DNA of 64,000 nucleotides from Alkalispirochaeta sp. (GTDB lineage Bacteria; Spirochaetota; Spirochaetia; DSM-27196; Alkalispirochaetaceae). The notes under the pieces were generated by a model that made no database searches, was not told the origin of the DNA, and was given only the letters and a program-made list of their open reading frames with translations. The position numbers were made by a program, and so were the translations under genes. The DNA is taken from positions 3,136,001-3,200,000 of the forward strand of contig OZ271854.1 of NCBI GenBank assembly GCA_965601925.1. Direction: 5' to 3'. Shown here piece after piece: positions 1 through 64,000 of the stretch (its first letter is position 1; every line of letters starts with the position of its first letter).

Positions 1-696
1 GGACTCCAACAGCGAGACGGCCCACTCCATCTTCATCCGTTCGTGGAGACGGCCGAGGGATGTGCCGAAAAGCTCATTCATCCGTCTCATGAGCGTGTTA
101 CGGGACACTCCGAAATCCTCCGCCATCTTCGACACGCCGATTCGATCGCCAATGCGTTCGTGCAGGTAGTTGAGTACTTCGGTTCGGTCATTTAGGGGAC
201 GGAGCCGCTCCGTCGACTCGAGTCGGGTCAGCACGGACACGAGAATTTCAGCCAGAAGGACCTCTCGGTATCCCATCTCGTGCGCTGCATCCTCGGCGTA
301 TCGATGGGAGGGCACGAACCCCATGCGCCGAACGAGCTCGGCGTAGTGCAGGTAGTTCGGGTCCCGGCCGAATCGCGATCGGCGGCTCTCACCGATTCTT
401 GCCGTGAGGTGACGAGCATAGGGACCAAGGAATCGACAGTAATAGTGCTCGTAGGGATCGTCCTTCGATGAGTAGAGGACACCGACATCTTCCGGCTCCA
501 CCAATCCCACCATACCGGCCTTCACCGTGACGGTGTTTCGTGAGTTGGAATAGTATCCCCGACCCGCAAGAAAGACGGTGAGCATGACATCTCCTTGGAG
601 CGTTCCCGGCGTGGAGTGGGGCGCGAGTCCCTGGGCAGCCCGCTCCGGACCGGCCACGTGGCCACTCGTTCGAACGGTGAATGGGGCTTGAACCAT
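1..696 (-). CDS. AraC-family transcriptional regulator (cut by the window edge)
   Basis: Not in the ORF track; translated by hand from ATG at 696: MVQAPFTVRTSGHV...VMLTVFLAGRGYY...YEHYYCRFLG (cupin-like), then EVLNYLHERIGDRIGVSKMAEDFGVSRNTLMRRMNELFGTS...ERMKMEWAVSLLES (first AraC HTH). An in-frame TGA two codons upstream fixes the start. Confidence 0.85.
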   Translation of the reverse strand, partial: MVQAPFTVRTSGHVAGPERAAQGLAPHSTPGTLQGDVMLTVFLAGRGYYSNSRNTVTVKAGMVGLVEPEDVGVLYSSKDDPYEHYYCRFLGPYARHLTARIGESRRSRFGRDPNYLHYAELVRRMGFVPSHRYAEDAAHEMGYREVLLAEILVSVLTRLESTERLRPLNDRTEVLNYLHERIGDRIGVSKMAEDFGVSRNTLMRRMNELFGTSLGRLHERMKMEWAVSLLES

Positions 697-1013
697 GTGT
701 CATAATCGGCGCCCTACGTGCGGATGTCAACGCGACGGCGCCCGAGCGACTCGGTAGCGTGTCACACTCGAAAGGATCGCGAGGCCGCCGATTGCCGACG
801 GTTGAGGATAGCGGTACGGCCCGTCGCCTGGATATCACCGAGATCTGAAACGTTCCGAACGTAATGGGTCGACGGAGGATGTGTGGTTAGAGTGATAGGC
901 CCCCGCAAGAGCGTGCTGCTCGCGATACATCGGACCATTCGTGGCGAACGGTCCGAGTGAACCGCTCTACGGAGCTGTTACGGATTACTTTCCCGCCCGG
1001 AGGCGGGGTGCGC

Positions 1014-1592
1014 TTAGTCGCCGTCGCCCGCCCACCGGTCGAACGTGACGCCCCGCGCCTCGTCCAGGCGCGCGATTAATCGTACCGGGTCGTCGTCGTG
1101 AAGCACCAAATTTCTGCTGCGACGAAGCAAAAACCCCTCGTCCACCATAGCGTCGAAGAAACGGAGTAACGGATTGTAGAAGCCCGCCACATCGAGTAGA
1201 CCCACCGGCTTGCCGTGAAGGCCGATCTGGGCCCAACTCAGCACCTCCGAGAGTTCCTCCAGGGTACCGAATCCGCCGGGTAGTGCGATGAAGCCGTCGC
1301 TTCGGTCCATCATCTCCCGTTTGCGCTCGTGCATGGACGTGACGATGGTGAGCTCCGTCAACCCTGGGTGGGCGATCTCGCGGTCTTCCAGGTGTTTGGG
1401 AATCACACCCAGAACCTCACCGCCCCGCGAGAGCGTGGCGTCGGCGACGATTCCCATGAGACCCGCCTTCCCTCCGCCGTACACCAACCGTGCGCCGGCA
1501 TCAACGATCGCCGTACCGAGGGAACGGGCCGCGGCCTCGTAACGGACGTCGCTACCGGGTGAGGACCCGCAGTACACACATATCGAGTTCAT
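1014..1592 (-). CDS. LOG-family nucleotide 5'-monophosphate phosphoribohydrolase (TIGR00730-type)
   Basis: ICVYCGSS, LVYGGGKAGLMG, MHERK and the PGGFGTLEE signature. The ATG overlaps the upstream stop (ATGA). Confidence 0.95.
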   Translation of the reverse strand: MNSICVYCGSSPGSDVRYEAAARSLGTAIVDAGARLVYGGGKAGLMGIVADATLSRGGEVLGVIPKHLEDREIAHPGLTELTIVTSMHERKREMMDRSDGFIALPGGFGTLEELSEVLSWAQIGLHGKPVGLLDVAGFYNPLLRFFDAMVDEGFLLRRSRNLVLHDDDPVRLIARLDEARGVTFDRWAGDGD

Positions 1593-4555
1593 GAATCGAT
1601 CTTCTCCTTGCCGATGTTCGACGGCCGTAACCGTGCGTCGAGACGGTCCAGCGTGGCGGCTACACGGCTCCGTCCCGCAAGCTCAGCGGGTCGCAACGTC
1701 CCGGTACGATGAAGCTCGCGACACGCCTCGGCGTACGGGATACGGGCAAGCCCGGCTATGATACGACTCCCGCGGTCGACCAGCTTTTTGTTGGTGGGAT
1801 CGACCTGCACCATGAAGTTACCCTTGATGCGTCCCAACCGCGCCATCGTGGCGGTCGAAACGGTGTTGAGGATGAGCTTGAGCGCGAGACGGCGGTATAG
1901 ATCGGAGAGAGTCTCCCGCATCACCAACGGTATTGCGGTGTAGCGTGTGGATTCGTCGTCGACACCCCCGCCGATTGAGGACCGCGCGTTCGGATGGTCC
2001 GTCGCGTGTGCGGCACCAACCGCGACGTGTATACGGTCGGCACCGACGGAACGCTCCTCCCGCAACGCCGCCCCGACGCGCTCACCGTCCGTCTCACCGG
2101 CGCTTATTCCGATAAAGAGGGCGCCGTCTTCCGAAGAACGCTCCGCGAGCCCGTCGATTCCGATGCGATATTCGGCCAGTGCACGCGACGAAAGGGGCGG
2201 TGGTGAGTCGATGAAGCGCTGCGGGGCGGCAAGCTCCTCGTATACGTCACGACCCCACTCCAGCCCGCGGGGAGCGCGCAGCAGCATATCGCGCCACGCC
2301 TTCTCGGTCTGCAGTCGCGCATGTTTCGGAAAGGCCCACGACGGCGGTGCGTTGCCCTCGGATGCGGCGCGCATGGGCGGGAGATTAAACGTCGGCGTGC
2401 GCTCCGACGTGTCGCTGAAGACGTCCAGGAGGTATCGGTCTGCGAGGTAGGTCACCAGACCGCCGCGGCGATACACCTCCTCTTCCGCCTCGACAAGGCG
2501 TGCGAGTGTCGCTACCGTGTCGTCCGACTGCAGAGAGGCGAGGAGACGATCGAAGTGATGAGCATACGACTCCTCGCTCAACGCCCCGTCGCCTTGGAGC
2601 CGACGAATCGCGTCGTCCATGGCCGACCCTACGACGAGCAACTCGGCACTCGTCGCCTGCATACGCGTCGATCCGGCGATCGCCATGGCGCCGGTCGTGA
2701 GGTCTAGTGCGACGACTTTCGGATGCTCTATTAGTTCTCGCGACCGTTCGGTTCGGGAGATCAACAACTCAGTCGGATTATTGTACACGAAAAAGACGGA
2801 CGCGCCGCGTTCCAAGGCTTCCCAGGCGGTGCCGATCACCGACGAGGTTTCCCCACCTTCGGAGATTGCAATGCACAGATCGCCCTTGCCGATGCCGAGG
2901 TCGACCATTTGACGGCGGCCGAATATCTGGAAGTCTTCGAAGCTTTCTACCGACTTTATGAGCGCCCGGTCGCCACCGGTGATGATACCGGCCGCGCGAT
3001 CGGCGATTTCAGCATCCGCATCGAGCCACGCGCGACGCCACATCGTCTCCAGAAGTACCGCAAGGCGACCCGTGGAGCCGCACCCGGAGATACGCAGTCT
3101 CCCGCCGTTTCGGATCGTCCGTACGATCGCCCCGGAGAGGGAGCGCCACGCGTCGCCGCCGATGGTGCGGCGGGCGACCGGTGCGATATCTTCGTCGACC
3201 GCAAGAAGTGCCCGTATTCCGGCCCGCGTGTCGCCGGCGATCGTGTCGCTAAGCGTGGATGTCGCCGGATGGGATTGCTCGGTTACGAGATGACCCAGAT
3301 GAAACTGCGTCTCCTCGTCGACGAATCGGCGCGCCTCTCCATCCGCGGCGATCCTTTGTATGCGTCGGGCGTGACGCAGGAGGATCCGCGGAAGATGAAA
3401 GCAGCCCTTCCACTTGCCGCCCTTCTGCTGCGTCGAGGGCGTCCCGTCGCGATGGAGATATCCGTACCACTCGTCGAACTCGGGATCGCGAAAACGGTCC
3501 CACGTATAACGTTCGATCCGGCTGTGCCACTCGCGAAACGGTTCGGTATCGCCTTCGCGTTGCGACGTATCGGCGTCGGCGGCGACCAACGCGGCGTACA
3601 TCGACTCCAGATGAACCCACCACAATTTCATATCGTGTTCGAGTTTCTCCGGCGCGTGCCCCGCGTAGTCTTGAAAGTAGAGTATGCCGTCGTGCTCCGC
3701 ATCCCATCCGCGCTCAAACGTCCACAACAGCGCCTGTCGCGCGCGCTCGATCCACTCCGTATGTCCGAGCTCTTCGGCGGCCTCAATGGCCATCCACAGC
3801 GCCTCGGCGGCGTGGCCGGGATTGAGAAGACGTCCGTCCATGCCGTCGGGATGCGACCCGTCCGCCAACACGTGCTCGAAAACCGCGCGACGCTCGGCGT
3901 CGATGTGGCGCCCCAGAATCACCGATGCGTTGTCCTCCAGCACACCGACGAGTCCGCGCTCGTCCAAGCCGACACCGTCGCCGCCGATCGTCCGCGCAAA
4001 TACGTCGGCCATGTTGAGCTGAATCATGGGAAGCGACATCGCGAGGGTCGGGCGCGATCCGGTCACCGTCTTGGTCCAGCGCCCCTTGGGACGGAGCGAC
4101 CGTTCGCGTACCCTGCGCCACGACCGACGGGCGACCGTCGCCGCCTCGTCGGAATCGGAGGCGGCCGCATACTCGGCCATTGCCATGGCGGCAAAACAAT
4201 CGGAGAAGATGTTATAGGGCTCCACCAACGGCGTCCCGTCGCGTAAGAGCGAAAAGTACCAGTCGCCCGACTCCGAGCGGCCGTGGCGCAACAAAAAATC
4301 GGCGCCCAGCGCGGCGAGATCGAGCCAATCTCCACGCCGCTCGACGGTGCGATAGAGGTGAGAGAACATCCACACCTGGCGCGCTTGCAGCCAGACGAAC
4401 TTGTCGGTATCGAAGACCGTTCCGTCGCGCTCCAAGCACGTGAAGTATCCGCCGTGCTTACGGTCCGGGGAGTGGCGTTCCCAGAACGGAATGACGCGGT
4501 CCAGTAGTTCGGAATAGTACGTTTCGGCCGTACGGTCGCTCGGGATCGGGTTCAT
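1589..4555 (-). CDS. Fusion of N-acylglucosamine 2-epimerase (AGE family) and a MurQ/GCKR-like SIS-domain module
   Basis: First ~405 aa: GGYFTCLERDG, DKFVWLQARQVW, NPGHAAE, KLWWVHLE, KGGKWKGCFHLPR. Remainder: TEQSHP, GCGSTGRL, ISEGGET, GSTRMQAT, KLILNTVST...LGRIKGNFMVQVDPTNKKLVDRG. Confidence 0.85.
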   Translation of the reverse strand: MNPIPSDRTAETYYSELLDRVIPFWERHSPDRKHGGYFTCLERDGTVFDTDKFVWLQARQVWMFSHLYRTVERRGDWLDLAALGADFLLRHGRSESGDWYFSLLRDGTPLVEPYNIFSDCFAAMAMAEYAAASDSDEAATVARRSWRRVRERSLRPKGRWTKTVTGSRPTLAMSLPMIQLNMADVFARTIGGDGVGLDERGLVGVLEDNASVILGRHIDAERRAVFEHVLADGSHPDGMDGRLLNPGHAAEALWMAIEAAEELGHTEWIERARQALLWTFERGWDAEHDGILYFQDYAGHAPEKLEHDMKLWWVHLESMYAALVAADADTSQREGDTEPFREWHSRIERYTWDRFRDPEFDEWYGYLHRDGTPSTQQKGGKWKGCFHLPRILLRHARRIQRIAADGEARRFVDEETQFHLGHLVTEQSHPATSTLSDTIAGDTRAGIRALLAVDEDIAPVARRTIGGDAWRSLSGAIVRTIRNGGRLRISGCGSTGRLAVLLETMWRRAWLDADAEIADRAAGIITGGDRALIKSVESFEDFQIFGRRQMVDLGIGKGDLCIAISEGGETSSVIGTAWEALERGASVFFVYNNPTELLISRTERSRELIEHPKVVALDLTTGAMAIAGSTRMQATSAELLVVGSAMDDAIRRLQGDGALSEESYAHHFDRLLASLQSDDTVATLARLVEAEEEVYRRGGLVTYLADRYLLDVFSDTSERTPTFNLPPMRAASEGNAPPSWAFPKHARLQTEKAWRDMLLRAPRGLEWGRDVYEELAAPQRFIDSPPPLSSRALAEYRIGIDGLAERSSEDGALFIGISAGETDGERVGAALREERSVGADRIHVAVGAAHATDHPNARSSIGGGVDDESTRYTAIPLVMRETLSDLYRRLALKLILNTVSTATMARLGRIKGNFMVQVDPTNKKLVDRGSRIIAGLARIPYAEACRELHRTGTLRPAELAGRSRVAATLDRLDARLRPSNIGKEKIDS

Positions 4556-5406
4556 TTTATTGCTCCTGCGGTAATGCCTTTGATGAAGTACCGAGACATG
4601 AACATGTAGAGAATCAACATCGGAAGTATCGCTATCGAGAGCGCGGCAAAGACCAACGCCCAGTTGATCTGATACTGTCCGAAGAAGGTGCTGATACCCA
4701 CCGGCAGCGTCTTGAGGCGATCGGTGCGCACGAAGACGAGGGGAAAGAAAAAATCGTTCCAGATCGGGACCATGTTGTAAATCGTGACTAACGCGATCGA
4801 CGGCGCCGAAAGAGGTAGGGCGACGCGTCGATAGATTCCGAAATCGTTAGCTCCGTCGATGCGCGCCGCGTCCTCCAGATCCTGCGGTATGGTTCGCATG
4901 AAGCCGGCGAGAATGAACACCGTGGAGGGAATACCCATCGCGGCGAACACGAGAATCAGTGCCGCGTGGGAGTCCAGGAGTCCCATCCGCCGCACGATCA
5001 AAAAAAGGGGGATGACCGCCGCCTTGAGCGGTAGCATGATACCGGCGAGAAACAGCATGTAAATCGCCGTGTTGAGGCGATACCGGTAGCGCGCGATGCC
5101 GAACGACGCCATGGAACCGAAGAGCAGCACGCCGACCATGGCGATCACGGTCACGAACACGCTGTTTCGGATATAGCGACCGAAGCGTCCGTCTACCCAT
5201 ACGGTGCGGTAATTGTCGAGGACCCACTCTCGGGGTACGCCGAAGGGGTGTTGGAAGATCTCCCGTGTCGTTTTGAACGACGAGAGTACCATGTTCACGA
5301 GGGGGTAGAGCACCACGACCGCGTAGGCGATCATGACGATCTCGACGGTGAGATATACCGCGCGTTTGATCGGTGACGAGGTGGCCAGATCGATATCGAA
5401 GATCAC
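4552..5406 (-). CDS. Carbohydrate ABC transporter permease (MalG-like)
   Basis: EAA loop LEDAARIDGA, WNDFFFPL, C-terminal FIKGITAGAIK. Confidence 0.95.
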   Translation of the reverse strand: MIFDIDLATSSPIKRAVYLTVEIVMIAYAVVVLYPLVNMVLSSFKTTREIFQHPFGVPREWVLDNYRTVWVDGRFGRYIRNSVFVTVIAMVGVLLFGSMASFGIARYRYRLNTAIYMLFLAGIMLPLKAAVIPLFLIVRRMGLLDSHAALILVFAAMGIPSTVFILAGFMRTIPQDLEDAARIDGANDFGIYRRVALPLSAPSIALVTIYNMVPIWNDFFFPLVFVRTDRLKTLPVGISTFFGQYQINWALVFAALSIAILPMLILYMFMSRYFIKGITAGAIK

Positions 5407-6371
5407 ATCTCCACCTCGCGTGTTCGGAGTCCCAGAATTGAGGCGAGCGAGAAGGCAAAGGTGAGCACGTAGATGAGGACACCGATCGACGAGCCGATGC
5501 CGATCTCGGGAATCCCCGTGTCCACGCTCCCGAATGCGGTGCGATAGAAGAGGGTGCCGATGGTGTCGGTGGAGAAGAACGGTCCCGCGGAGAGACCGGC
5601 CATCGTGAACACCTGCTCAAAGACGTTGAGGCTCCCGATCATCGTGAGAACGGTGATGATCGTGATCGCAGGAACGATCAGCGGGAGGACGACACGGAAG
5701 AACACCGTCGTCTCACGCGCCCCGTCGAGATATGCCGCTTCGATACACGCCTTCGGTACGTTGTTGATCGCCGCATAAAACACCAGCGTCGGAAATCCGA
5801 GCCAGCGCCACATGTTGACCGTGATAATCGCGTAGGTAGCCAACCCCGCCTCGCCCAGCCACGGTCGTGCCGCTCCTTCCGCGCCGACGGCGCGGAGAAG
5901 TTGATTGATCAGTCCGTAGTTGGGGTTAAGATACAGACGCCATAGAAAGCCCACCGCCACGATGGAAAAGAGCACGGGGATGAAGAAGATGCGCTGAAAG
6001 ATCTTGGAGCCGGGAATGCTTCGGCTCAAGAAATATCCAAATGCCAAACCGAGTAGGTTCTGCACCGCCATCGTGACCGCAAACCACCGCACGTTGTTGG
6101 CCAGGGCGTTCCACAGCCGTTCGTTATATGGAAACTCGAAGAAGATCGTGCGAAAGTTGGCCAAGCCGACAAATGCGCCCCGCTCAGTACTACGCCACTC
6201 AAATGCGCTGTTGAACAGTGAGAGAAACAACGGCGCGATAATGAATGTAAGTACGATCGCGAGCGCCGGCGTTACGAAAAAGGCGATCCAGAGATTTCGT
6301 TGGAGCGTTCTATGCGCCATATCGAGCCGTCGAGCGAACCGCGACGCGAACTCATCGACGTCGCGGCGCAC
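5403..6371 (-). CDS. Carbohydrate ABC transporter permease (MalF-like)
   Basis: FVGLANF, IEAAYLDGA EAA loop, multiple TM helices. Confidence 0.93.
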   Translation of the reverse strand: MRRDVDEFASRFARRLDMAHRTLQRNLWIAFFVTPALAIVLTFIIAPLFLSLFNSAFEWRSTERGAFVGLANFRTIFFEFPYNERLWNALANNVRWFAVTMAVQNLLGLAFGYFLSRSIPGSKIFQRIFFIPVLFSIVAVGFLWRLYLNPNYGLINQLLRAVGAEGAARPWLGEAGLATYAIITVNMWRWLGFPTLVFYAAINNVPKACIEAAYLDGARETTVFFRVVLPLIVPAITIITVLTMIGSLNVFEQVFTMAGLSAGPFFSTDTIGTLFYRTAFGSVDTGIPEIGIGSSIGVLIYVLTFAFSLASILGLRTREVEM

Positions 6372-6377
6372 CCAGTC

Positions 6378-7643
6378 TCAGTCTTGAAACGGCTCGAACC
6401 ACGTCGCGAGGCCGCGGTGCACATCCTCGGCGGCGTCGGCGGCGGTGATCTCTCCCGCGAACATCTCCTGCAGCGCCGATTGCAGTAAGGTCGAACCGGT
6501 CGGCTGTTCGTACCGGAATCCTACCAAATGAACATACGGCGTGGCGTGCTCGTTTAGGCGGATCAACTCTCCGAGAAACGGATCGTCGACGGACACGCCG
6601 GGAACGTCCGACTTCAACTTGAGGTTCTCAGCCAGAAATTGGCCCGCCTCGCGACTCATCAGAAACGATAGGAAGCGTGTAGCCGCCTCGGGATGTTCGG
6701 TCGTTGCCGAGGCGCCGAACGAACCGTCGACAAAACTCGATACGTATCGCGTTCCCCCTCGCTCCGCAGGCGGCCCGGCAAAGATGCCGATCTCGAGAGA
6801 CGGATTTTGCGACGCGAAGTAGGCGGCCTCCCAACTCCCGCCGATGAAGTGTCCGGCACCCTCGTTTATGAAGCTCGCCTGCATATCGACGTATCCGACA
6901 CCCATGTAACCGTCGGGCATGAACGGTATGAGCTCGTTGAGTACGTCGAGCGCAGCGACGTATCGGCGATCGGTGAAGTCGGTCTCGCCGGTGATCACGG
7001 CGTCAAAAAAATCGTCGGCGCCGTAGAAACTCGGCCCGATCACGCCGCTCATCACCTCAAGCGTCCACCCGTCGGCGGCACCGTTGGCCAGCGGCGTAAT
7101 ACCCGCCTCACGCATCGCCTCGAGGTTCACTATGAACTCGTCCCACGTCTCCGGCTCCGCGAGACCGAGCTCGTCGTACATCCGCGCATTATAGTAGATG
7201 ACCAGCGTCTGACTCGCAAACGGCACACCGTATACGCGTCCGTCGGCGATCGATGTCGCCCCGCGCCGCGTCCCGGCGGGAACATCTTCCAACGCCGAAA
7301 TCTCGCCGTCCAGCGGCATGAGATATCCGGGCTGGGCAAATTGCTCCAGGCCGCCGTAGGCCCGTAGATGGATGATATCGGGCCCTCCGCCCCCCTGGAG
7401 CGCCGCGGAAAGCACCGTGTTGTATTCCGTTTGTACGATCGGGTTGAAGGTGACGCGAATGTCGGGATTTTGCGTCTCGAATCGTTCAATCAGCGATTCA
7501 TACACCGCGACATCCTCGACCCGCCACGACCAAAACTCAAGAACCGTCGCATCGTCGGTTGTCTCTTCTCCCGATCCCGAGGGAAACACCGCGAAAACGA
7601 CCAATAACCCCAACACTAATACGCCGCCGAGACGATTTTTCAC
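6378..7643 (-). CDS. Carbohydrate ABC transporter substrate-binding protein
   Basis: Signal peptide, LEFWSW, GPDII, GRVYGVP, YYNARMY..LGLAEPETWDEF; GTG start with AGGAGG RBS. Confidence 0.93.
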   Translation of the reverse strand: MKNRLGGVLVLGLLVVFAVFPSGSGEETTDDATVLEFWSWRVEDVAVYESLIERFETQNPDIRVTFNPIVQTEYNTVLSAALQGGGGPDIIHLRAYGGLEQFAQPGYLMPLDGEISALEDVPAGTRRGATSIADGRVYGVPFASQTLVIYYNARMYDELGLAEPETWDEFIVNLEAMREAGITPLANGAADGWTLEVMSGVIGPSFYGADDFFDAVITGETDFTDRRYVAALDVLNELIPFMPDGYMGVGYVDMQASFINEGAGHFIGGSWEAAYFASQNPSLEIGIFAGPPAERGGTRYVSSFVDGSFGASATTEHPEAATRFLSFLMSREAGQFLAENLKLKSDVPGVSVDDPFLGELIRLNEHATPYVHLVGFRYEQPTGSTLLQSALQEMFAGEITAADAAEDVHRGLATWFEPFQD

Positions 7644-7683
7644 GCTTTCTCCTCCTCCTGACCGATAGTAGTAGAGTATATTG

Positions 7684-7713
7684 AGCGTATGGCCCGGGAT
7701 CGGACAATGTCAA
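7684..7713 (-). promoter_or_regulatory. Putative sigma70-type promoter of the ABC/AGE-fusion/LOG operon
   Basis: TTGACA-N18-TACGCT on the minus strand, about 40 nt upstream of the SBP start. Confidence 0.5.
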
Positions 7714-7809
7714 TCCCGCCCCGCTTCGACGACTTGCCTCGGTTCGTCGACCGAAATGTTGCCTCGTTCTTTGTGGAGAGGCGTCTCTTGCGTTACTATC
7801 TGACGGAAC

Positions 7810-9423
7810 ATGGACATTTTTCATCGACGAGCGGGTAAGCGTGACGAGCGACCGTGGGGCGGTTCCGGGTTCCGTCTCTACTTCGTCTCCGCCCTGCCGT
7901 TTGTCGCCGTCCTCGTGGCGGGCTCGCTCCTCTATCACTATCAGACGCGTCCGTTGATCCTCGACGAGTACGAGGGCGATATCGAAACCAATTTGGACCT
8001 CAAGTCTCTGTTTATCTCACGGTGGGTCGAGGAACGGGTTCTTTTAATAGGATACTTCGCGGGGCATCTCGCCGGTCACGTCGAAGACATGGCCGGCCTT
8101 ACCGAGGAGGTCATGCGATTTGCCGATGAGTTGCCGGATTTCACTGCGGCGGTCGTCGTCTCACCCGACGGGTACGTCCTCGTCGACTCGGCGGGGCCGG
8201 GCGGCGGCTACGTCGGCGACAGAGAGTATTTTCAAAGGGCGCTTGCCGGAACCATCAACGTCAGCGAGGTCATCGTCGGTCGTACGACCGGTCGCCAACT
8301 GATCGTCTTTGCCGCGCCGGTGTACCGCGACTCGAGCGACATATTCGGCGTCGTGTTCGCTCCCGTGAGTCTTACGACGCTCGAGGATGTGATCGTCGAG
8401 CTTTCCGCGACGAGGCCCATTCACGCCACCCTCGTCGATCGAAACGATGTCGTGATCGCCACTAGCTATCCGCGCTCTGAGCGTACCATGCTTCCGACAT
8501 ATCGCCCGGGATATGAGGAACCGACGGTCTTTACGAACGAGGCGGGTATCGAGGTCATCAGATCACGACGGCAAATCGACATCACCGAGTGGTCGCTTGT
8601 GGTGGAGTCGGACATCGAGGAGTTGGTACACGTCTTCAACCGCTATAACGCGGCGTTGGCCGTCACCGTCGTCGTCGCGACCGTCGTTATCGCCCTTCTT
8701 CTGGTGAGAATCAGACACTCGGTCGTCAGCATGATTCGCGTTCTGGATACGATGAGCCGCAATATCGGCGATGGCGACTATACGGCGGCGCGGGCACTGC
8801 GGTTGCCGTCGACCGCGCCCGGAGAGCTGCGGCGCCTCTATGCGACGATCCGCGACATGGCTTTGGCAGTCCATGCGCGCCACACTGAACTGCAGCATAT
8901 GTCGCTCACCGATCCGCTCACGTCTCTGGCAAATCGGCTCTATCTCGAGAGCGAAGGGACGCGAATCATCCAAATGTGCGCTCTTTCCAACCAGCCGTGC
9001 TCGGTTCTCGTCCTCGACATCGACCATTTCAAGTCGATAAACGATACGCTCGGGCACGACGCCGGCGATCGGGTGCTAATCGCTTTCTCGCGGACGCTCG
9101 CCCGCTCCTTTCGCGCCGGAGATTTTCTGGCGCGGTACGGCGGCGAGGAGTTCGTGGCGATACTTCCGCGTACGGGATGCGAGGAGGCCGTCGGCCTTGC
9201 CGAAAGGATTCGGATCGTCGTCGAGGAGGACGAACGGTTGGTTACACCGGCTATGCAGCGGGTAACGATCAGTATCGGCGTCGGCGAAGTCGTCTTTCCG
9301 GACGACGCCGTCGTGGAAGAGGCGAGTTGCCGCGCCCTCCTCGAGGCCGCCATTACATTTGCCGATCGTGAGCTTTACCGGGCCAAAGCCGGGGGGCGGA
9401 ATCGCGTTTCGGGGGTGTGTTGA
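7810..9423 (+). CDS. Membrane diguanylate cyclase (TM-dCache-TM-HAMP-GGDEF)
   Basis: Cache-type GDREYFQRA...SEVIVGRTTG; TDPLTSLANR, DIDHFKSINDTLGH, RxxD I-site (RAGD), RYGGEEF. Confidence 0.92.
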   Translation: MDIFHRRAGKRDERPWGGSGFRLYFVSALPFVAVLVAGSLLYHYQTRPLILDEYEGDIETNLDLKSLFISRWVEERVLLIGYFAGHLAGHVEDMAGLTEEVMRFADELPDFTAAVVVSPDGYVLVDSAGPGGGYVGDREYFQRALAGTINVSEVIVGRTTGRQLIVFAAPVYRDSSDIFGVVFAPVSLTTLEDVIVELSATRPIHATLVDRNDVVIATSYPRSERTMLPTYRPGYEEPTVFTNEAGIEVIRSRRQIDITEWSLVVESDIEELVHVFNRYNAALAVTVVVATVVIALLLVRIRHSVVSMIRVLDTMSRNIGDGDYTAARALRLPSTAPGELRRLYATIRDMALAVHARHTELQHMSLTDPLTSLANRLYLESEGTRIIQMCALSNQPCSVLVLDIDHFKSINDTLGHDAGDRVLIAFSRTLARSFRAGDFLARYGGEEFVAILPRTGCEEAVGLAERIRIVVEEDERLVTPAMQRVTISIGVGEVVFPDDAVVEEASCRALLEAAITFADRELYRAKAGGRNRVSGVC

Positions 9424-9580
9424 CAACGACGGATGTGGCGCTGGCCCTCAATTTCGCCGATCATGGTAGTTCTACGGGCCCATTGGTGGTTAATTTCGAT
9501 GTGCATACTACAATTATCGAAAGGGTCCGTAGCTCCCGCAAAAAAAGTTAGAGGGTATACGAATCGAGAATTTCAAGTAT

Positions 9581-12355
9581 TTGACGGACTTACTGACCAG
9601 CTTTGACGCAGCGGTCGTGTTTTGTCGACGCCGCTCCGACGGTGAGTTTCTCGTGGTCGACGTCAACGAGCTGGCGTGCGAGCACGAGGAAGTGGAACGA
9701 GAAGACGTAGTGGGCGCACCGGTGAAGGAGGCCTTCCCGGTATCCGGAATCTCGGGACTGCCGAGCATGATGCAGGAGGTGCTCGTCTCCGGGGCGGTGC
9801 GTGAGTTGAGCCCGCGCACGGTCGTCCATCGCGGCTTTCCGGAGCGTCGGCGGTACTGGGTATCGCCCGTCGACGGACGATCGGTGATGGTCGTCACTAC
9901 CCGCGACGGCGATGCACTGTTGGACCCCAGCGAGTCCTCACCGACCGGCGTACTGTTTCATTCGGTATTTAACTCGGTGTATGACGGCGTCTTCATTCAT
10001 CGTATCGACGGGTCGATCGTAACGGTCAATCGACGCGCCCTGGAACTCTTTCGCGTCTCTCGCTCCGAGGCGCTTTCGGCCTCGATGATCGACGATTTCT
10101 CAGACCCGGCGGCGCCGATCGAGCAGTTGCCCGATCTGTGGGAGTCGGTCGTCGACGGGAAATCGCAGTTCTTCTCGTGGAGCGCCCGGCGTCCCGGTGA
10201 CGGGTCGGTTTTCGACGTCGAGGTGTATCTTACGCGCCTCCCCCTTCCTCACGATGTGCTGATTCTGGCGACGATCCGTGACGTTTCGAGGGAGGTGTTT
10301 CTCGAACGCGAGCTGTTGAATTATCGGTCGCGTTTCGAGCAGATCGCACTGATATCGGCGGATTGGATCTGGGAGACCGATGCATGGGGGTCCTTTGTCT
10401 ACGCCTCAGAACGGGTGCTGAACTTTCTGGGATACACACCGGCGGAGCTTCTCGGACGCAGTCCGACCGAGTTTATGGAGCACGAAGCCGACAACGGCGG
10501 CGCGCCGACCATGGCCGAGGCGTTCGATCGCAGAGAGGCGATAACCGACGCCGAGGGTCGCTATTGTGCCAAGAACGGCACTCACGGGTACGTGTTGACG
10601 AACGCCGTCCCGCGTTATACCGAAGGCGGCGAGTTTCTCGGTTTTATCGGCATCGTCAAGGATATCACCTTCCAAAAGCAGCGTGAGAACGAGCTGCGTC
10701 TATATCAGAAAGTATTCGAGAACGCCGTCGAGGGGATCGTCATTACCGATCCGAACGGAACCATTCGCTCGGCAAATCCGGCGTTCACGAGGATTACCGG
10801 CTATCGGGAAGATGAGGTCCTCGGCAGGAATCCGCGGACTCTCAAATCGGACCGCCACGATTCGCAGTTTTACGCCGATATGTGGCGCGCCATCACCGAG
10901 GAGGGTGAGTGGACCGGGGAGGTCTGGAATCGTCGTAAATCCGGCGAGTCGTATCCCGAGCGGTTGAGCATCAGCGCCATTCGCAACTCCAACGTTATCG
11001 AGCATTTCGTCGGCGTCTTTCACGACATCTCGGAGATGAAAACGAAAGAGGAGCAGATCCGTCACCAGGCGCTCCACGATGCGCTCACGGGTCTACCAAA
11101 TCGGACGCTGCTTCTCGACCGCGCCGATGTCGCACTCCGACACGTTCGCCGCGGAGAGGGGTTGGTAACGATCTTGTTTCTCGATTTGGACAATTTCAAG
11201 AATATCAACGACAGCCTCGGCCATTCGGTCGGCGACGCGCTTCTGCAGGCGGTCGCGAATCGGGTGGAGCCGTTAATCCGCGAGACCGATACGCTGGCAC
11301 GCCTCGGCGGCGACGAGTTCGTCGTGCTCATGCTGTCCGAGACCGCGCATCGTAACACGATGAGGGTGACCGAGCGCATCCTTCAGGCGTTCAAGGAGCC
11401 GTTTGTCATCGGCGGACATGAGCTGTTTGTCACCGCGAGCATCGGTGTCGCCGAGTATCCGGCCGACGGGAAGGACTCCGAGACGCTGATCAAAAACGCC
11501 GACCTTGCGATGTACGAGGCCAAAGCGAGCGGTAAGAGCACCTACCATATGTTCACGACGCAGCTCCACGAGAGCGCTCGGGAGCGAATCGAGCTCGAAA
11601 ACGCGCTGCGTCGCGCTTTGGAGGGGCGGAGCATTACGGTCGCCTACCAGCCTAAGGTCGCCGCCGACGGCGGAGTTTGCGGGCTGGAGGCGTTGGCGCG
11701 GTGGGTGCTCGACGGAAGTCCGGTATCGCCGAGTCATTTCATTCGCGCCGCCGAGGACAGCGGGTTGATCACCGATCTCGACGCATTTGTGCTGGAGACG
11801 GCCTGTCGTGAGATATTGGCGATGGGCGAGGTCGCGAAGAGGCTGTCGCTTGCAGTAAACATTTCGGCACGCTCTCTCCATCAAAAAGACGCTGCAGCAC
11901 GCATTCTGCGCTCTCTGGAGGAGACCGGCTTCCCTCCTCGACGTTTCGAGGTCGAGATCACCGAGACGGCCGCCATGGGCAGGATCGAAACCGCCGCGAC
12001 GCAGTTGGCGAAGCTCTCCGATGCGGGGATCCGCGTCAGCATCGACGACTTCGGTACCGGGTATTCGTCGTTGGCGTATCTCAAGGAGCTCCCCATCGAT
12101 ACGCTCAAGATCGATCGATCTTTCGTACGAGACCTTCCCGGTAACCAAGACGATGTAGAGATCACCTCGACGATAATTGCTATGGCCAAGAATCTCTCGC
12201 TACGCGTCGTCGCCGAGGGCGTCGAGACGAAAGATCAGCTCGATTTTCTCATCGAACGGGGCTGCAATGAGTATCAGGGGTACTATTTCGCGAAGCCCAT
12301 GCCGGTCGGCGAGCTCGCCGCGTTTCTGAAGGGTGCCGGGGCGGTTCCCCGGTGA
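9581..12355 (+). CDS. Multi-PAS GGDEF-EAL c-di-GMP protein
   Basis: Three to four PAS/PAC segments, HDALTGLPNR, RLGGDEF, EALARW, DDFGTGYSSL, KIDRSF, EGVET, QGY. TTG start is uncertain. Confidence 0.93.
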   Translation: MTDLLTSFDAAVVFCRRRSDGEFLVVDVNELACEHEEVEREDVVGAPVKEAFPVSGISGLPSMMQEVLVSGAVRELSPRTVVHRGFPERRRYWVSPVDGRSVMVVTTRDGDALLDPSESSPTGVLFHSVFNSVYDGVFIHRIDGSIVTVNRRALELFRVSRSEALSASMIDDFSDPAAPIEQLPDLWESVVDGKSQFFSWSARRPGDGSVFDVEVYLTRLPLPHDVLILATIRDVSREVFLERELLNYRSRFEQIALISADWIWETDAWGSFVYASERVLNFLGYTPAELLGRSPTEFMEHEADNGGAPTMAEAFDRREAITDAEGRYCAKNGTHGYVLTNAVPRYTEGGEFLGFIGIVKDITFQKQRENELRLYQKVFENAVEGIVITDPNGTIRSANPAFTRITGYREDEVLGRNPRTLKSDRHDSQFYADMWRAITEEGEWTGEVWNRRKSGESYPERLSISAIRNSNVIEHFVGVFHDISEMKTKEEQIRHQALHDALTGLPNRTLLLDRADVALRHVRRGEGLVTILFLDLDNFKNINDSLGHSVGDALLQAVANRVEPLIRETDTLARLGGDEFVVLMLSETAHRNTMRVTERILQAFKEPFVIGGHELFVTASIGVAEYPADGKDSETLIKNADLAMYEAKASGKSTYHMFTTQLHESARERIELENALRRALEGRSITVAYQPKVAADGGVCGLEALARWVLDGSPVSPSHFIRAAEDSGLITDLDAFVLETACREILAMGEVAKRLSLAVNISARSLHQKDAAARILRSLEETGFPPRRFEVEITETAAMGRIETAATQLAKLSDAGIRVSIDDFGTGYSSLAYLKELPIDTLKIDRSFVRDLPGNQDDVEITSTIIAMAKNLSLRVVAEGVETKDQLDFLIERGCNEYQGYYFAKPMPVGELAAFLKGAGAVPR

Positions 12356-12365
12356 GCCCGACGGC

Positions 12366-12644
12366 TCAGCCGACCTCCACGCCCTTCCAGAACGCCACGT
12401 ATCCCGCGATGTTACGCGCCGCTTCTTTCGGCTCGGGATAGTACCATGCTGCGTCTCGGTTCTCCTGACCCTTGACCGTCAGGTTCAGATATCTGGCGTC
12501 GCCCTTCCACGGACACGTCGAGGTCATCGAGCTGTCGGACAGAAATGTGCGTTGCACCGAGTCGGGCGGGAAATAATGGTTACCTTCAACGACGATAGTC
12601 TCGTCACTCTCGGCGATGACTTCGCCGTTCCATACCGCTTTCAT
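12366..12644 (-). CDS. DUF427-family protein
   Basis: MKAVWNGEVIAES..VEGNHYFP..CPWKG..AAWYYPEP..YVAFW; GGAGG RBS before the ATG at 12644. Confidence 0.9.
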   Translation of the reverse strand: MKAVWNGEVIAESDETIVVEGNHYFPPDSVQRTFLSDSSMTSTCPWKGDARYLNLTVKGQENRDAAWYYPEPKEAARNIAGYVAFWKGVEVG

Positions 12645-12718
12645 GTACACCTCCCAAACAGTGCATCGGCGTCGCGCACCATCCGGTGCGACGCCGACGA
12701 TACTACAATGATACTCAT

Positions 12719-13489
12719 TTATACCGTCGCCTTGGTCGCGCCCGTCGAAATACCGCCGTCTACGAGGAGGATTTGTCCGGTCACGTACTCCGACTCCGGG
12801 GAGGCGAGAAAGACAACGGCGCCGTCCAGATCGCGGGGACGTCCCGGACGCTTAACGGGTATACGATCGTTGAGGTAGGCGAGCCATTCGGCGTTCTCAT
12901 AGAGAATCTTATTCTGCTCCGTCCGGAACCACCCCGGGGCCAAGGTATTGACCGTAACGCCGTGGGGTCCGAACTCATCGGCCAACGATCGTGTCATTTG
13001 GAGTACGCCGCCGCGACTCGCGCAGTACGGCGTGATTCCCGCATACCCAAATACCGATGTGACCGATCCGACGTTGATGATGCGTCCGTACCCCGCTTTC
13101 ACCATCGCAGGTGCGATCGCCTGGGTGACGAAGAAGGGGCCGCGCAGGTTGGTATCCAACACGGTGTTCCACTCCTCCCAGGTTATCTCCAGCGAGCTTT
13201 TCCGCACGTTACATCCCGCGTTGTTCACTAAGATGGAAGGTCGCACCGAGTCGCGCTCCAATGCCGAAGAGAATGAGGCGATACTCTCGCGAACGCGCAC
13301 GTCCAACTCATACGCGCGGCAACGACCGCCGATAGCTTCGATTCCGGCGATCGTCTGCGCGCATCGGGCTACGTCGCGCGCCGTAATTACAACATCCGCT
13401 CCCGCCTTGGCGAGTGCCGTCGCCATGTAGCTGCCGAGGCCGCGACTGCCGCCGGTCACTACGGCCGTGTTGCCCGTAAGATCGAACAT
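12719..13489 (-). CDS. SDR oxidoreductase (gluconate 5-dehydrogenase/KduD-like)
   Basis: TGGSRGLG, LVNNAG, YCASR (YxxxK motif with Arg in place of Lys), YVTGQILLVDGG. Confidence 0.9.
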   Translation of the reverse strand: MFDLTGNTAVVTGGSRGLGSYMATALAKAGADVVITARDVARCAQTIAGIEAIGGRCRAYELDVRVRESIASFSSALERDSVRPSILVNNAGCNVRKSSLEITWEEWNTVLDTNLRGPFFVTQAIAPAMVKAGYGRIINVGSVTSVFGYAGITPYCASRGGVLQMTRSLADEFGPHGVTVNTLAPGWFRTEQNKILYENAEWLAYLNDRIPVKRPGRPRDLDGAVVFLASPESEYVTGQILLVDGGISTGATKATV

Positions 13490-13490
13490 A

Positions 13491-14495
13491 TTATCCCTCC
13501 GGTTGCAGGACGACTTTGAGGAGCTCGCCCGGATCGCGGTGGAGCCTGTCGAAGTAGGATGCCGCCTCGGAAAGAGGCGCCGTGACGCTTAGAATGGGGG
13601 CTACATCGATCGCGCCGCGCGCCATGTAGTCGAGCGCGACCGTATACTCACCCGCGCTTGCGCACGAGCCGAGTACGCGCAGCTCCCGTGTGACAACCCG
13701 TTGAAGGGGGAGCTCGATCGACGGTGCGAGGTTCCCGACGAGGACGATCGTGCCCCCCTTTACGCAGCGATCTATCGCGGTCGAGACCGTCGACGACGAC
13801 CCTACCGCGTCGAAGACGACGTCGCTCTCGGCGATGGCTCGTCCCGGTTCGTGCACTTCGTCCCCACCGCAGCGCAGCGCCGTCTCGCGGCGAAAGGAGA
13901 GCGGATCCACGGCGCGTATCGTCCCCGCGCCGGTCGCCCGAAGCGCCTGGATTATGAGCAGTCCGATGACGCCGGAGCCGATCACGGTCGCCGAGGAGCC
14001 CGGGGAGAGCCGTGCAATGCGCACTGCATGGAGCGCTATCGCCGCCGGTTCCACCATCGCTGCGTGATCCCAGCTCACCCCGGGCGGGATCTCGTAGAGG
14101 ATGCGTGCCGGCACGGCGACGTACTCGGCCATAGCGCCGTCGCGGCGATATTCATCACAGGAGACTCCCAACACTTGTCGCGTAGCGCACAGGTTGACTC
14201 GGCCGGACTTGCAGTAGCGACACGCTCCGCAATACACGGTCGAATCGAAGGTTACGCGTCGAGAGAGCCACCTATCGTCCACGTCGGATCCGACCTGCAC
14301 GACCTCGCCGCTCGCTTCGTGTCCCATGACGATCGGCGGAATACGGCGCCCCGTGGCGCCCGTCATACCGTGGACGTCACTACCGCAAATTCCGACCGCC
14401 CGTATCCGCACGAGTACCTCGTCGTCGCGGAGCTCCGGGCGCGGACGATCGACGAGGGAGAACGAAAATGGAGCCGTATGAAGGAGCGCTTTCAT
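13491..14495 (-). CDS. Zn-dependent polyol/sugar dehydrogenase (MDR; sorbitol/galactitol-1-P dehydrogenase-like)
   Basis: GICGSD, GHEASG, structural Zn CGACRYC..NLC, GSGVIG. Start placed at MKALL. Confidence 0.9.
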   Translation of the reverse strand: MKALLHTAPFSFSLVDRPRPELRDDEVLVRIRAVGICGSDVHGMTGATGRRIPPIVMGHEASGEVVQVGSDVDDRWLSRRVTFDSTVYCGACRYCKSGRVNLCATRQVLGVSCDEYRRDGAMAEYVAVPARILYEIPPGVSWDHAAMVEPAAIALHAVRIARLSPGSSATVIGSGVIGLLIIQALRATGAGTIRAVDPLSFRRETALRCGGDEVHEPGRAIAESDVVFDAVGSSSTVSTAIDRCVKGGTIVLVGNLAPSIELPLQRVVTRELRVLGSCASAGEYTVALDYMARGAIDVAPILSVTAPLSEAASYFDRLHRDPGELLKVVLQPEG

Positions 14496-14521
14496 GTATG
14501 CATTGATCATAGCACGGGGAC

Positions 14522-14558
14522 TTTGTCTTTGACAAATCTGATTTATCGGGTTTATCGT
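14522..14558. promoter_or_regulatory. Overlapping divergent promoters with a palindrome (candidate GntR operator)
   Basis: TTTGTC-TTT-GACAAA (14522-14536) contains the plus-strand TTGACA (N18 to TATCGT) and the minus-strand TTGTCA (N18 to TATGAT). Confidence 0.55.
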
Positions 14559-14578
14559 GAACGTTACAAGGAGGCTCT

Positions 14579-15868
14579 ATGAAGCGAATGGTATGCATCG
14601 TGGCCGTTCTTATCGTTACGGCGGGAATGGTGTTCGCCGGCGGACAGTCCGAGGGCGATACGACGGAGTTGCGCTTCGTCGCCGCAAACCACCCCTTTAC
14701 CGACGTCATTCGTCCGTTGTTAAGCGAGTTTGAGGCGGAGACGGGCATTGTCGTCAACATGGAAAACTACGAAGAGAACCAGTTGACCCAACGTTTGACG
14801 GTGGAGTTTACCTCCGGTAACTCCGACATCGACATCTTTATGACGCGCCCCCTCCAAGAGGGTAAGTTGTTCAGCCGCAACGGGTACTACTCCTGGTTGG
14901 ACGATGCGATCGCCACGGCGGGGGCCGACTTCGGCTGGGACGACTATCCCGCCTCAACTCGAGGTGCGGTGGAGTTCGAGGGGCGTGTTTATGCGGTGCC
15001 GATCGTCACGGAGTGGGAGACGCTCTTTTATCGGACCGACCTCTTTGAAGAGGCGGGCATCAGCGTCCCGACGACGTTGGCGGAACTTATGGCCGCCGCC
15101 CGGGCGCTCCACGATCCGGACAACGAGGTGTACGGCATCGTCTCCAGGGGACAGCGCGGCGCCGCCGTCACCCAGTTCTCGAGCTACCTATACAACTATG
15201 GCGGCGACTTCATCGAGGACGGCTACGCGGTGTTCAACACCCCTGAGGCGCTTGCGGCGTTTGCCTACTACGGCGAGCTCCTCGGCGAATACGGTCCTCC
15301 CGGCGTCACCAACATGAGCTGGCCCCAGGCGCAGGCGCTCTTCGCCGCCGGAAGCGCGGCGATGTGGACCGACGCCAGCGTGTTGATCGCCGGTCTCCTG
15401 GATCCGGAAACGTCGCAAGTGGCCGATGTGCTCGGCGTGGCACCCTTTCCGGCGGGACCGCGCGGTAACTCGCCGTATATGGTCGTGCCGTGGGCCCTCG
15501 CGATCTCGGCGCAGAGCGAGAACCAAGAGGCGGCGTGGCGTTTCATGGAATGGGCCGCCGGGAAAGCGGTAGCCGTCCGGGCGCAAGCGGCCGGTCTCAC
15601 CATGGCACGAACCTCAGCGTGGGAGGATCCGGCCGTTGCGGACGCGATCTTTCCCGGCCTCGCCGAATCGGGCTCGGCGATATCGGCGACCGCACTTCCT
15701 TACGATCGTCCCCTCATGACCGCGGTAAGCGAAGCGCGCGACTCGATCGGGAGTATCATCGTCTCCTCGATAGAGCGCTCCGGCGCCGGAGATCTCACCG
15801 ATCTTGCCGATGCGGCGGTCGAGGAGGTAAACGCCCTGCTCGAGTCGGCGGGTGAGCTTGGGCAGTAG
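14579..15868 (+). CDS. Sugar/polyol ABC transporter substrate-binding protein
   Basis: Signal peptide ...VFAGGQSEG, FYRTDLFEEAG..VPTT, AAWRFMEW; AAGGAGG RBS. Confidence 0.93.
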   Translation: MKRMVCIVAVLIVTAGMVFAGGQSEGDTTELRFVAANHPFTDVIRPLLSEFEAETGIVVNMENYEENQLTQRLTVEFTSGNSDIDIFMTRPLQEGKLFSRNGYYSWLDDAIATAGADFGWDDYPASTRGAVEFEGRVYAVPIVTEWETLFYRTDLFEEAGISVPTTLAELMAAARALHDPDNEVYGIVSRGQRGAAVTQFSSYLYNYGGDFIEDGYAVFNTPEALAAFAYYGELLGEYGPPGVTNMSWPQAQALFAAGSAAMWTDASVLIAGLLDPETSQVADVLGVAPFPAGPRGNSPYMVVPWALAISAQSENQEAAWRFMEWAAGKAVAVRAQAAGLTMARTSAWEDPAVADAIFPGLAESGSAISATALPYDRPLMTAVSEARDSIGSIIVSSIERSGAGDLTDLADAAVEEVNALLESAGELGQ

Positions 15869-15897
15869 GTTCCTCTCGGTATCTCATCCCTTCAATC

Positions 15898-15920
15898 GGG
15901 CTCCGCAACCGGCGGAGCCC
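15898..15920 (+). terminator. Intra-operon stem-loop after the SBP gene
   Basis: GGGCTCCGC-AACCG-GCGGAGCCC, perfect 9-bp stem with only a short T tail. Confidence 0.6.
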
Positions 15921-15994
15921 TTCGCTCGCCCATACGGTTTCGTCGTGATACCGTGTGGGCGCATCACGCGCGCGATGCACGGGAGGTACGGGCA

Positions 15995-16873
15995 GTGTCG
16001 CTAAGTAGGTATGTAGAGCGCAATCTTCGCTGGATTTTTCCACTGCCGGCTGCGCTCTTCGTCATTATCATGATGGTCTTTCCGATTCTGTATACGTTGT
16101 TTCTGAGCCTCCACGATTGGAACATGATGTCGGGAGGGACGATCACCTTTGCCGGGCTCGGCAATTACACCGAGATGCTTACCAACCGGCGGTTTTGGCT
16201 GGCGGTGGTGCGGACGCTCTACTTCACGTTCCTGGCGGTCGGGATCGAAGCTGCTCTGGGCGTCGCGATCGCGCTCATGCTCAATCGTCAGTTCGTCGGC
16301 AAGTCGGCGGTGAAGGTGGTGCTGCTCCTGCCGATGGTCGCGACACCCGTCGCCGTCGGCCTCGCATGGCTCCTGTTTTACGAGCCGACGATCGGATTGG
16401 CCAACTACGGCTTGGAACTGCTCGGTCTGCCGCCGTCCGAGTGGGTCGGATCGCGGTTGACGGTGATCCCGGCCCTCGCGTTGGTGGATATTTGGCAGTG
16501 GACGCCGATGATCGCTCTCATCGTGCTCGCGGGGCTGGCCGGTGTGCCCGCGGAGCCGGTCGAGTCGGCGCGCGTCGACGGGGCGAGCAGGTTTCAGATT
16601 CTGCGTCACGTAACGCTTCCTCTCGTGAGCCCCACGATCGTCGTCGCCGTCGTGTTGCGCGGCATCGAGGGGCTCAAGACGTTCGATATCATCTACGTCA
16701 TGACCACAGGCGGACCCGGTTTCGCCAGCGAGACGCTCAATATATACGCGTACAACCAGAGCTTCGCCTACTTTCGATTCGGTTCCGCCTCGGCAACGCT
16801 GGTCGCGCTCTTTCTCATGGTGTTGGGAGCAACGGTGCTCACCCTCAAGCTGCGGCGGACGTACGAGATGTGA
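15995..16873 (+). CDS. Sugar ABC transporter permease (MalF-like)
   Basis: GLGNY, DIWQWTP, ESARVDGAS; GTG start after GGGAGG. Confidence 0.93.
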   Translation: MSLSRYVERNLRWIFPLPAALFVIIMMVFPILYTLFLSLHDWNMMSGGTITFAGLGNYTEMLTNRRFWLAVVRTLYFTFLAVGIEAALGVAIALMLNRQFVGKSAVKVVLLLPMVATPVAVGLAWLLFYEPTIGLANYGLELLGLPPSEWVGSRLTVIPALALVDIWQWTPMIALIVLAGLAGVPAEPVESARVDGASRFQILRHVTLPLVSPTIVVAVVLRGIEGLKTFDIIYVMTTGGPGFASETLNIYAYNQSFAYFRFGSASATLVALFLMVLGATVLTLKLRRTYEM

Positions 16874-16884
16874 GGAGACCCACG

Positions 16885-17700
16885 ATGCAGCACAAATGGT
16901 ACCGAGCGGTCGGTTGGTATGCATTGGTAGTTGTCGTTGCGACTCCCTTTCTCTTCCCCTTGTTGTGGATGGCCGTATCGGCGTTCAAAACCCAGGTTCA
17001 GATCATCGCCAATCCACCGGTCTGGTTTTTCGTGCCGACCCTCGATAATTTCGTTCGAGTATTCGCGGAGCAGGACTTTTTGCAGTTCTTCTTCAACAGC
17101 ACGATCGTCGCCGTGGGCGCGACCTCGATCGCCCTCGTATTGGGATTGCCGGCGGCGTACTCGATCAGCCGTTTTCGCCAACGCGGAGTCGGGGTGGTGA
17201 TCCTCATCGCCCGGCTAATGCCCGGTATCTCGCTCTTACTGCCCTGGTACATCGTCTTTTCGCGTCTGCGACTGATCGATACCTATGTGAGCCTCATTCT
17301 CAGCCATATTTTGATTTCCTTGCCGCTGGTGGTGTGGATCATGGTCAACTTTTTCGACAATCTGCCGCGCGAAATAGAGGAGTCGGCGATGGTGGAGGGG
17401 ACGACCCTGCAGGGGGCCTTCTGGCACGTACTGCTTCCGCTTACCGGCCCCGGAGTCGTGACGAGTACGACACTCTCGTTTATCTTTTCATGGAACAATT
17501 TCATGTTCTCTCTCGTCCTCTCGGCGCGTCGCACCCGAACGCTACCGATCGCGATCTACAACTTCGTGAGTTACGCCGAGGTGAGCTGGGGCAGCGTCAT
17601 GGCCGCCTCGATTGCGATTATCACGCCGGCGATCATTCTCACGATGATTTTCCAGCGTTATGTCATTAAGGGTCTGACGGTCGGTGCGGTGAAGGGGTAA
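16885..17700 (+). CDS. Sugar ABC transporter permease (MalG-like)
   Basis: Start at MQHKW after GAGGAG; IEESAMVEG, SWNNF, QRYVIKGLTVGAVKG. Confidence 0.93.
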   Translation: MQHKWYRAVGWYALVVVVATPFLFPLLWMAVSAFKTQVQIIANPPVWFFVPTLDNFVRVFAEQDFLQFFFNSTIVAVGATSIALVLGLPAAYSISRFRQRGVGVVILIARLMPGISLLLPWYIVFSRLRLIDTYVSLILSHILISLPLVVWIMVNFFDNLPREIEESAMVEGTTLQGAFWHVLLPLTGPGVVTSTTLSFIFSWNNFMFSLVLSARRTRTLPIAIYNFVSYAEVSWGSVMAASIAIITPAIILTMIFQRYVIKGLTVGAVKG

Positions 17701-17721
17701 ACTCGACTCCGAGTAATAATT

Positions 17722-18372
17722 ATGGCGGAACGCAAAACCGAATACGAACGGGTCGCGGACGAAATACGCGCCGCGCTCCTCTCCGGCGATGTTCCCGCGG
17801 GAACGCCGCTTCCTCAGCGACAGATGGCCGAGCGCTTTTCCGCCAACGCGATCGCCGTGCGCGAGGCATTTCGTACGTTAGAGCACGAGGGTCTTATCAC
17901 GATCGAGCCGAAGTGGGGGGCACGCGTCATAGAAATTACCGACGAGCACGTGCGCGGTATGTATCTGGTACGGGAAGGGCTCGAACGCATTGCCGCGCGC
18001 GAGGCCGCAATGCGCGTCACGCCTGCCGAGGGCGAGCGGCTTCTCGAGGCGGCCAAACGGTGCGACGCGGCTCACACGATCGAAAGCGCGGCGACGGAGC
18101 ACGAACGTGCCGAGGCGCACCTCGCGGTCCACGATTCAATAGTCGCCGTTACCGGTGTGGCCGCGCTGCACGATTCGATCCGGAGGGCCCACTTGTACTC
18201 TATGTTCGTCGCCGTCGCCCGGCATACTCGCAAAGAGCCCGATCCGGAGCGGTGGCACGAGCGGCTCGTGAAGCCGATCATCCTGCGTGATCCGGTCGCG
18301 GCCGAAGAGGCGATGCGGTTGCATATCGCGCACGGCTTGGAGACCGAGCTCCGCTCACGGCGAGTCGATTAA
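17722..18372 (+). CDS. GntR-family regulator (FCD effector domain)
   Basis: wHTH YERVADEIR..PAGTPL..VREAFRTLEHEGLI, then an FCD with conserved His residues. Confidence 0.9.
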   Translation: MAERKTEYERVADEIRAALLSGDVPAGTPLPQRQMAERFSANAIAVREAFRTLEHEGLITIEPKWGARVIEITDEHVRGMYLVREGLERIAAREAAMRVTPAEGERLLEAAKRCDAAHTIESAATEHERAEAHLAVHDSIVAVTGVAALHDSIRRAHLYSMFVAVARHTRKEPDPERWHERLVKPIILRDPVAAEEAMRLHIAHGLETELRSRRVD

Positions 18373-18374
18373 AC

Positions 18375-18395
18375 GGCGCCGTCCCGGACGGCGCC
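18375..18395. terminator. Hairpin between convergent genes
   Basis: GGCGCCGTC-CCG-GACGGCGCC immediately after the GntR stop. Confidence 0.6.
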
Positions 18396-18454
18396 TGCGA
18401 CCGTCGTCGGGATTGCGCGTCATCTCGGAGACGGAACGGCCGACGGAGTGCGGG

Positions 18455-18811
18455 CTACTCACTCGCCGCGAGGTGCGGCCCCGACGTCCCGAGACGCGCA
18501 TTCCCCTCGGTGAGACGCCGTCGTAGCAAGGCTTTGCTCGGCCACCCCTTCCCCTCGTTTTCTCGATAGATGCGGCACACGAAGATCCCGGGCCCCTCGT
18601 ACCGCTCCAAATCGACCCCGTCGATACGGAGAGAGGGTGAACCGGCGAATTGAAACCGATCGGCCGTTTGTTGATCGTCCACGGAAATCGGGCTCACTAC
18701 GACGGAGAGCTTCATCTCCACGATCACGTCGAGGAGATCGGTCCACGCCTGTTTGTAAGACGGACAGCCGTCGAAGTAGAGGAATTCTATCCGTAGGCGT
18801 TTCTGGTCCAT
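18455..18811 (-). CDS. Small thioredoxin-fold protein (DUF2703-like)
   Basis: IEFLYFDGCPSY...FAGSPSLRIDG...CRIY...GWPS; GGAGGAG RBS before the ATG at 18811. Confidence 0.8.
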   Translation of the reverse strand: MDQKRLRIEFLYFDGCPSYKQAWTDLLDVIVEMKLSVVVSPISVDDQQTADRFQFAGSPSLRIDGVDLERYEGPGIFVCRIYRENEGKGWPSKALLRRRLTEGNARLGTSGPHLAASE

Positions 18812-18914
18812 GCTCACTCCTCCCGCCCCGTGGGTTCTCGTATTAGCTGAGATCTTCCCTTTTTTTCGGTGCGTCCACGCGCGCCGATGCACCGTCCGGG
18901 ATGATCTCTTCTTT

Positions 18915-18945
18915 TACTATAGGGGGGTATAGTATATATCGACAA
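18915..18945 (-). promoter_or_regulatory. Promoter overlapped by a CsoR/RcnR/FrmR-type operator
   Basis: TACTATA-GGGGGG-TATAGTA (18915-18934), a perfect 7-bp inverted repeat around a G6 tract, overlapping TTGTCG-N18-TATAGT. Confidence 0.75.
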
Positions 18946-19013
18946 GAGGGCTTCGACACCCGCGTAGTGATCTCGGTGGTCATACACTACAACGGCCCGG
19001 CCGCCGATTCGGG

Positions 19014-19919
19014 CTATCTCCGTCGCACGGGAATGTAGATATCACATTGCGCCTCGGACTCCGAAAACCGTCTGTCGTCATAGAGCTCGAAGTCGGGACC
19101 GTCGTCGCGCTCCCACGTTGGGTTATCGACGAACCACTCTCCGTAGGCGAACTTCCACATTCGTTGGATCTCGTTGGAAAAGTCGTCTCCGCCCGTCTTC
19201 GCACGCGCGGTGAACACGGCGTACTCTTTCGACGGCACGGGAAACGTACCGAAACGGTTCGTCGCGGGCGTGCCGTCCGGGACCGCGTATCCGATTACGT
19301 AGCTGAACGCGCCGCTTTTGGAGTCCATGTCGGTACACAGGCCGTACGAAACCGCGGGCTCTACCTTGTCGGGAATCCGTTCCGCCGTGCCCTCTGTGAG
19401 GAATCGTTCCCAAAACTCGGGAATCTCTTTGAGGTTGCTGCCGTCGTTGGTGGTCCTGAGCTCCGCACCCATGATCGTCATCGCTCCCTTTTTCACAATC
19501 CGCGGCTCCATATCATCTCTCCCATGTGTCTCGTACCGCTTGAGTACGACGCATGCACGCGGTGCGCGCATGGTATACGTTCCTATGGTGCGATACCTGC
19601 CCGGGCTTACACCGTAGATTTTTTTGAATGCCCGCGTGAACGCCTCGTGTGTCTCGTATCCGACGCTGACGGCAATGTCGAGCACGCGCTCGTCGGAGAA
19701 CGACAGGCGATACGCCGCCAAGTCCATCCGGCGTGTCCGAAGGTACTCGCGGAAGGTAGCACCGATCACGGCGGTGAAGGTTCGCATGAAGTGAAAGCTC
19801 GACCAACACGCGCGAGCCGCCGCCTCATCCAGGGCGACCTCGCGCGATAGGTCGGTCTCGATATAGTCGACGGCGCGTTGAATGCGCTCCGCATATCCCG
19901 CCTCACAGGGTGCGTTCAC
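19014..19919 (-). CDS. AraC-family regulator with a C-terminal GyrI-like effector domain
   Basis: IQRAVDYIE..WSSFHFMRTF..VGYETHEAFTRAFKKIYGVSP, then EIPEFWERF..GPDFELYD..DIYIPV. Start placed at GTG 19919. Confidence 0.9.
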   Translation of the reverse strand: MNAPCEAGYAERIQRAVDYIETDLSREVALDEAAARACWSSFHFMRTFTAVIGATFREYLRTRRMDLAAYRLSFSDERVLDIAVSVGYETHEAFTRAFKKIYGVSPGRYRTIGTYTMRAPRACVVLKRYETHGRDDMEPRIVKKGAMTIMGAELRTTNDGSNLKEIPEFWERFLTEGTAERIPDKVEPAVSYGLCTDMDSKSGAFSYVIGYAVPDGTPATNRFGTFPVPSKEYAVFTARAKTGGDDFSNEIQRMWKFAYGEWFVDNPTWERDDGPDFELYDDRRFSESEAQCDIYIPVRRR

Positions 19920-20004
19920 AGGTGTAAGGATAACGCGGATCGCGCCGCGGCGCTTGATCGAACGTGCTGGATTGAAGGGAGAGCGGTGTCGGCCGTACCG
20001 TCGA

Positions 20005-21366
20005 TCAGTCGTAATACAGTGCGACGACCTCGTCGGCGATCTCTTCCAGCCAGCCCAGATGCTCCGCGGCGCGGAGGACCGTATAGCGGCTGCGCACCTC
20101 CTTGGCGTTGAGAAGCGTTTCGCGTAGATAGTCTCGGTCGACATCGATCTCCGACGGGTGCCACGGCGCACCCACCGCCTCTTGGATACGAACGATTTCG
20201 TCCCTCCCGGGTGACAATGCAGCCAGCGCGGCGATCTCATCCCAGCGTTCGACGACCTCTGCGACGGCATTCATACGCCGCGTTCCGTCCACATACTCCG
20301 GGCGCACGACCTCGGCGATAACGCCTTCGGCAACCGGCCCGAGTCCCCCGCGAAGGCGATCTTCGATCGCGTCGACCGGCTCGGCCGATGCGACGACTCG
20401 CTCTATGTCGAGTGCGGCGGGGTCGCGGGCAAAGAAGCGTTCGTTAAAGGCGGCGGCGACTCCGGTCGCTACTCCGACTTTGGTGCCGTGAAAAAACGGC
20501 CGGCGGCGGCCTATGCCCGCGCACATCTCCCAGTAGTGGCTGAGGCTATGTTCACTCCCCGAGGCGGGTCGAGAGTTTCCGACGAGGAGCATAGCGATAC
20601 CGGATATCATTAGCGCCTCGCCCAGAGTCCGTATCGCGTCGGCGTCCCGTGAGCGAATTGCCCGCGCCGCCGCTACCGTTTGCCCCACCGCGGCGTCGAC
20701 CGCCGCGGCAAAGACGGGACAATAGTACTCGTTGCGTACGATAGCGCTGAGTTTCCAGTCTACCCGTGAGGTGAGTTTCCCGATCGTATCGCTGAAACCG
20801 GAGGCGATCATGTCGTAGGGAGCCGCCGTAAGGATCTCCGTGTCCGCGATGACCGCTTTTGCGTTGGTAGCGATGATGGTCCGCTTGTGGCCGTGGTGAG
20901 TCATCGGCGCGCCCGACCCCGAGTATCCGTCCATGGAGGGAGCGGTCGCCACCGAGACGAAGGGTGTGGCGGTTCTCGCCGCGACGAATCGCGTGAGATC
21001 GGTGAGAGACCCCGAGCCGCACACTACGAGAAGATCGGTTTCGGTGCCCATGGTGAGCATGAGATCGCCCACGGCAGTCTCGTCCGGCTTCACCGGCTGG
21101 GTCGTGTCGAAGAGGCACAGCGTCACACGATATCTTGCCCGCCGGAGCTGATCCTCGACGGCTCGCCCGGCGATGCGATAGGTGTTGCCGTCGGCGACCA
21201 GCGTGACGCGCGTTCCGGTGCCGAGCTCGCCGACGATCGACGCGACCTCATCTATCGCCCGCGGACGCACGAGGATTCGACGAATCGGAAGTTCGTGCCG
21301 TCTGCCGCACCGGCAGTCGAAGGGCTCGAGGGCGAGTTCGTCGTCGTGAAATGCAATATCGGGCAT
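20005..21366 (-). CDS. sn-glycerol-1-phosphate dehydrogenase family protein (AraM/EgsA-like)
   Basis: GSGSLTDLTRF, TAPSMDGY, SRPASGSEHSLSHYWEM, HGTKVG. Confidence 0.88.
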   Translation of the reverse strand: MPDIAFHDDELALEPFDCRCGRRHELPIRRILVRPRAIDEVASIVGELGTGTRVTLVADGNTYRIAGRAVEDQLRRARYRVTLCLFDTTQPVKPDETAVGDLMLTMGTETDLLVVCGSGSLTDLTRFVAARTATPFVSVATAPSMDGYSGSGAPMTHHGHKRTIIATNAKAVIADTEILTAAPYDMIASGFSDTIGKLTSRVDWKLSAIVRNEYYCPVFAAAVDAAVGQTVAAARAIRSRDADAIRTLGEALMISGIAMLLVGNSRPASGSEHSLSHYWEMCAGIGRRRPFFHGTKVGVATGVAAAFNERFFARDPAALDIERVVASAEPVDAIEDRLRGGLGPVAEGVIAEVVRPEYVDGTRRMNAVAEVVERWDEIAALAALSPGRDEIVRIQEAVGAPWHPSEIDVDRDYLRETLLNAKEVRSRYTVLRAAEHLGWLEEIADEVVALYYD

Positions 21367-21417
21367 GCCGGTATGATAGATGCTGCCGGAGGAACTGTCG
21401 AGAACGTTTCGGGAAGG

Positions 21418-21861
21418 CTACGCCGTGTTTTGCTTCTCGTATTCGGTGATCCGAGCGATCTTCGGTTCCGAGCGCCCGCCGGGTTCGTACGCGGAGGCCA
21501 TCCACGTTCTCGCGAGGAAGCGGGCGACCTTATTCCCGGTCACCTGGGAGCCCATGGCGATCACGTTGGCGTTGTTGCTGAGAGCCGCTCGCTCCGCCTG
21601 GTAGGCGTCGGTCACCAATGCGCAGTACACGCCGGGAACCTTGTTGGCCGCGATGCTCGCGCCGATGCCGGTGCCGCACAACACGATGCCGCGTTCGTAT
21701 TCACCGCGAACAACCGCCTCACCGACGTCGATCACTACGTTCGCATAGATCGGATCGTCCGACCCGAAGTCTTTGACCTCGTGTCCCAGATCTTCGAGCT
21801 CCTCGATGATCTCGTTTTTGAGCCATGTCGCATTGGGATCGCATCCGATCGCTACTTTCAT
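21418..21861 (-). CDS. rpiB: RpiB/LacA/LacB-family sugar-phosphate isomerase
   Basis: MKVAIGCD, CGTGIGASIAANKVPG, NNANVI; AAGGAG RBS. Confidence 0.88.
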   Translation of the reverse strand: MKVAIGCDPNATWLKNEIIEELEDLGHEVKDFGSDDPIYANVVIDVGEAVVRGEYERGIVLCGTGIGASIAANKVPGVYCALVTDAYQAERAALSNNANVIAMGSQVTGNKVARFLARTWMASAYEPGGRSEPKIARITEYEKQNTA

Positions 21862-21990
21862 GTGTTGGTCTCCTTGCGGCGCCAACATAGCAGCTCACCT
21901 ACTGAGTTTCAAGGGCGAAAGAAGGCCGCCGCGCGACGCACTCCCGCCCGTCGGGGAGGATGTGTGCCGTGATTTGATGCTACGCCTCGC

Positions 21991-23022
21991 TCAGTTCGGG
22001 ACGACATAGCCTGCGACGACCGTCAGCACGTATGCGCCGAGGAGGACGGAGCCGAATACCCGCCCGAGCGCTCCTTTGTTGTGTGCGACGCCGATTCCGA
22101 GGAGCAGGACGATAAACAGCATTGACGGGAAGAATAGGTAGAAAAACGACGGCGGCACGCGCAGGCCGCCGGCGGTGACGGCGGCACTCGCACCGCTCAC
22201 GAAGAGCACGTTGAGCACGTTCGCCCCGATTACGTTACCTAGGGCGAGCTCGCCGTGGCCCTTGCGAGCCGCGCTGACTGCAGTGGCGAGCTCCGGGAGC
22301 GAGGTGCCGAAGGCGACGAGGGTTGCCGCGATGATCGCCTCGGGTATCCCCAGGCGCAGAGCGATCTCCTCTACCGTCGGTATGAGTATCCAGGACCCCA
22401 TTACTACGAGGACGAGCCCGATCGCAAGGCGGAAAAACGACGCCGCCGGCGTCAAGGTAGAGTCGGCCTCCCCAATCGCATCGTCCGCCGTATCGGGTGA
22501 GGAGGAGCGCGACCACCGGAGGGACTGCCACAGGTAGATGCACAAGAGTACGACAAAGGCTATTCCGACACCCTGGGGGAGCCTGCCGCCGCGGGTAAAT
22601 GTGTCCCCGATCGCGAAGAACGGTATGCTGAACAGGACGAGTAGAATCGAACTTCCGACGGAGATTCCGTTTTGGCGGCTCACCATCCCGGTATCGACGT
22701 GAATCGGTCGGATAAGCGTCGCAATACCCAAGATGAGTCCCGCGTTGGCGATGATCGATCCGACTGCGTTCCCCAGGGCGAGACCCGGAGCGCCGCGAAG
22801 AGCGGCGAGTACGCTGACCACCGTCTCGGGAAGGGTGGTGCCGAGACTCACGATGGTGGCGCCGATGAGCATCTTGGGCACGCCCCACTTGACCGAAAGG
22901 GCCACTCCCCCGTCTACCAGGAAGTCCGCGCCCTTCAATACCGCCACGAGGGAGGCGACCAATACGGCGCACAATAGGATGAAATGGAGGTCTCCGATGA
23001 GGCGGGATATCAGCTCGTCCAT
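21991..23022 (-). CDS. Calcium/sodium antiporter (CaCA family, YrbG-like)
   Basis: Two alpha repeats: GTTLPE..GNAVGS and GTSLPE..GNVIGANVLN. Confidence 0.92.
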   Translation of the reverse strand: MDELISRLIGDLHFILLCAVLVASLVAVLKGADFLVDGGVALSVKWGVPKMLIGATIVSLGTTLPETVVSVLAALRGAPGLALGNAVGSIIANAGLILGIATLIRPIHVDTGMVSRQNGISVGSSILLVLFSIPFFAIGDTFTRGGRLPQGVGIAFVVLLCIYLWQSLRWSRSSSPDTADDAIGEADSTLTPAASFFRLAIGLVLVVMGSWILIPTVEEIALRLGIPEAIIAATLVAFGTSLPELATAVSAARKGHGELALGNVIGANVLNVLFVSGASAAVTAGGLRVPPSFFYLFFPSMLFIVLLLGIGVAHNKGALGRVFGSVLLGAYVLTVVAGYVVPN

Positions 23023-23346
23023 GTTCGCGTGTTCTACCTTTCGTCGTGCTGCACAGATGAAGTGTCATACCGCTTGCTCGTGTGGACACCTCTCACGACG
23101 AAGAATATAGACAGGGAGGCGTTCCCTCAAGCGCGGCGCGTCGAGTTCCCGGACGGCACGACGATGAACGAGTGAGCAATAGGCGACGGCGCGGTCCCCC
23201 GATATCGCTCCTCGACTTCGACGACGGTGGTCTGGTTGAGAACCGGATGGCGTGGTAGGCTTCCGCATGGTCGAAGGATTGCCCCTCCTATTACGCTCTC
23301 TTCCGGCAATAGTCTCGCGCCGCGCGAGTGCTCATCCCATGCGCTG

Positions 23347-24678
23347 ATGCTCTGCATTCACAACGGCTGGGTGCTTCCCATGACCTCTGATGCGATCGAG
23401 CGTGGCTATGTGCTGGTTGAAGAAGATCGGATCACCGAGGTCGGCGCCGGCGACCCACCGTGGAGGGAGGAAGAGCGGCCCGATGCTCCCGCCGCGAGCG
23501 GGTCGCTCACGATGATCGATGCGCGCGGCGGCATCATCATGCCGGGTATGGTCAACGCGCATACGCATATCGCCATGGCGCTCTTTCGTTCCTTGGCCGA
23601 TGATCGTGCCGACCGGTTGCGGAAGGTGCTCTTTCCTCTGGAATCGCGCGCCGTCGACGAGCGACTCGTATATCACGCCTCGCTCCACGCACTCGTGGAG
23701 CTCATTCTCGCCGGCGTGACCACCTTCGCGGATATGTACTACTTCGAGCAGGAGTGCGCGCGCGCGACGCGCGAGGCGGGCGTGCGAGCGATATTGGGCG
23801 AGACCGTTTTGGGGGGCGTCGCGCCGGACGCCGCCGGTGCGTACGGCGGTATCGAGTACGCGAAGGATTTTGCCGACCGATGGGGCGACGATGCCCTGAT
23901 TACACCGGCGATCGCGCCGCACGCGCCCTATACCGTTGCTGACCATGCGATGAGGCGATGCGCCGCACTGGCCGAGGAGCTGGACATACCGATGATGCTG
24001 CACCTGGCGGAGATGCCCTTCGAGGTCGCTGAGATTCGCTCGAAGCACGGCGTCTCTCCGGTTCGGCACATGGCGGATCTCGGCATACTCGGCTCCCGGC
24101 TGCTCGCCGCACACTGCGTGTTCACCGATCGCGCCGACCACGAGCTGTTACGGTCGAGCGACACCGGCGTTGCACACAATCTCGTCGCGAACATGAAAAG
24201 CGGTAAGGGATTCGCACCGCTACCCGATATGTTGAAAGCGGGGTTGCGCATCGGACTGGGGACGGACGGTCCGATGAGCGGCAACACGCTCGATCTCTTC
24301 GGCCAGATGCGTGCAGTCGCCACGGTGCACAAGGCGGTTGTCGGCGACCCGACTTTTCTTCCCGCCCGCGCCGTCGTGGAGCTGGCGACCATCGGCGGCG
24401 CGCGAGCGTTGCACATGGAGGAGCGAATCGGATCGCTCGAGGTGGATAAGCAGGCGGACATCGTCGTCGTATCGACCGATACGCCCGCACTTCACCCCGT
24501 TCACGATCCGTGGTCGGTCGTCGCCTACGGCGCCGGTCCCGCCGATGTCGATACGACGATCGTCGCCGGCAGAGTACTCATGCACCGGCGAGAGATTCCC
24601 CACCTCGACCGCGAGGCGATCGCGGCGCGCTCAAGAGAGTTCGGCGCCCGTGTCGCCCGTTTTCTGACCGGGCTGTAG
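23347..24678 (+). CDS. Amidohydrolase, MTA/SAH deaminase (Atz/Trz)-like
   Basis: PGMVNAHTH, GVTTFADMY, APHAPYT, HLAE, AAHCV, GLGTDG. Start is uncertain. Confidence 0.88.
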   Translation: MLCIHNGWVLPMTSDAIERGYVLVEEDRITEVGAGDPPWREEERPDAPAASGSLTMIDARGGIIMPGMVNAHTHIAMALFRSLADDRADRLRKVLFPLESRAVDERLVYHASLHALVELILAGVTTFADMYYFEQECARATREAGVRAILGETVLGGVAPDAAGAYGGIEYAKDFADRWGDDALITPAIAPHAPYTVADHAMRRCAALAEELDIPMMLHLAEMPFEVAEIRSKHGVSPVRHMADLGILGSRLLAAHCVFTDRADHELLRSSDTGVAHNLVANMKSGKGFAPLPDMLKAGLRIGLGTDGPMSGNTLDLFGQMRAVATVHKAVVGDPTFLPARAVVELATIGGARALHMEERIGSLEVDKQADIVVVSTDTPALHPVHDPWSVVAYGAGPADVDTTIVAGRVLMHRREIPHLDREAIAARSREFGARVARFLTGL

Positions 24679-24739
24679 TGTCGCTCGGCCCGGACGACGC
24701 GGTATGAGGGCGAAGAGAGCACCGTTCCTCCAATCGATC

Positions 24740-25495
24740 CTATGGCGAACGGTGGGCGTCGGCGGCGTAGAGAGCGACGACCGCGTCGAGAGCCGCGGCG
24801 ATCACGACACGCTCGCCGATCGCGAATAAGCGATCCTTCTCCGCGAGCGTCGGCTGCTTTTCCAACCAGATGTTGGAGTCGGTGGCGACGATCGCCCCGG
24901 TCTTGACGCCCCTGACCGCACCGATGATGAACAGCGTCGCCGCCTCCTGCTCCGCCGCCTTCACGCCGCTTCTCGTCAACAGCGCGTTCAACTCCCGATC
25001 CTGGACGTAGTACGCGTCGCGCGTGTAACCGACGCCGACCTCGTAGTCGACGCGGTGCGCGCGAAGTGCGTCCACGAGCGCGTTGGTCACCTCGAGGTCC
25101 GCGACGGCGGGAAACTCGACCGGGAGATACGCCTTTGTCGTGCCCTCTCCACGAACGGCCGATGTGATCACGATCGGTGTGCCGATGGGTGTCGCGGGCT
25201 GCCGTCCACCGGCGGACCCCACACGGATGAAGACCTTCGCCCCGAGGGAGACGAGCTCCTCGCACGCGATCGAGGCGGCCGGCCCGCCTATCCCCGAGGA
25301 GCATACGGTGATCGGAGCGCCGCGGTGTGTGCCGGTGTATACGACATACTCGCGGTTCTCCGCGATGAACTCGGCGCGGTCCATCCGCTCGACGATGCGT
25401 CGTACCCGTCCCGGGTCGCCGGGGATGAGTACGAAGGGCGCAACATCGCCCGTGCCGCAGCGGATATGTTTGAGCACCTCCTTCGGCCCGCTCAT
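24740..25495 (-). CDS. Nucleoside phosphorylase (uridine phosphorylase-like)
   Basis: PGDPGR, NREY, SGIGGPA, RVGSAG, AVRGEGT, EQEAATL. The ATG overlaps the upstream stop. Confidence 0.9.
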   Translation of the reverse strand: MSGPKEVLKHIRCGTGDVAPFVLIPGDPGRVRRIVERMDRAEFIAENREYVVYTGTHRGAPITVCSSGIGGPAASIACEELVSLGAKVFIRVGSAGGRQPATPIGTPIVITSAVRGEGTTKAYLPVEFPAVADLEVTNALVDALRAHRVDYEVGVGYTRDAYYVQDRELNALLTRSGVKAAEQEAATLFIIGAVRGVKTGAIVATDSNIWLEKQPTLAEKDRLFAIGERVVIAAALDAVVALYAADAHRSP

Positions 25496-26571
25496 CGGTG
25501 ATCCTTCGTCTCCACGACGATACTCGACGGATCGACGTGCAGCCACCGGTCGTGCCGCTCCGGGTCGGCCTTACCGGCGAGCAGTACCTGTATGCGATGC
25601 GGCCCCGAGATCGCCGCGCACAGCGTACTGTTCCCCTGATAGTTGCAGAACTCGATCTCCGCTGGCAGCGTATTCTCGTCGGTCGGTATCGCCCCCGGCT
25701 CGAGTAACCGTACCGCCTCGGGCCGAAACATCAGCTGTACCGGCTCGCCGACCCCCGGGGCCGACCCATCGGGGCGACGGCATCGAAACGTGCGCTCCGC
25801 GACCGTTATAGTAAGTCGATCGGCCTCGACGGTGGAGACGACGCCCTCCACGGCGTTGTCGTACCCCATAAATCGCGCTACGAATGCGGTTGCCGGACGG
25901 TCATACACCGTCTCCGGGGTGTCGCTCTGCTCGATGGCGCCGTTGTTCATGATGACGATCCGGCTGGAGAGGCTCAGCGCCTCAACCTGGTCGTGTGTCA
26001 CGTAAATCATCGTGATTCCCAGTCGATTCTGGAGTCGAGCGAGTTCCGAGCGCATCTCGTCGCGTAACTTTGCGTCGAGGTTGGACAGCGGCTCGTCCAA
26101 TAGGAGCAGCTCCGGCTCGATTACGATCGCCCGGGCGAGGGCAACGCGTTGACGCTGCCCCCCGGAGAGTTGCGACGGCAGTCGATTCTCCAGACCGGTC
26201 AATGAGACGACCTCAAGTGCGCGGGCGACGCGCGATGCGATCTCAGGGCGCGACACACGCCGACGACGGAGACCGAACGCGACGTTCCCGAACACCGAGA
26301 GATGCGGAAAGAGGGCGTAGTTTTGGAATACGAGGCCGATGTTGCGCTTGTTGGGGGGCAGACGCGTATAGTCGACGCCGTTGACCACCACGCGTCCGGT
26401 CCGGGCGAGGATGAATCCGGCGATCGTCCGGAGGGTCGTCGTCTTGCCGCACCCGCTCGGACCGAGCAGTGAGAGGAGCTCCCCCCGTTCTACTCGTAGG
26501 TTGAAGTCATTCAGAATCGGCCTCTGCGGATCGTATCCGGCGGTGATGTTCGTGAGCTCTACGTACGCCAT
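25492..26571 (-). CDS. ABC transporter ATP-binding protein (PotA-like, TOBE domain)
   Basis: GPSGCGKT, FQNYALFPH, LSGGQRQR, DEPLSNLD. Confidence 0.95.
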   Translation of the reverse strand: MAYVELTNITAGYDPQRPILNDFNLRVERGELLSLLGPSGCGKTTTLRTIAGFILARTGRVVVNGVDYTRLPPNKRNIGLVFQNYALFPHLSVFGNVAFGLRRRRVSRPEIASRVARALEVVSLTGLENRLPSQLSGGQRQRVALARAIVIEPELLLLDEPLSNLDAKLRDEMRSELARLQNRLGITMIYVTHDQVEALSLSSRIVIMNNGAIEQSDTPETVYDRPATAFVARFMGYDNAVEGVVSTVEADRLTITVAERTFRCRRPDGSAPGVGEPVQLMFRPEAVRLLEPGAIPTDENTLPAEIEFCNYQGNSTLCAAISGPHRIQVLLAGKADPERHDRWLHVDPSSIVVETKDHR

Positions 26572-26585
26572 TCGATGGGTGCCCC

Positions 26586-27365
26586 TTACATGTAGCGCGT
26601 GATACCGAGCGCCTTCTCCGCGGCCTGCACAACCAGCACGGTAAATACGATGATGATACTCGACAGCGCCGAGATCGTCGGATCGAAGTAGTATTCCATA
26701 TAGATCAGCATCTGGATCGGCAGCGTCGCCACACCGGGACCCGTCAAGAAGAGTGAGATCGGCACGTTGTTGAATGAGGTGATAAACGCCAGGACGAACG
26801 CTGCGGCGACTCCCGCGCGAATATTGGGAAACACTACCGAAAAGAAGGCGTGCAGTCGCGAGGAGCCGAGACTTACCGCGGCCTCCTCGACCGCGAGATC
26901 GAAGTTTTTCAGGCTTGCCGAGACGACACGCACCGTGTACGGAAAGAGAATCGCGGTGTGCCCGAGATACAGCCCGACGAGTACCGGCATGCGCGTGACG
27001 AACACGAAGAATCGTAGGAGCGAAAAGCCGATCACGAGGCCGGGCACGATCGCCGGAGATGCGAAAAAAAGCTCAACGGCGCCCTTGCCGGGAAACCGAA
27101 AGCGGTTGATCACGTAGGCGACGGGGATTCCCATGACCAGAGCCGTCGCGGTAGCGGCCAAACCGGCCTGTAAACTGATCAGAAAGGTGGTCCGGAACAT
27201 CTCGATACCGAATACCTTGCCGTACCACTGCAGAGAGAACCCTTCGGGCGGGAAACTCATACTCGCATCGCCGCTGAACGAGGAGAGCACGATGATTGCA
27301 AAGGGGCCGATCAAGAAGAGGTAGACGGCCGAAAGTACAAAGACGAGTATCCGCGAGCGCTTCAT
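26586..27365 (-). CDS. ABC transporter permease (PotC-like)
   Basis: FPPEGFSLQWY, EEAAVSLGS; start at MKRSR, coupled to the upstream stop. Confidence 0.92.
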   Translation of the reverse strand: MKRSRILVFVLSAVYLFLIGPFAIIVLSSFSGDASMSFPPEGFSLQWYGKVFGIEMFRTTFLISLQAGLAATATALVMGIPVAYVINRFRFPGKGAVELFFASPAIVPGLVIGFSLLRFFVFVTRMPVLVGLYLGHTAILFPYTVRVVSASLKNFDLAVEEAAVSLGSSRLHAFFSVVFPNIRAGVAAAFVLAFITSFNNVPISLFLTGPGVATLPIQMLIYMEYYFDPTISALSSIIIVFTVLVVQAAEKALGITRYM

Positions 27366-28204
27366 CACGACGCCTCGCGCGGTCTGAACATTCGTAACCC
27401 GTTGTACAGCACCAACGTCGTCACGACCATGACCGCCGCGATCACCGTGGCGACCTCCCAGTTCATCAGAACCAACGCCTCCTGACGCATAAGCGTCGAG
27501 AGCGTCAGAACGCGCGAACCACCGAGAATCGCCGGGGTTACGTAGGCGGTGATGCACCCGGTAAAGACGAGTGTCACACCGAGGACGAGGCCGTCGAAGG
27601 AGAGTGGAACGACAACGCGAAAGAAGCTGCCGATGCGGCTATCACCGAGGCTGAGCGCTGCGTCCTCCACATCGTCCGGCACGTTCTCCATTGCGCTCGT
27701 GAGGGTGAGGATCATGATCGGCAGAAAAAGCTGGAGCAGCCCCAGGATGATCGCCCCCTCGGTGTACATCAGGCGCAGCGGCTCGCGCACGAGGCGCAAC
27801 CATTGGAGCGTCGCATTGAAGATACCGCGTCGGCCGAGCATTACGATCCACGCATAGGTCCTAGCCACGGGACTGGTCATGAGAGGGAGGATGACCAACG
27901 ACATCAGGATCGACCGGCGCGGCCCGGAAATCTTGCTCAACAGGTACGCACTGGGATAGGCGAGCACGACCGCAATGGGCGTGACGATGAGCGATATTCT
28001 CAAGGTCCGCACGTACACCGAACGAAATTGCGGGTCGGCCAACACGTCGCGGTAACGCACGAGCGTTACCGCCTCATCGGGTGTGCTGAGACTCTCGACA
28101 ACGATGAATGCGAGCGGGGCGAGGAAAAACACGAGGAGGAAGACGCCGCCGGGCCCCAGAAGGAGCAGGAGCTTCCGCCGAAAGTGTAGCTCGTTCACCG
28201 TCAC
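27365..28204 (-). CDS. ABC transporter permease (PotB-like)
   Basis: RTYAWIVMLG, EDAALSLGD, YVTPAILGG. Confidence 0.92.
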   Translation of the reverse strand: MTVNELHFRRKLLLLLGPGGVFLLVFFLAPLAFIVVESLSTPDEAVTLVRYRDVLADPQFRSVYVRTLRISLIVTPIAVVLAYPSAYLLSKISGPRRSILMSLVILPLMTSPVARTYAWIVMLGRRGIFNATLQWLRLVREPLRLMYTEGAIILGLLQLFLPIMILTLTSAMENVPDDVEDAALSLGDSRIGSFFRVVVPLSFDGLVLGVTLVFTGCITAYVTPAILGGSRVLTLSTLMRQEALVLMNWEVATVIAAVMVVTTLVLYNGLRMFRPREAS

Positions 28205-28262
28205 GAACCTCGTGCGCGACGCGTCCCGAGGGGACGTGCCGCCCGCCGTACGACCATTCCCG

Positions 28263-29330
28263 TCAGTCGGTGAAGATCGCGTTCCAGCGATCGATCCACT
28301 CGTCCTGAACAGCCGAAATCTCCGCCAGATCGAAGAAGAGTAACTGACCGATCAAGTCGCTGCCGTAGGTAAGGTTGTCGCCGATCTCCGGGGGAAGCTC
28401 GATGTCGGGACGTGCCGGGGAGTCGACCAGATCGAGCGCCTGCGCCAACTGCACCTCATAGGAGAGCATATGGTCCACGTACAGATGCGCCAACTCGACG
28501 TCGTCCGCCCCGTGGGCGATCCCGATCATGCTGAAGGATCCGGGCAGTCCCTCGACGGGAAACGCTTTTTCGAGCGGGTGACCGGTTGCGGCCAGGCTCC
28601 CCCACGCAAAGCTGGTGTACGGCGCGGCGTATACCTCCTCCTGCGCCACGAGTGTGGTGAGTTCCGAGGAGCGGCCGTAGGCGGTGGTAATCAAATCGGC
28701 GGCCTGCTCCAGTGCCGTCCAACCCGCCTCGTGGTCGTCGTATCCGTCGCCGAACGCCGCGCCGAGCATGTAGATCAGCGTCGGTCCGTACGTCGTGGTG
28801 ATATTGGGAACCGAGAGAAATCCGCGTAGTTCGGGACGTCCCAAATCGGCCCACGAAGTGATCGGCTCGAGAAGATCGGTGCGATAGACGATACCGAGAT
28901 TCTGTATCGTGTACCCGACCGCCATCCCGTTTCCCAACGGATCACGAGCAAACTCGTAGATGCCGTCCAGGTTGGTCAGTAGCGACGGATCGTAGGGCTG
29001 AAGAAGACCCTCCTCCGAGGCGTTGAGCGCCCAGTTCGCGGCAAAGAGTGCGACATCGACCTCGGGGTTGTTCCGGCGCGCCGCCATACGCGTGAAGCGC
29101 TCCGAGTTGTTACCCGTCTCGAATACGACATCGACGCCGTGTGCCTCCTCAAAGGGACGCACGACATTCTCTTCGATCAGATCGAGGTTGAATCCCCACG
29201 CCGATACGACGAGTGTTTCACCGGCAAAGGGCATATCTTCGTTTCCCTCCGTCTCCGGTTGCCCCGAAGCAAAGGCCAATATCGGAACCGCGATCACCAG
29301 AATAAGGGAAAGGATCGAGCGATTGTTCAT
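28263..29330 (-). CDS. ABC transporter substrate-binding protein (PotD/PotF-like fold)
   Basis: Signal peptide, LVVSAWG, PFEEAHGV, ITSWADL; AAGGAGG RBS and an upstream TTGACA at 29375-29380. Confidence 0.9.
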   Translation of the reverse strand: MNNRSILSLILVIAVPILAFASGQPETEGNEDMPFAGETLVVSAWGFNLDLIEENVVRPFEEAHGVDVVFETGNNSERFTRMAARRNNPEVDVALFAANWALNASEEGLLQPYDPSLLTNLDGIYEFARDPLGNGMAVGYTIQNLGIVYRTDLLEPITSWADLGRPELRGFLSVPNITTTYGPTLIYMLGAAFGDGYDDHEAGWTALEQAADLITTAYGRSSELTTLVAQEEVYAAPYTSFAWGSLAATGHPLEKAFPVEGLPGSFSMIGIAHGADDVELAHLYVDHMLSYEVQLAQALDLVDSPARPDIELPPEIGDNLTYGSDLIGQLLFFDLAEISAVQDEWIDRWNAIFTD

Positions 29331-29755
29331 ACGCGGGCCTCCTTCGCACCATGTTTATGGGCGAAGCGGCGCGTTGTCAATGGAAAACGGCGCGAACGAG
29401 CCCGGTGTCTACCTGCCGATCACGTTTGCGGTCCTCGTCACCGAGTTTCGTAGCGAGTCGACGCTATCCGTCTATTCGACGCCTTCGTCGCAGGAGGCGT
29501 AGATCGGATCGTCGATGGGGTAGCTGCTTCCGACTGTGAGGACGATCGTGTTTGCCTAGATTTCTCTGCGCAAAGCGATCCGGGCATCGTCGACGCCGCC
29601 GGTGACCGCGATCGGATCGACACGGTCGGCATCCGTTTGAGCGCCCCACCGGTTACGGTAACGGTCTGTGGATGTTCGACGAGAGTATCGGCTCCTCCGT
29701 CGATCGATTCGTCCCGCCCGAGAGGGCCGTGTCGTCTACCGCGGAGGGGGCGTCG

Positions 29756-30055
29756 CTACTCCGCTTCCGCGAAACTTTGCAGATCCCATCGGCTGGGCCG
29801 CGGCGGCTCGGCGGTCATGCCCGTCAGTCGGGCCAAGAGTCTTTTGAAGACCCCCGTCTCCATGAACGCTTCGGCGTGATCGCGAGACTCCCAGGTGCCG
29901 ATCGCGAGCGCCTCGCCGGTGGAGCGGGAGTAGAGCTGCATTCTTACGAACCCCTCGTGTCCCCGAGCGACCTCCAATACTTCTTGCCGCCACGTCGAGC
30001 AGGCTTCCTCCAGACGCTCCGGGACGAATTTGTACTGCATCATCGCCGTATGCAT
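29756..30055 (-). CDS. Antibiotic biosynthesis monooxygenase (ABM)-like dimeric alpha/beta barrel protein
   Basis: HEGFVRMQLY...IGTWESRDHAEAF; GGAGGG RBS. Confidence 0.75.
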   Translation of the reverse strand: MHTAMMQYKFVPERLEEACSTWRQEVLEVARGHEGFVRMQLYSRSTGEALAIGTWESRDHAEAFMETGVFKRLLARLTGMTAEPPRPSRWDLQSFAEAE

Positions 30056-30239
30056 GGATACCCTCCGTCACGGCAGTCTACCATGATTTTCACCGCGAGG
30101 ATCTCCCGCGCCGAGTTCACCGGAGAGATGTTCTCTATTCCACGGGAGCGTTTCATCGTCGCGCAGGTGTAGACACGGCGGAGGAGCTGATCAAAACGAC
30201 GCGGTTACGCGGCCGAGCCGTCCGGCAGCACCCTCCGTA

Positions 30240-33200
30240 TCACCCTTCAATCCTAAACGTCCGTATCTCAAAGGGTGTAAACGCGATCGGCTCGCCGGTC
30301 GCGATCGGTTCCGCGTCGGACCGTTTGCGCTCCAGGAGGTCGATTTCGACGGCTCGGGCTCCCGGGTCGCGTAACACTAAGCTCGCCGTTGAGTTGGTAC
30401 CCCGCCGTTCCACCAAACGGACCACCAATGCGTCGCTCTCCTCCGCCCGTTTAAGGACCGTCATACCGACGTCCCTCGAATCCACCGCCACCGGAAGCGT
30501 GACGCCCGGTGCGGCGTAGCCTGCAAAGACACGCGGCGGACGGTTGAGGGAAGCCGCTTCGTCCATGACGTCCGAGGTTGCCAGCGGTCCGGAGTGTGGA
30601 AGAAGGGCGTAGACGAAGCGGTGCTCGCCACGGTCCGCGTCGGGATCGGGATTCGCCGGAGAGCGCAAAAGATTGAGATCGAGCGTATCGTAAAGCACCT
30701 TGTAGCCGTACTTACAATCGTTAAGCAGTGCAACGCCGCGATCGGGCTGGGAGAGGTCGGCGTAGCGTTGTCCCACCGATTCGAACTTGGCCATATCCCA
30801 ACTCGTATTGCGGTGGTTGGGCCGCCTAACGTAGCCGTACTGCACGTCGAAACTGCCGTGGTCGGTCAGCACGGTGGTCGGAAAGGCGACGCGCAGCATG
30901 CGGTGCCGTTCGTACCATTCGACGCGGGTGTCGAAATCCAACCGTGCGCTCGTGGGGCGCAGTGACACGCGTTGCTCGATACGGGACCCGCCGAAGGAGT
31001 AGGTGAACGTGATCCCGATCCGTGCGTCGCCGCCGGTGATTGCGCTCCATGAATCGGCTTCGATCTCGGTGACAATCGCCTCCTCGTAAAAGATGTCGAT
31101 GTCCCACGCGTCCCAGTTGTTGGGTCGATCATCGTAGAGAGTGAGGGCGTTACCGAAACGCCCGTCCGGAACGACTTCCCACCGAAGGCGCTTATCGTAC
31201 GCGCTTACTAAGCGACCCGTCGGGGCAAACTCGTAGCGTACCGCGTCGTTTTCCAGGATGAGGGTCTCGTCTCGCGACGAAACCGCGTCCTCTTCCGCCG
31301 GCAAGGCGGCGCCGGGATGCACGCCGTCACCGGTCGCCCGTCCCGCCGCGTCTTTGGCGCGCGCCGCTGCGGCCTCCACTCCCCCGGGGGGCGGCGCGTC
31401 CGAACGTTCCACGGTGAGCGTCCTCACCTCTCCTGGTGCGAGGGCGATACGCGCCATAAGGGCCGAGCCCTCCGTCTGGGACGGTACGACGGCCCCCGAC
31501 TCCTCGCGCACGACGACCCGAGCGCCGTTCTCCCCGTCCACTTCGGCGACCGGTACGACTTCTTCCACCGCGGTGCTCAGGCTGTTGAAGAGCGTCACGG
31601 CTTCGGCGCGTTTTTTGAGTACACGCCCTGCGATGTGCTCTGCGGTCCTGTCGACCGTCTCCAGCGCCTCGGCGTGCTCGGCCCGCGTCACGCGATAGAC
31701 TTCGTTGATACTGGAGCCGGGGATGATGTCGTGAAATTGGTTCAGGAGGAGCGTCTTCCAGGAGCGGTCCAACGCCTCCCGAGGGTACTCCGCCGCGTCC
31801 GCCACGGTCGCCAACGCCTCGAGCTCGCCGAGGGCCTGCTCCAGTTTACGGTTGCCGCGCTTGATCGCTCCCTGAGTCGTGAGCGTGCCGCGGTGGAACT
31901 CGAGATACAACTCGCCCGCCCACGTCGGGAGCGGTGATGAGTCCGCGTGGAGCGTGTCAAAGAATGTCTGCGCCGGCGCGTGCCGTACCGGCGGGAGCCC
32001 CGCCGTGTTTTCCATGCGGCGCGCCCGCTCCACGTATTCCGGGACGGGACCGCCGCCGCCGTCTCCCACGCCGTAGAGGGTCATGAAGCTCTCGAGTCGA
32101 TCTTTCTCGGCAAAACGATTCTGCGCGGCCATGAGACCGGTGGGGCGCATCGGGCTGTTGTACGAGTCCTCGGGCGGAAAGTGCGCCAACACCGCGCTCC
32201 CGTCGATCCCCCGCCACCAAAAGGTATGGTACGGAAAACGGTTGAACTGGCTCCAGGAGATCTTCTGGGTGAGAAATGAGTCGATCCCCGCCTTGCGCAT
32301 AATCTGGGGGAGCGCCGCGGAATAGCCGAACACGTCGGGAAGCCACACGTTTTTCACCTCCACGCCGAACTCGCGCATGAAAAATGCCTTGCCGTGCATG
32401 ATCTGGCGTACGAGTGATTCGCCGTCCACGAGGTTACAGTCCGCCTCGACCCACATACCCCCCTGGACCTCCCAGCGCCCCGAGGCTACGTGCCGGCGAA
32501 TTTCATCGAAGAGGGCGGGGTAGTGATCCTTGACATACCGGTAGTGCTGGGGCTGCGAGGCGCCGAAGATGTACTCCGGATAGCGTTCGATCAACCGCAA
32601 TTGGTTGGCGAAGGTGCGGGCGCATTTGCGCACCGTCTCGCGCGTGGGCCACAGCCACGCCGTATCGATGTGGGCGTGGCCCGTCGCGACCGTGGATAGG
32701 GCCGAGGCCTCGGCCGGCTCCGCCAAAAGCGGTGCCAGGCGAGCACGGGCGCGTTCCACATTGATACGTTCATCGCGGTAGAGGTCCGCCGCCTCGCTCA
32801 GGGCGAGAAGGATGCGCGCTCGCCGGACCGACTCCCCGGGAAGCGCCTTCGCAAGATCGAGGAGCACATCAACGTCGAGGAACAAGTGCCAACTCGCCTC
32901 ACAGAAGAGTCCCAAGCGGGCGGTGGTCACGACGGCGCGAAAGGTGCCGTGGCGCTCCGGGTCGTCGTGGGCGGGATCGGCGGGGCGAGATATACCGGTA
33001 ATGGCGTTTGCCGCCGCCTCGATCCAGAGCTCCACCGACCTTCCCCCTACGGCGCGTTCTTCCAAGAGGACTCGCGTCTTCACGAAGTTGGGGTCGTAGA
33101 TAGAACCACCGGAGAAGGCCTCTCTGGGCGTCCCATCATCGTTAAAGAGGAGTGCTTCGCCGCCGAGATCGATGAGCGCGACCATCGGTTTCCCGTCCCA

Positions 33201-33434
33201 TCCTTCGGGGACGGCGGCTCGGCAACGGAACCATGCGCTCTGCCAGGCCATTCCCCATAGGTCCCCCTCGGCGATGGGACGCTGTCCGTCGGCGCGCTCG
33301 CTCCACGGAACGATACGGTCGGTCACCGATGCGGTGAGCTCAAAGGGAACGGTCTCTATGATCGTCGCCGACCGTATGCGTTCGACGAGTCGTTCGATAC
33401 GGCGAATGGTCAATGTTTCTCGATGCTGGTCCAT
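30240..33434 (-). CDS. Alpha-mannosidase, GH38
   Basis: GHAHIDTAWLW, GGMWVEAD, WLPDVFGY, GDGGGGP, LNQFHDIIPGS, LNDCKYG; start MDQHR after GAGGAG. Confidence 0.95.
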   Translation of the reverse strand: MDQHRETLTIRRIERLVERIRSATIIETVPFELTASVTDRIVPWSERADGQRPIAEGDLWGMAWQSAWFRCRAAVPEGWDGKPMVALIDLGGEALLFNDDGTPREAFSGGSIYDPNFVKTRVLLEERAVGGRSVELWIEAAANAITGISRPADPAHDDPERHGTFRAVVTTARLGLFCEASWHLFLDVDVLLDLAKALPGESVRRARILLALSEAADLYRDERINVERARARLAPLLAEPAEASALSTVATGHAHIDTAWLWPTRETVRKCARTFANQLRLIERYPEYIFGASQPQHYRYVKDHYPALFDEIRRHVASGRWEVQGGMWVEADCNLVDGESLVRQIMHGKAFFMREFGVEVKNVWLPDVFGYSAALPQIMRKAGIDSFLTQKISWSQFNRFPYHTFWWRGIDGSAVLAHFPPEDSYNSPMRPTGLMAAQNRFAEKDRLESFMTLYGVGDGGGGPVPEYVERARRMENTAGLPPVRHAPAQTFFDTLHADSSPLPTWAGELYLEFHRGTLTTQGAIKRGNRKLEQALGELEALATVADAAEYPREALDRSWKTLLLNQFHDIIPGSSINEVYRVTRAEHAEALETVDRTAEHIAGRVLKKRAEAVTLFNSLSTAVEEVVPVAEVDGENGARVVVREESGAVVPSQTEGSALMARIALAPGEVRTLTVERSDAPPPGGVEAAAARAKDAAGRATGDGVHPGAALPAEEDAVSSRDETLILENDAVRYEFAPTGRLVSAYDKRLRWEVVPDGRFGNALTLYDDRPNNWDAWDIDIFYEEAIVTEIEADSWSAITGGDARIGITFTYSFGGSRIEQRVSLRPTSARLDFDTRVEWYERHRMLRVAFPTTVLTDHGSFDVQYGYVRRPNHRNTSWDMAKFESVGQRYADLSQPDRGVALLNDCKYGYKVLYDTLDLNLLRSPANPDPDADRGEHRFVYALLPHSGPLATSDVMDEAASLNRPPRVFAGYAAPGVTLPVAVDSRDVGMTVLKRAEESDALVVRLVERRGTNSTASLVLRDPGARAVEIDLLERKRSDAEPIATGEPIAFTPFEIRTFRIEG

Positions 33435-33588
33435 AGGTTGCTCCTCTTGGAGCACACGATACTACGAAACGGCGTCGTGTAAAGAGTGCGTACCGGGCGT
33501 TCCGAGTCGTTGATGTGGTATCCGGCGATACACCGGCAACCTCGATCGTGCGTCGACGGCCGCCGATTCTCCGCGTACGCCGATGCAC

Positions 33589-34329
33589 TCAGTCGATAAA
33601 GGCGCCGCCGTTGAGATCCAGAATTTCGCCGGTGATGAAGGACGCACCGTCGCCGGCCAAGAAGAGTGCCGCCTCGGCTACCTCCTCGGGACGAGCCAAT
33701 CGGCCCAAGGGAATAGAGGCGATCACGGCACGGCGTTTCTCTTCCGACCATTCGGCGCTCATCTCCGTCTCTACGGCGTGGGGTGCGACGGCGTTTACCG
33801 TGATTCCGTACTCCGCGAGTTGACGCGCCAGGGACTTGGTCAGCGTGTTGACCGCGCCTTTCGAGGTACCGTAGACCGGCGCGGCGGTCAAATCACCGGT
33901 TTTGCCGGCGATGGACGTGATATTGACGATTCTACCGTAACGCCGGGGTATCATCGACCGTACCGCCGCCTTGCAACAGTTGAACGTCCCGGTCACGTTG
34001 ACCTCCATCACCGTTTTCCATTGATCATGCGTCAGCGTTTCAATCGTGCCGCGGGCGATTATCCCCGCGTTGTTGACCAATATATCGATCGCTCCCGCCT
34101 CGTCGACCACGTGTTGAAACGCCTCGTCTACGGCGTGATGGTCCGTTATATCAAGCGGAAGTGCGTGCGCCGTTCCTCCCGCCTTCGTGACGGCCCGCGC
34201 CGTCTCGGTAGCGTCCGCCGTATCCACGAGTACGACCGCGGCGCCCGCCCGCGCAAATCGGAGCGCCACCGCGCGGCCGATACCCCGCGCGGAGCCGGTA
34301 ACGATCGCCGTTTTGTTATGTAGTTCCAT
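33589..34329 (-). CDS. SDR oxidoreductase (FabG-like)
   Basis: TGSARGIG, LVNNAG, YGTSK; start MELHN after GGAGGGAG. Confidence 0.9.
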   Translation of the reverse strand: MELHNKTAIVTGSARGIGRAVALRFARAGAAVVLVDTADATETARAVTKAGGTAHALPLDITDHHAVDEAFQHVVDEAGAIDILVNNAGIIARGTIETLTHDQWKTVMEVNVTGTFNCCKAAVRSMIPRRYGRIVNITSIAGKTGDLTAAPVYGTSKGAVNTLTKSLARQLAEYGITVNAVAPHAVETEMSAEWSEEKRRAVIASIPLGRLARPEEVAEAALFLAGDGASFITGEILDLNGGAFID

Positions 34330-34360
34330 GTGGATACTCCCTCCGAACCCTCTGAAGGGC

Positions 34361-35644
34361 CTAAAAACCGTACAAAAGGCGCGGAACAAACAGTACGAGT
34401 CCCGGCAGGTAGACCAGAACGGCTATCTGTAGAACCACGACGATGAAAAAAACCGTCGACTCGCGTATGTAGTCGCGCGTGGAACACTCCATGATCGAAC
34501 AGACCGTGTACATCGAGATGCCGACCGGCGGTGTCAGAAGCCCGGTGGTGATGATAGTGCACATGATGAGGCCGAAGTGCACCGGATCGACTCCCAACGA
34601 TTCGACTAACGGCAGGAGGATCGGTGTGAGGAGCAGGATCGCCACCGATCCCTCCATCACCATCCCCACGGCGATCAGAAAGGCGATAATCAACAGTAGT
34701 ACGACGTTGGGATCGGTCGAGATTCCCGTGATGAGGCCCGTCAGGCGCTGGGGAACGCGCTCCACCGGTATACCGTAGCCGAAGATACCGGACAGGGCGA
34801 TGATGAACATCACCGCCCCGATATCGCGAACCGTGATGTTCAAAGTCTCGACCAGTTTTCGCCAGGTCAACTCGCGATAGATGAACACGCCTACGAACAC
34901 CGCATAGACGCAGGCGAACGCTCCCACCTCCGAGGGTGTAAAGAGCCCGAAACGAATCCCGACGAGGAGCAAAATGGGAAAGATCAGCGCCCACACCGTC
35001 TCCCCGAGGGATGAAAACACCTCGCGAAACGAGGCGCGCGTATCTCTTACCGGGCGATATCCCCTCATGCCGGCGGTAATGCGTACAGCGGTCATCAGGA
35101 TGATCATCATGATGAACCCGACCATCAATCCGGCGGCAAAGAGGCGTCCGATCGAGACCTCTCCGACGGTGCCGTAGATGATGATACCGATCCCCGGCGG
35201 AATGGTCGCGGTGATGAGGGAGGTAAATCCGATCACACCGGCGGTGTACCCCTTTGAGTACCCCTGCTTGACCATGTCGGGGCCGAGAATGCGCGCCTCC
35301 ATCGCCGCATCGGCGGTTGCCGAGCCCGACACGCCGCCCATTAAGGTGCTCAACACCACCGAGACCTGCGCCAATCCGCCGCGCATGTGCCCCGTGAGGA
35401 GCGTTGCCAGCTTGATCAAGCGCTCGGTGATACCCGTCGCGTTCATGAGATTGCCCGCGAAAATGAAAAGCGGTATCGCGATCAGCGGTACGGTCTGCGT
35501 CTGAGACACCGGCAACTGAGCGAGCATCGTCAGCGGGAGCTCCGGGTTCTGCAGGAAGAAGAGCGCTCCCGAGATACCGATTGCGAAAGCGACCGGCATG
35601 CCGACCGCCAGGAGAATCAGAAATACGATGAAAACAATCAGCAT
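34361..35644 (-). CDS. dctM: TRAP transporter large permease
   Basis: AIPLFIFAG, GGVSGSATAD, IPPG, DPVHFG, TPPVG. Confidence 0.95.
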   Translation of the reverse strand: MLIVFIVFLILLAVGMPVAFAIGISGALFFLQNPELPLTMLAQLPVSQTQTVPLIAIPLFIFAGNLMNATGITERLIKLATLLTGHMRGGLAQVSVVLSTLMGGVSGSATADAAMEARILGPDMVKQGYSKGYTAGVIGFTSLITATIPPGIGIIIYGTVGEVSIGRLFAAGLMVGFIMMIILMTAVRITAGMRGYRPVRDTRASFREVFSSLGETVWALIFPILLLVGIRFGLFTPSEVGAFACVYAVFVGVFIYRELTWRKLVETLNITVRDIGAVMFIIALSGIFGYGIPVERVPQRLTGLITGISTDPNVVLLLIIAFLIAVGMVMEGSVAILLLTPILLPLVESLGVDPVHFGLIMCTIITTGLLTPPVGISMYTVCSIMECSTRDYIRESTVFFIVVVLQIAVLVYLPGLVLFVPRLLYGF

Positions 35645-35658
35645 CGACCCACTCGTAT

Positions 35659-36138
35659 TTACCGTGAGGGTTGCGACGGCTGTCGTAGGAGAGCGACGAG
35701 CTTACCGACCGTGGTCATTGCGAGCATCGCGGCACCGACCGGTAGACTCAGAGTAACCCACGAGTAACTCACCGACGGAATCCCCTGGAACGAGCGTTGA
35801 CGCGTCCTATAGGCCAGTATGAATCCCAAAATGATCAGCGAAACCAAAAAAACCAGGATCAGCACGTGGAGAATCACGTTGACGACCCTCGCGGGGTGCG
35901 GCGGAAGGCGTTGGACGATCACATCGACACTAACCAGTCTGTCGTCCCGAAACGCTACATCGGCGGCGAGAAATGTCGCCCAGGCAAAGAGGAACAACGA
36001 GATATCGAGCGACCAGTTGATCGGTCGCGACACGGTACGCGCGATTGCGGCGACGACGATAAGTATCGTCGAGGCGGCTAAACACACCGACGCCAGCGCC
36101 GTTTCGATGTTCGTTATGGATCGTAGAAGTCGGTTCAT
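35659..36138 (-). CDS. dctQ: TRAP transporter small permease
   Basis: Four TM helices; lies between dctP and dctM. Confidence 0.9.
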   Translation of the reverse strand: MNRLLRSITNIETALASVCLAASTILIVVAAIARTVSRPINWSLDISLFLFAWATFLAADVAFRDDRLVSVDVIVQRLPPHPARVVNVILHVLILVFLVSLIILGFILAYRTRQRSFQGIPSVSYSWVTLSLPVGAAMLAMTTVGKLVALLRQPSQPSR

Positions 36139-36178
36139 TCGCGGTGCTCTCCCTGGGCGGCGATGTACATTGACGCGT

Positions 36179-36218
36179 CGTACGACCGCCCGCCTCTGCG
36201 AGCCGCGGCGGTCGTACG
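36179..36218 (-). terminator. Intra-operon stem-loop after dctP
   Basis: CGTACGACCGCC...GGCGGTCGTACG, perfect 12-bp arms. Confidence 0.6.
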
Positions 36219-36229
36219 GGTAGCGACAC

Positions 36230-37231
36230 CTACTTTCCCAACTCGGCGAAAATCCGGTTGCGTACGTCCAAGAGTCCCAACGCCTCGTACGCTTGGACCG
36301 AGGCGGCTTTGAAGGCGTCGATGTCGATCTCTCCGTGCGGGACGATCGTCATACCGGCCTCCGTCAAGCTCTCCTGCGCCTCCTCGGCGAGGCGACCCAT
36401 GATTTCGCGTGAGACCGCGAGCCCTGCGCGCTCGGCTTCTTCAACCAAGATCTCTCGATACTCCTCAGGCAGCGCGTTAAACCACGTAGCGCTCACGATC
36501 TGGAAGTTGATGAGCATAATGTGCTGCGTCTCGTTCAGATAGTCCAACACCTCGTACATGCGCGTGCTGTAGGTCGCGGGGTACACGTTGCCCGCGCCGT
36601 CCACCACACGGGTTTGCACGCCCGTGTACACCTCGCCGTAGTTGAGCGCTACCGGTGTCGCACCGAGGGAGCGAATCGATTCCATCCAAATCGGGGCGTT
36701 CGGCGAGCGGATCCGCAGGCCCTCGACGTCGGCCGGGGCGTATATGGGCTGATTGGTCAGAAGATTGCGAAAGCCTTGTACCCAACTGAAAGAGAGCACC
36801 TTGATGCCGTACTCCTCCTCGAGCTCTTCCAGCCACGCTTGAACGGTCGGCAGAGTGTTCAAGCGCTGCACCTCCTCAAGCGAGTCCGCGAAGTAGGGAC
36901 CGTTCATGACCGCAATATCGGGAACGTAGTTGCCCAATCTCGCCGAGTCGGTGTTCTGGCCGATGTTCGCGCCCTGGCGAATCTGCTCGATGATATCCTC
37001 TTCCACTCCCAACTGAGCGCTGTGAAAGACCTCGATCCGGAGATTCCCGTCCGTTCGCTCGGCAACGGCGTCCGCCCAGCTCAGAAACGCGGCGTGATAC
37101 GGATCCCGATCGGTGAGGACGTGGTTGAAGCGCAGCACATACTGTTGCGGCCCCTCCTCCTGCCCTCCACCGGCAAATGCTGAGGTGAGCGTAACCACCG
37201 TCAACAGCGCAATCAGCGTTACCTTGTTCAT
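36230..37231 (-). CDS. dctP: TRAP transporter substrate-binding protein
   Basis: Start MNKVT after AAGGAGG; FHSAQLG.E, GFRN, GLRIRSP, EVYTGVQTRVVDG. Confidence 0.93.
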   Translation of the reverse strand: MNKVTLIALLTVVTLTSAFAGGGQEEGPQQYVLRFNHVLTDRDPYHAAFLSWADAVAERTDGNLRIEVFHSAQLGVEEDIIEQIRQGANIGQNTDSARLGNYVPDIAVMNGPYFADSLEEVQRLNTLPTVQAWLEELEEEYGIKVLSFSWVQGFRNLLTNQPIYAPADVEGLRIRSPNAPIWMESIRSLGATPVALNYGEVYTGVQTRVVDGAGNVYPATYSTRMYEVLDYLNETQHIMLINFQIVSATWFNALPEEYREILVEEAERAGLAVSREIMGRLAEEAQESLTEAGMTIVPHGEIDIDAFKAASVQAYEALGLLDVRNRIFAELGK

Positions 37232-37244
37232 GGACTCCTCCTTT

Positions 37245-37297
37245 AACTGATATATCAGTTTTGAGAATATCGTAGTCCCCCTCATGCCATATGTCAA
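37245..37297 (-). promoter_or_regulatory. dctP promoter with a downstream palindromic operator
   Basis: TTGACA(37297-37292)-N17-TACGAT(37274-37269), then the perfect palindrome AACTGATATATCAGTT (37245-37260). Confidence 0.75.
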
Positions 37298-37443
37298 CAA
37301 TAAGGTTTTCTCGCCCGTCGATGGATCGCGCAACCGGATCGCGACGACCGGTCGATACTCGGCTTCGGTACCGCTTCTACCCCTCGGCCGAGTTGAAAGA
37401 CCGACGCTTGTGTCCTTCGCCGGTGTTCCCGTATACTTTTTTC

Positions 37444-38163
37444 GTGGCACGCCGCGCTATCGAGCCGGTACGATCGCTTCTCGACGCCTCCGCGGATCGG
37501 ACGCTCAGCGACCAGGTATATGAGTATCTGGTGGAAGGTATTATTCGAGGGGAGATCGTCTACGGCCAGACGCTCAACATTAAACGCATCGCGGAGCAAC
37601 TGCAGGTGAGTAGTATGCCCATACGCGATGCGATTAAGCGGCTTGAGCAGGAGAACATGGTCGTCATAAAGCCTCGCAGCAACTGCAAGGTGCGCGTTCC
37701 AACCAAGCGCGACACCCTGGACGCGATCGACGCGCGGCGAATGATCGAGTTGGCCGCCGTCGAATCGATCTACGCGTCGATCGTCCCGGCGCGTCTCATT
37801 CCGTTGGAGACCATTCTCAACGCCATGCGCGGCGTCGTCGAGGCGGCGGCCGAGTGTGAGGAGCCCGAGCGGCCGGCGGCGTACATCGAGCTGGATCGCC
37901 GTTTCCACACCGAACTATGCTCATTGGCCGCCAACGCCTACCTCGATCGCTTTTACCGCCAAATCGCGATGCACCTCAGCATGAGCTTTCGCTACGGCGT
38001 CGGCACGTGCCACGGCGTAGCGGCCACATTTGAGGAGCACGAGGCGATTGTGGCTTACCTTCGAGAGAACTCGCCGCAAGTCCTCGGCGTTCTGGATCGA
38101 CACCTTGCCCTCAGTCGAGGCAATATCATCGAAGAGTGGGCCTTCAGACAGCTGCCGGACTAA
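37444..38163 (+). CDS. GntR-family regulator (FCD), divergent from the TRAP operon
   Basis: LSDQVYEYL..VSSMPIRDAIKRLEQE, DRRFH, EEHEAI. Start inferred at GTG 37444. Confidence 0.88.
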   Translation: MARRAIEPVRSLLDASADRTLSDQVYEYLVEGIIRGEIVYGQTLNIKRIAEQLQVSSMPIRDAIKRLEQENMVVIKPRSNCKVRVPTKRDTLDAIDARRMIELAAVESIYASIVPARLIPLETILNAMRGVVEAAAECEEPERPAAYIELDRRFHTELCSLAANAYLDRFYRQIAMHLSMSFRYGVGTCHGVAATFEEHEAIVAYLRENSPQVLGVLDRHLALSRGNIIEEWAFRQLPD

Positions 38164-38316
38164 CGCAGCCCCGTCGGAGGACGGTTCTACGGCGCCCGTT
38201 TCGGCCCCACGCACCGTTCTCGGGGACGATTCGTGTCGTCGCGTCGTCGACGATGGAAGGGGCCGATGCGCCGAGGACCGTGCGTCCCCGGCGTATCGGT
38301 ACGACGCGCGGAGAGA

Positions 38317-39399
38317 TCAGCCCTTCGTACGGGCGAACTCACCCATAAACGCGGTGAGCGCCTCTACGCCGGCAAGGCTCATGGCGTTGTAGATCGAGGC
38401 GCGGCAGCCGCCCACGTCGCGGTGACCCTTAAGGCCGAGCATATCAACGCTCTTGGCTTCAGCGATAAACTCCTTCTCCAACTCCTCGGTGGGGAGTCGA
38501 AAGACGACGTTCATGTCCGAACGGACGGCCCTTTCCACGGGACACGAATAGAAGCCGCCGCTCTCGTCGATCGCTCTGTAGAGCGCCGCGGATTTCTCGG
38601 CGTTGAGCTTCTCGATTCCCTCGACTCCGCCTTTGCCCTTGAGCCACTTCAGAACCTTGTTGACCGCGTATATCGAGAAGACCGGCGGCGTATTGTACAG
38701 GGAATCCTTGTCGGCGTGGGTCTTGTAGCGCAAGTACGCGGGCAGTTTCTCGCGGACGCCCTCGGCCAGGTCCTCACGGATTACCACAACCGTAACGCCG
38801 GACGGGCCGATGTTCTTCTGCGCCCCAGCGTAGATGATGCCGAAGTCGGCGATATTTACCGGCCGGCTTAAGATATCGGAAGACATGTCGGCCACAAGCG
38901 GCACCGACCCGGTCTTGGGAAAGCCCTTCCATTGGATGCCGCCGATGGTCTCGTTGGACGTGACGTGAACGTACGCCGAGTCCGCTTGCGGTTTGATTGT
39001 GGCGGGATCGGGTAGGGTAGTGAACTTCGTATCGCTTCCGTCCCACATCAACCGCGCACTGCCGACCTTCTTAGCGTCGCCGAAAGCCTTCTTTGCCCAC
39101 GCTCCGCTCAAAGTATAGTCCGCGGTCTTCCCTTCGGCGAGGAGGTTCAGCGGAACCATCCCGAACTGGAGCGTCGCTCCGCCGCCCACAAAGAGCACCT
39201 TGTAGTTCTCCGGGATGTGCAACAATTCGCGAAAGAGCGCGACCGTCTCGGTATGCACCGCGTCGTACATCGGGCTACGGTGGCTCGTCTCGATCATCGA
39301 GAGTCCCTCGCCGTTGTAGTCTACCAACTCGCCCCTGAGTTCCTCCAACACCTCGACCGGAAGCGTCGAGGGACCGGCATAGAAGTTGTATTTTCTCAC
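38317..39399 (-). CDS. serC: Phosphoserine aminotransferase
   Basis: NFYAGPS, ETSHRS, GGATLQF, DMSSD, GAQKN, NTPP, GHR.VGG.RASIYN. Confidence 0.97.
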   Translation of the reverse strand: MRKYNFYAGPSTLPVEVLEELRGELVDYNGEGLSMIETSHRSPMYDAVHTETVALFRELLHIPENYKVLFVGGGATLQFGMVPLNLLAEGKTADYTLSGAWAKKAFGDAKKVGSARLMWDGSDTKFTTLPDPATIKPQADSAYVHVTSNETIGGIQWKGFPKTGSVPLVADMSSDILSRPVNIADFGIIYAGAQKNIGPSGVTVVVIREDLAEGVREKLPAYLRYKTHADKDSLYNTPPVFSIYAVNKVLKWLKGKGGVEGIEKLNAEKSAALYRAIDESGGFYSCPVERAVRSDMNVVFRLPTEELEKEFIAEAKSVDMLGLKGHRDVGGCRASIYNAMSLAGVEALTAFMGEFARTKG

Positions 39400-39400
39400 G

Positions 39401-40618
39401 TTATTCCTCCATCGCGGTGATGCTGACGCTGTAGATATGGGGACTCGAGCTCTCGATACGCCGTAACGCCGCATCGCTCAAGCCCGTATCGATCTGAATG
39501 TTCGCGCACGCCCCCTCGGCGCCCTTGAAGATGATGTTCTCCATCCGCTCTACATTGATCTTCTCTTCTCGCACTACGTCAAGTACGTCGGCGAGAATTC
39601 CGACCGTGTTTTTGTGACGAATCGAGAGGAGGTATTTGGCCGGCGTCTTGAGCAGCAGGTTAACGCAGTTCGGTACCGTGCCGCCGGCGATATACTCGCT
39701 CACGATACGCACCGTCTCGTCGGCTACCGCCAACTGCGCCTGCTCGGTGGAGGCGCCGATGTGGTGCGTTCCGTAGACCCCGGGCCTCTGCGCCAACTCA
39801 TTCACAAACTCGCCGCTCTTACCCCCCGGTTCGTTATGGAATACGTCCAGTCCCGCCTTGATACCCTTCGTATCGACGGCTTTGATGAGCGCCGCCTCAT
39901 CTACGACTTCCGCGCGAGAGGTGTTGATGAACCACGCCCCGGGTTTCATTGCGGCAAAAAACTCGGTGCCGATCATCTCCCTGGTGTCCGGCGTCATCGC
40001 CAGGTGGACGCTTACGATGTCAACCTCCGTGGCGCACGCCAACGGGGTCTTGCAATGGATCACGCCCAACGCTCCTGCGCGCTCTGTCGTCAGAGAACGG
40101 CTCCACGCATAGACGGTCATTCCGAACGCCTTGGCGCGCGCAACGACCTCCTGTCCGATACGTCCGGTACCGATTATGCCGAGTTTTTTACCGGCGATAC
40201 CGTCCGCTTTGGAGTACTCCGCCTTGTTCCAGACGCCCTTTCTCAGGTCCGCGACGTTCTCGGGGATGCGACGGTCGATGCTCATGATGAGGCCCATGGC
40301 GAGTTCCGCTACCGCGACGGCGTTTTTCCCGGGGCAGTTGGCGACATACACGCTCTTGCGAGACGCGGCGTCGACGTCGATCGTGTTGTATCCCGCCCCG
40401 GCACGAATGATCACCTTAAGTGCCGCGGCGGCGTCGATCATTGCCGCGTTTACTTTGGTTGATCGCACGATCAATACTTCGGGTTGAACTGCTTCGATAC
40501 CGCCGACGAGTTGATCATCTTTCCAACTCGCCTCGTAGGTGACCTCGCACCCCAGGCTCTTCAGCTTCGTTACGGCGGTGTCGGGAAACTTGTCCGCAAT
40601 CAGTACTCGTACCGGCAT
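39401..40618 (-). CDS. serA: D-3-phosphoglycerate dehydrogenase with a C-terminal ACT domain
   Basis: RAGAGYNTID, GTGRIG, NTSR, DVF..EP, HIGASTEQAQ; directly upstream of serC. Confidence 0.92.
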   Translation of the reverse strand: MPVRVLIADKFPDTAVTKLKSLGCEVTYEASWKDDQLVGGIEAVQPEVLIVRSTKVNAAMIDAAAALKVIIRAGAGYNTIDVDAASRKSVYVANCPGKNAVAVAELAMGLIMSIDRRIPENVADLRKGVWNKAEYSKADGIAGKKLGIIGTGRIGQEVVARAKAFGMTVYAWSRSLTTERAGALGVIHCKTPLACATEVDIVSVHLAMTPDTREMIGTEFFAAMKPGAWFINTSRAEVVDEAALIKAVDTKGIKAGLDVFHNEPGGKSGEFVNELAQRPGVYGTHHIGASTEQAQLAVADETVRIVSEYIAGGTVPNCVNLLLKTPAKYLLSIRHKNTVGILADVLDVVREEKINVERMENIIFKGAEGACANIQIDTGLSDAALRRIESSSPHIYSVSITAMEE

Positions 40619-40875
40619 GGTATTCTCCTCTCTATTTCCAGAACACTTGTATAGCGACGTGATGCGACCCCGGACCGTTCATATCGAGACCGATGCGTGC
40701 GTGCGGTCCGTCTCCTTGTAGACTATCAGAATTTGCGTAACGAGGTCAAATATTTTTTTGCATAATCACAAAAAACTCATGTCAATATAATCATATACAC
40801 ATTATTTAGCGTATTCGCTTGTAATTCACGTCGCACGCGGTTACATTCTTTGCACAATGGCACAACGAGGTCGCG

Positions 40876-41337
40876 ATGTCTTCGAAAGACTTTGAGCTCG
40901 ATAAAACGAGCCTTCTGATCCTTCGCGAGTTGCAGAAGGACGGGCGGGTCTCGTTCCGAACTATCGCCAATAAGTTGGATATCTCCGACGGCACGGTACG
41001 AACGCGGGTCGATCAGATGATGGAGAGCGGATTTCTCAAAATCTCGGCCCTCATCGATCCCTTTTTTTTCAAGAACAGCATCCTCGCTCACATCGGCATG
41101 CAGTTGGAGAGTCGAACGCATCTGGAAACTATGCGTAGGATCGCCGAACTCGATGGGGTGCTGTCGGTCTGCAACACAGCCGGCGAGTACGACCTCTTCG
41201 TCGAGGTCTTTCTCCGATCCCGGGAAGAGCTCAACAGCTTTCTTTTTGAAATTTTACCGGGAATCGACGGTATCAAGAACACCCACACGTGGGTCTATCT
41301 GGACGGCCGCCGCAAGCGCATCGAGGCGCGGATCTGA
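40876..41337 (+). CDS. Lrp/AsnC-family regulator
   Basis: LDKTSLLILRELQKDGR.SF..IA..L.IS.GTVRTRV, TAGEYDL. Confidence 0.93.
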   Translation: MSSKDFELDKTSLLILRELQKDGRVSFRTIANKLDISDGTVRTRVDQMMESGFLKISALIDPFFFKNSILAHIGMQLESRTHLETMRRIAELDGVLSVCNTAGEYDLFVEVFLRSREELNSFLFEILPGIDGIKNTHTWVYLDGRRKRIEARI

Positions 41338-41429
41338 CAATTCACTGTGAGCTCCCGCCGTCCGTGATACCTTCCGCTCAATGACGACGGGGAGTTCGGA
41401 TCGTCGATCGGCTTCCCGATAGTCTCCGG

Positions 41430-42398
41430 TTACGGTCCGTACAACCGTCTGTACTCGCGCGGCGCCATACCGGTAATTCGCTCAAACAATGCGCGAAAGC
41501 TTCCGATATCATCGTAGCCTATCGCGGCGGCTACGGCGGAGACCGACGCATCGGGGAGAGATTCGAACAACCGTTTCGCCCTCTCGATGCGTACCCGCCT
41601 GATGTACTCGAACGGCGAGTTCCCCGTCGCCGTCCTGAACCGCCGTGTGAAGTTTCGTGTGCTCATGGCGACGCTTTGGGCCAACGCCGTGATCGATCCG
41701 ACGTCGCCGACGTGCTCCTCGATGAACGATTGAGCACGCAATATCGTCGTATCTCCGTGTCTCTTCTGGCCGCTGAAGATGGCGTACGCCGACTGCGGAG
41801 CTTTGGAGCGGTCGATGAGTAGCACGCGCGCCGCCGTCCGCGCCGTCTCCGTTCCGCAGTGCTTTTCCACGAGATATATCGCAAGATTGAGGAATGATGT
41901 CGCACCTCCGGCGGTGATGATGCGACCCTCGTCGACGATGATCGCCTCCGGTTGCAATCGAATCGTCGGAAAACGGAGGCGAAAGCTTCGCTCGAACGCC
42001 CAATGGGTGGTCGCTCGCTTGCCGTCAAGCAGACCGGCCGCGGCCAAGAGAAATGAACCGGTGCAGAACGACGCAACCTCTCCGCCTGCGCGGTAGTGGC
42101 GCCGCAACCAATCGATACATCGATGCTCGTCTCCGATTCGTGACGCCGGATCGCCTTCGAGGGCCGGTACGATAACCAGATCGAGATTCGTCGTCTCTTC
42201 GAGCACGGCGTTACAGTGGAGCGGTAGCCCCGAATCGGTCTCGACGCAAGCCTCCGACACACCGATCAACAGTACTTCGAATGCCGCCTCACCGGTATTC
42301 TCGCGATGTATCGTCGATGCTTTGCGTATGATATCCGCCGGACCGACGGCCGTTAGGGCCGTGCAGCCGTCAAAAACGAGAACGCCGACACTCTTCAC
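41430..42398 (-). CDS. GlxA-family regulator (DJ-1/PfpI domain plus AraC HTH)
   Basis: SFCTGSFLLAAAGLLDGKRATTHW, MSTRNFTRRF, GYDDIGSFR. Start inferred at GTG 42398. Confidence 0.92.
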   Translation of the reverse strand: MKSVGVLVFDGCTALTAVGPADIIRKASTIHRENTGEAAFEVLLIGVSEACVETDSGLPLHCNAVLEETTNLDLVIVPALEGDPASRIGDEHRCIDWLRRHYRAGGEVASFCTGSFLLAAAGLLDGKRATTHWAFERSFRLRFPTIRLQPEAIIVDEGRIITAGGATSFLNLAIYLVEKHCGTETARTAARVLLIDRSKAPQSAYAIFSGQKRHGDTTILRAQSFIEEHVGDVGSITALAQSVAMSTRNFTRRFRTATGNSPFEYIRRVRIERAKRLFESLPDASVSAVAAAIGYDDIGSFRALFERITGMAPREYRRLYGP

Positions 42399-42506
42399 GT
42401 CCTCATTATACCATCGAATGGCCGAATCACCATCGGTGTTTGGCTCGTCGGCCACTCCGTACGACCGCTCTCATCGAGTATTGTTTTCCGTGAAAGGAGT
42501 TGCACG

Positions 42507-42914
42507 ATGAAGATCGGACGTTTTGTCGGGGCAGTGGTCGCCGGAACGGTGTTGAGTACGGTCGCCAATACACTCTACTACGCGGTCACCGCACACGCTC
42601 ATACGTGGGCGGCGACGCGGAGTGAACCGCTGTTCGGGCTTATGATGTTGAATCACGTCGTTTTTGCCCTGCTTCTGACCGCCGTCTACCCGATGATGCG
42701 GCGGCGGGCTTCGGCGTGGCGCGACGGGTTCACATTCGGCGTGCTCATGGGGCTCATCATGTTCGTTCCGACGGGGCTAGTCGTGAGGGCGGCGTGGACC
42801 GTACCGATAACGGCTTTCTTTGCCGCCGATATTCTCTTTCACGCCCTGGTCACCGGAGGGCTCGGTGTCGTCGTCGCCACGATTCTGGGGCCAAGGACGA
42901 CCGTCGGCGCGTAG
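42507..42914 (+). CDS. Small four-TM membrane protein (DUF1761-like)
   Basis: Four hydrophobic helices; AAAGGAG RBS; divergent from the GlxA regulator. Confidence 0.7.
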   Translation: MKIGRFVGAVVAGTVLSTVANTLYYAVTAHAHTWAATRSEPLFGLMMLNHVVFALLLTAVYPMMRRRASAWRDGFTFGVLMGLIMFVPTGLVVRAAWTVPITAFFAADILFHALVTGGLGVVVATILGPRTTVGA

Positions 42915-42932
42915 CGCCCCACCGACGCGCCG

Positions 42933-44522
42933 CTACGGTTCGTTTTGAACGCTCGGAAGCGTGACCGTGACCTCTGCGCCCGTCCGTCCGTCGCTCCGGC
43001 CGCCGGCTTGTACCGTGCCGCCGACCGACTCCGCGATGGAGCGTACGATACTCAGCCCCAGTCCCAAGTGGCCGTTGCGATCGGCCCGGGAGGTATAGAA
43101 CCGATCGAAGGCGCGCTCGATCTCTTCGAATCCTCCTCCCTCGTCGCGTACCCGCAGAATCACCCACTCACCCTCCCGAACGGAGGAGGTGCTCCCTTCG
43201 ACGGCGATCGTGGAGCCGTCCGGTGAGAAGCTGCGAGCGTTGTCCACGAGGTTATCGACGATTTGATACAGACGATGCTCGGTTAAGGGTACGCGCGAGG
43301 CGGCGGCATCCGACGAGAGATCAAGGGTCACGGTGTGGTGAGCGTAGCGGGAACGCGCCTCCTGCGTCGCACCGATGAGTGCCCCCTCCACAGCACTCGA
43401 TGCGCGCGGATCGACGCCGGCATCTATGCGGGAGAGTTCTCGTACACCTTCGATGATCGCCTGGGCGCGTGCGACGTCGGCGCGGGCGCGATACAAGCAC
43501 TGCTGCCGGCGCTCTTCGTCGCCTGGGTCGAGCGCCATTTCGCAGTTGGCCGCGATACTCGCCAGCGGGTTTTTCAACTCGTGCGACACGTCCGAGGCGA
43601 ACCCCTCCAGACGACTCGTATATCCCTGAATCTGTGACGTGAGCTCCGACAGCGAGCGCGACAACCCGCCGATCTCATCCCGTCTCCGTGCCGGCAGGAT
43701 CGGAGCGCGGAGCCGTCCGTGTTCGTCCACCGCTTCGCGGGAGCGCCGCTCGATGAGTGCGATCGGACGTGCGATGGTGAGTGAGAGAAAGATGCTGACG
43801 ACGATCGACGCCGCCAAGCACCAGAGGAACGTCGTGAATACATCGATGCGAATTCGGTAGAGATTCTGCAGTATGCGAAACGTCGACTGCGAAGCGAGAA
43901 CGGCGCCTACCACCTCCCCGTTTCGCCGGATCGGCAACGCGCTGTAGAGCGTAACCGAAATCTGTCCGCCGGCGGAGACGCGCGTGGCCGCACCGTATCG
44001 GCCCTCCAGAGCCGCCCGTACTTCGCTCCCGCTGCGAAATGTAGCTGTCGCATAGAAGTCGGCGGTCGGTAGCGGCGTCTGCGGTTCCCCCGCGAGGCTG
44101 CGAGCCGTACGGGCGGGCAACGAGCCGGCGCGATATAACAGCGACTCACGCGGACCGGGAGCGGGTTCGACCGGCGAGGAGCGAGGCGTCTCGGGGGACT
44201 CCGGAGCTGCAAGCGGTGCCAATGTGCTTGTATCCGCGAGGAGATTGCCCTCACCGTCGATGACGCGCAGTCGGGAGCGATGTTGACCTCGCAACGCCCT
44301 CAACAACGCTTGTGCGCTCGGTCCGTCCACCGTCGGAGAGATCGAAAGGGCGGCGGCGACGATACGCCCCTGCTGTACCAAGCTCTGTTCCAGGGCGTCC
44401 AGGAGTTGTTCTTCGTAGGTGTCCAAGAACAGTAGCGAGGCGATCGGCAGGAAGACGATCAGGACGTTGAGCACGAGAATGCGCGTCGCGATTCGAAAGA
44501 CGAGGGGACGTCGCTCAGCCAC
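42933..44522 (-). CDS. Sensor histidine kinase (CreC/ChvG-like)
   Basis: Two TMs, HAMP (RRDEIG.L), H-box DVSHELKNPL, NLVDNA.SFSP, DEGGG, HLGLGL. Confidence 0.92.
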   Translation of the reverse strand: MAERRPLVFRIATRILVLNVLIVFLPIASLLFLDTYEEQLLDALEQSLVQQGRIVAAALSISPTVDGPSAQALLRALRGQHRSRLRVIDGEGNLLADTSTLAPLAAPESPETPRSSPVEPAPGPRESLLYRAGSLPARTARSLAGEPQTPLPTADFYATATFRSGSEVRAALEGRYGAATRVSAGGQISVTLYSALPIRRNGEVVGAVLASQSTFRILQNLYRIRIDVFTTFLWCLAASIVVSIFLSLTIARPIALIERRSREAVDEHGRLRAPILPARRRDEIGGLSRSLSELTSQIQGYTSRLEGFASDVSHELKNPLASIAANCEMALDPGDEERRQQCLYRARADVARAQAIIEGVRELSRIDAGVDPRASSAVEGALIGATQEARSRYAHHTVTLDLSSDAAASRVPLTEHRLYQIVDNLVDNARSFSPDGSTIAVEGSTSSVREGEWVILRVRDEGGGFEEIERAFDRFYTSRADRNGHLGLGLSIVRSIAESVGGTVQAGGRSDGRTGAEVTVTLPSVQNEP

Positions 44523-45225
44523 CGGCGCGGCTCTCGTGGTAGCGGTAACCCGCTCCGTAGACCGCCGAGATCGCACCGAAGGCGGCGCCCGACTCTTCGA
44601 ACTTTCTGCGAATGCGCCGAATATGGCTATCGATACTGCGCTCGGTGACGAACACGTCGTCGGGATAGGCGGCGCGAAGCAGTTGCTCCCGGCTGAGTAC
44701 CGCGCCCTCGTGGCGTACCAGCGCCTCGAGGAGCGAGAACTCGGTGACCGTCAGCGGTATCACCTCGTCGCGCCATCGGACGCGGATCGCCTCGGGGTCC
44801 AATGTAAGATCGCCGCAGACGAGTTGCGGCCTCGAGACGGCGTGTGTCGCACCACGAGCGGCAAGGTGCACGCGCCGCTCCAGGGCGCGTACCCGTGCTA
44901 CGAGCTCGCGTACCGAGAAGGGCTTGCAGAGATAGTCGTCCGCGCCGAGCTCCAACCCCACGACGCGATCGATCTCCTCATCTTTGGAACTCAGAAATAT
45001 AACCGGCATTGTTTGCGAGCGAGCGCGAATACGGCGGCACAGCTCCAGACCGTCCATGCGCGGCATTACGATATCGAGTATCGCGAGATCGGGAATACGA
45101 TTCGTCCACGCGTGCCACGCCTCTTCTCCGTCTCGGAAGGTCGTTACCGCGTACCCCGCCTCCTCGAGCGCAAGGGCGACCACTTCGCGTACACCCCCTT
45201 CGTCCTCAACAACAGCGACCGTCAT
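44515..45225 (-). CDS. OmpR-family response regulator (CreB/ChvI-like)
   Basis: VVEDE, LDIVMP, GADDYLCKPF, IDSHIRRIRRK, VYGAGY. Confidence 0.93.
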   Translation of the reverse strand: MTVAVVEDEGGVREVVALALEEAGYAVTTFRDGEEAWHAWTNRIPDLAILDIVMPRMDGLELCRRIRARSQTMPVIFLSSKDEEIDRVVGLELGADDYLCKPFSVRELVARVRALERRVHLAARGATHAVSRPQLVCGDLTLDPEAIRVRWRDEVIPLTVTEFSLLEALVRHEGAVLSREQLLRAAYPDDVFVTERSIDSHIRRIRRKFEESGAAFGAISAVYGAGYRYHESRAGG

Positions 45226-45289
45226 GTATCCGAGAGCGTACCACACCGTATCTTACCGCACCATCGCGTCGCGTACCGACGGGGCAATG

Positions 45290-45305
45290 GTCACTATTCG
45301 GTCAC
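45290..45305 (+). promoter_or_regulatory. cre-tag-like direct repeat
   Basis: GTCAC-TATTCG-GTCAC (11-bp period) upstream of creD, with a candidate -10 GACAAT at 45324-45329. Confidence 0.65.
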
Positions 45306-45380
45306 ATTTGATCGTTGTTTCGTGACAATGGGAGCGCAATGTCGTCGCAACGAGGCGGTATCCTTCGCATCGAGGTTATT

Positions 45381-46778
45381 ATGGACACGGAAACAAACAA
45401 CAATGGTTTTTGGAGATCGCCCGGGTTTCGGACGGGTTTGAGAATCGTCGTCTTGATCGTGCTGCTTCTGGTACTGCTTGTTCCGTTGCATATGGTGCGT
45501 TCTATCGTCCGGGAGCGCGAACGCCGGCACGCTCAGACGGTGGAAGAGATCGTGACCCTGCAAGGTGGGCGCCAAGAGCTCATCGGGCCCCTCGTTTCCA
45601 TTCCCATCACCGAGCGTTACCTCGACGACGAGGGTATAGCGCGATTTCGCGTCAGAGATGTGTTGGTTGTGTCGGAGGCGATGGAAGCGACGGTCACGCT
45701 CGATCCCGAGCTTTTGTCGCGGGGTATCTACGAGGTTCCGGTATATGAGGCCGGTATCGAAATCGGCGCATCGGTTACGTTACCGTCCGCCGAGGAGATC
45801 TCCTTCGCCGGTACCGGTGTACAACAGATACACTGGAATGAAGCGGTTCTTGTGCTCGGAATACACGGCGTCTCGGGGTTGCGCACCGCCCCTTCGGTAA
45901 CGGTAGACGGCCTCTCTTCCGAAGTCGAAAGCGGAGGCGGCGGTCTCTCCTCGATTCGGACGACCTTTGAGGGTGATGCGCCGAGTCGGGGTGCCTACGA
46001 GCGCGGATTCAGCGTCGTGCTTCCCAACGCGGGGCCCGGTACGAACCACGATATCGCGCTCTCCCTCGCCCTATCCGGCGGCAGAAGTTTTCACGCCGTT
46101 CCCACGGCTGAGCATTCTTCCATTGTCATGGAATCCGGCTGGACGAGCCCGAGTTTTACCGGTGATCTGTTACCGAGCTCCCGCAGTCTCTCCGAGGACG
46201 GATTCAGCGCCGAGTGGGAGATGACCGCCCTTGGAATGGGCATGCCCGATCTGTGGATAGGCGGCGCGACGTATCCCGAGTGGTTGGAGACCTCTCGGGT
46301 GGGCGTCGCGCTATTTCAACCGGTAAATCACTATCAACAGACCTTGCGTTCGGTCAAATACGGAGTACTCTTTCTCTTGCTCCCCTTTGTCGCACTCTTT
46401 CTCTTGGAAATGCTCACCGGCGCCAGCATTCATCCGGTTCAGTACCTCCTGATTGCCGCCGCAAAGATCGTCTTTTACCTCTTGCTCCTGTCTCTCAGCG
46501 AGCACATACCCTTCGTAGCGGCCTACTGGAGCGGCGCGACGGCTACCGTCGTTTTGGCGACGCTCTACGTCGCGGCATTTCTGCGCCGAAAGAGTCATGC
46601 GTTCCTTTTGGGCGGGATGATCGCCGCAGAGTACGTATTTCTCTTTTCGGCGCTGCAGAGCGAGGACTACGCGCTTCTCATCGGCTCGGTCGGCCTGTTC
46701 GCGCTGTTGGCGGCCGTGATGATGGCGACGCGGAGAATCGATTGGTGCGGAGGCGTCGGTGAGAGACGCGTGACGTAG
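45381..46778 (+). CDS. creD: Inner membrane protein CreD
   Basis: Q.LIGP, RGIYEVPVY, W.SPSF.GD.LP, GFSAEW, YQQTLRSVKYG, IHPVQYLL, EDYALLIGS, TRRIDW. Confidence 0.93.
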   Translation: MDTETNNNGFWRSPGFRTGLRIVVLIVLLLVLLVPLHMVRSIVRERERRHAQTVEEIVTLQGGRQELIGPLVSIPITERYLDDEGIARFRVRDVLVVSEAMEATVTLDPELLSRGIYEVPVYEAGIEIGASVTLPSAEEISFAGTGVQQIHWNEAVLVLGIHGVSGLRTAPSVTVDGLSSEVESGGGGLSSIRTTFEGDAPSRGAYERGFSVVLPNAGPGTNHDIALSLALSGGRSFHAVPTAEHSSIVMESGWTSPSFTGDLLPSSRSLSEDGFSAEWEMTALGMGMPDLWIGGATYPEWLETSRVGVALFQPVNHYQQTLRSVKYGVLFLLLPFVALFLLEMLTGASIHPVQYLLIAAAKIVFYLLLLSLSEHIPFVAAYWSGATATVVLATLYVAAFLRRKSHAFLLGGMIAAEYVFLFSALQSEDYALLIGSVGLFALLAAVMMATRRIDWCGGVGERRVT

Positions 46779-46903
46779 AGAGGTTCACGGCGTGTAACGA
46801 CGGAGGTCCTCCGTGGTTAACGATAGTAGGTGCGACCCGTATCCCCGGCGGGCATAGGCGCTGCGTGCGTGTCTCGAGTACGGGTCGGTCAGGGGGTGAG
46901 GTT

Positions 46904-47149
46904 ATGAGTGTAGAGCAGTTGGCCGCGTTTTTGCTGTGGTGCGCCGTGTTGAACAGCGGTCTCTTAGTCCTGTGGGGGCTGCTGTTCCTCTTCGGTCGCC
47001 GCGTAATGTTTTCGATCCACGCGAGATGGTTCGCGCTCAGCGAGGAGAGCTTCGCGCGTATTCACTACGCGGGCATGCTATGTTACAAGCTCGGAATTGT
47101 TCTCTTTACCATTGTCCCGTTTGTCGTGTTGAGGCTTTTTGTGATGTAG
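46904..47149 (+). CDS. Small membrane protein (DUF6868-like)
   Basis: FLLWCAVLN.G.L..W..IHARWFALSEE.F..IHY.GM..YKL...VPF; GAGG RBS. Confidence 0.75.
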   Translation: MSVEQLAAFLLWCAVLNSGLLVLWGLLFLFGRRVMFSIHARWFALSEESFARIHYAGMLCYKLGIVLFTIVPFVVLRLFVM

Positions 47150-47201
47150 AGAGGTGCCCGGCCCGGCTCACGTGCCGGGGCACGGAGCGGATGTACAACC
47201 G

Positions 47202-47615
47202 CTATCGCAGAACCGCCAAGAGGTGTTCCTCGATCTCCTGCATGTTAAGCTGTAACGTCGACGACTTACCCTCCGGTTTGGCGAGTACGTCGGCGGCGCC
47301 GAGAACGCGCGCCTTTTTCACATTCGTCTCGTTCTCACTCATAGTGCCGCTCAAGATCACCACCGGCATACGCGGGTCGATCGTTCCCTCCCGTTGCATC
47401 GTTTTGATCTCTTTGAGCGCCGTGAGACCGTCTTTCTCCGGCATCTCGACATCGAAGCAGGCGATGTCCGGTTTTTTCTCCACGATCATATCGATACCTT
47501 CCTGACCGTTTTTCGCCAGATAGACTTCGTCCCAGTTTCCACTTCCGGCGAGGTAACCCTCCATGCCGGCCCGGATGAGTAGCGAGTCGTCGACAATGAT
47601 TATGCGGTATCCCAT
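47202..47615 (-). CDS. Single-domain response regulator (CheB-type receiver)
   Basis: VDDSLLIR, AKNGQEG, PDIACFDVEMP..DGL, ILSG, KP; AGGAGG RBS. Confidence 0.88.
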   Translation of the reverse strand: MGYRIIIVDDSLLIRAGMEGYLAGSGNWDEVYLAKNGQEGIDMIVEKKPDIACFDVEMPEKDGLTALKEIKTMQREGTIDPRMPVVILSGTMSENETNVKKARVLGAADVLAKPEGKSSTLQLNMQEIEEHLLAVLR

Positions 47616-47656
47616 CGTAGTGCCTCCTGTGCGCCTCTTGGTCGGCCGCGGCGCTC

Positions 47657-48718
47657 CTACCGACCGTGCAGTAAATGCTCTCTGATTCGGTCGGCAATGG
47701 TGTCAAGAGAGCATACGTCGTGTGCCGCGCCGATGTCGATCGCCTCCTTGGGCATACCGAAGACGATCGACGACTCTTCATCTTGGGCGATCGTGTACCC
47801 GCCCCGGTCCTTGATCGCCTTTAACCCTTCCGCACCGTCTCGGCCCATACCGGTGAGGATAACCGCGCACGTGTTCGCCCCCATCGCCTCGGCGACGGAA
47901 TGGAATAGGACGTCGACGGACGGACGGCAGTTGTGGACCTTTGCCTCACGATGCAATCGCACGATCATGTCCGTTCCGCGACCGTGGAGCTCCATGTGAT
48001 CGTTTCCCGGTGCGATGTACACCGTGCCGTCCCGTAGCGCTTCGCCCGCTTCGGCCTCCTTGACACGCACTTCGCACAACGCGTTCAGACGGTCGGCAAA
48101 CGCCTTCGTGAATCCCTGGGGCATGTGGATGACCGCAAGCACCGGCGGCATGTCGGAGCCGAAGGCGCGAAACAATCGTTCCAAAGCGACGGTACCGCCG
48201 GTTGAGGCACCCACTGCTATGAGCTTTTTCGTCGCCTTGAAACGGGAGAACACCCGTGAGCCGGCCTCCGGTCGGGACGACCGGCGCTCTCCCGACCGAA
48301 TGATACTTCGCAGGGTCGAGAAATTCACCGTCGCCGCGGCGCGAATTTTCGTGGCCAAGAGGTCGATTACCTCTTCTACACTGAACGGGCCGCCCGGTTT
48401 GGGGACCAAGTCGACCGCGCCGGCCTCCATCGCCTCCATTGCCAAGCGGTTGTCGCCTTCCAACAGCGATGAGACGATAATCACCGGCATCGGGTAGGAC
48501 TTCATGAGATAGCGCAGGAAGGTGAGGCCGTCCATGCGCGGCATCTCGATGTCGAGGGTAATGACGTCGGGCCGTAGATTCACGATGTGTCGCCGCGCAA
48601 TGTAGGCGTCGGGCGCCGTCGCAACGACCTCGATGTCGTCCACCATAGATAAGCGACTCGTGAGTAGCTCTCGTACCACCGCCGAATCGTCTACGACGAG
48701 CACTTTCGTACTACCCAT
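47657..48718 (-). CDS. cheB: Chemotaxis protein-glutamate methylesterase
   Basis: REC domain plus GASTGG, IHMP, RPSVD, LTGMGRDG. Confidence 0.96.
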   Translation of the reverse strand: MGSTKVLVVDDSAVVRELLTSRLSMVDDIEVVATAPDAYIARRHIVNLRPDVITLDIEMPRMDGLTFLRYLMKSYPMPVIIVSSLLEGDNRLAMEAMEAGAVDLVPKPGGPFSVEEVIDLLATKIRAAATVNFSTLRSIIRSGERRSSRPEAGSRVFSRFKATKKLIAVGASTGGTVALERLFRAFGSDMPPVLAVIHMPQGFTKAFADRLNALCEVRVKEAEAGEALRDGTVYIAPGNDHMELHGRGTDMIVRLHREAKVHNCRPSVDVLFHSVAEAMGANTCAVILTGMGRDGAEGLKAIKDRGGYTIAQDEESSIVFGMPKEAIDIGAAHDVCSLDTIADRIREHLLHGR

Positions 48719-49184
48719 CGGCGGCCCCGATTCGCTCCGAAGGGGTAAGCAGCTTCAAGGTGTGTTCGCCGGTGTGGGTGAAGAAGGATACCTTGCGACC
48801 CGTGGTGGCGCCGATGTAGCGTCGCCGTATCGGTACGGAGTATCGTTCGAGTATCTCGCCGGCCACCTCAATGTTCGCGGCGGCGATGCGCATCGAGTCG
48901 GACGATGCGTTGGTGTATGCGCCCCCAAACAAAATCGCCTCCAACTCCGCCGGCCGTGAGCCTAGTTCGAGGAGTAATCGAATAAGCTTGTGCATGGCGG
49001 CGTCGCCGTATCTGGCGGTCGGGACGTTCCCCTCCGTTCGAGGCAACAGAAAGTGGTTCATACCGCCGTGCATTCTGACCCGATCGTACACGGCCACCGC
49101 TACGCAGGAGCCTAAGATGGTGGAGATGATCGCCGGTTCGTCGTCGACGTAAATGGACGCGGGTACGAGAAAATGCTTATGCAT
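48711..49184 (-). CDS. cheD: Chemoreceptor glutamine deamidase
   Basis: TILGSCVAV, GGMNHFLLP, RYGD, LFGGA; start MHKHF. Confidence 0.9.
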   Translation of the reverse strand: MHKHFLVPASIYVDDEPAIISTILGSCVAVAVYDRVRMHGGMNHFLLPRTEGNVPTARYGDAAMHKLIRLLLELGSRPAELEAILFGGAYTNASSDSMRIAAANIEVAGEILERYSVPIRRRYIGATTGRKVSFFTHTGEHTLKLLTPSERIGAADG

Positions 49185-50010
49185 CGCGCTTCCGGTATAC
49201 CGACGGGCCGATTTGCTGCATATCGACGCCGGTTCCAACCAGGCTTTCCGATTGGCCGAGAAAGAGCGCGCCGTGGGTCTTCAAGTTGGCGAGGAGCGTC
49301 CCAAGTACCTGCGTTCGCGTTTCGCGGTCGAAGTAGATCATCACGTTTCTGCAGAAGATGAAGTCGAACTGTCGCTCGAAACGCAACGGATCGACGAGAT
49401 TCAACTGCTTGGCGAGAATTCTCTCCTTGACGTAGCCTTTGAGCTCAAACCGGGTCGATCCGTTCGATGTTCTCGGGACGAAGTACTTTTTGTGGAGCTC
49501 CGGGGAGAGATTTCCCAGTTTGGCGCGATCGTAGATCCCTCGCTTCATCGTGAAGAGCACCGTCTTATCGATATCGCTGGCGATAATCAAGAAGTCGTGA
49601 ATGCCGTGTTCGTGAAGAGTGATAGCGAGGGAGTACACCTCCTCACCGGTGCTGGCCGCGGCGCACCAGATGGCGGGCGCGCTTATACGTTCGCGCTTGA
49701 TGTGGTTTATCAAGACCGCGAACTGATGCTCCTCGCGGAAGAAATACGTGTAGTTGACCGTAGTATACTGGATCATCAAGTTCCAGAAGTGCTCCTCCCG
49801 GTTGCGGAGCCGCTCGTACAACTCCTCGGGAGAACGCACCCCCTCCCTCCGGAGGAGCTTCCCGACCTTCACTTTGAACGAGTAGAGTTTTTCGTCGCTG
49901 ATGTGGATCCCAAGCTCCGCTTGGGTCAAATCGCGCAGGCGCAACAACAGCGAGTCGTCGTGCAACGCGTCATCTGCAGCGCGCCTCGGTCGTCTTTCAG
50001 AAGTGTGCAA
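49177..50010 (-). CDS. cheR: Chemotaxis protein methyltransferase
   Basis: [35 protein letters not shown]. Confidence 0.95.
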
Positions 50011-51853
50011 ACTCCTCGTCCTCTTCGAAGGGAATCACCTCCTCGGGGGCGACGATCTTTTTGAGCGTCCCCTTCGCCGCTATTTGCCGCGGTGCCTCGG
50101 GCGATTCATCCGGACGTGCGTCTTCGGCGTATCGTCGCACCGGGTGGGAAGGCCGTGGAGCGGCGTTCCCCCGCCGCTTTCGTCCCTCGACCAGATCGGC
50201 GAGGGACTCCACCATCGCGTTCAACGTCTCGGACTGCGCCGACAGCTCCTCTGCCGAACTCGCCGATTCTTCCGCGCTTCCGGCGTTGGATTGCACCACC
50301 TTGTCGAAATCGAGAATCGCGCGATTGATTTGCTCGATACCCTCGCTCTGCTGACCGCTGGCGGTCTCTACCTCTTGGGACATCTCGGTGACCTTCGAGG
50401 ATTGATTGGTCATACTCTGGAAAAGCTCGGTCATTTTCCGGGCGAGTTCAAGCGTCGATTCGATCTTTTTGAGCGAGTCCTCGACGAGCTCGGAGGTCTC
50501 CTGGGCCGATTCGCCGCTCTTATTGGCCAGATTCTTCACTTCGTCGGCGACGACTGCGAACCCCATGCCCGCCTCACCGGCGCGGGCCGCCTCGACGGCG
50601 GCGTTCAGCGCCAGGATGTTGGTCTGAAACGCAATGGTGTCGATCACCTTGATGATCGCTTTGATCTCGCCGGAGGCGTCGTTCAGTTCCTCCATGGCGG
50701 TGAGCAGTTCGTTCATCCTTCCCGCCCCGTCGCTGCTGCTCTGCGAGGAGGCGATGGCCAGGCTGTGCATGTGTTTGGCGTTGTCCGCGTTCTGGCCGAT
50801 CATGGAGACGAGCTGTTCGATCGAGGCCGTCGTCTCCTCGATTCCCGCGGCCTGTTCCGAGGCGCCATTTGCGATATCTTGGCTCGTCGCCGACAGCTCC
50901 GCCGATGCGTTGGCTATCTGAAGAGACGAGCTCGACAACTCGCGAATCGTCGCATTCAACGGCTTGGAGATTCGTCTCGCAATGAGGAGCGACAGTGCAA
51001 GCCCCAGGACGATCGAGACGACGGTCACGACGACGATCAACGCAAGGGCGTCGCGTTCGTGCATTTCGGCGCGCAGAGCCGACTCTTGAGTAAAGAGCTC
51101 TATCTCCTCCAGCAGTGCGGTCAACGCGTTCGCAAGCTGCTCCTCTTCCGCGGCGATCAGCGGTTCGAACTCCTCTATCGTTTCGATTCTTCCGAGGCGG
51201 ACGGCGTCGAGGAGTACCGCGGTATGCTCCTCGTAATCGGCGCGCGCCGCCTCGATGACCACCAACTGCGCGGCTACGCGTCGAAACTCCTCGGCGGCTC
51301 GTGCCTCTTGCCGGCCGTTGAGGAAGCCGGCAACCAACGCTTGAGCGTCCTCGAGCTCGGTTCTGATCGTCGCAGTCTCTCCGTTGAACGTCACGATGGA
51401 CGATGCGAGTTCTGGCGCGTCGCTGCCGGAGCGATAGAACGTTTTAAGAATTTGCTCCAAGCGCCGACCTTGAATGAGTTTGTGTTCGGTGAGTCTCGTC
51501 ACGTACGTCGTGAGCGGAATGTCTTCCTCGGCGATGCTCGTGAGCTCTTCCCCGATACTCTGCATCATCACGATCGCCAATGCCAATCCGCCGACAAGGA
51601 GGACCAAGAGCGTGAATGCAATCGAGAGTATCTGCTTATTGACGCTCATTTTCAGCGCCGTTTTGCGGTAGATGAGCAAAAAGAAGACCAGTAGCGCAAA
51701 GACAAACAGTGCGACGCCGACGATCACGTACGCGCCGATACCGCTCTCATCCTGTGATGCCTCAAGAAGCGCCGTCTCCCCCGGAGAGACGGCAAACAGG
51801 GCGGCGGCGACAACGATCATGCACGCACAGAGCAGTATGCATTTTTTCGTCAT
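49997..51853 (-). CDS. Methyl-accepting chemotaxis protein
   Basis: [33 protein letters not shown] hairpin tip; C-terminal pentapeptide EFAHF. Confidence 0.95.
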
Positions 51854-52356
51854 GGTGTTTCTCCTTCGTGTTCCACGGAACCGAGTAGGGTGAACTCTTC
51901 TTCGCTGAACATCTTCTGGACGTCCAGGATAACTTTGACGTGAGTACCGAAGTCGGCCACTCCGTTGATATATTGGCTTTTGATGCGCGCCTTGATGTAG
52001 GCGAGCTCGGAGATCTGCTCGGCCGGAATCGCGACGACCTCCTTCGTTTCGTCTACGACCAGTCCCATGAGCATTTCCGTCTCGCCGAACGTGACCTCGA
52101 CGACGATGATGCAGGTCCGCTCCCCGTACGTACCGCCGGGCAGCTCAAAGCGCTTTTTGAGATCTATGATCGGAATGATGTTGCCCCGGAGATTGATGAC
52201 TCCTTGAATAAAATCGGGCGTTTGCGGCAGCGGCGTGATCTGAGGTAACGCCATGATCTCACGCACCTGCGTGATTTCGATGCAGTACTCCTCCTCGAGA
52301 AGGACGAAGTTGAGGTACTTATCCCCGAGGGCCAGGATGCTTCTTTTATGTTCCAT
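51850..52356 (-). CDS. cheW: Chemotaxis adaptor protein
   Basis: [34 protein letters not shown]; start MEHKR. Confidence 0.95.
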
Positions 52357-54553
52357 CGTTGCGCTCCCACGTGTCGACGGGTAGCGGTTCAAAGAGCCGG
52401 TGCGCATCGGCGGCGATTAAGTCGTCGATGTCCAGGATGTACCCGACCGTCCCACCCGAGAAAACCGTACCCGATGAAATACCTTTGAGATTGCCGAACT
52501 TTTTGCCGAGGGGCTTAATGACGACTTCCTTCTTCTCGATGATCCGATCGACCGCCAGAGCGATGTTCCGATGCTCGTATCGAACGATGATTGCGGCGCT
52601 TCTGTTCGAGGCAAAGGACGCGCGACCGTCGTCGTCGGAAGGCTCGACGCGCAGCGCATCGCCGAGGTTCACCAGCGGGATGAGCTCGTCCCTGGCTTTG
52701 AGCACGGTCATACCGTTGTTCACGCTATGGACGTGCTCGTCTTCCAATTGCGTGCACCCGACGACCTCCGCAATCGGTACGATGAACGGAACGCCGCGGG
52801 ATTCGACGACGAGCCCATCGACGATCGCCGTGTTCAGCGGAAAGGAGAGTTTGAATTGGGTATAGCGTCCGAACTCGCTCTCGATGCCGAGGCGCCCCTG
52901 GTACTCGTCGACCACCGTCCGGATGATATCCATCCCCATGCCGCGGCCCGATATGTCGCTCACCGTCTCGGCGGTGGAGAACCCCGGGGATAGTATCAGC
53001 TCGAAGACTTTCGAATCGGGCAGTAGGGCCGCCTCCGCGGCACCGATCAGCCCTCTCTCGGTCGCTCGCCGGACGAGGGCGTGCCTGTCGAGTCCCCGCC
53101 CGTCGTCGCGGACGACGATCTCGATCCGGTTGCCCTTTCGCTCGGCGGCGACGATGACCGTACCTTGATCGGGTTTTCCCGCCTCGCGGCGCTCTGCGGG
53201 AGACTCGATGCCGTGGTCGTACGCATTACGTAAAAAATGCATCATGACCTCTTCGAGCGATTCCACCAGGTTTCGGTCGATTTCGAGTTCGTGTCCTTCG
53301 AACAGAACGCGAACGCGCTTTCCGAGTCGCTGATCGAGGTCACGCGCGACGCGACGGAGCTTGATGTACAGCTGTTGGACGCGAATCGTCCGTAGACCCA
53401 TCGCGATGTGCTGAATCTGGCTCGTTATCTTCTGGATTTGGCGTATCGATTCGTGTTCGATCTGGTTCTCCGCTATCCACAGTTCCTGGATAAGATCGGA
53501 TAGCAGGTTCACCTGCGACGCCCGGACGCTGATTATCGAATCACGCTCCCGTGGAGCGTTGCGCCGTTTGATCCGATCTTGAATTTTCAGCGCCTCTTCG
53601 ACATCCTCCGAGCTCGCCTTGCCCTCATCGACGATGATCGTCCCGATCTTTCCCTCGAAGTTGGACTGCCGCTGGAGTGTGATCGCTTCGTTGATGTCTT
53701 GTTGCGAGACTTTCTTTTTCTCGTAAAGGATTTGCCCCAGCGGCGGATAGTCGCGGTGGACGATACCGGCCAACTCCTCGGTAAGCGCAACGGTTTCGTG
53801 TCGGATGTACGAGGCGAGATCGTTCTGCCGCAGCAGGTCTATGAGCGTTCGGATTTCGTCTATCGAGCGCAGGAGTACGTCGGTGATCTCCGCGCTGTAT
53901 GGAACAGTGTCGTTTTTCACCGCGTCCAGGAGGCTTTCGACCGTGTGGGTCAACGCACCGATCTTTTCGAGGTTGATGAACCCGCACTCTCCTTTGAGCG
54001 TATGAAACACTCGAAATACGTGATTGACCTTTTCGCGATCGAAGTGCGATTCGAGCTCGAGGATCACGTCCTGTCCGTCGAGCAATTTCTGGTCCGCCTC
54101 GGATGCGAATAGCTGGAACATGTCCGACGTCACGGTGTCCGCAAGCTCCGAGAGATCGCTTTCGGGCTCGGATGACGCATCCGGCGCCGCCGCCGGTGCA
54201 TCGTCGATATCGGAAAAGATCGTGCGAAACCGTTCGACCAACGGTGGGCTCACGGTGATCTCGTCGTCCTCCGCGAGACCGTCGATCTCCTGGAGGGCGG
54301 CGCGAAGCACTTCGAGGATCTCCAACACGCGTTCGTCGTGACCGGACCGCGCGTCCCCACTTTCAATCGCGTCGAGCGATGCATTAAGAGCGGCGACGGC
54401 CTCCGGGAAGCACGGATACGACCCCGTACGATCCTCGAACTCCTGCAGAAACGTTCGTACGCCGGCGATGTCGACGGTATCAATCTCGTCGACCATAACG
54501 AGGCGAAATGCGATATCTTCGTATAGTTCAACGACTGTACGTTCCAACTCCAC
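52346..54553 (-). CDS. cheA: Chemotaxis histidine kinase
   Basis: Hpt FRVFHTLKG, RNAYDHGIE, DDGRGLD, PGFSTA, SGRGMGMD, C-terminal CheW-like domain. Confidence 0.95.
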   Translation of the reverse strand: MELERTVVELYEDIAFRLVMVDEIDTVDIAGVRTFLQEFEDRTGSYPCFPEAVAALNASLDAIESGDARSGHDERVLEILEVLRAALQEIDGLAEDDEITVSPPLVERFRTIFSDIDDAPAAAPDASSEPESDLSELADTVTSDMFQLFASEADQKLLDGQDVILELESHFDREKVNHVFRVFHTLKGECGFINLEKIGALTHTVESLLDAVKNDTVPYSAEITDVLLRSIDEIRTLIDLLRQNDLASYIRHETVALTEELAGIVHRDYPPLGQILYEKKKVSQQDINEAITLQRQSNFEGKIGTIIVDEGKASSEDVEEALKIQDRIKRRNAPRERDSIISVRASQVNLLSDLIQELWIAENQIEHESIRQIQKITSQIQHIAMGLRTIRVQQLYIKLRRVARDLDQRLGKRVRVLFEGHELEIDRNLVESLEEVMMHFLRNAYDHGIESPAERREAGKPDQGTVIVAAERKGNRIEIVVRDDGRGLDRHALVRRATERGLIGAAEAALLPDSKVFELILSPGFSTAETVSDISGRGMGMDIIRTVVDEYQGRLGIESEFGRYTQFKLSFPLNTAIVDGLVVESRGVPFIVPIAEVVGCTQLEDEHVHSVNNGMTVLKARDELIPLVNLGDALRVEPSDDDGRASFASNRSAAIIVRYEHRNIALAVDRIIEKKEVVIKPLGKKFGNLKGISSGTVFSGGTVGYILDIDDLIAADAHRLFEPLPVDTWERNDGT

Positions 54554-55073
54554 CCAGTCCTTTTGTACGCCTTACGGTGATCCGTGGAGGCGTGCGTCCG
54601 CTCGATTCCGCGAGGATGCGGGGAATCGATCTTTGCACGCCGTTCGAGCACTGACCTCGTCGTTTCACACGGTCGGGAGCGGTGGGATGTCGTTGTCCGC
54701 GGAACCGTACACCGCCTCAGACGATGATATCGATCGCGAATACCGAATCCATCGAATACCGGGCTCCCTGATATATGCGCTCCTCCTTACATTATTAGAT
54801 AGAAGGACTCTCTTTGCGACCGATTCGACCCGCCGGTACGGAGCGAGGTGGCGAGCCGTCGCACATCGTCGCACGCTTCGACGTTTAAGATACCCCGGCG
54901 ATGCAAAGAAGACCGCATTTTGACGACTCGGTGGCGATTTTGGGTCGTGCTCGAACAGTGTCGGCGTCCGAACCGTACCGCGGGGAGACGACGGCACTCG
55001 ACGTATATCAAAACGGACCGAGCCGTCAACGCAGCCATGAGTCGACTCCCCGGCAGATGTGCCGTCGTCCGCT

Positions 55074-58000
55074 TCACGAGTCGGCGGTCAACGCGACGAG
55101 GTAGTCGTCCGCTCGTTTGGCGACGCGCGCGTGGTTGAGTTTGAGCGCAATCTCCTCGATGCGCTGATACAGCGCCTCCCTCGTTCCGCCGTCGCACAAC
55201 CGTCGCGTAAACAGGATCGACAGCTCCGCCTCCAGTATTTGCCTGGTTACCGTCGAGATGCGAGAGACGACCGCGACCGTGTCGCGTTCGAGGGCGTCGC
55301 GCCGTTCGGGGCGGATCGCTTCGAGCGCCCGTTCGGCCTCGGCGAGCTCCGACCGTAATCGGCCGAGGCGCGCCTCCTCGACGGCGAGCGTGGAGCGCAG
55401 ATATGCGAGATCCGGCTCGTTCGCCGGTTCCGGGAGACCGACCGCGCAGTCGTCCGCAAACACGGACCGGCGGTGCGCCGAAAGATAGTACGGCTCGACA
55501 TCGAAGCGGCGGTACGGGATGGCGGCGTCGAGCGCCGCCGAAAATCGGTCGGCGGCGGGGACGGCGCGCAGCGATCGCCGCGGGGTGTCGCCGGCGGGGG
55601 TGCTCAGCGCAACGGTATAGATTCGTCCGCTCGGAATCTCGTGCATTGAACGCGCCCGCTCATCGGGCGTACGAGGGTGCTCGGCGAGGTCGAACGCCGT
55701 TACCGGGGCGTTCCATCGCACGGTAACCGCGTCTCTCCCCGGATTGAACAGCCGCATAATGGGCCCTTTACCGTCTTCCCGTATCTTGAGCGCCGAGAGT
55801 ACCGCAGACGACGCGTTGCCGTCCGTCGATATATCGGGTATCAGATCGGGCGGCAGAGCCGCCGCAATCCCTACGGAGGGATCGTCGGTGTCGGGTACGC
55901 CGAGAATCGGGAGGGGATGAAGCGCCGCCTCGACGATCTTCGCCGCATCCGCTCCTTCGCTCGCACGCAGAGAGGGAAGGGGGGAGACGAAGAACGGGAT
56001 TGCGATGCGACGTCTGCACTGGGCGTCGGGTGTGAATATCTCCGGGCCCGCGTCTCCGGTTCGCGAGGACAGATCTCCGCGGGCAAGCCACCCCACCGCG
56101 CGCACGATCGTCGCAGCCACGGAACCGTCCTCCAACGGTTCCAACTCGTGGAGTCCGCGATGGGCGACGAGCGCGGCGGCTGAACGGGATCCCACCGCGA
56201 ATGCGCGGTCGTTGGGCACGAAACGCGGCGGTTCGGGCTCGCGGGCACCGAGCATGAGCCGTCGTGCCGACTGAGGTAGCTCTTCGTCCCGATACGGAGC
56301 GAGGCTCGCCCGATGTTCCGCCGGATCCTCCCACACAAACTGATTTAGTACGCGCATACCCATAGAGTCCGAGGGTCCCGTCGCGGTGCCGTCTCCCCCT
56401 TCGTCCGCAACGGAGACGACCATCTGCAGGCGGTGGTCACGCGAGAGGTTGTCTACTACGACCGCCGCACGGAGAAATGGTTCGGTCGAGCGTAGCTCGA
56501 TGCGGAGGGTAACCGTATTGTCGACCACCGTCTCAGTACGCGTCTGGCGATCTTCGGTCAGCTCTCGCGGAAGACGAAATACACCGGAAAGCTCAAAGGA
56601 TACGCGGTCCGGGGTGCGCGACGTCCATGTGATCGTGCCGTCGACGATCGATACGCGATTCGGAGCGTCCCGGGGCGGTACGTCGAAGTTGTACGTGTCT
56701 CCGCAGTCGCCGGTATCGCGCCACGTGACGCGCACCGTCGAGCCGTCGCGGCCGCTCGAGTCGGCCGTCTTGCGTCCACCTACGACGATCGTTCCGTCAG
56801 CGTATACGGCGGCGTGCACCGACTCGTTGGAGAGTTCTACCGGACCGTCGGTGGTCCTCGCCGTGACGCGCGGCGAGTCCGGTGTATCGTTCCGACGGCG
56901 TACGATCGACAGGCTCAACGGCGCGATACTCTCCGACCACACGCCGTCGAGCATCGCTCGGCGGGCGTGAAGCGACGGGTTGAACACCGCATAGGTCTCG
57001 CCGGCCCCGGGTGCACCCGATTGCGTCTCGCCGAGGGGACGAATGCCGAGCGACTGGAGGAGACGGTCGAGCGTACGATTCTGACGGTCTGCGATCTCAG
57101 CTAAGCGAAGTTCCGCCTCCTCGTGGATCGGATCGGAGCTCACGCCGCAGATCGTATCGTGCGGGTGGTTCTGGAGGATCAAGCGCCATACGAGGTTAAG
57201 CTCGTCCCGTAGCTCTTCTATCACCGGCGAGGCGTCGCTATTGCTCACGGAGAGAATCGTCGTCAGCGGCTCCAGATAGCGCTCCTGCATCGCCTGCGCG
57301 TAATCGTTGGCGACTTTGAGATAGTTGCGCGCCGAGAGTATTCCCGGAAACACCGATATGAAGCGTCCGCTGTACTGGCTTCCCCGTACCGGCGGCAGCG
57401 ATCGATCGTGTATCCCCCTCTTTGCGTCGAGATACTCAGTCGGTGAGGTGAGCCGGACGGTCGTTCCCGGCGGTATCTCGCCCGGCGACTCGGGATCCAT
57501 CTCCTGATCGTATCCGTTCATGAGTAGGAGGTGCTCATCGGTGGAGAACGGGCGAACGCGTTCTCGTGCCTCCGCCAGACGCCGGAGCAGTATCTCCGGA
57601 CGTGAGAAGAGGCGCATGCCGTTGCGATAGCTGTCGAGAAGGTATGCGACCGGCAGCGCACTCCCGTCCGGACTCTCCCAACGCAACTCGCTCCGCATCG
57701 CGGCGGGGAGCAGGTCGAAGCCGCGCCACGCGAACAGACCGTCCGCACCGAACTCACGGTGTATTTGAACGCACTGTGCAATTTGGCCGAAGTTGTCCAT
57801 CAGCCAACCAACGAAGCGGTCGGCCCCCAGCACGCGTGTGTCGTCGATACCGATGAGCAGATTTCTTACCAACGCCTCTCCGCTCACCAGTTGCCAGTCC
57901 GGCTGCTGGTAGTACGGTCCGACGGTGAGCCGCCCTTCGCGGACCAGCGCTTCGATGCGAGAGAGCGCCTCTTCGCCCCTCCGGCGCCCCAAAAGGCTGA

Positions 58001-58178
58001 GATAGTCCTCTATGAGGATCGATTGCCCGTCGAGCGTGAACCGATAATCGGGGTGGGAATCGAATCGGTCGAAGAGAGCGTCGAAAAACGGGACGAGCCA
58101 CTCTCTCGTGAAGCCGCTCGGTACGAACCATTCGCGGTCCCAGTGCGTGTGGGGCAGGATATGTAAAACCGGTTGCAT
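55074..58178 (-). CDS. GH38 alpha-mannosidase (mannosylglycerate hydrolase-like branch) with a helical C-terminal extension
   Basis: HTHWDREW, FTLDGQ, VGPYY..PD..LVSGE.LVRNL, DNFGQ, NGYDQ, QNHPHDTICG. Confidence 0.9.
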   Translation of the reverse strand: MQPVLHILPHTHWDREWFVPSGFTREWLVPFFDALFDRFDSHPDYRFTLDGQSILIEDYLSLLGRRRGEEALSRIEALVREGRLTVGPYYQQPDWQLVSGEALVRNLLIGIDDTRVLGADRFVGWLMDNFGQIAQCVQIHREFGADGLFAWRGFDLLPAAMRSELRWESPDGSALPVAYLLDSYRNGMRLFSRPEILLRRLAEARERVRPFSTDEHLLLMNGYDQEMDPESPGEIPPGTTVRLTSPTEYLDAKRGIHDRSLPPVRGSQYSGRFISVFPGILSARNYLKVANDYAQAMQERYLEPLTTILSVSNSDASPVIEELRDELNLVWRLILQNHPHDTICGVSSDPIHEEAELRLAEIADRQNRTLDRLLQSLGIRPLGETQSGAPGAGETYAVFNPSLHARRAMLDGVWSESIAPLSLSIVRRRNDTPDSPRVTARTTDGPVELSNESVHAAVYADGTIVVGGRKTADSSGRDGSTVRVTWRDTGDCGDTYNFDVPPRDAPNRVSIVDGTITWTSRTPDRVSFELSGVFRLPRELTEDRQTRTETVVDNTVTLRIELRSTEPFLRAAVVVDNLSRDHRLQMVVSVADEGGDGTATGPSDSMGMRVLNQFVWEDPAEHRASLAPYRDEELPQSARRLMLGAREPEPPRFVPNDRAFAVGSRSAAALVAHRGLHELEPLEDGSVAATIVRAVGWLARGDLSSRTGDAGPEIFTPDAQCRRRIAIPFFVSPLPSLRASEGADAAKIVEAALHPLPILGVPDTDDPSVGIAAALPPDLIPDISTDGNASSAVLSALKIREDGKGPIMRLFNPGRDAVTVRWNAPVTAFDLAEHPRTPDERARSMHEIPSGRIYTVALSTPAGDTPRRSLRAVPAADRFSAALDAAIPYRRFDVEPYYLSAHRRSVFADDCAVGLPEPANEPDLAYLRSTLAVEEARLGRLRSELAEAERALEAIRPERRDALERDTVAVVSRISTVTRQILEAELSILFTRRLCDGGTREALYQRIEEIALKLNHARVAKRADDYLVALTADS

Positions 58179-58186
58179 CGACCGTT

Positions 58187-58294
58187 ACTATAGCGCCTCT
58201 CGGCGAGGTCTGCAATGTTCTTTTCATGAAGTTGCATTTTCTAGTGGAAAATAATGAAATTGTTCTTGACCGCACGGAAAAGCGCCTGTACCAT
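58187..58294. promoter_or_regulatory. Divergent promoters for the GH38 gene and the lacI-ABC operon
   Basis: Minus strand TTGCAG-N17-TATAGT; plus strand TTGACC-N17-TACCAT. Confidence 0.6.
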
Positions 58295-58303
58295 CGATAG
58301 GTA

Positions 58304-59341
58304 ATGGCGTCTCGGGTTACCATCGAAGATATCGCGAACCGCGCGGGCGTGAGTGCCGCGACGGTTAGTCGTGTGCTCAATATGCCCGAGCGCGTACGCG
58401 GCGCCACCCGGGATGAGGTGTATGCGGCGATGCGCGATCTGAACTACGTGCCGCCCACCATTCATCGCACCCCCGACACACTCACGAACATCATCGGAAT
58501 TTTCGCTCCCAATCTGCTCCTCGACTCGGTGACCGAGCTTGTGCGCGCCGTCGAGACGGAGTTGCGCGACACCGCGTTTCACATTCTGCTCGTCAACATG
58601 CGGGGAGAGCGGGATTTCGGGGAGTTCATCGTAAACAACAGCCATATTCTGAAGAAAATAGACGGCGCTTTGGTCTTCTCAGCCGACGTTTCGGAGCGTG
58701 CGGTACGTTTTATGCGGGGAGCCGACGTGCCCATGGTCCTGATGCAGGCGCGCAGCTCCTTCGTACGCTCGGTCAGCAATAACAATTTTCTCGGCGGACA
58801 GGACGCCGCCGCGTACCTGCTTTCGTGCGGATATCGGCGCGTCGCATTCGTCGGGTGGGAGCCGGTCGACGATCACGTCGCCGATCGCCTCGCCGGGTAT
58901 CGTTCGACCCTGATGCGTGCCAAGGTTCGTTTTCGGGATGAGGACATCGCCTACGGGAGTCTGGATACCGACGGTGGGTATCGGGCGACGCGCTTACTCC
59001 TTGCGAACGGAAGTCCGGAAGCGATCTTTTACGCCTCCGACGTCATCGCCGTCGGTGGCATACGGTTTCTGCACGAATGCGGGCTCGCTGTACCGGCCGA
59101 TGTTGGTGTGATGGGGTTCGACGATCTGACGATCGCCGCTCCATTGGGACTCACCACGATGCGTCAGTTCTTTTCCACGAAAGCGCAGATGATCTTAGAG
59201 TATCTGCTCGGACGCGTCTCCGGCGAGATTCGCGAGGAGAGTCCCGAGGAGATTCAAGTATCGCCCCGCATCGTGGTTCGCGATACGACTCGGTGTATCT
59301 CCGAGTCGTCCAAGGAGTTTGGTTTCGACGCCGTGGGATAA
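58304..59341 (+). CDS. LacI-family regulator
   Basis: VTIEDIANRAGVSAATVSRVLN, VMGFDD, LTTMRQ. Confidence 0.95.
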   Translation: MASRVTIEDIANRAGVSAATVSRVLNMPERVRGATRDEVYAAMRDLNYVPPTIHRTPDTLTNIIGIFAPNLLLDSVTELVRAVETELRDTAFHILLVNMRGERDFGEFIVNNSHILKKIDGALVFSADVSERAVRFMRGADVPMVLMQARSSFVRSVSNNNFLGGQDAAAYLLSCGYRRVAFVGWEPVDDHVADRLAGYRSTLMRAKVRFRDEDIAYGSLDTDGGYRATRLLLANGSPEAIFYASDVIAVGGIRFLHECGLAVPADVGVMGFDDLTIAAPLGLTTMRQFFSTKAQMILEYLLGRVSGEIREESPEEIQVSPRIVVRDTTRCISESSKEFGFDAVG

Positions 59342-59375
59342 CGCGGCGAGAAAAAGTAACCTAAGGAGGGTTTCA

Positions 59376-60770
59376 ATGAATACGTTCAGACGATGTATGG
59401 TAATGACGGTGTTGCTCACCGCAGGCGCGCTCGTCGTGGCGGCCGGTGGGCAGGGTGAACCGCAACCGACGGCGCCGACCGACGCCGGGCCCCGCGAGAT
59501 CACCTTTTGGACGACCGAGGAGCAGCCGGAGCGCTTGGCGATTCAGGAACGAATCGCGGCCGACTTCGAGGCGCAGACCGGTATTTCCGTAGCGGTAGTT
59601 CCGGTGTCGGAGAATCAGATGGGCGAGCGCGTAACCGCAGCATTCTCCGCCGGCGAGCTTCCCGACGTGATCTACCATCCCCTCAACTTCACGCTCAACT
59701 GGGCCGAGGCGGGGATACTGGACGCCTCCGCCGCGAGCGACGCCATCGCCGCTCTTGGAGAGGAGACGTTCGGTTCCGGAGTGCTCAATCTCGTCTCGGT
59801 GGACGACGGGTTCGCCGCCGTGCCGGTCGACGGGTGGACGCAGCTTTTGGTCTACCGCGCCGACCTTTTCGAGGAGGCGGGACTGGATCCGCCCACCGAC
59901 TTTGAAAGCATCGTGACGGCTGCGAGAGCACTTCACAATCCGCCGGAGCTCTACGGGTTCGTCGCGGCGACCGACGCCAGCCAAGTCTACATGATGCAGG
60001 TGTTTGAACACATCGCATTGGCCAACGGCGTCGACATCGTCGACGATGACGGCACCGTTACCCTTGATACCCAGGCGATGCGCGAGACGTTGGAGTTCTA
60101 TAAGGAGATCGCCGACGTCAGCCCTCCCGGAAACCTCTTTTGGCAGCAAAGTCGCGAGTTGTACTTTGCCGGTCAGACGGCAATGATCGTATGGTCGCCC
60201 TTTATTCTCGACGAGTTGGCGGGTCTGCGCGACAACGTCCCGGTCACCGCGCTTAACGACCCCACCGGCGACGAGCTGGCGCGCAATACCGGCCTCGTCA
60301 CCAATCTCGCCGGACCGAGTAACCCCGGCGGAAGCGCATGGACCGACGTGCGGTACTTCGGTATCACCGTCGACGCCGACGTCGCCTCGGCGCAGGCCTT
60401 CGTCGAGTTCTCGATGAGCGCCGGCTATCTCGATACGCTGTCGATCGCTCCGGAAGGAAAGTTTCCCGTGCGCCGCGGTACCCCGAGCAACCCGACGCTC
60501 TTCGTCGACGGATGGGCCAATCTCGACGTCGGTGTCGATCGTAGAGCGCCGCTCGGGTCGGTATATCCCGAAGACGTCATCGATGCGATCGTCGAGGGAC
60601 TCGACACCGGTAGTCGTTGGGGCTTCGATAGGGGATTCGGTGCGCTGACCGCTCGCTTGTACGATACACGCGTGATCGCCGAGATTGTGCGCGAGTACAT
60701 CGATGACGAAATCTCGGTAGATGAGGCGCTTGAGCGCATCCAAGCCGAGACCGAGGCTCTGGCCGAGTAG
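59376..60770 (+). CDS. Carbohydrate ABC transporter substrate-binding protein
   Basis: TAAGGAGG RBS, signal peptide, ITFWT, GELPDVI, YRADLFEEAGL.PP. Confidence 0.92.
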   Translation: MNTFRRCMVMTVLLTAGALVVAAGGQGEPQPTAPTDAGPREITFWTTEEQPERLAIQERIAADFEAQTGISVAVVPVSENQMGERVTAAFSAGELPDVIYHPLNFTLNWAEAGILDASAASDAIAALGEETFGSGVLNLVSVDDGFAAVPVDGWTQLLVYRADLFEEAGLDPPTDFESIVTAARALHNPPELYGFVAATDASQVYMMQVFEHIALANGVDIVDDDGTVTLDTQAMRETLEFYKEIADVSPPGNLFWQQSRELYFAGQTAMIVWSPFILDELAGLRDNVPVTALNDPTGDELARNTGLVTNLAGPSNPGGSAWTDVRYFGITVDADVASAQAFVEFSMSAGYLDTLSIAPEGKFPVRRGTPSNPTLFVDGWANLDVGVDRRAPLGSVYPEDVIDAIVEGLDTGSRWGFDRGFGALTARLYDTRVIAEIVREYIDDEISVDEALERIQAETEALAE

Positions 60771-60793
60771 TTCGATTTCACCGATGGTCGGCG

Positions 60794-60821
60794 GCGAGGG
60801 GCTCCTCGGGAGACCTCTCGC
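60794..60821 (+). terminator. Intra-operon stem-loop after the SBP gene
   Basis: GCGAGGGGCTCC-TCG-GGAGACCTCTCGC, near-perfect stem. Confidence 0.5.
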
Positions 60822-60843
60822 TCCGGCCTACCCAGAGGGCGTC

Positions 60844-62118
60844 ATGAGAAAAAAACAGTATTCCAGCCTGGCGGCCCGCGAGGCGCGCCTGGCGGTCTTG
60901 ATGTTGATCCCCGCGTTTGTAATCGTCTTTGCGATCATTCTTTTTCCGGTATTGCTCAATTTTTGGATCAGTTTCAAACCGGTGACGCTCGGCGATCTCC
61001 GCTCTCCCACACCGGTGGTACGAGAGCAGATTACCGAGCGACCGCGGCGGGTCGGCGATGAGTTGGTTCTCACGTATCAGTTGCGCAACACCAGCCAGCA
61101 GTCGCCGATCACCGACATCCGCATCGAAGGAATCCTTCCGGAGGGTCTGGAAGCGCTGGATGTGCCGGACGGTTTTTCGGTTGCGGAACGAAGCGTACGC
61201 GGCGAGTTCGATCTCTGGGAGCCCGGATTCTCCGAGCGCGTGGAGCTACGCTTCGTGGCCGATGAGGCGTTTGTGACCGGACCCTGGCGCGACTCGGGAG
61301 ATATCAGCTTCCCGGTCGCCGACGGACGCAGCGAGAATCGACTCTTCAACTTCCGTTTCTCCGGGGAGAATTACCGGACCGTTCTTTCGGCCGACGATTT
61401 TTGGCCGGCCCTCCTGACATCGTTTGTATACACGACCGGCGGCGCGATCGGCGCGATTGTCCTGGGGCTCCTCTCCGCCCAGTTGGTAAACGTTCGGTTT
61501 CTCGGGAAGTCTCTGTTGCGTGGATTGTTGCTCTTCCCGTACGTCGCCCCGGTGATCTCGGTCGCCTTTGCCTGGACCTTCTTGCTCGATCCCTTCAGCG
61601 GAACACTCAACGCGCTCTTGGTGCGATTCGGGGTCGTGGAAAACGGGATCGGGTTCTTGAGCGAGCGTTCATTCACGGCCGGTCTCTTCGGGCTCGATCT
61701 GCAGTTGCCTCTCGCCCTCTCGACGATCATCGCGTTTGACGCCTGGCGCTATTTCCCCTTTGCATTTCTCTTCATCCTGGCGCGCCTGCAGGCGATTCCC
61801 GCGGCGCTATACGAGTCGGCGGAGGTCGACGGCGCGACGCCCTATCAGAAGTTTTTTCGCATTACCGTCCCGCAGGTTTCGGGAGTAATCGGCACGCTCT
61901 TTCTGTTGCGCTTCATGTGGACGTTCAATAAGTTCGACGACGTTTTTCTTTTGACCGGCGGTGCAGCCGGTACACAGACGCTGCCGATCCAAGTATATGA
62001 CAACGCCTTCGGGCGCGCCGATATCGGTGCCGGTGCCGCATCAGCAGTTATGCTCTTCGTCTTTTTGGCGATTTTCCTGACGATCTACTTTCGATACACC
62101 CCGGAGGAGGAGGCGTAA
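60844..62118 (+). CDS. Carbohydrate ABC permease (MalF-like) with an inserted periplasmic beta-sandwich domain
   Basis: DAWRYFPF, LYESAEVDGA, FNKFDDVFLLTGG; about 115-aa insert after TM1. Confidence 0.9.
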   Translation: MRKKQYSSLAAREARLAVLMLIPAFVIVFAIILFPVLLNFWISFKPVTLGDLRSPTPVVREQITERPRRVGDELVLTYQLRNTSQQSPITDIRIEGILPEGLEALDVPDGFSVAERSVRGEFDLWEPGFSERVELRFVADEAFVTGPWRDSGDISFPVADGRSENRLFNFRFSGENYRTVLSADDFWPALLTSFVYTTGGAIGAIVLGLLSAQLVNVRFLGKSLLRGLLLFPYVAPVISVAFAWTFLLDPFSGTLNALLVRFGVVENGIGFLSERSFTAGLFGLDLQLPLALSTIIAFDAWRYFPFAFLFILARLQAIPAALYESAEVDGATPYQKFFRITVPQVSGVIGTLFLLRFMWTFNKFDDVFLLTGGAAGTQTLPIQVYDNAFGRADIGAGAASAVMLFVFLAIFLTIYFRYTPEEEA

Positions 62119-63434
62119 TGGCTGCTACAAGCTCTCAGGCGACAACGGGTACCGTGGGTCGGAACGCTTCCACGCGCATACGGAGCGTCATCATCGCCGT
62201 CGTCACCGGTGCGGTGGTCGCCGTCGTGTTGGCGGCGGTGTGGATGGTTTTTATGGCGATCTTCTCTACCTTCGATGCGCGCCAATCTCGCCCGGCGGTT
62301 GCGATCGTCGGAGCGTTGGTGGGCGGTGTAGTGCGGTGGCTCCACGGGGCCGTCGGATCATCCGCGGCACCGAAGGGTACGCGCACACCGCTGGCACACG
62401 CGACGGGACGGATTTTCATCGTCGGGTCGGTTGCGGCCGTCGCCTGGCTCGCGGCGACCGGATTGCGACCCTTCGGCCTCGAATCCGTTGCGGGGTGGGG
62501 CGTCGTCGGATCGTTTGTAGTGTGGATATCTACCGCGTTCACCGTCGAGCGTATGTTCTATCGCATCCCGGCGACCGACAGGGTCGGCGGTGAGGTGATG
62601 TACGCGTCGATTAACGGTCTAAGGGCGCTCGGATTCCTCTTTTTTACGACGATCGCCGCATTTCCGTTCTATTTTATGATCGCTTCGAGTCTCAAGACTC
62701 GCGCGGAGTTATTACAGAATCCGACGAATCTGGCGGTCGATTTTTCTCAAGGGCTGGCACGCGTCTTCGTCGGATACTCCGAGGTCATGACGCGCTTCAA
62801 CTTCGGGCGTTACATTTTCAACAGCACCTTCGTGGCGCTGTTCACGGTGATTATCACCCTCATTCCAGCGATACTGGGTGCCTACGCGGTAACGCGACTC
62901 CACTTCCGGGGACGTGATCTGTTGTCGCGGTCGATTCTGTTGATCTATATGTTCCCCGCAATCGTATTGGTGATACCGCTTTACAGCGTCTTCTCGCAGC
63001 TGGGACTCCGCGACACCCTGCCGGGGCTTTTGGTGGTGTACCCCGCGATGACGATTCCCGTTGCGCTGTATATGTTGCGCAGTTACTTCTTGACGCTTCC
63101 CAAGGATATCGAAGAGGCGGGACTCATCGACGGTTGCACGCGTTTTGAGGTGATCTGGCGTATTACCCTGCCGTTAAGCGTGCCGGCTCTGGCGAGCGTC
63201 GGACTCTATGTCTTCATGATCGGGTGGAACGAGTTCCTCTTTGCCTTCATGTTTTTGGACACACCGGAGATCTTCACGTTGAGTCGCGGTGTCGTCTCCC
63301 TCAACTCGCAGGAGGTGCCGCGCCAGTTTCTCATGGCCGGGGCGGTCATCATTACCGTTCCGATTATGGTGCTCTTCTTCTGGTTTGAACGATTCCTCGT
63401 AGGTGGGCTCTCGGCCGGAGGGGTGAAAGGGTAA
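62118..63434 (+). CDS. Carbohydrate ABC permease (MalG-like) with extra N-terminal TM helices
   Basis: Core FPFYFMIASSLKT, IEEAGLIDG, WNEFLFA, GLSAGGVKG, preceded by about 165 hydrophobic aa. Confidence 0.9.
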   Translation: MAATSSQATTGTVGRNASTRIRSVIIAVVTGAVVAVVLAAVWMVFMAIFSTFDARQSRPAVAIVGALVGGVVRWLHGAVGSSAAPKGTRTPLAHATGRIFIVGSVAAVAWLAATGLRPFGLESVAGWGVVGSFVVWISTAFTVERMFYRIPATDRVGGEVMYASINGLRALGFLFFTTIAAFPFYFMIASSLKTRAELLQNPTNLAVDFSQGLARVFVGYSEVMTRFNFGRYIFNSTFVALFTVIITLIPAILGAYAVTRLHFRGRDLLSRSILLIYMFPAIVLVIPLYSVFSQLGLRDTLPGLLVVYPAMTIPVALYMLRSYFLTLPKDIEEAGLIDGCTRFEVIWRITLPLSVPALASVGLYVFMIGWNEFLFAFMFLDTPEIFTLSRGVVSLNSQEVPRQFLMAGAVIITVPIMVLFFWFERFLVGGLSAGGVKG

Positions 63435-63491
63435 GGCTCGCACCGTCGCGGCCCCTTCGCAGACGGAGAGCGAGTGTAGCATGTTAGCCGA

Positions 63492-63513
63492 GCGGCTCGC
63501 TTCGTCGAGCCGC
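63492..63513. terminator. Hairpin between convergent genes
   Basis: GCGGCTCG-CTTCGT-CGAGCCGC. Confidence 0.55.
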
Positions 63514-63541
63514 CCTCGCCGGTACGCGCTTCGAGTGTGAC

Positions 63542-64000
63542 TTACGCTACCGCGTTTATCGCCGCCAGGGTGCCGTCGGGAAGAACGCGATATCCCAAGC
63601 GCTCAATCCTACGAGTGATGCTCGGGTGCGTGGATAGTACGGTCTCTGCGGCATGGTTCTTTTGAACGCTATGGTTGATCTTCGCCGTTTTGAGCAGGCC
63701 GGACGCTAGCGAGTGGGAGTCACCGGTCAATGCGACGGCCAAACGATCCGCCTGCAGCTCCTGCATCCGATAGACGGACGAGGGTAGCATCTGGGCGCAG
63801 GCGATGATCGTTACGAAGCGCACACCGAATTGGAACAGCACCGGCACGTCGGCCATTGGATCGCTGAACAGTGAGAGCAGGAGCATCGTGCCGGTAAGTG
63901 ATATCACGACAATGATGTAGCGGACGAGCGAGTGATTGCTCCGAACGTGAGCGATTTCGTGAGCCGCTATGCCGACGACTTCCGATGCGGTCAATCCGTC
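63542..64000 (-). CDS. M48-family zinc metallopeptidase (HtpX/Ste24-like), 5' part outside the window
   Basis: AHEIAH (HEXXH), ELQAD, STHPSITRRI. Confidence 0.88.
   Translation of the reverse strand, partial: DGLTASEVVGIAAHEIAHVRSNHSLVRYIIVVISLTGTMLLLSLFSDPMADVPVLFQFGVRFVTIIACAQMLPSSVYRMQELQADRLAVALTGDSHSLASGLLKTAKINHSVQKNHAAETVLSTHPSITRRIERLGYRVLPDGTLAAINAVA

Follow-up and report, generated by a model that had tools for sequence, protein, structure and literature searches.

The window analysed here is a 64 000-nt stretch of an Alkalispirochaeta genome, and all positions given refer to it. On its minus strand a single open frame (1589..4555; P0001) encodes a 988-aa protein in which an AGE epimerase is joined to a MurQ-related SIS module, next to genes for a sugar ABC transporter. 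We use "long form" for the ~584-aa one-chain double-SIS relative of MurQ, whether fused or standalone, and "canonical MurQ" for the ~300-aa form. The features are:

1589..4555, minus strand: fusion gene P0001, AGE epimerase plus a single-chain double-SIS module with predicted MurQ/GKRP fold, 988 aa
3356..4555, minus strand: AGE (N-acylglucosamine 2-epimerase) domain, residues 1-400
3305..3418, minus strand: junction, residues 380-417, predicted with moderate confidence as a single continuous helix
2594..3298, minus strand: SIS-1, the first MurQ copy, residues ~420-654, with the GCGSTGR loop, ESFED (E540), the SEGGET loop, and GSTRMQ
2846..2863, minus strand: SEGGET loop, residues 565-570, phosphate cradle by homology
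1901..2593, minus strand: SIS-2, the insert, residues ~655-885, a probable second, degenerate MurQ copy lacking the GAGTSGR loop
2387..2413, minus strand: DTSERTPTF, residues 715-723, counterpart of MurQ DASECPPTF
1628..1900, minus strand: lid, or MurQ C-terminal part, residues ~886-976, with N922, K924, L925, and R928 matching GKRP N512, K514, L515, and R518
4552..5406, minus strand: sugar ABC permease, its stop overlapping the fusion gene start
5403..6371, minus strand: sugar ABC permease
6378..7643, minus strand: sugar-binding protein
1014..1592, minus strand: LOG-family (TIGR00730) gene, overlapping the stop codon of the fusion gene

When binding proteins from related operons with canonical MurQ or the long form are compared with this genome, the sugar-binding protein is their best match (44-54% identity). 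The LOG-family gene is probably a passenger, being found in none of 80 related loci. A scan of the locus for promoters and terminators gave nothing above chance.

The epimerase half is predicted from sequence to be an intact AGE that interconverts ManNAc and GlcNAc. Residues 36-383 match Pfam GlcNAc_2-epim (PF07221) with an E-value of 1e-49 (170 bits against a gathering score of 23.4), and the solved AGE 2GZ6 is matched with an E-value of 9e-112. R59, H248, E251, E317, H387, and R390 align with 2GZ6 R57, H239, E242, E308, H372, and R375 (2GZ6 numbering read off the alignment), and all six are invariant in the 10 fused proteins and in a 78-row alignment; we take the catalytic and substrate roles in AGE to lie with such His, Arg, and Glu residues (two catalytic His plus Arg/Glu). 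The NCBIfam equivalog NF052547 is still the best family at 450.9 bits, although its cut-off of 600 is not reached; the cellobiose epimerase score is 48. The closest known enzymes of this half are the AGEs 2GZ6, 6F04, and 1FP3, besides NF052547; it keeps their active-site residues and differs in being fused to a SIS module. In the NanL/NanE-II/RokA route of Bacteroides, free ManNAc is epimerized and phosphorylated later (PMC10017367). This genome likewise has a NanA lyase and several ROK-family kinases, and no NanE was found in it.

The 988-aa frame is uninterrupted, as the original prediction had it, and the claim that the junction holds no internal start was borne out, in-frame ATG, GTG, and TTG codons being absent between codons 371 and 440. 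All motifs quoted earlier were located, both in the epimerase (QARQVW with R59, NPGH with H248, WWVHLE with E317, and GCFH with H387) and, along with the linker, in the SIS module (LLETMWRR, ESFED at 537-541, GSTRMQAT, SERTPTF at 717-723, and KLILNTVST). The same architecture occurs in nine other 90%-identity clusters, comprising 15 member sequences from NCBI, ENA, JGI, and Logan; the fused clusters range down to 55% identity and all group on one branch of the tree, and all 16 fused sequences have 26 residues between the epimerase end and the SIS module start. Nine further clusters sharing the architecture effectively rule out an assembly accident. In split relatives, the two genes overlap by a 4-base stop/start inside the same ABC-transporter operon, which would suit a recent neutral read-through of two genes; yet with nine more clusters at 55% identity or above, from four sources, on one branch and with equal junction length, we give virtually no credence to an artefact of either kind. 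The concern that close relatives might always encode two separate genes is borne out only as far as these overlapping pairs go, fused relatives existing too. Because split relatives exist, but not everywhere, the fusion is real yet resembles operon compaction; we infer that it arose once, from two overlapping neighbour genes, and it may add little beyond co-expression. The full-length model, built on a 10-row alignment (pLDDT 64.9), is too weak for domain packing.

Several other candidates were set aside. In G347, a 987-aa frame proved not to be another fusion, since its extension overlaps a ROK gene on the opposite strand; in L174 and L175, the long AGE frames result from extension of the open frame and give no SIS match. 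Nor was the ~260-aa N-terminus of P0011 and P0015 accepted as a decayed epimerase (hhalign E-value 0.25, hmmsearch below threshold, no Atlas match). P0011 and P0015 nest among the fused sequences in the tree.

The resemblance to GKRP, first noted for the length of the module, extends to the whole predicted fold. The module model (pLDDT 93.8) has the full SIS1-SIS2-lid arrangement and superposes on GKRP 4BB9 over 494 aligned residues (Z 37.9, rmsd 2.9); Foldseek against GKRP structures gave an E-value of 1.9e-21 and TM of 0.61-0.69, while MurQ 4S12 covers SIS-1 only. Among family models, Pfam GKRP_SIS_N matches residues 477-575 (E-value 9e-11), and the MurQ models NF003915 (NCBIfam; 130.7 bits over two stretches) and TIGR00274 (93.8) remain below their cut-offs of 168 and 302. 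The GKRP second-SIS model PF22198 (GKRP_SIS_2) has no match at E ≤ 10 in the genome or at E ≤ 1 for the C-terminal 346 aa.

Judged by alignment, the insert represents another copy of MurQ, which supplies the DxxE motif absent from SIS-1. It aligns to the N-terminal half of MurQ, with DTSERTPTF over DASECPPTY (E-values 7e-4 and 9e-4; reversed control 0.4), although the duplication signal is weak by sequence (hhalign probability 26%) and SIS-2 has no detectable similarity to SIS-1 of the long-form family (E-value 0.22). The SERTPTF string already noticed inside the insert is hence the catalytic motif of the second copy, and the corresponding MurQ segment is indeed missing from the first copy, where a helix (LLETMWRR) stands instead. 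Since the second copy brings the missing DxxE, one chain would rebuild one MurQ-type site. All 200 distinct family members have DxxExxPTF, and E540, E718, N922, K924, and R928 show no variation across 109. The MurQ catalytic set, which we take to be the Glu of DASECPPTF, the second Glu of EGAED, and the Lys of NxKL, is fully present, as E718 (located in the second copy), E540, and K924. The phosphate cradle keeps its hydroxyl residues (T495, S/T565, and T570). The SEGGET loop, to which the latter two belong, also holds invariant E566 and E569, which none of 31 canonical MurQ sequences has, and Gln replaces the Lys after STRM in 199 of 200 members; C492, E566, E569, Q633, and R719 make up the family-specific invariant changes in the pocket.

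SIS-1 and the C-terminal part align with MurQ, the ExxED, DxxExxPT[FY], and NxKL motifs are common to both, and the two forms share a peptidoglycan-sugar-recycling context and a position in an orthologous operon. They differ in that MurQ is a single-SIS homodimer, in the relocation of DxxE to the second copy, in scores below the MurQ family cut-offs, and in the loops: GCG[AS]TGR, [ST]EGGET, and STRMQ in the long form, against GAG[TS]SGR, an A[SC]GxT-type loop, and STR[ML]K. With GKRP/GCKR (4BB9, 3W0L, and 4LC9), the long form shares, besides the predicted fold with one composite ligand site, counterparts of E153, S179, G181, S258, R259, N512, K514, L515, and R518, and a helical insertion before GSxRM that is absent from MurQ, itself only a lead on common descent. 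In contrast to GKRP, the long form is bacterial, at 17-19% identity and lacking a PF22198 match; Pro would take the place of H351, and Glu stands for V180 and S183. Its context predicts no glucokinase-type partner, and we saw no sign of kinase binding. Naegleria and lancelet proteins of GKRP fold are active etherases, as measured on MurNAc-6-phosphate, and binding and inhibition of glucokinase, modulated by F6P and F1P, is a jawed-vertebrate and mammalian trait (bioRxiv 10.64898/2026.05.08.723886).

The long-form family is large: one search yielded 2303 hits, and another, at E ≤ 1e-30, gave 692 clusters at 50% identity, part of which may represent other relatives. It occurs widely in Spirochaetota, Planctomycetota, Verrucomicrobiota, and Lentisphaerota. 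Its members carry generic names only. Of the best 120 relatives, 108 are standalone, without epimerase; other fusion partners of the module are glycan-acting or unknown domains, with a recognized kinase in 0 of 14 scanned. NamZ is present in this genome and in 19 of 24 long-form genomes, versus 2 of 75 genomes without the long form; within 8 kb of the long form, NamZ lies in 16 of 80 loci, AnmK in 18, and an epimerase in 5. Canonical MurQ was not found in this genome, and the two forms occur together in none of 99 genomes of the order and none of 301 of the phylum. The long form is nonetheless no universal replacement for MurQ, as 15 of 80 loci have a canonical anmK-murQ pair beside it, a hint that the two forms differ in substrate.

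A known MurNAc kinase or PTS was not found in 25 of 26 long-form genomes, while 12 of 13 canonical-MurQ genomes have a candidate: BadF-type kinases number 0/26 versus 5/13, and MurP-like PTS 0/26 versus 8/13, a contrast confounded because a single order accounts for 24 of the 26 long-form genomes and most assemblies are fragmented. Among the 24 long-form genomes tested for it, one has AnmK. In G019, AnmK accompanies the long form, and no canonical MurQ was found in this 86% complete assembly. In three loci (L134, L144, and G031), canonical MurQ itself lies within the same binding-protein/permease/AGE operon, accompanied by an RpiR regulator and a BadF kinase, both absent from all 80 long-form loci. 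The notion that kinases never occur in long-form operons is contradicted by the closest split relative, G376, with a ROK kinase inside its operon.

The original prediction left two options, a bifunctional enzyme or an epimerase under a sugar-phosphate sensor, and the MurQ-type residues and NamZ/AnmK context support the former. On the sequence evidence, the protein is likely a bifunctional amino-sugar-scavenging fusion, an epimerase plus a MurQ-like lyase that likely takes lactate off MurNAc, quite possibly the free sugar. SIS-1 (E540 and the loops), SIS-2 (E718), and the lid (K924) would form one composite site, like that of two MurQ dimer subunits. MurNAc released by NamZ and other hydrolases would be imported without phosphorylation by the upstream ABC transporter, and the module would eliminate D-lactate and add water to give GlcNAc; the epimerase would add to this GlcNAc by converting ManNAc, supplied e.g. 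by the NanA lyase, and phosphorylation of GlcNAc by a general ROK kinase would follow. For the long-form family at large, we propose with slightly greater reserve a kinase-independent etherase on free MurNAc, possibly sharing its origin with GKRP.

The main issue is the phosphate. Free MurNAc is a candidate substrate, at a little under an even chance, because of the missing known kinase or PTS and the adjoining canonical murQ genes, and the two invariant acids in the phosphate loop and the lack of RpiR and BadF in the loci also speak for it. Should MurNAc-6-phosphate be the substrate instead, which we consider rather unlikely, the back half would be an ordinary single-chain etherase replacing dimeric MurQ and relying on an unrecognized, probably ROK, kinase. 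The kept cradle Ser/Thr, a loop resembling GKRP S179-V180-G181, the 6-phosphate substrate of the GKRP-fold etherases, the mutual exclusion of the two forms in order and phylum, and the ROK kinase of G376 all fit this; absent BadF and MurP-like partners, canonical murQ kept beside the long form, invariant E566 and E569, and the Gln for Lys after STRM do not. Against the free-sugar reading we also count the ROK kinases of this genome, the AnmK of G019, and the confounded genome contrast; moreover, the SIS-fold enzymes known to us all act on phosphosugars. The epimerase by itself is no argument for a free sugar, since it also accompanies canonical MurQ with a kinase.

MurQ-type elimination on another amino sugar is improbable, though less so than a regulatory role: de-N-acetylated or N-glycolyl muramic acid, another 3-O-substituted N-acetylhexosamine, or dehydration of GlcNAc-6-phosphate in the manner of Streptomyces NagS. 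The family-specific pocket changes favour it, as do neighbours and fusion partners including GH20, GH18, GH2, DUF6259, DUF4838, and an SGNH esterase. NagS is a MurQ-related SIS dehydratase with a single SIS domain and a site from two monomers, restricted to Streptomycetaceae (PMC12680351), and is likened to the long form by description only. That NagA was not found in 15 of 24 long-form genomes also favours this alternative and, with the same result in this genome, counts against our proposed route as regards the fate of GlcNAc, for which a PIG-L deacetylase adjoining a SIS gene is no more than a candidate. The presence of NagA has no association with the long form (9/24, versus 31/74 genomes with neither form). 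The tightest partner, NamZ, argues the other way, its product being MurNAc (PMC8054146). We regard as very unlikely that the back half is a non-catalytic GKRP-like sensor switching the epimerase on and off, even with a full predicted GKRP fold and a junction of fixed length and predicted helicity: the module is mostly standalone, seldom near an epimerase, fused also to unrelated domains, invariant in its MurQ-type site residues, and neighboured by NamZ and AnmK, and etherase activity is ancestral for GKRP (bioRxiv 10.64898/2026.05.08.723886).

A search of titles and abstract beginnings returned neither the family nor the fusion; primary MurQ papers and Veiga-da-Cunha 2009 lay outside it and may mention bacterial double-SIS forms. 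In genomes where NamZ releases MurNAc, the long form takes the place of the missing MurQ. If free MurNAc is the substrate, this would be a new step in peptidoglycan recycling and would define a third muramic-acid route, from NamZ through ABC or symporter uptake and the lyase to GlcNAc, with a SIS-fold enzyme freed from phosphate and here fused to an epimerase handling its free-sugar product. For mycobacteria, a lactyl etherase that yields GlcNAc by a route other than that of MurQ has been postulated, although not identified (PMC13041923). Taken by itself, the epimerase fusion is only modestly interesting; bacteria do possess the duplicated arrangement from which eukaryotic GKRP is described as having arisen.

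The fusion gene stands last in its operon, preceded by two permease genes and the gene for a sugar-binding protein. The features of the window that concern it are as follows:
1589..4555, minus strand, fusion ORF, 988 aa
1014-1592, minus strand, LOG-family phosphoribohydrolase gene, downstream of the fusion, overlapping and coupled to its stop codon
7810-12355, plus strand, genes for dCache-GGDEF and PAS-GGDEF-EAL proteins, transcribed away from the operon

All motifs quoted in the original prediction are present in the ORF, and codons 371-440 contain no in-frame start codon, in line with its claim that the junction has no internal start with an RBS. Profile scans of the protein matched residues 36-383 to Pfam GlcNAc_2-epim (E 1e-49) and residues 477-575 to GKRP_SIS_N; among solved structures, the epimerases 2GZ6 and 6F04 match best (E about 1e-111), followed by MurQ and GKRP. 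The LOG-family gene was not found in 80 related loci, and the GGDEF proteins are ordinary signalling genes.

By sequence comparison, the fusion is real and has a single origin. A family search scored on residues 405-988 retained 2303 proteins out of 8000 scored candidates; the best 120 of these comprise 10 epimerase fusions of 964-999 aa (query counted), 108 standalone proteins of 545-662 aa, and two proteins with an unrecognised N-terminus (P0011 and P0015), and more distant fusions could rank lower. Beyond the query, nine fused clusters comprise 15 sequences drawn from four sources; one is named as a Spirochaetales bacterium. Junction spacing is 26 residues in all 16 fused sequences, and the epimerase site residues are invariant in 10/10 fusions. 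A FastTree tree was built from 213 rows, 200 of them distinct, excluding P0044, P0053, and loci lacking a complete frame. All ten fusions group in it with the two odd-N-terminus proteins on a single branch (SH 88), whose neighbour (SH 99) is a branch with split forms. At the split loci L016, L225, L019, and L137 the epimerase stop codon shares bases with the start codon of the following gene, as ATGA or GTGA. The simplest history would be the joining of two translationally coupled neighbour genes. P0011 and P0015, both nested among the epimerase fusions, carry in the epimerase's place a region (residues 1-260) with no match to Pfam, the epimerase profile, or Atlas, and may represent a domain that was replaced or has decayed. 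The long module seems to fuse readily with neighbours, since single representatives (P0130, P0145, P0148, P0150, P0165, and P0219) join it to DUF4838/GH67N, GH2, DUF6259, SGNH esterase, GNAT, and S1/P1-like domains; gene-calling errors may lie behind some of these. Long extra parts in P0131, P0172, P0232, and P0192 have no Pfam match.

By sequence alignment and predicted structure, the back half is a duplicated MurQ that folds like GKRP. The model, covering residues 405-988 (109-row alignment; pLDDT 93.8, pTM 0.93), retrieved GKRP chains on top in Foldseek (E 1.9e-21; TM 0.61-0.69), with MurQ behind. It superposes on GKRP 4BB9 over 494 residues in VIA-align (Z 37.9, rmsd 2.9), which bears out the proposal of a GKRP-like module, while coverage against MurQ 4S12 is limited to the first 252 model residues. 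The long insert of the original prediction is present, and it matches canonical MurQ over the latter's N-terminal half (E 7e-4 with 13 sequences and 9e-4 with 31, against 0.4 for a reversed control, at a probability of only 23-26%). Its helix, strand, and DTSERTPTF sit on the helix, strand, and DASECPPTY of MurQ, the GAGTSGR loop being lost, so that SERTPTF appears to be the second MurQ copy's counterpart of DASECPPTF. Both DxxExxPT[FY] and NxKLxDR occur in 200/200 distinct long-form members (the ∼584-aa module, fused or standalone). The GKRP ligand site combines SIS-1 residues with Glu348 and His351 of SIS-2 and Asn512, Lys514, Leu515, and Arg518 of the lid (PMC4109836). The lid and SIS-1 site residues map onto N922, K924, L925, R928, E540, S565, G567, T630, and R631. 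E718 would be the counterpart of GKRP Glu348 and of the catalytic Glu that the partner subunit contributes in MurQ.

Gene context points to muramic acid. We kept 80 loci from at least 563 matches in GTDB genomes; within 8 kb of the long form lie AnmK (18 loci), a sodium symporter (18), NamZ (16), a beta-lactamase-fold hydrolase that is presumably AmiE-like (24), an NlpC/P60 protein (3), and an epimerase (5). Of the 99 genomes that make up the window's order, 24 carry the long form and 1 carries canonical MurQ; NamZ occurs in 21, namely 19/24 with the long form and 2/75 without, a pattern among related genomes rather than a test. The product of NamZ is MurNAc, and the enzyme usually occurs together with MurQ (PMC8054146). 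Canonical MurQ was not found in the window's genome, nor any epimerase besides that of the fusion. An operon twin with canonical MurQ (L134, L144, and genome G031) encodes RpiR, MurQ, a binding protein, two permeases, the epimerase, and a BadF-type kinase; the best match of the L134 and L144 binding proteins in the window's genome is the window's own (44-49%), and 9/10 order genomes with a close copy of that protein have a MurQ-type gene. At one long-form locus, the next gene downstream encodes a GlcD-like FAD oxidase (L005:2337-3713; a relative is in L095), which could oxidise released D-lactate. Clusters outside the window are:
L207:8239-15975, ROK repressor, ABC transporter, GH20, and NamZ; window's genome, ∼1.64 Mb
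L255:5178-10331, ROK repressor, SIS protein, PIG-L deacetylase, and aldose epimerase; window's genome, ∼2.73 Mb
L248:5331-9838, 778-aa NagB-like protein, then ROK repressor and ROK kinase; head of the split operon in G376, the genome with the closest split relative

The L207 cluster is one for peptidoglycan-glycan breakdown and lacks an etherase.

Through the epimerase, ManNAc would enter the same GlcNAc pool that the etherase would feed. Since the epimerase accompanies canonical MurQ as well, the epimerase-MurQ link is older than the fusion. In the window's genome, NanA scores above its cut-off and ROK kinases are present, whereas NanE was not found, the same layout as the Bacteroides route, in which free ManNAc is epimerised first and phosphorylated afterwards (PMC10017367). 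NagA was not found in the window's genome either; the PIG-L deacetylase beside the SIS gene of L255 is a candidate stand-in for it, and the L255 cluster as a whole is one for the missing nagA/nagB. The L248 NagB-like protein matches PRK02122 weakly, and its long C-terminal part might be a deacetylase in NagA's place. Also in the window's genome, a glycyl radical enzyme (PFL2/3 type) and its activase adjoin a ROK kinase and a Gfo/Idh dehydrogenase (L247:3828-7168).

The back half probably cleaves the lactyl ether of muramate, in one form or the other, and free MurNAc is the substrate we tentatively favour, at somewhat under even chances. We compared 26 long-form with 13 canonical-MurQ genomes, two sets unlike each other in lineage and in the quality of their assemblies: searches detected a BadF-type kinase in 0/26 versus 5/13, a MurP-like PTS in 0/26 versus 8/13 (one match partial), and one or other candidate in 12/13 canonical genomes. 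The single PF02378 PTS match in the window's genome is of mannitol type, and AnmK was found in 1/24 long-form genomes tested. The long-form phosphate loop reads [ST]EGGE[TI] in 200/200 members, its two glutamates being found in none of 31 canonical MurQ sequences, and the Lys after STRM is Gln in 199/200. An anmK-murQ-symporter operon with intact-looking motifs, its MurQ having Cys-Gly in the phosphate loop (AACGMT), is kept beside the long form in 15/80 loci, all Planctomycetota, which fits AnmK and MurQ taking anhydro-MurNAc and the long form taking NamZ-made free MurNAc. This divergent cluster is conserved (L024:5752-6648, L034:4702-5703, and 13 more loci), often with namZ and a beta-lactamase-fold hydrolase after it. 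The kinase/PTS comparison, co-occurrence, and loop suggest, at the sequence level, that the long form is more than a copy of MurQ.

The same missing kinase and PTS matches, retention of canonical murQ, and loop changes argue against MurNAc 6-phosphate, which we consider rather unlikely as the substrate. Against a free sugar, in turn, stand several points: the Ser/Thr residues of the phosphate loop are retained, ROK kinases are common here, the G376 operon includes genes for a ROK kinase and a NagB-like protein, and genome G019 has AnmK, canonical MurQ not being found there. To our knowledge, SIS enzymes all use phosphosugars, which also counts against a free sugar. Action on another amino sugar is improbable, and a sensor role, the alternative raised by the GKRP-like shape, is very improbable: that shape does not imply a sensor, because, according to a 2026 preprint that derives GKRP from duplication and uneven fusion of murQ, the GKRPs of Naegleria, lancelet, and frog are active etherases (10.64898/2026.05.08.723886).

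Public annotation calls standalone long forms MurQ, sugar phosphate isomerase, or hypothetical, and a literature search, with key MurQ/GKRP papers outside its reach, found no paper on the long-form family or the fusion. What this analysis adds is the fusion to the epimerase, the exchange with canonical MurQ within an otherwise similar operon, the coupling to NamZ, and the missing step of phosphorylation; their significance lies mostly in the long-form family behind the fusion. Lower ranks of the wider family search (P0207-P0271) include two groups that are probably further double-SIS subfamilies: proteins of ∼500-540 aa that match the profile up to position ∼385 and then over another stretch, and proteins of ∼650-740 aa.
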